DNA from: an uncultured archaeon
GTDB taxonomy: Archaea; Iainarchaeota; Iainarchaeia; Iainarchaeales; CSSED10-239
Length of the DNA: 8,457 nt
NCBI GenBank assembly: GCA_964586355.1
Contig: CAZPGO010000002.1
Coordinates: 1 to 8,457, forward strand
Reading direction: 5' to 3'
Shown here: piece after piece, positions 1 to 8,457 of the stretch
Layout: each line of letters starts with the position of its first letter
Position numbering within the stretch: the first letter of the stretch is position 1
Program-made: the position numbers and the translations under genes
Notes under the pieces: model-generated
Told to the model about the DNA's origin: nothing
Databases searched by the model: none
The model's input: only the letters and a program-made list of their open reading frames with translations

Positions 1-558
1 ATTTGCACTTTTTGTATCTGCTGATAACCCTAGTTCAATAAATTTTATTTGTTTATAGTTTTTTCCATATGCTTCTTTTATAGATCTGTTATTTGCATAT
101 ATTCCAAAGTATGGTGTGAAAGCGTGTGCTGGTCCAATCAAGACCTCGTATTTAACACAGATATCTAATAGTTTGTCTGGTCCAATAGAAAGTCTTGGTC
201 TTCCTCCTCCATATACATTCATATCAGAAGAATATTTTTCTATTTCTTTTTTAAATTTTTCAATAACTTCAAAGTTTTTAAAAAATATTAAATGATGTAC
301 TCTTCCTTTTGTTTCTACTTCTGTTGTTAATAAGAAATATGTTTTTTTTTCTTTATCTTCTTTATAATAATAACAATCATTTTCTTCTTTTAGGTTTTCT
401 TTTACATGAGCTAACCATTTTGGGTGTAATATATCTCCAGTACCAATAAGATCTAGTCCTTTTAATTTTGCTTCTTTTGCTAAAACAGGTATACTCATAT
501 TTTTAGATACTCCTGCTGCGTATGGTGAATGAATATGTAGATCTATATTATATTTCAT
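1..558 (-). CDS. PHP-domain phosphoesterase, endonuclease Q (EndoQ/TIGR00375)-like. N-terminal 186 codons only; the 3' end runs off the window.
   Basis: Hand translation of the minus strand from the ATG at 558-556 gives 186 codons with no stop: MKYNIDLHIHSPYAAGVSKNMSIPVLAKEAKLKGLDLIGTGDILHPKWL...GRVHHLIFF...GGGRPRLSIG...LIGPAHAFTPYFG...ELGLSADT. The blocks DLHIHS, GTGD..HP, HH, GPAH..TP and ELGLSAD match what I recall for PHP-fold EndoQ-type proteins. It is absent from the supplied ORF track because the window edge truncates it. Confidence 0.8.
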   Translation of the reverse strand, partial: MKYNIDLHIHSPYAAGVSKNMSIPVLAKEAKLKGLDLIGTGDILHPKWLAHVKENLKEENDCYYYKEDKEKKTYFLLTTEVETKGRVHHLIFFKNFEVIEKFKKEIEKYSSDMNVYGGGRPRLSIGPDKLLDICVKYEVLIGPAHAFTPYFGIYANNRSIKEAYGKNYKQIKFIELGLSADTKSAN

Positions 559-671
559 ATTTTTTACTCTCTTTATTATTATTTGTGTTTGCCTGTTCTT
601 TTATTTTTTTCTATTTTATTTAATGATTTGTTTTTATTTGTTTTGATTCTATTTTAAATAGATGATTTTTT
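559..671. promoter_or_regulatory. Divergent intergenic region between the PHP gene (-) and the 427-aa gene (+), containing several TATA-like boxes
   Basis: The 113-nt AT-rich spacer lies between two divergently oriented starts. TATA-like strings include ttttatttaat (about 614-624) and attttaaata (651-660). The direct repeat ctatttt occurs at 611-617 and 649-655. Part of this spacer is duplicated at 2294-2364. I cannot assign transcription start sites from sequence alone. Confidence 0.35.
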
Positions 672-1955
672 ATGAAACAAATATATGTTTTTTTATTATT
701 GGGCTTTTTTTTACTTTCTTTTTTTAATTACCTTTCTGCAGAAATGTTTTATGGGGATGGAACTTATGATGTAAAGGCAGGAGATTTTTTAATTGCAGAT
801 AATGGTTGGAAATTGGAAGTTGATGTTTTGCTTTCTGCACACAAGGGTGACGAAATAATTTTTAGTCTTTATGATTCTGAAGGTTTTATTTCTATAGCCA
901 ATGCAAGTAGTTTAAATATTAATGAAGGTTCAAAAAAAATTGGACCCGCACCAAATTTAAAAATAAATTTAGAGTTGTTAGATGTTTTTGGTGAATCAAC
1001 ACCAACAGATTCTCCAATTGCTTTTGTTAGAGAATTTGCAAAAGTTAAAATAACGTCTATAGATGAGGATTTGCCTTCAACTGTAAGTGATAGTTCTGAG
1101 GATGAATTAGAAATAATTAATAAAGATTTAACTTTTAAAAATGCTACCAAATTTAATTTAGCTCTTGGAGAAAAACATATTTTAAAAAATGGTTATAAAT
1201 TGGGTTTAATTGATTTTGATATGCGTTTTAATTCGCCAATGTTCTCTTTATGGAATGAAAATGATGACCTAATTTTAGATTCTTTTTTTATTACAAAAAA
1301 ACCTCAAAATTCTTTTGGAACTTTGGTTTTTTTAGATGATTATGATTCAGACTCTGTTTCTTTAAAAAAAATTGAGGGTTCTCATTTTGTTTTTGGTTCT
1401 GGTTGGAATTTATTTTCTATATTTTTAGATGATGGTTCTGGTTTTGGAACTGTTTTAGAGACCACTTGTAATAATGGTGTTTTGTGGATTTGGAATCCTG
1501 AGTTAGATGATTATGAAAATATTGGTTTTCTGGAAGTTGGTCAAAAAATTCCTTCAAATAAAGGTGTTTGGATTAAAGTAACTGTAGAGAATAATTCAAA
1601 TGCTGATTTTGCCTGTGAGACTATTATATCTGGATCAAAATCTGTTACAACTAAAGGTCAAGAACTAAAAGCCGGTTGGAATTTAATTGGCGCCCCAATA
1701 ACAGCAAATGGAAAAAGTATTGTTACAGTAAATCAAACAACAAGGCAATTATTAAATATCAATGATATTTTAGGAGATTGTAAACTAGAAAAAGGCCCTT
1801 GGCAATTTGTGAGTTCACGATATTCTTCTTTTTTACTTCTAGATAATTTAACAGATCTTGGGGTTTTTTCTAAACCAATAGATAATAATTTAAGATTAAA
1901 CTATGGTTATTTTGTTTTTGTTTCTAAAAATTGTGTGTTAGGTGATGTAAATTGA
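672..1955 (+). CDS. Secreted protein of unknown family with 2+2 internal module duplications
   Basis: The ORF is 427 aa, with ATG at 672 and TGA at 1953-1955. The N-terminus looks like a signal peptide (MKQIYVFLLLGFFLLSFFNYLSA) and there is no other hydrophobic helix. There are two N-terminal modules (NGWKLEVDV..IIFSLYDSEG and NGYKLGLIDFD..MFSLWNENDD). There are two C-terminal modules opening with GSGWNLFSIF and KAGWNLIGAPI and closing with KGVWIKV and YGYFVFV. I cannot name a family with confidence. Confidence 0.8.
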   Translation: MKQIYVFLLLGFFLLSFFNYLSAEMFYGDGTYDVKAGDFLIADNGWKLEVDVLLSAHKGDEIIFSLYDSEGFISIANASSLNINEGSKKIGPAPNLKINLELLDVFGESTPTDSPIAFVREFAKVKITSIDEDLPSTVSDSSEDELEIINKDLTFKNATKFNLALGEKHILKNGYKLGLIDFDMRFNSPMFSLWNENDDLILDSFFITKKPQNSFGTLVFLDDYDSDSVSLKKIEGSHFVFGSGWNLFSIFLDDGSGFGTVLETTCNNGVLWIWNPELDDYENIGFLEVGQKIPSNKGVWIKVTVENNSNADFACETIISGSKSVTTKGQELKAGWNLIGAPITANGKSIVTVNQTTRQLLNINDILGDCKLEKGPWQFVSSRYSSFLLLDNLTDLGVFSKPIDNNLRLNYGYFVFVSKNCVLGDVN

Positions 1956-2173
1956 AAAAAATGTTTTTTATATTTATTATAATTATTTTATTTTTAACTG
2001 TTTCTTTAGTTGTCTATAATTTATTTATATCTAGTGAAGCAGATTCTCAGGATTTTATTAGTAATTCAGATTATAATAATTCAGACATTACAGATAATCA
2101 AAATCAATATGGTTATTCTGTTTTAGAAAATTCAGAAGTAGATTTTGAAAAGCCACCTCGTCCACCAGAATAA
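1952..2173 (+). CDS. Small single-pass membrane protein with an acidic, Asn-rich tail
   Basis: The TTG at 1952 overlaps the upstream TGA (aTTGA). An ATG at 1961 is an equally plausible start. The protein has one N-terminal TM helix (FFIFIIIILFLTVSLVVYNLFI) followed by SEADSQDF..NQNQYGYSVLENSEVDFEKPPRPPE. A near-identical 5'-truncated copy lies at 3221-3412. Confidence 0.6.
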   Translation: MKKMFFIFIIIILFLTVSLVVYNLFISSEADSQDFISNSDYNNSDITDNQNQYGYSVLENSEVDFEKPPRPPE

Positions 2174-2293
2174 AAGTTTGTTTTATTTTAAATTATTCTA
2201 TTTTATAAATTTTGTTAAAATAAATTAATTCCTATTTTTAGATGCGGCTGCTGCGTATGGTGGCTGAATGTGTAGATCTATATTGTATTTCAT
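1982..2293. repeat. Long direct repeat, copy 1 (3' two-thirds of the 73-aa gene, its downstream spacer, and a PHP-gene 5' fragment)
   Basis: Hand alignment to 3221-3538 shows 12 substitutions and one 6-nt indel over about 312 nt, roughly 96 percent identity. Confidence 0.9.
2233..2293 (-). pseudogene. Remnant of the PHP/EndoQ-like gene: first ~20 codons only
   Basis: The segment aligns to 498-558 at a constant offset of 1735. It reads MKYNIDLHIQPPYAAAASKN then RN-stop, compared with MKYNIDLHIHSPYAAGVSKN in the intact gene. Homology to the gene body stops at tatttttagat. Confidence 0.85.
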
Positions 2294-2406
2294 ATTTTTT
2301 ACTCTCTTTATTATTATTTGTGTTTGCCTGTTCTTTTATAATTTTCTATTTTTTTAAATAGATATCTAAATGATATCTTTAAAACAATTGTGGATCTATA
2401 TTATTT
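2294..2406 (+). promoter_or_regulatory. Duplicated promoter block upstream of the toxin-antitoxin pair, with a TATA-like box and a tandem operator-like repeat
   Basis: Positions 2294-2339 are identical to 559-604, and 2346-2364 match 649-663. A TATA-like tttttaaata lies at 2351-2360. It is immediately followed by the tandem repeat AAATAGATATCT (2356-2367) and AAATGATATCT (2368-2378). This places two GATATCT cores 11 nt apart, and tagatatcta (2359-2368) is a 10-bp palindrome. The ATG of the RHH gene is at 2407. Confidence 0.45.
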
Positions 2407-2700
2407 ATGATTAAAAATACATCTAGAGATGAATTTATTATAAGGTTGTCTGGAAAACACAAACAATGTCTTGATGAATTATTAACACAGGGTTATTTTT
2501 CAAATAAGAGTGAAATAATAAGGCATGGAATTTTAGAGGTGAGTAAAAAATATTTGCCAAAAAATGATTCTTCTCAAGAATTGTTATTAGTTGGAAATGC
2601 AATTAAAAGAGAACTAGATCAATTAAATAAATCTGGTGCTGAGTTAATTTCAGAGAAAGATTTTTTAAAAGATTTTCCTCATCTTAAAAAAGTAAAATAG
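2407..2700 (+). CDS. Ribbon-helix-helix (CopG/Arc-like) antitoxin candidate
   Basis: The ORF is 97 aa. The N-terminal segment EFIIRLSGKHKQCLDELLTQGYFSNKSEIIRHGILEV fits the RHH strand-helix-helix pattern, including the SEIIR motif. The C-terminal half is charged and of low complexity. The stop is 2 nt before the toxin start. Confidence 0.65.
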   Translation: MIKNTSRDEFIIRLSGKHKQCLDELLTQGYFSNKSEIIRHGILEVSKKYLPKNDSSQELLLVGNAIKRELDQLNKSGAELISEKDFLKDFPHLKKVK

Positions 2701-2702
2701 GT

Positions 2703-2963
2703 GTGGCGTTGTATCTTATTTTTTTAACTCCTGAATTTAAGAAGGATTTTAGTAAATTGGATAAGCAATTTCAAATACACATTTATAAAAAAATCAAAAA
2801 AATATCTTCTTTGCAAACAAACAAACATTTGAAACACAGTCTCCCATATTTTGTTGAAAAATCTGCGGATGGTTCTAGGTTAGTGTATATTTTAATTGAT
2901 AATAAATTAACCATAATCCGATTTTTTAAAACACATAAAGAATATACTAAATGGTTAAAATGA
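2703..2963 (+). CDS. RelE/ParE-superfamily toxin candidate
   Basis: The ORF is 86 aa with a GTG start at 2703. The layout fits small RelE/ParE-like toxins: YLIFLTPEFKKDFSKLDKQFQIHIYKKIKKI....HLKHSL....EKSADGSRLVYILIDNKLTIIRFFKTHKEY. That is an N-terminal strand, a helix with an FKKD..KLDK motif, a central RLVY strand, and a C-terminal basic/aromatic HKEY. It is paired with the upstream RHH gene. Confidence 0.55.
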   Translation: MALYLIFLTPEFKKDFSKLDKQFQIHIYKKIKKISSLQTNKHLKHSLPYFVEKSADGSRLVYILIDNKLTIIRFFKTHKEYTKWLK

Positions 2964-3049
2964 ATGCTTTTAAATATTTTAAAAAACAAAAAAATAAGTT
3001 GTGCTGCTTGTAATGGATATTGTGTAATTAAAAAAAACTAAACTGGTTT
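2964..3049 (+). pseudogene. 5' remnant of the radical SAM gene
   Basis: The ATG at 2964 abuts the toxin TGA (tgaATG). Positions 3000-3049 align to 6031-6080 with 4 mismatches. The remnant keeps the CxxCxxxC frame (SCAACNGYCVIKKN) and then hits a TAA at 3039-3041 where the intact gene has CAA (Gln). Homology ends at 3049 and is fused to sequence matching 8216 onward. Confidence 0.8.
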
Positions 3050-3050
3050 C

Positions 3051-3227
3051 AAAAAACTTAAGGATTAACATTGTTCTAAGCCCTGCAATTCCAAATATTG
3101 CTGATACTACTATTGTTGCCCAAATTGGTGGTTTAATAACTAATAAACAATTACATACTAAAAACCCAACAACTCTAATAATACTATTTAGCAAAATATT
3201 TTTTAAAAAAAAAGATTGTAATTATTG
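3051..3227 (-). pseudogene. N-terminally truncated copy of the BofA-like membrane protein gene (supplied ORF 2979-3194)
   Basis: The segment aligns to 8217-8392 with 14 substitutions and an A9/A8 indel, about 92 percent identity. It encodes ..LKNILLNSIIRVVGFLVCNCLLVIKPPIWATIVVSAIFGIAGLRTMLILKFF. The native stop is lost, so the frame reads on through the radical SAM remnant. There is no ATG and the upstream TM helix of the native gene is missing. Confidence 0.7.
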
Positions 3228-3412
3228 TATTTTTAACTGTTTCTTTAGTTATCTATAATTTATTTATATCTAGTGAAGCAGATTCTCAGTGTTTTATTAG
3301 TAATTCAGATTATAATAATTCAGACATTACAGATAATCAAAATCAATATGGTGATTCAGTTTTAGAAAATTCAGAAGTAGATTTTGAAAAGCCACCTCGC
3401 CCACCAGAATAA
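3221..3412 (+). pseudogene. 5'-truncated copy of the 73-aa membrane protein gene
   Basis: The frame is preserved to the same KPPRPPE-TAA end (stop at 3410-3412). The frame opens only after a TAA at 3179-3181, with no ATG, GTG or TTG start before the homologous region. There are 7 nt differences from 1982-2173, giving V>I, D>C and Y>D changes. Confidence 0.7.
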
Positions 3413-3477
3413 AAGTTTGTTTTATTTTAAATTAAAATAATTCTATTTTATAAATTTTGTTAAAATAAATTAATTCC

Positions 3478-3538
3478 TATTTTTAGATACGGCTGCTGCG
3501 TATGGTGACTGAATGTGTAGATCTATGTGGTATTTTAT
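3478..3538 (-). pseudogene. Second remnant of the PHP/EndoQ-like gene 5' end, with the start codon lost
   Basis: The segment aligns to 498-558 (offset 2980) and to 2233-2293 (offset 1245). The position of the start codon reads tat (ATA) instead of cat (ATG) at 3536-3538. It shares the ggctgctgcg and ctgaatgtg variants with the 2233 copy rather than with the intact gene. Confidence 0.8.
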
Positions 3539-3690
3539 AAATAGTTATTTGATAAATATTTATTTAAGTTGTCATAAGCAAAACAACCTCTTTTTAAATA
3601 TATCTATCTAATTAAGAAAACATTATGCTTTATATAGATTTTACAACATAACTTATTTATATTAGTCTTATTGTTTTTTTTTTGCTCGGT

Positions 3691-3718
3691 AATATTTTAA
3701 ATTTAGAGGTGTGTTATA
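3691..3718 (+). promoter_or_regulatory. TATA-like box and Shine-Dalgarno-like site upstream of the 753-aa gene
   Basis: The string aatattttaaat lies at 3691-3702. GAGGTG lies at 3706-3711, 7 nt before the ATG at 3719, and is complementary to the usual 16S 3' end. Confidence 0.45.
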
Positions 3719-5980
3719 ATGAATTTAAAAATTATTTTTAAAAGTTTTAATTTGCTATTAATCTTTATTTTTTTATTTTCAACGGTTTTTGCTGAGATTA
3801 ATGTTGTTGACTTTAGTAGTGATGCTAAGGAGCCTGGTTTTTTGGGTATTGGTGATTCTATTTCTTTTTATATTAAATTAAATGAACCCATAGAAAACTT
3901 AGAAATTAGTCCAAAAGAATATAATTCTAAATTAATAGAATGGAAATCAAATAAAGATCATTCAGTTTATTCTGCAAAATATGTTGTAGAAGAAGGAGAT
4001 CCTTCTCATAAAGATCCTTTGCAATTAGGTGTTTTAGTTTTAAGATCGGCTGATGATGAATTAAAATTAGAATCAAAAAAAATTGTTTTTAAGTCAATAG
4101 ATTCTATAAGACCAAAAATTATTGATGTTATTTTTTCAAATATATCTTATTTAAATAAAGAAAATTATCCTCTTACTTTTTTGCTTGATAGAAAAGAGGT
4201 TGATGGTATTTTAACGTATTCTTTTTTCTCGAAAAATCAAGACATTACAAGAACTATTGAATTAAATGAGCTTTATTCTCGTGTAGAGGGCGTTATTGAT
4301 TTACAAAAAGAGGTTCCTTTAACAATATATGAAAATCTTTCTTTTTTTGAAGATGGTCTTGTTTTTTTAAAATTAAAAATAACTGATCATGCAAATAATT
4401 CTGTTTATTTTGAAGCAGACATTATTAAAGACGATATTTTACCTGAAATAGTAAAAATTGATGCTGATTTTATTACAAATACTAATTTTGAATCTTATTC
4501 TTTAGATTTAAAAATAAACAAACCATGTAAATTAGCAAAATTTATTTTTGCCGACACTCAAAACACTTTAAGTTTTGAAAGAAATTTTGATGAGGTTAAA
4601 AATCTAGATCATTCTTTTTCTGATTTTGATCTCTCTAAATTAAAGGATGGTGTTGTTACTTTAAATGTTGTTTTATTTGATTTGTCAAATAACGAAAGTA
4701 AACTTTATGAATTTGATTTATATAAAGACACTGTGATTCCAAAATTAAATTTAGATCAAGAAAATTTAATTTTACATAATAAAAAAGAAATTACTTTTAC
4801 TGGTTTAGTTATTGACAATTTGCATGAAAATATAAAAGTTAATTATTCTAAAACTCATGAGTCTGGTGATGTTCAAGATCTTGATGTTTTATATGATTGT
4901 TCTGTATTTTATAGTCCATGTTGTTCAGGTAACGGCTATAATTATGTTACTTGTGAAATTGATGGTTTAGTTGAAGGAAATAATAAAATATTAATTAGGG
5001 CTATTGATAGAGTAGGTAATGAAGACAAAAAAGAAATTAGTCTGTCTATTAGTACAGAACCTGTTGATTTAAAATTTCATTATGGAAATAGGTTTGTTGT
5101 AAATACCGCTCCTTCTGTGATAAAGGGAGATGCGATTTTAAATCCAATTGCTAATGTTAAAACTTTTGTTGCTGTTTTAAGGCTTGTGGATTCAACACAA
5201 CCTCTTAAATATAATAAATATGCTCCAATAATAGATGGTGATAATTTTCTTATTGATTTAGAAAAACCAATTAGTGGTAGTAATCTTTTTTTGCCTTTAG
5301 TAGAGGGTGAGTATCTTTTAACTATTTTTTTAAAAGATGATTATGGTAATTCTATTTCTAAAGCACAAGTCATTATAATTGATAGTACAGCACCACAATT
5401 AGAAATAAATAATCTGTCTACAAGTAATAGACAACCAACAATTACTGGTAAGGTTGTTGATAAAACAAAAACAGATGTTTTGATAACTATTAATTCAAAC
5501 GACTATGTTGCTACTGTTGTTGATGGTTCATGGAGTGCACAAATTACAAATACTTTGCCTCTTGGTATTCAAAATGTAAAAGTTGTTGCAAAGGATGAGG
5601 CAAATAACCGATCCGAAATTGAAAGCACGGTGTCTATTAATTCTACTGGTGGTGGTTCTAGATTTACTGCTTTGCCAGCACAAGAAGCACTTCCAGAGCA
5701 AGAGCAAGAAACTGTTTCAGAGAGTGTTGTTGATGAAACTCCAGTGATTTTAGATGATTCGCCGAATAATTTGCCAGCTCCTTCTCAAAGCAATACATTA
5801 CAAGAACCGATTGAAAATCTAGAATTTATTGAAGATCAAGTTGAACAACCACAAACAACAGGTGGACTAACTGGTTTTGTTGGTTTTGCTAATAAACCAC
5901 AAGGCATTGTAACAATAGTTCTTAGTATTTTTTCTGTTGTTGGTGTTTTGGGCTATTTGTTTGTTTTTAAGAAAAGATAA
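3719..5980 (+). CDS. Large cell-surface protein with tandem bacterial-Ig-like modules and a C-terminal membrane anchor
   Basis: The ORF is 753 aa with a signal-peptide-like N-terminus (FNLLLIFIFLFSTVFA). There are at least five module ends with the D-x-x-(G/A/S)-N motif followed by a D..x.P boundary: ITDHANNS..KDDILPEI, LFDLSNNES..KDTVIPKL, AIDRVGNED, LKDDYGNS..IDSTAPQL and AKDEANNRS. The module TITGKVVDKTKTDVLITINSNDYVATVVDGSWSAQI is classic for Ig-like adhesin repeats. There is a Cys cluster (CSVFYSPCCSGNGYNYVTC). The protein ends with an acidic Pro/Gln/Glu linker, a TM helix and a KKR tail (GIVTIVLSIFSVVGVLGYLFVFKKR). Confidence 0.85.
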   Translation: MNLKIIFKSFNLLLIFIFLFSTVFAEINVVDFSSDAKEPGFLGIGDSISFYIKLNEPIENLEISPKEYNSKLIEWKSNKDHSVYSAKYVVEEGDPSHKDPLQLGVLVLRSADDELKLESKKIVFKSIDSIRPKIIDVIFSNISYLNKENYPLTFLLDRKEVDGILTYSFFSKNQDITRTIELNELYSRVEGVIDLQKEVPLTIYENLSFFEDGLVFLKLKITDHANNSVYFEADIIKDDILPEIVKIDADFITNTNFESYSLDLKINKPCKLAKFIFADTQNTLSFERNFDEVKNLDHSFSDFDLSKLKDGVVTLNVVLFDLSNNESKLYEFDLYKDTVIPKLNLDQENLILHNKKEITFTGLVIDNLHENIKVNYSKTHESGDVQDLDVLYDCSVFYSPCCSGNGYNYVTCEIDGLVEGNNKILIRAIDRVGNEDKKEISLSISTEPVDLKFHYGNRFVVNTAPSVIKGDAILNPIANVKTFVAVLRLVDSTQPLKYNKYAPIIDGDNFLIDLEKPISGSNLFLPLVEGEYLLTIFLKDDYGNSISKAQVIIIDSTAPQLEINNLSTSNRQPTITGKVVDKTKTDVLITINSNDYVATVVDGSWSAQITNTLPLGIQNVKVVAKDEANNRSEIESTVSINSTGGGSRFTALPAQEALPEQEQETVSESVVDETPVILDDSPNNLPAPSQSNTLQEPIENLEFIEDQVEQPQTTGGLTGFVGFANKPQGIVTIVLSIFSVVGVLGYLFVFKKR

Positions 5981-5985
5981 TTTTT

Positions 5986-6849
5986 ATGTCTTTTACTTTT
6001 TTTTCTATTTTGGGTGTTGCTGAAATTAAATGTACTGCTTGTAATAGATATTGTGTAATTAAAGAAAACCAAACTGGTTTTTGTAAGGTTAGAAAAAACA
6101 TTAATGGTTCGTTAGTTTCTTTAGTTGATAACAAGCCCATTGCTATTGCCATAGATCCAATTGAAAAGAAACCACTTTATCATTTTTTACCTAAAACAAA
6201 AACTCTTTCTTTTGGTACTGTTGGTTGTAATTTTGATTGTGCTTTTTGTCAAAATTTTTCAATATCTAATCCAAAAGAATTCAATTTGGATTTGTTACCT
6301 ATGGTGTCTGAACAGCAGATTATTGATCTCGCACTAAAAAATAATTTGCCCTCTATTTCTTACACCTATAATGAGCCAACAGTTTTTTCTGAGTTTGCAC
6401 TAAGGGTTATGAAGTTAGCTAAGAAAAATAATCTAAAAAATATCTGGGTAAGTAACGGATACATGTCTAAAGAGGTTTTAAAAGAGCTAACCAAGTATCT
6501 TGATGCTATTAACATAGATCTAAAAGGTGATCAAGCTTTTTATGATAACTTGATTCCTGGCATTAATGTTGATATAATTAAAGAGAACATAAAATATTTG
6601 CATAAAAAAGGTGTCCACGTAGAAATAACTAATCTATTACTTGAAGGTTATAATACTAAGAAAGAACAGATTCAGGAAATAATTGATTTTGTTTCTTCTA
6701 TATCTTCTGATATTCCTCTTCATTTTTCTAGATCTTTTCCTTGTTATAGATTAAAGGATATTACTCCTACAAAAATAGAGTCTCTTAAACTAGCAAAAGA
6801 TCTTGCAATTTCTAGTAGATTAAAGAATATTTATTTAGGAAACATTTGA
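5986..6849 (+). CDS. Radical SAM enzyme, AmmeMemoRadiSam-system / PflA-activase-like
   Basis: The ORF is 287 aa. It has an N-terminal auxiliary Cys motif (CTACNRYCVIKENQTGFCKVRKN), then DPIEKKPLYHF, then the CX3CX2C core (GCNFDCAFCQN). The C-terminal end is KNIYLGNI. This order of blocks is what I recall for TIGR04337-type enzymes. The start is 5 nt after the stop of the 753-aa gene. Confidence 0.8.
   Translation: MSFTFFSILGVAEIKCTACNRYCVIKENQTGFCKVRKNINGSLVSLVDNKPIAIAIDPIEKKPLYHFLPKTKTLSFGTVGCNFDCAFCQNFSISNPKEFNLDLLPMVSEQQIIDLALKNNLPSISYTYNEPTVFSEFALRVMKLAKKNNLKNIWVSNGYMSKEVLKELTKYLDAINIDLKGDQAFYDNLIPGINVDIIKENIKYLHKKGVHVEITNLLLEGYNTKKEQIQEIIDFVSSISSDIPLHFSRSFPCYRLKDITPTKIESLKLAKDLAISSRLKNIYLGNI
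6783..6849 (+). repeat. Direct repeat, left copy (the functional 3' end of the radical SAM gene)
   Basis: Positions 6791-6849 match 8141-8199 at a constant offset of 1350 with 4 mismatches. Two of those convert TGA to TAG. The match extends about 7 nt further left with a 1-nt indel. Confidence 0.9.
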
Positions 6850-6853
6850 TTTT

Positions 6854-8044
6854 TTATTCGCAGATTTTTTTAAGATTGGTAGGATCGTAAATTGTAATAT
6901 CTTCTATTTTTTGTTTGTTATTTTTTTCTTTTACAAATAAAAATTTTGTTTTTGCATCAATATTTAGATTTTCTTTAACAGTAGTTATTTTTACTGCATC
7001 TATTTTTTTCCATTTGATAGATCCAACAATTTCTATTTTTTTAAATTTTTTTAAAACCACATCAATTTCTTGATCTGGTTTATTATAGATTACTTTTGTC
7101 AAACCTTTTTTTTCTATTAATAAATCAGAAATAAAATCTTCTATATAAAAGGACACTTTATTTTGCCAGGCTTCTATTATTTCTTTTTCACTTACATTCT
7201 CGCCATATTTTGTATTTAAGTAAAAGAAAAAATCTATTGGTGTTGATTTTATTTTATATTTGTATCTTTTTTGATTATATATTTGTGTTTTTTCTAAAAC
7301 CCCTATATTTACTAATGTATTAATATATGCTGATATTGCTCCAGGCGTTTCTTTTGAAATTATTTTTTGGTTATATAAATTTGTAGTAATTTCTCCAATA
7401 GTTTGATGTCCTGTAGATACATTTCTAATAATGGCGTCATATGTTTCTGTTAATATTTTATCTTCATCTTCAAAGATCTCTCCAAATAATGCCACTGACC
7501 AATATTTTGCAAATTTATAGTATTTTAATAAAAAATCAGTAAACTTTTCTTTTTGATCATATAGTTCTATCAATGTTGGCTCTCTAAAAAATATTGCTTG
7601 TTCCATAAAATTGTTTTTATTTTTTAAATTAGTAATTATTTCACAAGGGGTTATTAATCTAAATTCTATGGGATAAACTAATCCTAAAATAGGGGATTTA
7701 CTTGCTAATATTTTTTTTGCAATATGTAAAGAGGATGTTATTATAATTAAATTATTTAGTCTTTGACTATGTAAAAAATCAGTAAAATCATCTCCTAGTC
7801 TATGAAATTCATCAACCACTATAACTTTGTCTTTGTTTTCTAATATATATCTTTTTAGTTCTTCATATTGCCAATTTTCATTAGTTTCTACGTTTTTTAT
7901 TGACTTGTCTCTATATATGAAAAAAAACTTATTATATTTTATAAAGTTTTGAACATAAAATGATTTTCCTGTTTTTCGTCTACCATAAACTAGTTTTATT
8001 TTATTTGTTTTAAATTCTTTTAAATAGTTTCTAGTTATAATCAT
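6854..8044 (-). CDS. AAA-type ATPase of the archaeal ATPase (Arch_ATPase) family with wHTH and a DUF234-like C-terminal domain
   Basis: The ORF is 396 aa. Walker A is VYGRRKTGKS (residues 19-28) and Walker B is VIVVDEFH (residues 74-81). A wHTH-like segment reads TIGEITTNL...ISAYINTLVNIGVLEK. The C-terminal QEIDVV...IVGSIKWKK resembles the DUF234 signature. The gene converges on the radical SAM gene with only 4 nt between the two stops. Confidence 0.8.
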   Translation of the reverse strand: MIITRNYLKEFKTNKIKLVYGRRKTGKSFYVQNFIKYNKFFFIYRDKSIKNVETNENWQYEELKRYILENKDKVIVVDEFHRLGDDFTDFLHSQRLNNLIIITSSLHIAKKILASKSPILGLVYPIEFRLITPCEIITNLKNKNNFMEQAIFFREPTLIELYDQKEKFTDFLLKYYKFAKYWSVALFGEIFEDEDKILTETYDAIIRNVSTGHQTIGEITTNLYNQKIISKETPGAISAYINTLVNIGVLEKTQIYNQKRYKYKIKSTPIDFFFYLNTKYGENVSEKEIIEAWQNKVSFYIEDFISDLLIEKKGLTKVIYNKPDQEIDVVLKKFKKIEIVGSIKWKKIDAVKITTVKENLNIDAKTKFLFVKEKNNKQKIEDITIYDPTNLKKICE

Positions 8045-8080
8045 AATTATAATAATTGTGATTATATTTAAAAATAGATC
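8045..8080 (-). promoter_or_regulatory. TATA-like box for the ATPase gene
   Basis: The minus strand reads ctatttttaaatataatcacaattattataattATG. The TTTAAATA core corresponds to plus-strand positions about 8063-8070, roughly 23 nt from the ATG. This spacing would fit an archaeal leaderless or short-leader transcript. Confidence 0.4.
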
Positions 8081-8133
8081 TATTTCTATTAAGCCCTATA
8101 TTTACCCTGTGCATATTTATAAAATTGTACCGA

Positions 8134-8199
8134 TCTTAACTAGCAAAAGATCTTGCAATTTCTAGTGGATTAAAGAATGTTTATTTAGGAAACATTTAG
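8134..8199 (+). repeat. Direct repeat, right copy (orphan 3' end of the radical SAM gene)
   Basis: It would encode LAKDLAISSGLKNVYLGNI-TAG in the original frame, compared with LAKDLAISSRLKNIYLGNI-TGA in the intact gene. No upstream coding sequence is attached to it. Confidence 0.9.
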
Positions 8200-8204
8200 A
8201 AAAA

Positions 8205-8457
8205 TTAAAAAATCCCAAAAAACTTAAGGATTAACATTGTTCCAAGCCCTGCAATTCCAAATATTGCTGATACAATTATTGTTGCCCAAATAGGTAGTTT
8301 AATGCCTAGTAAAAAATTACATACTAAAAACCCAACAACTCCAACAATACTATTTAGTAAAATATTTTTTAAAAAAAAGATTATGATTATTGCTAAAATA
8401 ATAAAAATAACTCCAAATATTAAAACCTTAGGGTTATTGATAAGACCAGTAGCAGTA
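8205..8457 (-). CDS. Small multi-pass membrane protein, BofA-like (pro-sigmaK processing inhibitor family fold). C-terminal 83 codons only; the 5' end lies beyond the window.
   Basis: Hand translation of the minus strand gives TATGLINNPKVLIFGVIFIILAIIIIFFLKNILLNSIVGVVGFLVCNFLLGIKLPIWATIIVSAIFGIAGLGTMLILKFFGIF, with the stop at 8207-8205. The pattern N-S-I-x-G-x-x-G......I..N/P.W....V.A..G.PG resembles BofA-family proteins as I recall them. It is not in the ORF track because of edge truncation. Confidence 0.6.
   Translation of the reverse strand, partial: TATGLINNPKVLIFGVIFIILAIIIIFFLKNILLNSIVGVVGFLVCNFLLGIKLPIWATIIVSAIFGIAGLGTMLILKFFGIF

Follow-up and report, generated by a model that had tools for sequence, protein, structure and literature searches.

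Arrays of displaced (orphan) modules, as in Rhs, CDI, and T6SS effector-immunity systems, have been explained by homology-facilitated illegitimate recombination that displaces one module after another (Kirchberger et al. 2017, PMC5361080), and an anchor-plus-illegitimate-end mechanism has been proposed for such arrays of stacked modules (PMC5361080). Replacement flexible genomic islands are exchanged by homologous recombination in their flanks (Lopez-Perez et al. 2014, PMC4033161), and homologous recombination has been reported in a DPANN Diapherotrite population (PMC5905446). Here we analyzed a stretch of 8,457 nt (the window) from a small-genome DPANN (Iainarchaeota/Diapherotrites-like) archaeon, in which one junction is repeated. 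We consider it probable, though well short of certain, that this junction is a fixed scar and that three alternative versions of a gene slot are stacked next to the endonuclease Q (EndoQ) gene. The locus is a small flexible genomic island of a known kind, newly documented in DPANN archaea, and represents ordinary genome plasticity with no active cassette-switching device.

Like the orphan arrays, the locus uses a conserved gene as homologous anchor, its alternative modules are single in related strains and stacked in some, illegitimate joints leave anchor-gene fragments between modules, and the older copies are non-functional relics, with no involvement of an integrase. In contrast to those arrays, the cargo has no functional relation to the anchor, a DNA-repair enzyme; what is retained between modules is the 5' end of a divergently oriented gene and not toxin tips; the window holds a single independent anchor junction, its second copy having come from duplication; and the host is a DPANN archaeon for which we infer the mechanism from sequence. 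As in replacement islands, the same conserved flanking genes enclose different genes in related lineages, the cargo is rich in exposed surface proteins, and a substitution peak lies in a flanking gene (EndoQ, 100-289), but this island is very small, each version comprising one to three genes, and its versions were added serially instead of being replaced, one of them being a toxin-antitoxin pair. The head-to-tail repeats, the ATTATT at junction J2, and the 15/23 patch at junction J1 resemble microhomology-mediated tandem segmental duplication, and the decay of redundant copies resembles tandem duplication followed by pseudogenization. However, the copies differ in cargo and their flanks match two allele types of relatives, so duplication by itself is insufficient. 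Integron arrays and tandem island accretion share serial units with common ends, unlike cargo, and restored gene ends, whereas the window has neither an integrase nor an attC-like element or common recombination motif, and its repeat lengths vary.

The anchor gene has an unbroken reading frame in the window and encodes 421 aa at full length in locus L009; the sources label close homologues "endonuclease Q family." The first-pass annotation had recognized that a minus-strand gene fragment is repeated, and its naming of the gene as PHP gives way to EndoQ. Both a repeat finder and gapped self-BLAST recovered three copies of tatttttagat(a/g)c..ctgctgcgtatggtg, at 498, 2233, and 3478. These bear out the earlier description of a junction occurring twice (2233 and 3478), with start-to-start spacings of exactly 1735 and 1245 nt, within three head-to-tail units that each begin with the EndoQ 5' fragment and carry unlike cargo (Table 1). 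The repeated fragment is 61 nt long and corresponds to EndoQ codons 1-20. In every relative, copy A continues into the remaining gene sequence. A' is a 22-codon ORF ending inside the spacer, and A'' has ATA in place of its start codon. Differences amount to 7/61 between A and A', 8/61 between A and A'', and 5/61 between A' and A''.

Table 1. Features of the window
Feature	Position	Strand	Description	Remarks
EndoQ	1-558	-	EndoQ gene, 5' 186 codons	Conserved locus anchor; PF27218 MJ0043_C and TIGR00375 matches
A	498-558	-	Native EndoQ codons 1-20	Source of repeated fragment; repeat finder, self-BLAST
ig1	559-671	.	Intergenic upstream of EndoQ	z = 3.6 versus L013
B	672-1955	+	427-aa secreted protein	Unit 1 cargo
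C	1952-2232	+	73-aa membrane-protein gene (1952-2173) and spacer (2174-2232)	
A'	2233-2293	-	EndoQ 5' pseudogene fragment, copy 2	
ig1'	2294-2406	.	Native intergenic of toxin-antitoxin-type arrangement	Colinear with L035, L022
T	2407-2963	+	Antitoxin-like gene (97 aa, 2407-2700) and RelE/ParE-family toxin gene (86 aa, 2703-2963)	
R5'	2960-3049	+	rSAM 5' pseudogene remnant	Ends at J3 (3049/3050)
M'	3050-3227	-	Remnant of 105-aa membrane-protein gene	Lacks about first 44 codons and stop
C'	3215-3477	+	73-aa gene from codon 9, and spacer copy	No start codon
A''	3478-3538	-	EndoQ 5' pseudogene fragment, copy 3	
x	3539-3718	.	EndoQ-to-surface-protein intergenic	Colinear with L097, L094, L031, L024
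S	3719-5980	+	753-aa Ig-like-repeat surface protein	Unit 3 cargo; Big_13, Glucodextran_B domains
R	5986-6849	+	Intact AmmeMemoRadiSam-system radical SAM (rSAM) gene	TIGR04337, 241 bits (cut-off 220)
I	6849-8133	-	Inserted segment with 396-aa AAA ATPase gene (6854-8044)	
R3'	8134-8198	+	Displaced resident copy, last 21 rSAM codons	Adjoins membrane-gene stop
M	8208-8457	-	Intact 105-aa membrane-protein gene	Conserved distal flank; runs off window

Compared with outgroup EndoQ genes (L012, L013, L035, L022, and L021), A' and A'' have three derived changes in common (T>G, A>C, and A>G), and they retain an ancestral G where the intact gene has C. In A'', the last 12 nt beside x hold three clustered private changes, and polymorphism is present at 3489 and 3508 (G,G in L006). 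The common changes agree with the proposal that copies 2 and 3 are sisters in the window strain, but the relationship is blurred by L143, a 2%-diverged strain whose A' lacks two of them. The L143 pattern points to gene conversion between repeat copies, and such conversion makes divergence-based ages unreliable.

At J1 (2232/2233 and again 3477/3478), the spacer after the 73-aa gene is fused to EndoQ codon 20. Left of J1, the tail of the 73-aa gene and the spacer are also duplicated (1976-2232 versus 3215-3477); across the 244 nt right of the junction zone, the copies differ by 6 substitutions and a single 6-nt indel. The same fusion is therefore present twice. A patch left of J1 is identical at 15/23 nt between 475-497 and 2210-2232, a match equalled at just 21 of 8322 other window positions; the crossover thus possibly occurred anywhere in 475-498. 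Right of the fragment, 559-604 of ig1 is identical to 2294-2339, and distal ig1 retains TGATTCTATTTTA, which in L035 lies just upstream of the start of the RHH (antitoxin-like) gene. A second EndoQ 5' fragment was absent from all 118 related EndoQ loci. With only one independent EndoQ junction, there is no support for EndoQ as a preferred joining point.

Comparison with these 118 other loci defined a conserved backbone of EndoQ on the minus strand, the AmmeMemoRadiSam rSAM gene on the plus strand, and the 105-aa membrane gene on the minus strand. The divergent gap between EndoQ and rSAM is the slot, filled by a RelE-family toxin-antitoxin pair (L035 and L022), a large Ig-repeat surface protein (L013, L094, L097, and L024), small ORFs, or nothing, with EndoQ directly beside rSAM (L019 and L100). 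L043 and L044 have EndoQ next to rSAM plus the membrane gene. Related genomes do carry different cargo at this position, which supports that part of the first-pass annotation's proposal.

Unit 2 carries a toxin-antitoxin-type pair, both genes of which are intact. The toxin family profile matches RelE 4v7k (E = 2.8e-5) as well as YoeB and HigB, and 11 of its 34 members match PF05016; domain and profile searches gave no family match for the 97-aa antitoxin-like protein. In L035, the same gene pair lies between EndoQ and rSAM (81% aa identity). The intergenic ig1' bears operator-like repeats, AGATATC..GATATCT. The "gene remnants" previously noted in this unit are indeed remnants and can now be specified as an rSAM 5' end and the 3' part of the membrane-protein gene. 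These two repeats (2960-3049 and 3050-3227) had gone unnoticed, as had a 66-nt repeat of the rSAM 3' end around the ATPase gene. The ATG of R5' overlaps the RelE stop, and an 8-nt deletion and an in-frame stop interrupt the remnant, which at 2992-3049 is identical to the intact gene (6023-6080) at 51/58 nt. Its N-terminus, MNAFKYFKK, is like that of the L035 rSAM (MNSLNYFKR) and unlike that of the window's intact rSAM. M' matches 8216-8392 at 93% over 163 nt (88% gapped), and the spacer in the C' copy holds a 6-nt insertion. At junction J2 (about 3217-3228), which falls within two coding genes, an ATTATT microhomology links the membrane gene, at about codon 44, with the 73-aa gene at its codon 9.

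From A' through the intergenic and the RHH/RelE pair to the rSAM start, unit 2 is colinear with what L035 and L022 carry as a single copy, and the match extends to the palindrome upstream of RHH and the overlapping RelE stop and rSAM start. This is therefore a native arrangement, and the 427-aa/73-aa pair is the intruder. B, C, and the spacer (about 661-2232) are DNA new to the locus. Homologues of the 427-aa protein reach only 36-49% identity and are partnered by a 72- to 78-aa gene, and in L015 and L018 such a pair is followed by a T2SSE/T2SSF pilus-like cluster. None of the 118 other EndoQ loci fetched contained the 427-aa gene or had the pair beside EndoQ, and no donor genome with the 427-aa gene directly after EndoQ was found.

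Unit 3 corresponds to the surface-protein arrangement of relatives. The local alignment of x with L097 scored z = 4.4, reached by 0 of 300 shuffles. S has a C-terminal membrane anchor, and its homologues occupy the equivalent position in L013 (56%), L097 (43%), and L094 (34%). The intact rSAM gene belongs to the conserved backbone and adjoins EndoQ in L019, L100, L043, and L035. The two rSAM 5' ends of the window represent different allele types, MNAFKYFK resembling L035 and MSFTFFSIL resembling L013.

Together, these results indicate that the locus is not a single unit tripled with swapped cargo; three slot versions were probably stacked via two illegitimate junctions. The second J1 copy is bounded leftward by another illegitimate junction, J2, which argues for a second duplication with other end points. 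In the history that we favor, the 427-aa/73-aa DNA would have entered immediately 5' of the antitoxin start, while about 163-174 nt (EndoQ codons 1-20 and the upstream region) became duplicated, forming J1 (spacer against EndoQ codon 20) and keeping EndoQ intact. The region between codon 9 of the 73-aa gene and about codon 44 of the membrane gene would next have been duplicated, either in another microhomology-mediated event or by unequal exchange involving two haplotypes, forming J2 and copying J1 too. One copy would then have swapped cargo with a diverged relative by homologous recombination. One crossover would lie within the 5' end of EndoQ and the other at rSAM codon 12 or farther on, perhaps past the membrane gene. 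Such an exchange would account for the unlike cargo, with the toxin-antitoxin pair in one copy and the surface protein in the other. Finally, the redundant proximal rSAM would have lost its middle and 3' part, and the truncated membrane-gene copy and the EndoQ fragments would have decayed. This order of steps is the one we infer; the recombination may have involved one homologous and one illegitimate end, or a circle may have been inserted by a single crossover. An identical sequence is predicted by unequal haplotype exchange and by tandem duplication with later cargo replacement. The intact predicted toxin-antitoxin pair may select against replacement and deletion alike.

The foremost alternative, which we regard as unlikely, is a purely intragenomic history in which tandem duplications were followed by later, independent insertions of the toxin-antitoxin and surface genes from other places in the same genome, with no import from other lineages. 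Replication slippage or unequal sister exchange typically involves microhomology of the kind present at J1 and J2, and the window's own rSAM and membrane genes match the remnants better (88-93%) than do those of relatives (74-80%). However, both cargo versions, with their flanks and first rSAM codons, are colinear with different single-copy relatives, which is unexpected under independent insertions. Also against this history are the unequal copy ages: the rSAM and membrane remnants have 14 derived changes in 225 nt versus at most 3 in 244 for the 73-aa copy (Fisher p = 0.005), which fits an imported rSAM/membrane pair and a recent J2. Moreover, EndoQ itself is mosaic, with a 190-nt tract (100-289) of 15% divergence between otherwise identical strains, evidence that recombination with diverged relatives occurs at the locus.

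Less probable still is the scheme first put forward for this DNA, that a 1735-nt unit (498-2232) was tandemly duplicated twice with later swapping of cargo, and that the repeats still drive exchange or deletion of surface cassettes in the population. The exact 1735-nt offset, the twofold occurrence of the junction, the equivalent positions of the 427-aa and antitoxin start codons (672 and 2407), the different cargo of related genomes, and the exchange of short patches between copies all speak for it. Nevertheless, unit 2 is the native L035/L022 arrangement, rSAM start included, and was never a copy of unit 1; the end points at J2 differ, and J2 and the rSAM and membrane remnants are left unexplained; self-BLAST found no trace of a second 427-aa gene in the window; and 0 of 118 related loci have a second EndoQ 5' fragment.

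The supposed ongoing swapping also disagrees with the single arrangement seen across all contigs. The full order is present in six long contigs from six samples at 99.6-99.9% identity, one of them partial (JGI 3300077563, 3300077564, 3300077317, 3300077522, 3300001335, and, in part, 3300001533), and colinear sub-segments are present in short contigs of 3300077567 and of Logan runs SRR2986055, SRR1179191, and SRR2989655. Every contig with the exact RHH, 73-aa, 427-aa, or rSAM protein has one order. This population evidence consists of assembled contigs alone, which hide minority variants; those sampled contained no structural variants, just gene-conversion-like substitution patterns, and short patches were the only sequence exchanged between repeat copies. 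The outcome for the cassette-exchange proposal is thus mixed: one fixed arrangement in the sampled population gives ongoing swapping no support, while its expectation of cargo differences among relatives is clearly borne out.

Site-specific integration of small circular cassettes at EndoQ 5' and rSAM 3' attachment sites, by a recombinase encoded elsewhere in the manner of integrons or tandem accretion, is very improbable. Two insertions restore a gene end, between direct repeats of 66 nt and about 170 nt, and the units have common ends and unlike cargo. Yet the window holds no integrase, tRNA gene, or known RNA element, and the lack of a recombinase had been noted from the outset. Furthermore, the repeats are unequal in length and consist of gene fragments instead of a common motif, EndoQ holds just one independent junction, such a repeat occurs in 0 of the 118 other EndoQ loci fetched, and J2 lies within two coding genes. 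An assembly artefact, with strain variants or collapsed repeats wrongly concatenated, can practically be dismissed: short-read Logan contigs do break within the repeats (L011 covers 575-2042 and L005 starts from 3459), but independent assemblies of at least six samples, drawn from several projects, recovered the same order, the junction is common to the 2%-diverged strain, and copies 2.5-12% apart with different illegitimate junctions are beyond assembler invention.

The distal part of the window carries a further rearrangement. The ATPase segment lies between 66-nt direct repeats of the rSAM 3' end (6783-6848 and 8134-8198), and no ATPase homologue was found in any related locus examined. In a separate step, the ATPase gene would have entered at the 3' end of rSAM, duplicating 66 nt. 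R3' retains an ancestral G,G that is also present in L013 and the L012 remnant; in L012 and L014 the rSAM gene is deleted and a 15-nt exact remnant of its 3' end is left at the R3' position. The protein encoded by M shares 90-91% aa identity with its counterparts in L012 and L013.

The window is AT-rich (∼25% G+C), and the motif tatttttagat(a/g)c occurs in it three times, at 498, 2233, and 3478, with spacings of exactly 1735 and 1245 nt as determined with a repeat finder and by gapped self-comparison. The repeated piece is 61 nt long and corresponds to codons 1 to 20 of a minus-strand gene whose start lies at 558. This gene, called a PHP gene in the first-pass annotation, is more precisely that of endonuclease Q (EndoQ), since PF27218 is recorded on its product, the product matches TIGR00375 (E = 2e-77; 261 bits, under the equivalog cutoff of 326), and its homologues are named endonuclease Q, a family described previously (PMC4357722). 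EndoQ homologues at 40 to 63% identity carry the source names Iainarchaeota or Diapherotrites. The first-pass annotation had also reported that one fusion, of the spacer behind the 73-aa gene to EndoQ codon 20, occurs twice. We confirmed this: a copy of the 73-aa gene tail and of the spacer stands left of each junction (see the table), so the fusion is present twice.

Besides the EndoQ fragment, the repeat finder and the self-comparison revealed three more repeat pairs, one of which, formed by the last 21 codons of the radical SAM (rSAM) gene, lies on both sides of a 396-aa AAA ATPase gene. The gene remnants that had been noted in general terms in unit 2 (the segment carrying the toxin-antitoxin-like pair) do exist, and they can be assigned to two specific genes: the rSAM gene, which has an internal deletion, and a membrane-protein gene, whose remnant lacks about its first 44 codons. 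The self-comparison detected no remnant of the 427-aa gene in unit 2. For annotation purposes, the short ORFs in the last column of the table are pseudogene relics.

Repeats, relics, and junctions of the EndoQ-rSAM-membrane gene region
Feature	Position	Counterpart	Comparison	Private derived changes	Relic ORF
A, 5' end of the intact EndoQ gene	498-558		7/61 differences from A'		
A', displaced EndoQ 5' fragment	2233-2293	498-558	5/61 differences from A''	2/61	2233-2293
A'', displaced EndoQ 5' fragment	3478-3538	498-558	8/61 differences from A	3/61	3478-3538
A plus EndoQ-upstream intergenic region	498-624	2233-2359			
Left flank of the fusion (73-aa gene tail, spacer)	1976-2232	3215-3477	six substitutions, one 6-nt indel		3215-3412
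rSAM 5' remnant	2992-3049	6023-6080	51/58 match	6/58	2960-3049
Membrane-gene remnant	3050-3227	8216-8392 (minus strand)	93%	8/167	3050-3227
Last 21 rSAM codons	6783-6848	8134-8198			
J1, spacer joined to EndoQ codon 20	2232/2233	3477/3478			
J2, membrane-gene remnant joined to 73-aa gene copy	∼3217-3228				
J3, rSAM remnant joined to membrane-gene remnant	3049/3050				

The repeated junction is real and is no assembly artifact. Exact protein-sequence look-ups retrieved six long contigs from six samples (JGI 3300077563, 3300077564, 3300077317, 3300077522, 3300001335, and, in part, 3300001533) that carry the full order at 99.6 to 99.9% identity, and 3300077567 and the Logan runs SRR2986055, SRR1179191, and SRR2989655 contributed shorter contigs that are colinear with it. 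The 2%-diverged contig L143 (equivalent to window 1975-3038; 3300077567) keeps the succession of 73-aa gene, spacer, A', antitoxin, toxin, and rSAM remnant. None of the recovered contigs showed an alternative order, and J1 had no exact match in a metagenome-contig collection that apparently does not include these samples. All of them having one order, we saw no sign of the present-day cassette switching that had been hypothesized for this locus. In the population represented by contig L006 (window 2775-6912; 3300001533), a 7-nt deletion at 3961-3967 frameshifts the 753-aa surface-protein gene.

The window proteins were used as queries against 118 other EndoQ loci that we retrieved; in genome contigs, an alignment query was needed, a single EndoQ query having returned none. 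A backbone consisting of EndoQ (minus strand), rSAM (plus strand), and the membrane gene (minus strand) is conserved. EndoQ and rSAM stand back to back, leaving the slot between them empty, in L019 and L100, and the membrane gene is added to this pair in L043 and L044. The EndoQ-rSAM gap is occupied by the RHH/RelE pair alone in L035 (EndoQ 89% identical) and L022, by a homologue of the 753-aa surface protein in L013 (EndoQ 87%), L094, L097, L024, and others, and by small ORFs in L020 and L058. Thus, as had been anticipated, related genomes differ in cargo at this position: the EndoQ and membrane-gene flanks are 86 to 91% identical in amino acid sequence among relatives, and the content between them differs. 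Across the 118 loci, a second EndoQ 5' fragment was never found (0/118), although the positive control recovered both extra copies of the window, and the 427-aa/73-aa pair never adjoined EndoQ. rSAM is gone from L012 and L014 except for 15 nt of its 3' end, which persist as an exact remnant beside the membrane gene. This remnant, AATGTTTATTTAGGA, represents the last rSAM codons and lies just past the membrane-gene stop, so a deletion took out the surface-protein and rSAM genes there. Next comes a 744-aa protein that is 40% identical to the one encoded behind the membrane gene in the genome of the window. In another close relative (L021, positions 1-1620; EndoQ 87%), no ORF exceeds 63 aa in the ∼1.6 kb upstream of EndoQ, and this stretch, which resembles none of the window genes, may be yet another state of the slot.

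The first-pass annotation had interpreted the locus as a three-fold head-to-tail array of 498-2232, under which unit 2 would derive from a copy of unit 1 (the segment carrying the 427-aa and 73-aa genes). This interpretation did not hold. Window 2233-3049 is colinear with the single-copy loci L035 and L022 through the EndoQ start, ∼66 nt of proximal intergenic sequence, the AGATATC..GATATCT repeats, antitoxin, toxin, and rSAM start, and the rSAM start codon overlaps the toxin stop in unit 2 as it does in L035 and L022. The N terminus of the rSAM remnant (MNAFKYFKK) resembles that of L035 (MNSLNYFKR), and that of the intact rSAM (MSFTFFSIL) resembles that of L013 (MSFSFFSIL). Likewise, the 180 nt from A'' to the surface-protein gene of unit 3 are colinear with the same region of L097, L094, L031, and L024 (z = 4.4; 0/300 shuffles). 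Unit 2 is therefore the native toxin-antitoxin type of the slot and unit 3 the native surface-protein type, and the locus is not three copies of one unit. Two further similarities were set aside, that of 3539-3583 to the intergenic region between EndoQ and the membrane gene of L012 (z = 0.9) and that of 3623-3718 to the L013 upstream region, a BLAST extension not significant by itself.

We also considered one large tandem duplication as the sole origin of the second copies. J1 and J2 do bear the hallmark of tandem duplication, each being a novel joint with both flanks duplicated. Tandem copies should be equal in content and age, whereas units 2 and 3 hold nonhomologous cargo and have different rSAM 5' ends; we rejected a single duplication because cargo, allele type, and divergence all differ. 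The two EndoQ joints at 2233 and 3478 are copies of one event, with a common breakpoint and common derived changes.

The joints themselves carry traces of their formation. Immediately left of J1, 475-497 and 2210-2232 are identical at 15 of 23 positions, a match equalled by only 21 of 8322 other window positions, which puts the joint on or next to a short, partly homologous patch. At J2, the truncated membrane gene runs into codon 9 of the second copy of the 73-aa gene across an ATTATT microhomology, and part of the 73-aa gene, the spacer, and the A fragment are duplicated. In unit 1, the toxin-antitoxin-type intergenic sequence TGATTCTATTTTA persists until ∼17 nt short of the start of the 427-aa gene. 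The 427-aa/73-aa DNA was thus inserted directly ahead of the antitoxin start, with a ∼163- to 174-nt duplication of A and the intergenic region. At 2389-2411, overlapping the antitoxin start, TGTGGATCTATATTATTTATGAT agrees at 19 of 23 positions with the beginning of EndoQ (its first 23 nt, 536-558), a level reached at no other window site beyond the three known EndoQ 5' copies. L143 differs from the window by a cluster of six changes at 2385-2397, and 2389-2411 may be a short templated patch.

We propose the following history. A genome of the toxin-antitoxin type would first have taken up the 427-aa/73-aa DNA, creating J1. A duplication or an unequal exchange between haplotypes, with end points at codon 9 of the 73-aa gene and about codon 44 of the membrane gene, would then have produced J2 and hence the second J1. 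Homologous recombination would have replaced the cargo of one copy with that of a surface-protein-type allele, one crossover lying near the end of A'' and the other at rSAM codon 12 or further on, perhaps past the membrane gene; these last two steps could have come in either order. The proximal rSAM would subsequently have lost its middle and 3' part (J3), and insertion of an ATPase segment at the rSAM 3' end would have duplicated 66 nt, of which the distal copy retains the ancestral bases. Each addition consists of an insert plus a duplicated adjacent gene end, as expected when recombination uses one homologous and one illegitimate end or when a circle inserts by a single crossover.

We polarized the substitutions in the repeats with outgroups. 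A' and A'' have four derived changes in common, in agreement with their earlier description as sister copies. Six of 244 positions distinguish the two 73-aa copies; at four of these, the functional copy carries a change that L143 lacks. Divergence is significantly higher in the rSAM and membrane-gene remnants than in the 73-aa copy (Fisher P = 0.005). This unequal divergence fits either a recent J2 that joined arrangements with already diverged rSAM and membrane genes or homogenization by conversion. Exchange between copies has left apparent traces: A'' of L006 shows the A' state (G,G) at 3489 and 3508, A' of L143 is native-like at 2244, 2263-2264, and 2285, and the L143 73-aa gene has the state of the second window copy at 2012, 2114, 2161, and 2194. 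These patterns indicate that short-patch exchange (conversion) occurs among the repeat copies. The 46 nt upstream of the EndoQ start (559-604) are identical to 2294-2339, and the adjoining 61-nt coding fragment has seven differences (Fisher P ∼ 0.02); this promoter-proximal stretch has either been constrained in the relic or been recently converted.

Within the intact EndoQ gene, 29 differences (15%) are clustered in the 190 nt at 100-289 relative to contigs that are otherwise identical to the window (L009, L002, L003, and L010); the remaining 8.2 kb add only one more. The window version of this tract is unlike L012 and L013 and contains CTGGTCCAAT twice. It looks like an imported or templated recombination tract, the footprint of a diverged relative. 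Such footprints have been described for the edges of replacement islands (PMC4033161) and in a DPANN Diapherotrite population (PMC5905446).

The other genes were assigned as follows. The rSAM product is an AmmeMemoRadiSam-system enzyme (TIGR04337, above cutoff), and the 753-aa protein combines Ig-like repeats with a C-terminal anchor. The 86-aa protein is a member of the RelE/ParE superfamily: a profile built from 34 homologues, collected by exhaustive search where a word-indexed search gave only three proteins, matches the structures of RelE (4v7k; E = 2.8e-5), YoeB, and HigB, and PF05016 is matched by 11 of the 34 homologues, the window protein alone scoring below the cutoff (17.9 versus 23 bits). 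The 97-aa putative antitoxin is encoded directly upstream of the toxin with a 2-nt gap, operator-like GATATC repeats lying further upstream; it had no sequence match in Pfam, NCBIfam, PADLOC, or PDB, and the single toxin and antitoxin sequences gave nothing significant against PDB. In other archaea, homologues of the 427-aa and 73-aa genes (36 to 49% identity) occur together as a conserved pair, which in L015 (1933-9346) and L018 (8001-17290) is followed by small-protein genes plus T2SSE and T2SSF genes, a type IV pilus-like cluster. The window pair may thus represent a pilus-associated module that has become detached. L016 and L017 also have a homologous pair, there next to genes typical of bacteria (gyrase A, IF-2, and RbfA).

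The toxin-antitoxin pair is the only intact content of unit 2 and lies between direct repeats able to delete it, which suggests, tentatively, that the pair stabilizes the stack. We consider it rather unlikely that the intact RelE-family pair makes the slot "add-only," such that recombinants in which unit 2 is replaced or deleted lose the antitoxin and are killed, incoming surface-protein versions can only stack, and the direct repeats flanking unit 2 cannot resolve. If it did, the locus would offer a tangible example of a flexible island whose architecture is shaped by a toxin-antitoxin pair; it would also show that DPANN archaea exchange diverged DNA with one end homologous and the other illegitimate.

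The locus is not an integron-like system. As the first-pass annotation stated, the window encodes no recombinase, no recombinase domain being present in any ORF; it also lacks a common site and a tRNA or RNA element, and its repeats are gene fragments of unequal length. PADLOC, tRNA, and Rfam searches of the window returned nothing, and a promoter and terminator scan relied on bacterial models, which are uninformative for an archaeal host. Displaced-module arrays at T6SS and Rhs loci have been explained by one homologous and one illegitimate end (PMC5361080). As in those arrays, the modules occur singly at the same locus in relatives (toxin-antitoxin in L035/L022, surface protein in L013/L094/L097, empty in L019/L100), and microhomology joints lie by a conserved anchor, with EndoQ fragments between modules at 2233 and 3478. 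Displaced-module arrays are expected to show an independent anchor joint for each stacking, the newest nearest the anchor; here both EndoQ joints are copies of one event, and the modules could have arrived in more than one order. Such arrays would involve uptake of linear donor DNA with one homologous and one illegitimate end, for which the mosaic tract in EndoQ gives indirect support. Replacement flexible islands likewise have conserved flanks and differing content in close relatives, but here the island became additive in one lineage. The locus works like a replacement flexible island turned additive and also resembles displaced-module arrays.

The finding is real and well resolved, and it belongs to a known kind of genome plasticity, revealing neither a new molecular system nor a switching mechanism. 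Its value lies in an unusually legible stepwise record of the remodelling of a tiny island beside a housekeeping gene in an uncultured DPANN archaeon: single versions persist in sister lineages, the window holds them stacked, and scars mark the joints. It is further evidence for exchange of diverged DNA, microhomology-mediated rearrangement, and gene conversion in these small-genome archaea.

A second variable slot is the convergent gap from the rSAM 3' end to the membrane-gene 3' end (window 6783-8198; L013 5744-6580). This gap is empty in L095 and L043, contains a 278-aa gene in L013 (rejected as a relative of the window ATPase; E = 3.7), spans ∼0.7 to 1 kb in L097 and L094, and houses the ATPase gene in the window.

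Follow-up and report, generated by a model that had tools for sequence, protein, structure and literature searches.

Decayed fragments of neighbouring genes beside a toxin-antitoxin pair: probable debris of duplication and cassette turnover in an uncultured small-genome archaeon

Positions 2964-3540 of the window, i.e. the 8,457-nt stretch of archaeal DNA analysed here, are probably non-functional debris from a flexible genomic island in which sequences were duplicated, cassettes replaced and DNA deleted. The patchwork consists of the decayed right flank of a toxin-antitoxin unit and a duplicated boundary segment. It is an ordinary type of genomic scar and no new molecular system. Similarity, lesions and nearest-relative comparisons all agree with segmental duplicates that became pseudogene relics. 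The disabling lesions are truncation, a stop codon, a frameshift and lost start codons; with the apparent loss of catalytic histidines, these mark the fragments as decayed, as far as sequence can tell. The closest named relative of the genome is an Iainarchaeum MAG.

The pieces were matched with their partners by self-BLAST and pairwise alignments of the window, and chance similarity was gauged from the local alignment scores of 200 dinucleotide-preserving shuffles per piece. The four pieces score 44, 146, 210 and 45, and the shuffle maxima are 27, 30, 33 and 19 (z = 13.8, 48.4, 72.0 and 23.1). The original prediction of a patchwork of neighbour-gene fragments is therefore borne out: all four pieces match the partners claimed for them (z = 14-72), well beyond what the AT-rich background would give. 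Exact repeats reach 61 nt at most. The number of joins was set too high, as there are three novel breakpoints (3049/3050, about 3215-3227 and 3538/3539); the join between spacer and PHP fragment came along inside a copied 325-nt block. Coordinates are collected in Table 1.

Table 1. Genes, repeats and gene remnants of the window (rSAM, radical SAM; DR, direct repeat; L numbers denote assemblies and related loci)
Feature	Positions	Strand	Remarks
PHP-domain gene, intact	1-558	-	5' 186 codons in window; start codon 556-558
DR1 copy A	475-624		PHP 5' end and about 62 nt of PHP-proximal intergenic DNA; 150 nt
Cassette A, 427-aa secreted protein gene	672-1955	+	
Cassette A, 73-aa membrane protein gene	1952/1961-2173	+	
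DR2 source copy	1976-2294		73-aa gene 3' two-thirds, spacer, PHP 5' pseudogene fragment B
DR1 copy B	2210-2359		PHP 5' pseudogene 2233-2293 (HIH>HIQ) and proximal intergenic DNA
Palindrome AGATATC-TAAAT-GATATCT	2360-2378		Upstream of antitoxin gene; conserved in L034
Cassette B, antitoxin-like gene	2407-2700	+	97 aa
Cassette B, RelE/ParE-like toxin gene	2703-2963	+	86 aa
rSAM 5' remnant	2964-3049	+	About 28 codons; in-frame TAA at 3039-3041
BofA-like 3' remnant	3050-3227	-	Codons ~45-101, without last 4 codons
DR2 copy	3215-3539		73-aa gene 3' remnant, spacer, PHP fragment C
73-aa gene 3' remnant	3215-3413		No start codon
Spacer in DR2 copy	3414-3476		
PHP 5' pseudogene fragment C	3477-3538		ATG>ATA, HIH>HIQ
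Intergenic region upstream of 753-aa gene	3539-3718		3539-3622 without counterpart
Cassette C, 753-aa surface protein gene	3719-5980	+	Ig-like domains, C-terminal membrane anchor; Big_13, Glucodextran_B
AmmeMemoRadiSam-type rSAM gene, intact	5986-6849	+	TIGR04337, 241.3 bits (cut-off 220)
DR3 left copy	6783-6847		rSAM gene 3' end
AAA_14-type ATPase gene	6854-8044	-	In variable rSAM-BofA interval
DR3 right copy	8134-8197		Duplicated rSAM 3' end; 95-97%, stop codon included
Native BofA-like membrane protein gene	8207-8457	-	3' 83 codons in window; 105 aa in L002

The rSAM remnant had been taken for the first ~25 codons of the native gene. This holds for 2992-3049, which is 88% identical to 6023-6080 over 58 nt and includes the in-frame CAA>TAA change, but not for the first 28 nt (2964-2991). 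These show only 46% identity to the native rSAM start and agree instead with the rSAM start that relatives have next to the toxin gene. In the intact loci of relatives, as in the remnant, the stop codon of the toxin gene and the ATG of rSAM overlap; the remnant appears to retain the ancestral toxin-stop/rSAM-ATG junction. The native gene, which passes the NCBIfam TIGR04337 cut-off, begins with ~9 codons (MSFTFFSIL) of the '753-cassette' type. Thus, the remnant is no copy of the present rSAM start, since the latter differs, is linked to the 753-aa cassette and is common to the window and L046 as MSF(S/T)FFSIL.

The BofA-like remnant (3050-3227) is 92-93% identical to 8216-8392. It has lost both ends, carries a 1-nt insertion that shifts the frame, and displays radical substitutions (G>R twice, L>P and F>C). 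The piece does derive from the 3' part of the BofA-like gene, as had been proposed, but the downstream spacer also proposed is absent, because 3050-3227 lies wholly inside the open reading frame and ends 4 codons before its stop. The remnant has 9 private changes, the frameshift and radical substitutions included, and the native copy has 3 that are clearly private, mostly silent; this asymmetry reads as the pattern of a pseudogene. The name BofA-like is a label of convenience, as the protein does not reach the gathering score of Pfam BofA, PF07441 (15.5 bits vs a cut-off of 26.1; E = 0.019, model positions 3-75 of 75). A BofA haplotype signal tying the remnant to relatives of the toxin-antitoxin type was looked for and not found.

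In their homologous parts, remnant and native rSAM are 88% identical (72-76% with relatives), and remnant and native BofA-like sequences 92% (80-85% with relatives). Remnant and native copies are thus each other's closest relatives, which points to a duplication within the lineage, at the limited resolution that such short sequences afford. Between the two pieces, about 2.1 kb may have been deleted, as originally predicted, or only about 0.8 kb if the ATPase gene was a later arrival. ATPase homologues (87%) follow rSAM in L037/L038 and are absent in L043/L044, as also in L045. The ATPase gene is bracketed by a 65-nt repeat, DR3, that the original prediction had missed, and the right copy of DR3 sits just ahead of the BofA-like gene.

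The remaining two pieces had been described as separately joined. Both matches stand: 3215-3477 is 96.9% identical to 1976-2232 with one 6-nt indel, and 3478-3538 is 87% identical (53/61) to 498-558. The pieces are, however, one contiguous 325-nt copy (3215-3539) of 1976-2294 (94%). The PHP 5' fragment (2232-2293) already follows the spacer of the 73-aa gene in the source copy, and there are therefore three PHP 5' copies, at 498-558, 2233-2293 and 3478-3538. The functional one is 498-558, part of a gene of the TIGR00375 family (E = 3.4e-23) that encodes 421 aa in L002, with PF27218 (MJ0043_C). Fragments B and C encode Ala, as in L033/L034, vs Gly in the resident gene. Homology of fragment C ends at the start codon, and the conserved proximal intergenic DNA is absent; 3538/3539 is therefore a true breakpoint. 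Further downstream, 3623-3718 is weakly collinear with the L046 intergenic region.

DR1 copy A forms the left direct repeat around the 427+73-aa module. The DR1 alignment extends over 475-686 and 2210-2422, with copy A also aligning with L034 and copy B including a 54-nt exact match to 551-604; the PHP-proximal intergenic stretch has a conserved counterpart in L046. The 427-aa and 73-aa genes form a conserved two-gene module that recurs elsewhere, in unrelated contexts: in L040 and L041, genes for homologues of the 427-aa protein have 72-76-aa genes behind them, with EKPPRPPE/EKPPMPPE at the end. Two other relationships were considered and rejected. The 73-aa gene shows no similarity to 'down249', the gene downstream of the BofA-like gene, an origin from which the BofA|73-aa join would have followed by simple deletion. 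The 427-aa and 753-aa surface proteins are not homologous on comparison.

The conserved frame in the clade is PHP(-), a slot, rSAM(+), a small slot and BofA-like(-). The PHP-rSAM slot is empty in L016 and contains three paralogues in L013, genes for 732+327 aa in L014, 516+ aa in L033, 940 aa in L045 and 760 aa in L046, and the toxin-antitoxin pair in L034/L043. The rSAM-BofA slot is empty or holds the toxin-antitoxin pair, an ATPase gene or a 278-aa gene. The same flanks enclose different contents in relatives, as in a flexible genomic island, and the window has three alternative cassettes in tandem between these flanks (427+73 aa, toxin-antitoxin and 753 aa). Homologues of the 753-aa protein are found at the slot in L046 (56%) and L014 (43%); the L046 gene lies between PHP and rSAM and encodes a 760-aa surface protein, with a 5-nt gap to rSAM as in the window. 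The toxin-antitoxin unit is present in simple, intact loci in L034, L038, L043 and L044, in the order PHP(-)-IG-AT-Tox-rSAM in L034 and AT-Tox-rSAM-BofA-like in L043 and L044 (IG, intergenic DNA; AT, antitoxin; Tox, toxin). The proposal that the pair takes the place of the surface gene in an older duplicate of the PHP...rSAM...BofA locus is accordingly upheld, as relatives carry that locus intact. With the PHP protein as query, a metagenome scan, impeded by peptide patterns of low complexity, yielded 3 loci only, of which L033 and L034 were decisive.

The term hotspot is apt, in that nearly all related lineages differ from one another in PHP-rSAM content, with variation in the rSAM-BofA interval as well. 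The hotspot is not demonstrably active, as had been claimed: all assemblies of the population share one structure, and the copies are 3-12% diverged. Exact-protein look-ups with the 73-aa gene, the antitoxin and rSAM met one and the same arrangement throughout and revealed no deletion or intermediate variants in this population. The PHP gene contains a 30-SNP mosaic tract (100-290), which together with the cassette-linked flank ends points to recombination in the flanks.

The called genes in the 7.6 kb to the left and 0.9 kb to the right on record include neither a recombinase nor a mobile-element gene, and the window has no transposase domain and no terminal inverted repeats flanking the units. 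The flanking duplications measure 65-325 nt and not the few bases of an insertion sequence or transposon. Cassette boundaries are gene fragments and have no shared imperfect palindrome, which sets them apart from those of an integron. Rfam (E <= 1) and tRNA scans of the window returned no match; there is thus no RNA gene and no tRNA integration site in it. PADLOC gave no defence matches for the window, and the only PHROGs matches are a RelE-like toxin family (toxin) and an Ig-like region (753-aa protein), so that nothing points to a prophage. Viral contigs queried with the ATPase, the 427-aa protein and the PHP-fragment DNA pattern contained no relatives, and there is accordingly no sign of a virus-borne origin.

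The toxin matches the PHROG RelE-like toxin family (E = 4.6e-6) and, below the cut-off of 23, Pfam ParE_toxin (17.9 bits, E = 0.0047); its L038 orthologue also has a weak ParE_toxin match. The antitoxin has a faint RHH_8 match (E = 0.14). The two genes are 2 nt apart and conserved as a pair in L034/L038/L043/L044, where the cassette B orthologues are 81-82% identical. The palindrome ahead of the antitoxin gene is probably the operator of the operon, and the duplicated PHP-proximal intergenic DNA appears still to serve as the upstream region of this operon. It may be speculated that the location of the pair between the 325-nt direct repeats disfavours their recombinational loss.

The most parsimonious history, with the order and number of events taken from the logic of the junctions, would run as follows. 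A resident locus PHP-IG-AT-Tox-rSAM-BofA, still present in L034/L043, would have received the 427+73-aa module between PHP and the toxin-antitoxin pair; the 150-nt DR1 direct duplication of the PHP 5' end and proximal intergenic DNA would then have created the spacer|PHP-fragment join. A segmental (tandem-type) duplication with one end within the 73-aa gene and the other within the BofA-like gene may have followed, giving a second rSAM-BofA copy, with the BofA|73-aa join at an 11/13-nt near-identical microhomology (...TAATTATT...). In the right-hand copy, an IG-753-rSAM-start cassette would have replaced IG-toxin-antitoxin-rSAM-start, with the right crossover within the first ~40 nt of rSAM; the closest donor identified has 56% aa identity. 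In the left-hand copy, the rSAM body would have been deleted, codon ~29 being bluntly joined to BofA codon -4. The ATPase gene would have entered the rSAM-BofA interval last, with the 65-nt duplication, and the leftover fragments would have decayed afterwards.

The original prediction held that two identity classes imply at least two separate duplication events. The classes do differ (325-nt repeat 94-97%, rSAM/BofA remnants 88-92%), but the two-event reading is weakly supported (Fisher p = 0.007-0.04). Strain polymorphisms inside the repeats equal the state of the paralogous copy, which suggests gene conversion and undermines that reading. Gene conversion between the repeats is likely from this pattern, and neither the sequence of events nor the 'two duplication ages' can therefore be given with certainty. 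If the duplication, the cassette replacement and the rSAM deletion are of one age, the gap in identity between repeat and remnants requires gene conversion or an extra event.

Other explanations must be weighed against decay after duplication. The data are metagenomic, with exact repeats of up to 61 nt, three units that look like alternative alleles of one slot and several short contigs that stop at repeat edges, and this raises the question of whether the segment is a chimeric join of co-existing strain variants. True repeats would be expected to interrupt short contigs in this way. Independent assemblies of different samples (L001/L009, L002, L003, L004 and L010) reproduce the window over its whole length, in collinear order and at 99.6-100%; L006 spans 2775-6912 and L012 spans 2310-3209. 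At least six independent assemblies, which differ in sample and pipeline, thus have the same 8.4-kb order, with contigs across every joint. In addition, the joints are truncated-gene fusions: mis-joined intact alleles cannot give BofA codon 45|73-aa codon 9 or rSAM codon 29|BofA, and the copies are diverged (3-26%), not identical. An assembly artefact is accordingly very unlikely, a judgement based on the independent assemblies. It is just as hard to credit that the patchwork is maintained as a functional element, such as a truncated BofA-like membrane peptide, a regulatory RNA, or a terminator or insulator between the toxin-antitoxin operon and the 753-aa gene. A 71-aa ORF survives (2979-3194, minus strand), and the segment is invariant across the population assemblies except at two sites in L006. 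Such invariance would be expected, given 99.6-100% identity overall. The 5' end of the ORF is frameshifted and its transmembrane helices carry radical substitutions; Rfam gives no match, and the segment is conserved in no relative. Somewhat less remote, yet improbable, is a single FoSTeS/MMBIR-type event of serial template switching that made 3049/3050, ~3220 and 3538/3539 at once, the 325-nt block being a templated insertion copied from 1.2 kb upstream. Three breakpoints inside 580 nt, filler copied from nearby in direct orientation, and microhomology at the BofA|73-aa join would fit such an event. The divergence of the pieces from their sources is unequal, however (Fisher p = 0.007-0.04), and the rSAM|BofA join has microhomology of <= 1 nt. 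The FoSTeS/MMBIR mechanism is moreover established mainly in eukaryotes and few bacteria.

Perhaps no duplication in place occurred, and alleles of the slot from closely related strains were added beside the resident one. This is the least improbable of the alternatives, although still unlikely. Addition could be by Campbell-type integration of excised circles that had a short stretch of homology as an anchor (PHP 5'+IG, the 73-aa tail or the rSAM 3' end), the fragments being duplicated ends of the anchors, or by unequal crossover in a transient merodiploid. Direct repeats of neighbour-gene ends flank each insert (DR1 150 nt, DR2 325 nt, DR3 65 nt), exactly as single-crossover integration of a circle would yield. 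Loci of the toxin-antitoxin type and of the 753 type occur as distinct haplotypes, each with its own rSAM start, the PHP mosaic tract indicates that recombination with diverged alleles occurs here, and the Ala of PHP fragments B and C is that of L033/L034. What speaks against this account is that remnant and native rSAM/BofA are closest to each other among all sequences found, so that the donor must be very close (about 90% identity) and unsampled. Furthermore, the flanking DNA on record has no recombinase or mobile-element gene, and DNA uptake or circle transfer is not known for these archaea. A more general idea, held with little confidence, is that the repeat architecture reveals recurrent, recombinase-free cassette capture in DPANN archaea, as the 427+73-aa module, the toxin-antitoxin unit and the ATPase gene are all bracketed by direct neighbour-gene-end copies of 65-325 nt. 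Circles excised from tandem repeats would reintegrate by single crossover at short anchors flanking the rSAM gene, the toxin-antitoxin pair would be kept as an anti-deletion lock between repeats, and ongoing gene conversion would keep the anchors recombination-competent.

The reading of duplication followed by decay can be set beside known systems. Replacement and additive flexible genomic islands of aquatic prokaryotes are described as variable surface-structure loci exchanged through homologous recombination in conserved flanks (PMC4033161). The window is similar in having PHP, rSAM and BofA-like flanks around lineage-specific cassettes, often surface proteins, and in cassette-linked flank ends and a PHP mosaic tract that point to flank recombination. 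It differs in that three cassettes are stacked with truncated flank copies between them, with no one-for-one replacement, and in that the host has a small, DPANN-type archaeal genome. For tandem paralogue clusters, the evolutionary unit is given as the 3' end of a gene, the intergenic region and the 5' end of the next gene (PMC2568036). DR1 and DR2 are such boundary-spanning units; unlike in such clusters, the joined genes have no relationship to each other, a dead fragment is one of the partners and there is no array of functional paralogues. As in segmental duplication with pseudogenisation, the closest copy is in the same genome, and there are disabling mutations and relaxed substitution in the remnants. 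Compared with ordinary segmental duplication nothing essential is different; only the density is unusual, at 3 breakpoints in 580 nt. This density stands out for a genome type that is usually called streamlined.

Toxin-antitoxin cassettes stabilise the sedentary chromosomal integrons of Vibrio. The arrays of such integrons are characterized as highly stabilised (10.1101/2023.11.17.567518). The window resembles them in that recombination between the 325-nt direct repeats would remove the RelE/ParE-like pair that they enclose. Unlike the Vibrio integrons, the window has no integron integrase, attI or attC, and a stabilising role here would be by analogy.

The segment may be viewed as a well-preserved 'fossil record' of the remodelling of a surface-protein slot in an uncultured small-genome archaeon, where the intact version of each stacked unit persists in relatives. 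It suggests that streamlined symbiont-type genomes, too, tolerate duplication debris over long periods, and that cassette turnover here proceeded by short homologous anchors and illegitimate joins, not by dedicated recombinases. For annotation, ORF 2979-3194 and the small ORFs that overlie the PHP fragments should be treated as relics.

Positions 2964–3540 had been predicted to hold four gene fragments joined end to end, and self-comparison of the window recovers all four matches. Their scores lie far above those of 200 dinucleotide-preserving shuffles per piece (z = 13.8 for the radical SAM (rSAM), 48.4 for the BofA-like, 72.0 for the 73-aa and 23.1 for the PHP piece), so that AT-richness does not explain the matches. 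The pieces themselves require some redrawing. The rSAM remnant matches the native gene at 2992–3049 (88% identity to 6023–6080, with an in-frame CAA>TAA change), but its first 28 nt have no match to the native start. The BofA-like piece, 3050–3227 (92–93% identity to 8216–8392, with a 1-nt insertion), is entirely coding and ends four codons before the stop codon; the downstream spacer attributed to it is not present. The 73-aa piece (3215–3477 versus 1976–2232, 96.9% plus a 6-nt indel) and the PHP piece (3478–3538 versus 498–558, 87%) are not separate fragments but one 325-nt copy, 3215–3539, of 1976–2294 (94%), in which the 73-aa gene and spacer are already followed by a PHP 5′ fragment (2233–2293). 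There are thus three copies of the PHP 5′ end, termed A (498–558, the functional gene), B (2233–2293) and C (3478–3538). Copy C lacks the PHP-proximal intergenic (IG) DNA kept in copies A and B and in the related loci L034 and L046, and therefore 3538/3539 is a genuine breakpoint. The join of the BofA-like and 73-aa pieces sits in an 11/13-nt near-identical stretch (...TAATTATT...), and microhomology at the rSAM/BofA-like join, read from the sequence, is at most 1 nt.

The window has a G+C content of 25.9%. A DPANN-type archaeon is indicated both by the genes upstream of the window on the source contig (EF-1alpha, S10, RtcB and PPDK) and by the nearest genomes, which are a Candidatus Iainarchaeum MAG and unclassified archaeon MAGs. 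The small membrane protein scores 15.5 bits with Pfam BofA, below the cut-off of 26.1, and 'BofA-like' is therefore kept as a label only.

Genes of the window and loci of the 427+73-aa module
Feature	Coordinates	Strand	Remarks
PHP-domain gene, 5′ 186 codons	start codon 556–558	minus	TIGR00375 family
Secreted protein gene, 427 aa	672–1955		
Membrane protein gene, 73 aa	1952–2173		
Gene pair, 97-aa then 86-aa (AT-Tox)	2407–2963		antitoxin-like + toxin-like; second member RelE/ParE-like
Ig-like-domain surface protein gene, 753 aa	3719–5980		
rSAM gene, AmmeMemoRadiSam-type	5986–6849		TIGR04337, 241 bits versus cut-off 220
AAA_14 ATPase gene	6854–8044	minus	
Small membrane protein gene ('BofA-like'), 3′ part	8207–window end	minus	
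427+73-aa module, window	672–2173		
427+73-aa module, locus L040	1933–3432		
427+73-aa module, locus L041	8001–9471		

The stretch 2210–3227 is a decayed copy of a locus of the type seen in the relative L043. It comprises, in order, a PHP 5′ fragment, an IG that is the same as that of L034, the AT-Tox pair in intact form, the start of rSAM and the end of BofA-like. The remnant rSAM start adjoins the toxin stop, as in the related loci L034, L037 and L038, and the flanking sequence AAATGGTTAAAATGAA is the same in all of these. About 28 rSAM codons and the last ∼57 BofA-like codons remain. Nine changes are private to the BofA-like remnant, among them a frameshift, two G>R substitutions, L>P and F>C, against three, mostly silent, that are clearly private to the native copy; this is what a pseudogene next to a gene under constraint looks like. 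A perfect palindrome, AGATATC-TAAAT-GATATCT, at 2360–2378, precedes the 97-aa gene by ∼30 nt; it has the counterpart AGATATC-TAAAA-GATATCT in L034 and is a likely operator for AT-Tox autoregulation. The region upstream of the toxin–antitoxin operon would still be duplicated IG DNA. Chromosomal integrons hold toxin–antitoxin cassettes, and by analogy addiction could aid retention of the AT-Tox unit, since recombination between the 325-nt direct repeats around it would delete the pair.

Relatives display a common frame, PHP, a variable slot, rSAM, a small slot and BofA-like, with lineage-specific contents. The decisive set consists of closer relatives (PHP amino acid identity 86–89%). Gene order is PHP(minus)-IG-AT-Tox-rSAM in L034, AT-Tox-rSAM-BofA-like with an empty rSAM-BofA-like interval in L043 and L044, (AT-Tox-)rSAM-ATPase in L037 and L038, and PHP-940-aa protein-rSAM-BofA-like in L045 and L036. 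In L033 the gene after PHP encodes an unrelated protein, at least 516 aa long, and L046 has PHP-IG-760-aa protein-rSAM-278-aa gene-BofA-like, where the 760-aa protein is 56% identical to the 753-aa protein. Scanning GTDB for the rSAM protein gave more distant siblings. In locus L016, no gene separates PHP from rSAM, and the two diverge. The slot of L013 holds three tandem paralogous secreted proteins, followed by rSAM overlapping BofA-like; that of L014 holds a 732-aa protein homologous to the 753-aa one and a 327-aa protein, with rSAM, a distant toxin–antitoxin pair and BofA-like downstream. These two surface protein genes of L014 are 96.6% identical at their 3′ ends (8690–8957 and 9701–9968), and the upstream regions of the three L013 paralogues are repeated (6040–8557). 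Duplication and conversion in the slot thus recur across the clade. An intact AT-Tox-rSAM-BofA-like locus is present in relatives. The original prediction is largely right on an older duplicate and a rearrangement hotspot; its number of joins, deletion size, dating and the word 'active' are less well supported.

The native rSAM starts MSFTFFSIL, and the same start is found in L046 directly after the 753-type gene, with a 5-nt gap in both. This unusual N-terminus (MSFTFFSILGVAE at 5986–6022; MSFSFFSILEDN at 6263–6300 of L046) is common to these two only; the remaining relatives begin with MFSKYF... or MNSLNYF.... It follows that the first ∼9 rSAM codons travel with the upstream cassette. From nt ∼38 on, the remnant is 88% identical to the native rSAM and 72–76% to all relatives, and for BofA-like the values are 92% and 80–85%. 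Remnant and native copies are thus mutual nearest relatives, and the second rSAM-BofA-like copy arose within the lineage; the present rSAM start would have come later, with the 753 cassette.

An insert plus a duplicated gene end is also the signature of the rSAM-BofA-like interval, which is thus a second variable slot. A 65-nt direct repeat (6783–6847 and 8134–8197, 95–97%), made up of the rSAM 3′ end together with its stop codon, brackets the ATPase gene. The interval contains an ATPase in L037/L038, a toxin–antitoxin pair in L014/L029, a 278-aa gene in L046, and nothing in L036 and L043–L045. As for the 427-aa gene, homologues of 36–49% identity occur elsewhere, and each one examined has a small partner of 72–76 aa downstream, ending EKPPRPPE or EKPPMPPE. 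Neighbours are type IV pilus-like genes (ATPase, platform) in L040 and T4SS_pilin genes in L041/L042, whose context is bacterial-looking (IF-2, RbfA, GyrA). Since the pairing is kept in differing contexts, the pair is a self-contained module, and its distribution suggests a transferable surface or pilus-associated one.

The proposed history would begin with a resident PHP-IG-AT-Tox-rSAM-BofA-like locus. The 427+73-aa module would then have been gained with a 150-nt duplication of the PHP 5′ end and proximal IG (475–624/2210–2359), followed by a segmental duplication of the interval between 73-aa codon 9 and BofA-like codon ∼45. In the right-hand copy, IG-753-rSAM-start may have taken the place of IG-AT-Tox-rSAM-start, the left-hand copy may have lost the rSAM body, and the ATPase gene would have been gained with the 65-nt duplication. 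We consider this general picture probable, and the exact order of events far less secure. Perhaps foreign haplotypes were instead added by single-crossover circle integration or unequal exchange between strains, which fits both the direct-repeat brackets and a mosaic tract in PHP; a one-step template-switching event is a further rival. The mosaic lies at 100–290 (minus strand), where the window differs from the same-population contigs L001 and L003 by 30 substitutions in 190 nt and is identical to them almost everywhere else. Here the other assemblies are closer to L033/L034 than the window is; the tract is recombination-imported and alters ∼9 residues of the PHP protein. A maintained function is another rival, but 2964–3540 has no RNA family match or tRNA in scans for these, no intact conserved ORF and no conservation in the relatives examined, and nothing suggests a function.

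An assembly chimera is also a rival, but such an artefact is very unlikely, as independent assemblies cross every joint. Gene order is the same in contigs of many samples by exact-protein look-ups. L001/L009, L002, L003, L004 and L010 are collinear with the whole window at the DNA level (99.6–99.9%), and L006 and L012 cover 2775–6912 and 2310–3209. The joints fuse truncated genes, an outcome not expected from intact alleles joined in error, and exact repeats reach 61 nt at longest. Some short contigs break at repeat edges (L005 at 3459, L011 at 1975, L012 at 3209), as expected of genuine repeats. L006 (sample 3300001533) lacks 7 nt, TTCAGTT, at 3961–3967, which splits the 753-aa gene into 87-aa and 653-aa ORFs; in this variant of the population the surface protein is inactivated or restarted. 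Beyond position 8457, L001/L009/L010 stop after ∼70 nt and L004 after ∼40 nt, inside the BofA-like gene (one of these contigs is 121 kb); only L002 and L003 continue, for ∼0.9 kb, a hint that a further repeat or a region variable between strains lies directly on the right.

Two identity classes had been taken to imply at least two duplication events. The 325-nt repeat is indeed less diverged than the rSAM/BofA-like remnants (8/257 versus 21/235 mismatches, Fisher p = 0.007), but identity classes alone do not prove two events, which are plausible. Polymorphisms in the repeats of L011 (2012, 2114, 2161, 2244, 2263, 2264, 2285) and L006 (3489, 3508) mostly carry the base of the paralogous copy in the window, which suggests gene conversion between the repeats, an ancestral state kept by one strain or very recent private mutations. 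The clock is thereby blurred and identity-based dating of the copies is unreliable.

The locus yielded neither a recombinase or attC-like site nor a transposase or terminal inverted repeat, and an integron and a transposon are accordingly ruled out. In its behaviour it resembles a flexible genomic island that is exchanged via conserved flanks (PMC4033161), and its boundary-spanning repeat units are similar to those of a tandem paralogue cluster (PMC2568036). The patchwork is best filed as a segmental duplication with pseudogene relics, a known kind of event, notable mainly for its scar density and for the small DPANN-type genome in which it occurs. Small plus-strand hydrophobic ORFs (522–623, 33 aa, and 2242–2361, 39 aa; ...YISYFLLSLLLFVFACSFI...) are also present in repeat copies A and B, antisense to the PHP start and over the proximal IG. 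They are probably artefacts of AT-rich sequence, but the two copies share an identical stretch of 54 nt beneath them.

Follow-up and report, generated by a model that had tools for sequence, protein, structure and literature searches.

A single ATPase gene bracketed by a duplicated radical SAM gene end in an uncultured archaeon, and its possible addition by recombination

How did the 3′ end of a radical SAM (rSAM) gene come to stand on both sides of a single ATPase gene? We analysed a window of 8,457 nt from an uncultured archaeon (contig CAZPGO010000002.1, positions 1 to 8,457), in which a sequence-only reading had noticed the repeated gene end and compared it with the att sites of integrating elements. 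The features around the repeat are as follows.

5986..6849, + strand: AmmeMemoRadiSam-system radical SAM gene, 287 aa, the intact target (ORF call; TIGR04337)
6783..6848, + strand: repeat copy 1, the functional rSAM 3′ end (last 22 codons), with derived residues R and I (self-comparison)
6850..6853, no strand: TTTT spacer between the rSAM stop and the convergent ATPase stop, the left cassette junction (read from the sequence)
6854..8044, − strand: AAA+ ATPase gene, 396 aa, the cargo (ORF call; Pfam AAA_14; Foldseek)
8045..8095, − strand: conserved block, putative promoter, kept 5′ of homologues
8096..8133, no strand: spacer that separates the conserved block from repeat copy 2 (comparison with loci and window)
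8134..8198, + strand: repeat copy 2, the presumed displaced, orphan rSAM 3′ end, with ancestral-like residues G and V (self-comparison)
8205..8457, − strand: 3′ part of a small membrane protein gene, 105 aa, which runs off the window (full gene in L007)

Structure of the duplicated gene end

The direct repeat was confirmed by blastn comparison of the window with itself, in which 6783-6847 aligned with 8134-8197 over 65 columns at 95.4% identity, with 2 mismatches, 1 gap and E = 9e-24. Its ungapped core pairs 6788-6848 with 8138-8198 (61 nt), and over this core the previously given offset of 1350 holds. The count of four mismatches is reached only if two stop-codon bases (TGA vs TAG) are included; otherwise there are two, A/G at 6817/8167 and A/G at 6829/8179. 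As described before, the orphan copy keeps the reading frame and a stop codon, with 19 sense codons (8140-8196) followed by TAG (8197-8199). It has no start codon, and an in-frame TAA lies immediately 5′ of it at 8137-8139. The two copies differ at two amino acids, G vs R and V vs I (orphan vs intact), and the orphan's G and V were present in 10 of 10 relatives compared (..GLK.VY/F.GN.), in line with the earlier impression that the orphan residues are nearer to the family C-terminus. By its sequence, the orphan copy is a dead fragment of ancestral-like character.

The rSAM end copies of one genome are much closer to each other (92-97% identical in the window, 91-93% in the sister lineage L065) than the orthologous ends are between these lineages (73-79%). 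The spacer at 8096-8133 had no significant similarity to the rSAM gene upstream of the repeat, to the fetched loci or to the remaining window. The repeat is real and reproducible: the segment 6780-8210 showed 100% identity across five contigs that were assembled independently, each from a different sample (JGI 3300077563, 3300077564, 3300077522 and 3300001335; Logan SRR2986055), which settles the earlier concern that the second copy might be an assembly artefact.

The rSAM protein scored 241.3 bits against NCBIfam TIGR04337 (cut-off 220), which places it in the AmmeMemoRadiSam family, and it also matched Pfam Radical_SAM and Fer4_12. An identical rSAM protein is encoded on 10 contigs, and the ATPase gene comes next on all of them. 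On the far side, the stop codon of the membrane-protein gene (8205-8207) lies 5 nt beyond the orphan's stop; judging from the gene order, this gene was in all probability the former convergent neighbour of the rSAM gene. Its product had no Pfam or NCBIfam family match, so the label BofA-like given to it before was not upheld.

The ATPase gene and its upstream region

As the sequence-only reading had stated, the sole ORF between the repeat copies is the minus-strand ATPase gene (6854-8044), accompanied by 89 nt upstream of it. The stop-TTTT-stop arrangement at the left junction is also present in L065. The ATPase matched Pfam AAA_14 (PF13173) with 31.4 bits (cut-off 27) over residues 14-108, and its homologues carry PF13173 annotation. 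Its former description as Arch_ATPase/DUF234-like was not confirmed, AAA_14 being the only Pfam assignment; PF01637, PF03008 and PF13635 were absent from the window ATPase even at E <= 10, as were PF01637 and PF03008 from two of its homologues. A Resolvase match in the ORF search (E = 0.22, 12 bits) was discarded as noise.

The invariant columns of the ATPase comprise Walker A GRRKTGK, DEFHR, D328 and K344-W345. The C-terminal motif is D...(S/E)xKW, and this subfamily has Ser where the putative (D/E)xK triad would have its acidic residue (SIKW). Foldseek matches of the AlphaFold2 model (pLDDT 92.3) suggest an Orc1/Cdc6- or STAND-like fold. Only 14 clusters, at 51% identity or above, make up this small subfamily, and neither a PADLOC match nor further functional annotation was obtained for the ATPase.

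The block at 8045-8095 includes a TATA-like sequence, TTTTTAAATATAAT (8061-8074), and, immediately 5′ of the ATG, the palindromic element ATAAT-N4-ATTAT; it is kept upstream of homologues in L014, L016, L073, L075, L076, L078 and L083. By the standard of archaeal promoter architecture, it may act as a promoter. A palindrome of 20 nt, TTATAAT-N4-ATTATAATA, lies at the 5′ end of the ATPase cassette. The added gene measures ~1.24 kb and consists of the putative TATA-type promoter and the ATPase ORF.

Copies and homologues of the cassette in other contexts

A copy of promoter and ORF, 88% identical, adjoins dnaJ in L014/L015. Its homology to the window stops exactly at 6849 and at about 8092, and no bracketing repeat was detectable around it in L015. 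In L073, a 63%-identical ATPase homologue lies between direct repeats of at least 185 nt (91% identical), which are duplicated 3′ ends of a diphthamide synthase gene, and the orientation of the cassette relative to its target gene is opposite to that in the window. These two occurrences bear out the cassette-like mobility that had been suspected, and sequence comparison supports the view that the ATPase gene and its promoter form a movable single-gene unit.

In L065, the orphan rSAM end measures at least 105 nt, and the ATPase gene is truncated through a deletion at an 11-nt microhomology; over its last 240 nt it is 88% identical to that of the window at the nucleotide level, a divergence like that seen in the flanking genes. 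The repeats that bracket homologous cassettes are not related to each other in sequence and measure 61-66, at least 105 and at least 185 nt. Gene-end duplications occur in 2 of ~8 distinct contexts of the ATPase subfamily, a hint that the cargo could be more than a passive passenger. Next to a 2-oxoacid oxidoreductase operon, four homologues occupy the same syntenic position. Orphan palindromes follow immediately on the stop codon in L075, L076, L078 and L083; another lies upstream in L016, and one between the orphan rSAM end and the neighbour gene in L065. A neighbouring distant paralogue in L020 carries AAA_14 and DUF4143.

The rSAM junction in relatives and other repeats in the window

In L019 and L040-42, the rSAM and membrane-protein genes stand tail to tail with overlapping convergent stop codons and no insert. 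An arrangement that by its sequence resembles the empty site is found in these more distant relatives; at the species level, neither an empty site nor a donor sequence was found, so that the previously proposed search for an empty site succeeded in part.

Other relatives have different genes at this junction. L043 carries a GNAT gene and a 55-aa gene there, with a clean 17-nt duplication in comparison with L019 (flanks 93-96% identical). An RHH/ParE-like gene pair is present in L020, L046, L050 and L035, and L039 has another convergent ORF, its homology to L065 ending exactly at the rSAM stop codon. Comparison of L020 with L046 revealed a 755-nt insert between 256-nt repeats; in L020, the inserted ORF uses the duplicated 256 nt as its C-terminal anchor region.

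The window itself is rich in repeats of 86-97% identity, including the following.

495..623, + strand: 129-nt direct repeat, copy 1, 91.5% identical (self-comparison; L044)
2230..2357, + strand: 129-nt direct repeat, copy 2, its right side contiguous with a toxin-antitoxin pair, as in L044
1976..2294 and 3215-3539, + strand: 325-nt direct repeat, 94% identical (self-comparison)
2992..3227, + strand: ghost of an rSAM/membrane-protein locus (self-comparison)

The 129-nt pair encloses a 427-aa and a 73-aa gene, and its first copy (495..623) spans the 5′ end of a minus-strand PHP/MJ0043-family gene together with the sequence upstream of that gene. In L044, the segment occurs as a single copy joined straight to the toxin-antitoxin pair. 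The 325-nt pair encloses the toxin-antitoxin pair together with ghost fragments. The ghost consists of an rSAM 5′ fragment (3000-3049, 92% identical to 6031-6080) fused to a membrane-protein fragment (3050-3227, 92% identical to 8216-8392). Target duplications of 17, 129 and 256 nt surround other cargo in the window and its relatives, indicating that the phenomenon is not specific to the ATPase.

Search for a mobility apparatus

No integrase, transposase or recombinase families were present among the called genes within ±10 kb, and no tRNA was found. Terminal inverted repeats were absent, with 24% of shuffles scoring at least as high as the cassette ends, in agreement with what had been read from the sequence before. 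No attC-like hairpin was detected; DNA folding of the repeat copies gave z = +0.87 and −0.95 relative to shuffles. Searches among viral contigs, phages and plasmids yielded no relatives.

We rejected a DNA transposon, IS or MITE because there are no inverted termini and the duplication has no fixed length (61-66 nt here, 17-256 nt elsewhere). We also rejected an integron gene cassette, given neither an attC-like fold nor a nearby IntI. As in an integrative element, direct repeats flank the insert, the target 3′ end is restored and the rSAM gene is intact. However, an integrative element with a common att core and fixed orientation does not agree with the unrelated repeat and opposite orientation in L073 and the absence of a repeat in L015. 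Of the footprint recognised by the sequence-only reading, the complete functional 3′ end with the old end displaced is supported, whereas its att-like, site-specific interpretation is not, for want of a recombinase, tRNA, inverted termini and attC fold, and because the repeats of homologous cassettes are unrelated.

Proposed origin of the repeat

The repeats of 61-66 nt are best read as a target duplication that arose when the ATPase gene was added at the rSAM/membrane-protein junction. We see about an even chance that this was an additive insertion with displacement of the 3′ end, brought about at an insertion hot spot by recombination of a homology-anchored or an illegitimate kind. We infer the recombination route, the donor and the order of events as follows. 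The join would have fallen within the final ~22 rSAM codons, and the rSAM gene would have remained functional because a complete 3′ end sits on that side of the insert where the ATPase gene stops. The original rSAM 3′ end would have been shifted 1,350 nt downstream and left as a dead fragment beside its old neighbour. No site-specific integrase would take part, the gene end being displaced by recombination. Incoming DNA from a close relative could have entered by homology-anchored illegitimate recombination, held by homology within the rSAM gene at one end and joined illegitimately at the opposite one; alternatively, a circularised fragment bearing the rSAM end and the ATPase could have been integrated by a Campbell-type single crossover. 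The process may have recurred with other cargo, both at the rSAM locus and in related archaea, and selection would keep only those products that restore the ends of both tightly packed neighbours. The repeats would also let homologous recombination excise the cassette as a 1,350-bp circle.

An intact gene, then cargo, then a start-less orphan 3′ fragment, as expected from displacement, is the order seen in the window and likewise in L065 and L073. The ghosts at 2992-3227, the 129-nt and 325-nt repeats and the varied cargo in relatives point to a hot spot. The orphan carries the consensus G and V, as might be expected if the displaced end were the resident one and the functional end the incoming one, with only two differences to judge by.

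Alternative explanations

The repeat copies in each genome are each other's closest relatives, which would also follow from a true target-site duplication, made by staggered breaks or replication template switching with neither a homologous anchor nor a foreign gene end. Here, linear DNA would be ligated or copied into nicks 17-256 nt apart, and fill-in would double the resident sequence. The wide variation in repeat length (17, 61-66, at least 105, 129, at least 185 and 256 nt) agrees with this, and the clean 17 nt of L043 vs L019 are below ordinary homologous recombination and short for the RadA type, so that a staggered-break model fits them better. On the other hand, had the copies started out identical, neutral decay would be expected in the orphan, yet both substitutions in the window lie in the functional copy, and the 256 nt of L020, which anchor the C-terminus of the inserted ORF, fit homology-led entry better. 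In addition, we know of no enzyme that makes staggers so long and variable. We regard a target-site duplication of this kind as rather unlikely.

The second alternative, to which we give a clearly lower probability, is site-specific integration, in which the repeats would be attL and attR and a tyrosine or serine recombinase would have been lost with a larger element or act in trans. The repeats do double a gene 3′ end, the displaced end is ancestral-like, and the rSAM stop codon is the exact breakpoint for several different cargoes. Moreover, the left junction is identical in two lineages despite the likeness of the copies within each genome, which implies either gene conversion between the repeats or independent, precise insertions; the latter, if true, would favour a more specific mechanism. 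Nevertheless, no recombinase gene is present in the cassette or within ±10 kb, nothing related was found among viral or plasmid records, and homologous cassettes have unrelated repeats, other lengths and the opposite orientation, the dnaJ-linked copy having no repeat at all. The 61-nt near-identical repeat also stops abruptly at a non-homologous spacer, with no sign of a short core.

Could the cassette instead mobilise itself, the winged-helix and nuclease-like C-terminal domain of the ATPase driving insertion or homing through the 20-nt palindrome? Members of one small subfamily lie within gene-end duplications at two unrelated genes, the limits of the unit are tight around promoter and ORF, orphan promoter palindromes occur at three kinds of position, and the ATPase conserves D328 and K344 in the manner of a PD-(D/E)xK motif; the related families DUF234 and DUF4143 have been catalogued as PD-(D/E)XK nucleases (PMC3424549). 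Against this, the acidic residue of (D/E)xK is replaced by Ser (SIKW), the four homologues at one oxidoreductase-operon position suggest vertical inheritance, other cargo has repeat-bounded insertions without the ATPase, the palindrome is more simply read as an operator or insulator, and there is no PADLOC match or other functional annotation. We hold self-mobilisation to be doubtful, a shade more so than site-specific integration. Equally speculative is the wider proposal that this subfamily is a mobile gene of DPANN-type archaea that moves autonomously, without an integrase, and targets housekeeping 3′ ends with the palindrome as its site. If it were true, the gene would insert beside or into rSAM, diphthamide synthase, dnaJ and the oxidoreductase operon, the target end would be restored as a long direct repeat, and the palindrome would be a recognition or recombination site with orphan copies at gene ends.

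It is very improbable that no foreign insertion took place, with the ATPase ancestral in its position and the orphan a remnant of a decayed local rSAM duplication. This would suit the divergence of the ATPase between the window and L065, which is in the range of the flanking genes, and the longer orphan of L065 means that a much longer second copy could once have existed. However, the overlapping rSAM and membrane-protein stops of distant relatives leave no room for a gene, the same cassette stands next to dnaJ in a third sister lineage, and duplication alone would still need an event placing the ATPase between the copies. Finally, a collapsed or chimeric assembly of strain variants can for practical purposes be dismissed: the abundant 86-97% identical repeats can confuse assemblers, but both copies and their mismatches are the same in the five assemblies from JGI and Logan pipelines, and L065 has the same architecture.

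Comparison with known systems

The cargo resembles AAA_14/DUF4143 (COG1373) and Arch_ATPase/DUF234 proteins in its N-terminal Walker-type ATPase, its helical or winged-helix middle, its C-terminal beta-rich domain with D...xKW and its patchy distribution; the DUF234 motif, EID...ECKW, is similar to the D...xKW of the ATPase. It differs from them in belonging to a small subfamily, in the Ser within (D/E)xK and in the absence of PF13635, PF01637 and PF03008 from the window ATPase.

Integron cassettes are single-gene units, often toxin-antitoxin pairs, that are collected at one site with repeats of 60-150 nt between them, and archaeal integrons were reportedly described in 2022. The locus studied here likewise has single-gene units, separated by repeats, that accumulate at one site. 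Unlike in integrons, its repeats are fragments of neighbouring genes and not attC sites, no IntI gene is present, and the cassette has its own putative promoter and the opposite orientation.

In integrase-dependent islands, integrated viruses and plasmids, and cis-mobilisable elements, the repeats also double the 3′ end of the target, with the displaced copy at the far end. In contrast to these, there is no recombinase here and just 1.3 kb of cargo. Homologous cassettes differ in repeat, length and orientation, one copy lacking a repeat, and other cargo at the rSAM junction has a different duplication (17 nt).

Campbell-type single crossover, known as 'pop-in/pop-out' in archaeal genetics, yields a homology segment, cargo and the homology segment again. 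Repeats formed in this way may be of any length and sequence, and recombination between the two can remove the insert. The segment-cargo-segment structure of the window is exactly of this form.

For Rhs, CDI and T6SS effector-immunity loci, it has been proposed that 3′ (C-terminal) ends are displaced by homology-facilitated illegitimate recombination (PMC5361080, Kirchberger 2017, and Jackson 2009 and de Vries & Wackernagel 2002 as cited in it). Whereas a polymorphic toxin gene is hit in Rhs/CDI/T6SS systems and the cargo is a toxin tip with its immunity gene, an archaeal housekeeping enzyme gene is hit here, the cargo is a convergent ATPase gene predicted to be independently transcribed, and the new 3′ end is nearly the same as the old one, so that no function is swapped. 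In both cases, the intact gene keeps a complete 3′ end, the cargo comes next and the start-less old end lies downstream. Both also share the absence of an integrase, recurrent events at one hot spot that leave ghosts, and repeat lengths that are set by the positions of the joins.

Duplication of the radical SAM gene end

The 3′ end of the radical SAM (rSAM) gene is present twice in the window, as a direct repeat (6783-6848 versus 8134-8198) that brackets a minus-strand ATPase gene. When the window was compared with itself by blastn, the two copies aligned over 65 columns (95.4% identity, 2 mismatches, 1 gap, E = 9e-24). The gap-free core (6788-6848 versus 8138-8198) comprises 61 nt at an offset of 1350, with A/G differences between the copies at 6817/8167 and 6829/8179. 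The features concerned are as follows.

Features of the duplicated region
5986-6849, plus strand: rSAM gene, 287 aa; its last 22 codons are repeat copy 1
Between the copies, in order: 4 nt (TTTT); a 396-aa ORF on the minus strand, 6854-8044; 89 nt on the 5′ side of this ORF
8134-8198: orphan repeat copy 2, comprising 19 sense codons and a TAG stop; it lacks a start codon, and an in-frame TAA (8137-8139) directly precedes these codons
8205-8207: stop codon of a convergent 105-aa membrane-protein gene, five nt past the orphan stop

The rSAM protein scored 241 bits against the AmmeMemoRadiSam radical SAM enzyme profile TIGR04337 (NCBIfam; cut-off 220), and the orphan copy is, as judged from its codons, a dead fragment. 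The C-terminus of rSAM reads ..GLK.VY/F.GN. in 10 of the 10 relatives examined. At the two sites where the copies differ, the orphan has G and V, as the relatives do, and the functional copy has R and I, suggesting, on two sites only, that the displaced fragment retains the ancestral state. The sequence-only reading had noticed the flanking duplication and suspected that the orphan was the displaced original end; the former was confirmed and the latter gains support. That reading had also considered that the second copy might be an assembly artefact. Identical ATPase and rSAM proteins were encoded, in constant arrangement, on contigs from at least five samples in independent JGI and Logan assemblies, and positions 6780-8210 in the five longest contigs were 100% identical to the window, including both mismatches between the copies, which argues against an artefact. 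Samples with this locus include JGI 3300077563, 3300077564, 3300077522 and 3300001335 as well as SRR2986055. No extension of the orphan past 8134 was detected, as the spacer 8085-8137 aligned with the region upstream of rSAM no better than shuffles did (fraction of shuffles scoring at least as high: 0.64 for the window rSAM and 0.05-0.15 for the sister-lineage rSAM), and this spacer had no match in any fetched locus.

The ATPase cassette at other loci

A protein search for relatives of the ATPase recovered 14 clusters with identities of 51% or higher, which make up a small subfamily; most related contigs were short. Loci fetched from other contigs carry L-numbers below. In L014/L015, a copy with 91% amino acid and 88% nucleotide identity has a convergent dnaJ gene as its neighbour on the downstream side, and homology to the window is limited to 6849-8092, that is, from 5 nt past the ATPase stop codon to ~48 nt 5′ of the ATG, with unrelated flanks beyond. 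Across the final 240 nt of the ATPase gene, the window, L065 and L014 were mutually equidistant (87-89%), indicating three sister lineages, in one of which the promoter-plus-ORF unit lies elsewhere. The proposal of a single-gene cassette is thus supported by this second locus. The dnaJ-linked copy showed no flanking repeat, as the local alignment score was below the shuffle mean when 150 nt of upstream flank was compared.

In L073, a homologue with 63% amino acid identity is bracketed by a 185-nt direct repeat (2-185 versus 1617-1801, 91% identity), each copy of which corresponds to the C-terminal portion of Pfam Diphthamide_syn. A stop codon terminates the upstream copy; the downstream orphan has lost its own. 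The ATPase gene is co-directional with its target gene in L073 and convergent with it in the window. Copies of the cargo in other contexts, for which the sequence-only reading had proposed a search, therefore occur both beside dnaJ and at a diphthamide synthase gene end, and the cargo recurs with an equivalent footprint at the latter, a second target gene unrelated to rSAM.

The homologues in L075, L076, L078 and L083 (79-95% mutual identity) are syntenic beside 2-oxoacid oxidoreductase genes, and their placement looks like vertical inheritance. No relative of the cassette was found on viruses or plasmids in IMG/VR or INPHARED, and PLSDB gave one weak Fusobacterium match. Note that the ATPase of L075 seems frameshifted (308-aa and 40-aa ORFs). 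The adjoining gene for the TPP-binding subunit of the oxidoreductase (L075 1282-3315) carries an intein (Pfam Intein_splicing and LAGLIDADG_3), and its orthologues in L076 and L083 carry none.

Varied insertions at the junction of the rSAM and membrane-protein genes

An empty site was found in L019 and L040-42 (rSAM 67% identical at the amino acid level), in which the rSAM and membrane-protein genes are convergent and their stop codons overlap. At the species level no empty site was found: every contig encoding an identical rSAM or ATPase protein carries the insertion, and the short contigs L011-L013 likewise run on into the ATPase side. The expected empty site thus exists in more distant relatives, and none was found among the closest ones. 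No donor sequence was found.

The same junction differs among relatives. L043, whose flanks are 93-96% identical to those of L019, has gained 785 nt at exactly this junction. The insert, which probably encodes a toxin-antitoxin pair, consists of a 55-aa gene and a 176-aa GNAT acetyltransferase gene and is bracketed by a 17-nt target duplication, ATATTTAAATAATCT.. (L043 4816-4832 and 5618-5634; L019 counterpart 4816-4832); no obvious terminal inverted repeats were seen in this module. An RHH/ParE-like gene pair occupies the junction in L020, L046, L050 and L035. L044 and L065 belong to one sister lineage (98.6% identical in their overlap, about 80-88% nucleotide identity to the window) with the order PHP-family gene, toxin-antitoxin pair, rSAM, the same stop-TTTT-stop junction as in the window, ATPase remnant, orphan and membrane-protein gene. 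The remnant in L065 comprises only the last 79 codons of the ATPase gene, and its orphan rSAM end is at least 105 nt long. At L065 505-530 the ATPase gene is joined to the orphan by a deletion at an 11-nt microhomology, TTATA(A/G)ATTAC; this truncation illustrates microhomology-mediated deletion in these genomes. In L039, a strain 97% identical to L044, another convergent ORF follows rSAM, and homology to L065 stops exactly at the rSAM stop codon. These differing contents indicate that the junction is an insertion hot spot for varied cargo.

Repeat-bounded segments elsewhere in the window and in relatives

Repeats in the window outside the ATPase region
495-623 versus 2230-2357: 129-nt repeat, 91.5% identity, bracketing the 427-aa and 73-aa genes
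1976-2294 versus 3215-3539: 325-nt direct repeat, 94% identity with a 6-nt indel, bracketing a toxin-antitoxin pair and a ghost
3000-3049 and 3050-3227: the ghost, an rSAM 5′ fragment fused to a membrane-protein gene fragment
2230-3227: PHP-family gene 5′ fragment; intact ParD/ParE-like pair (2407-2963); rSAM 5′ fragment of 50-58 nt; membrane-protein fragment of 178 nt

The 129-nt segment is single in the sister-lineage locus L044, where it is joined directly to the toxin-antitoxin pair. The 325-nt repeat spans most of the 73-aa ORF and the PHP-gene 5′ fragment; a large tandem duplication between two haplotypes and an insertion with a long duplication are candidates for its origin. The segment 2230-3227 is the entire ancestral locus in a second, degenerate copy. 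Since its gene order is that of L044/L065, the window reads like three tandem-joined alleles of one variable locus. The left half of the window can be written as segments A, B, C, A′, D, E′, F′, C′, A″, G, a layout that could have arisen through several alternative orders of events.

Two large predicted surface proteins fill the variable region between the PHP-family gene and rSAM, an interval that in relatives holds nothing, a toxin-antitoxin pair or a homologue of the 753-aa protein.

Predicted surface proteins
3719-5980: 753 aa; Ig-like domains Big_13 and Glucodextran_B, and a hydrophobic anchor at the C-terminus
672-1955: 427 aa, with no family match

Against window 2775-6912, the strain variant L011 (JGI 3300001533) shows a 7-nt indel that breaks the 753-aa gene into ORFs of 87 and 653 aa; the population is thus polymorphic for a frameshift here.

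L020 and L046, which belong to another genus, are 98-99% identical apart from a 755-nt insertion in L020. Flanking the insert is a duplicated 256-nt stretch of the 3′ end of a large surface-protein gene upstream, its two copies 98% identical (L020 2690-2945 and 3701-3956; L046 counterpart 1614-1869). The inserted ORF encodes a signal peptide and two Ig-like repeats and runs in frame into the duplicated C-terminal anchor region, giving a new surface-protein gene. When the fetched non-redundant loci (about 323 kb) were taken together, repeats of this type clustered at these variable junctions.

The ATPase and its promoter palindrome

The sequence-only reading had labelled the protein Arch_ATPase/DUF234-like. 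Pfam matched AAA_14 alone (31.4 bits, cut-off 27), and Arch_ATPase, DUF234 and DUF4143 gave no match even at E ≤ 10, so the label was dropped. The protein also had no NCBIfam name and no PADLOC (defence) match. GRRKTGK (Walker A), DEFHR and the C-terminal D328 ... K344-W345 are invariant in an alignment of 42 homologues. A confident AlphaFold2 model (pLDDT 92.3) gave, as best PDB matches of the whole protein in Foldseek, only Orc1/Cdc6 and STAND NTPases at low TM-scores, and no nuclease fold was assigned to the C-terminal domain. In architecture the protein resembles ATPases of the DUF234 and DUF4143 families, which have C-terminal domains listed as PD-(D/E)XK nucleases in a published catalogue (PMC3424549); the subfamily described here, however, has Ser in place of the acidic residue of the putative (D/E)xK. 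We infer that the protein is a DNA-binding ATPase. Beyond that catalogue entry, nothing on AAA_14/DUF4143 mobility was found in the literature.

Upstream of every ATPase homologue lies a conserved block with a TATA-like box and, between this box and the ATG, a 20-nt palindrome, TTATAAT-N4-ATTATAATA.

Positions of the palindrome
Window: 8048-8067 (promoter)
L075: 1247-1266
L076: 1923-1942
L078: 3209-3228
L083: 4169-4188
L016: 7027-7046
L065: 642-661

The pattern was matched 67 times, compared with 15 expected from shuffles. In four loci an orphan palindrome immediately follows the ATPase stop codon, and the one in L078 has a strong hairpin fold (z = -4.6). Further orphans lie 127 nt upstream of the real promoter in L016 and, in L065, in the interval from the orphan rSAM end to the membrane-protein gene. 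The palindrome may act as an operator, an insulator or a recombination site, or it may be a relic of deleted cassettes.

Discussion

An additive, integrase-free insertion that displaced the 3′ end of the neighbouring gene fits the arrangement in the window. DNA from a close relative would enter by homology-anchored illegitimate recombination, or a circularised fragment bearing the gene end and cargo would integrate by a single crossover. Where gene ends abut or overlap, the survivors would be only those products that regenerate both ends, which would account for breakpoints lying exactly at stop codons. Pop-out mediated by the repeat would leave a chromosomal junction of rSAM ...AATAGAGTCTCTTAAACTAGC, one repeat copy and AAAAATTAAAAAATCCC, and the matching circle would join 8133 via one repeat copy to 6850. 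Within one genome the repeat copies share 92-97% identity (window) or 91-93% identity (L065), compared with only 73-79% for orthologous rSAM ends across the two lineages, and yet these lineages have the stop-TTTT-stop left junction in common. This combination points either to gene conversion that has kept the copies similar since one old insertion or to recurrent insertions with a precise junction.

The strongest rival to additive insertion is duplication of the gene end by a staggered break or template switch. Repeat-bounded insertion is not specific to the ATPase. The ATPase itself may play a role in insertion, as its subfamily recurs with the gene-end-duplication footprint at two unrelated genes and a conserved palindrome marks the 5′ end of the cassette, with orphan copies at gene ends; together these suggest that the cargo is possibly not passive. 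If the cassette were self-mobilising, TTATAATGGTGATTATAATA would be a candidate ATPase-binding sequence; an autonomous ATPase-nuclease cassette using the palindrome as its site is, in our view, quite improbable. Under a site-specific att/integrase model one would expect a recombinase, a shared core and a fixed orientation. None of the three was found, and the att-like interpretation of the sequence-only reading is not supported: no recombinase lies within ±10 kb, the bracketing repeats (61-66, at least 105 and at least 185 nt) are unrelated in sequence across loci, the cassette of L073 is oriented opposite to that of the window, and the dnaJ-linked copy is repeat-free. Searches for tRNA genes, Rfam families, terminal inverted repeats and attC-like or other secondary structure in the repeat were all negative. 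Duplication of a gene's 3′ end as direct repeats is, on its own, insufficient evidence for an integrase or att element.

If additive insertion is the right reading, very compact archaeal genomes, with tail-to-tail genes and overlapping stop codons, gain single genes without recognisable mobile-element machinery, by recombination that duplicates and displaces a neighbour's gene end. The before/after pairs (L019 to L043, L046 to L020, and L044 to the window) and the decay stages of one insertion (window versus L065) would then make rates and junction rules measurable in metagenomes. For Rhs C-termini and T6SS effector-immunity arrays, displacement of 3′ ends has likewise been suggested, with homology-facilitated illegitimate recombination named explicitly (PMC5361080); the displacement described here differs in that it occurs at housekeeping genes of a compact archaeal genome.
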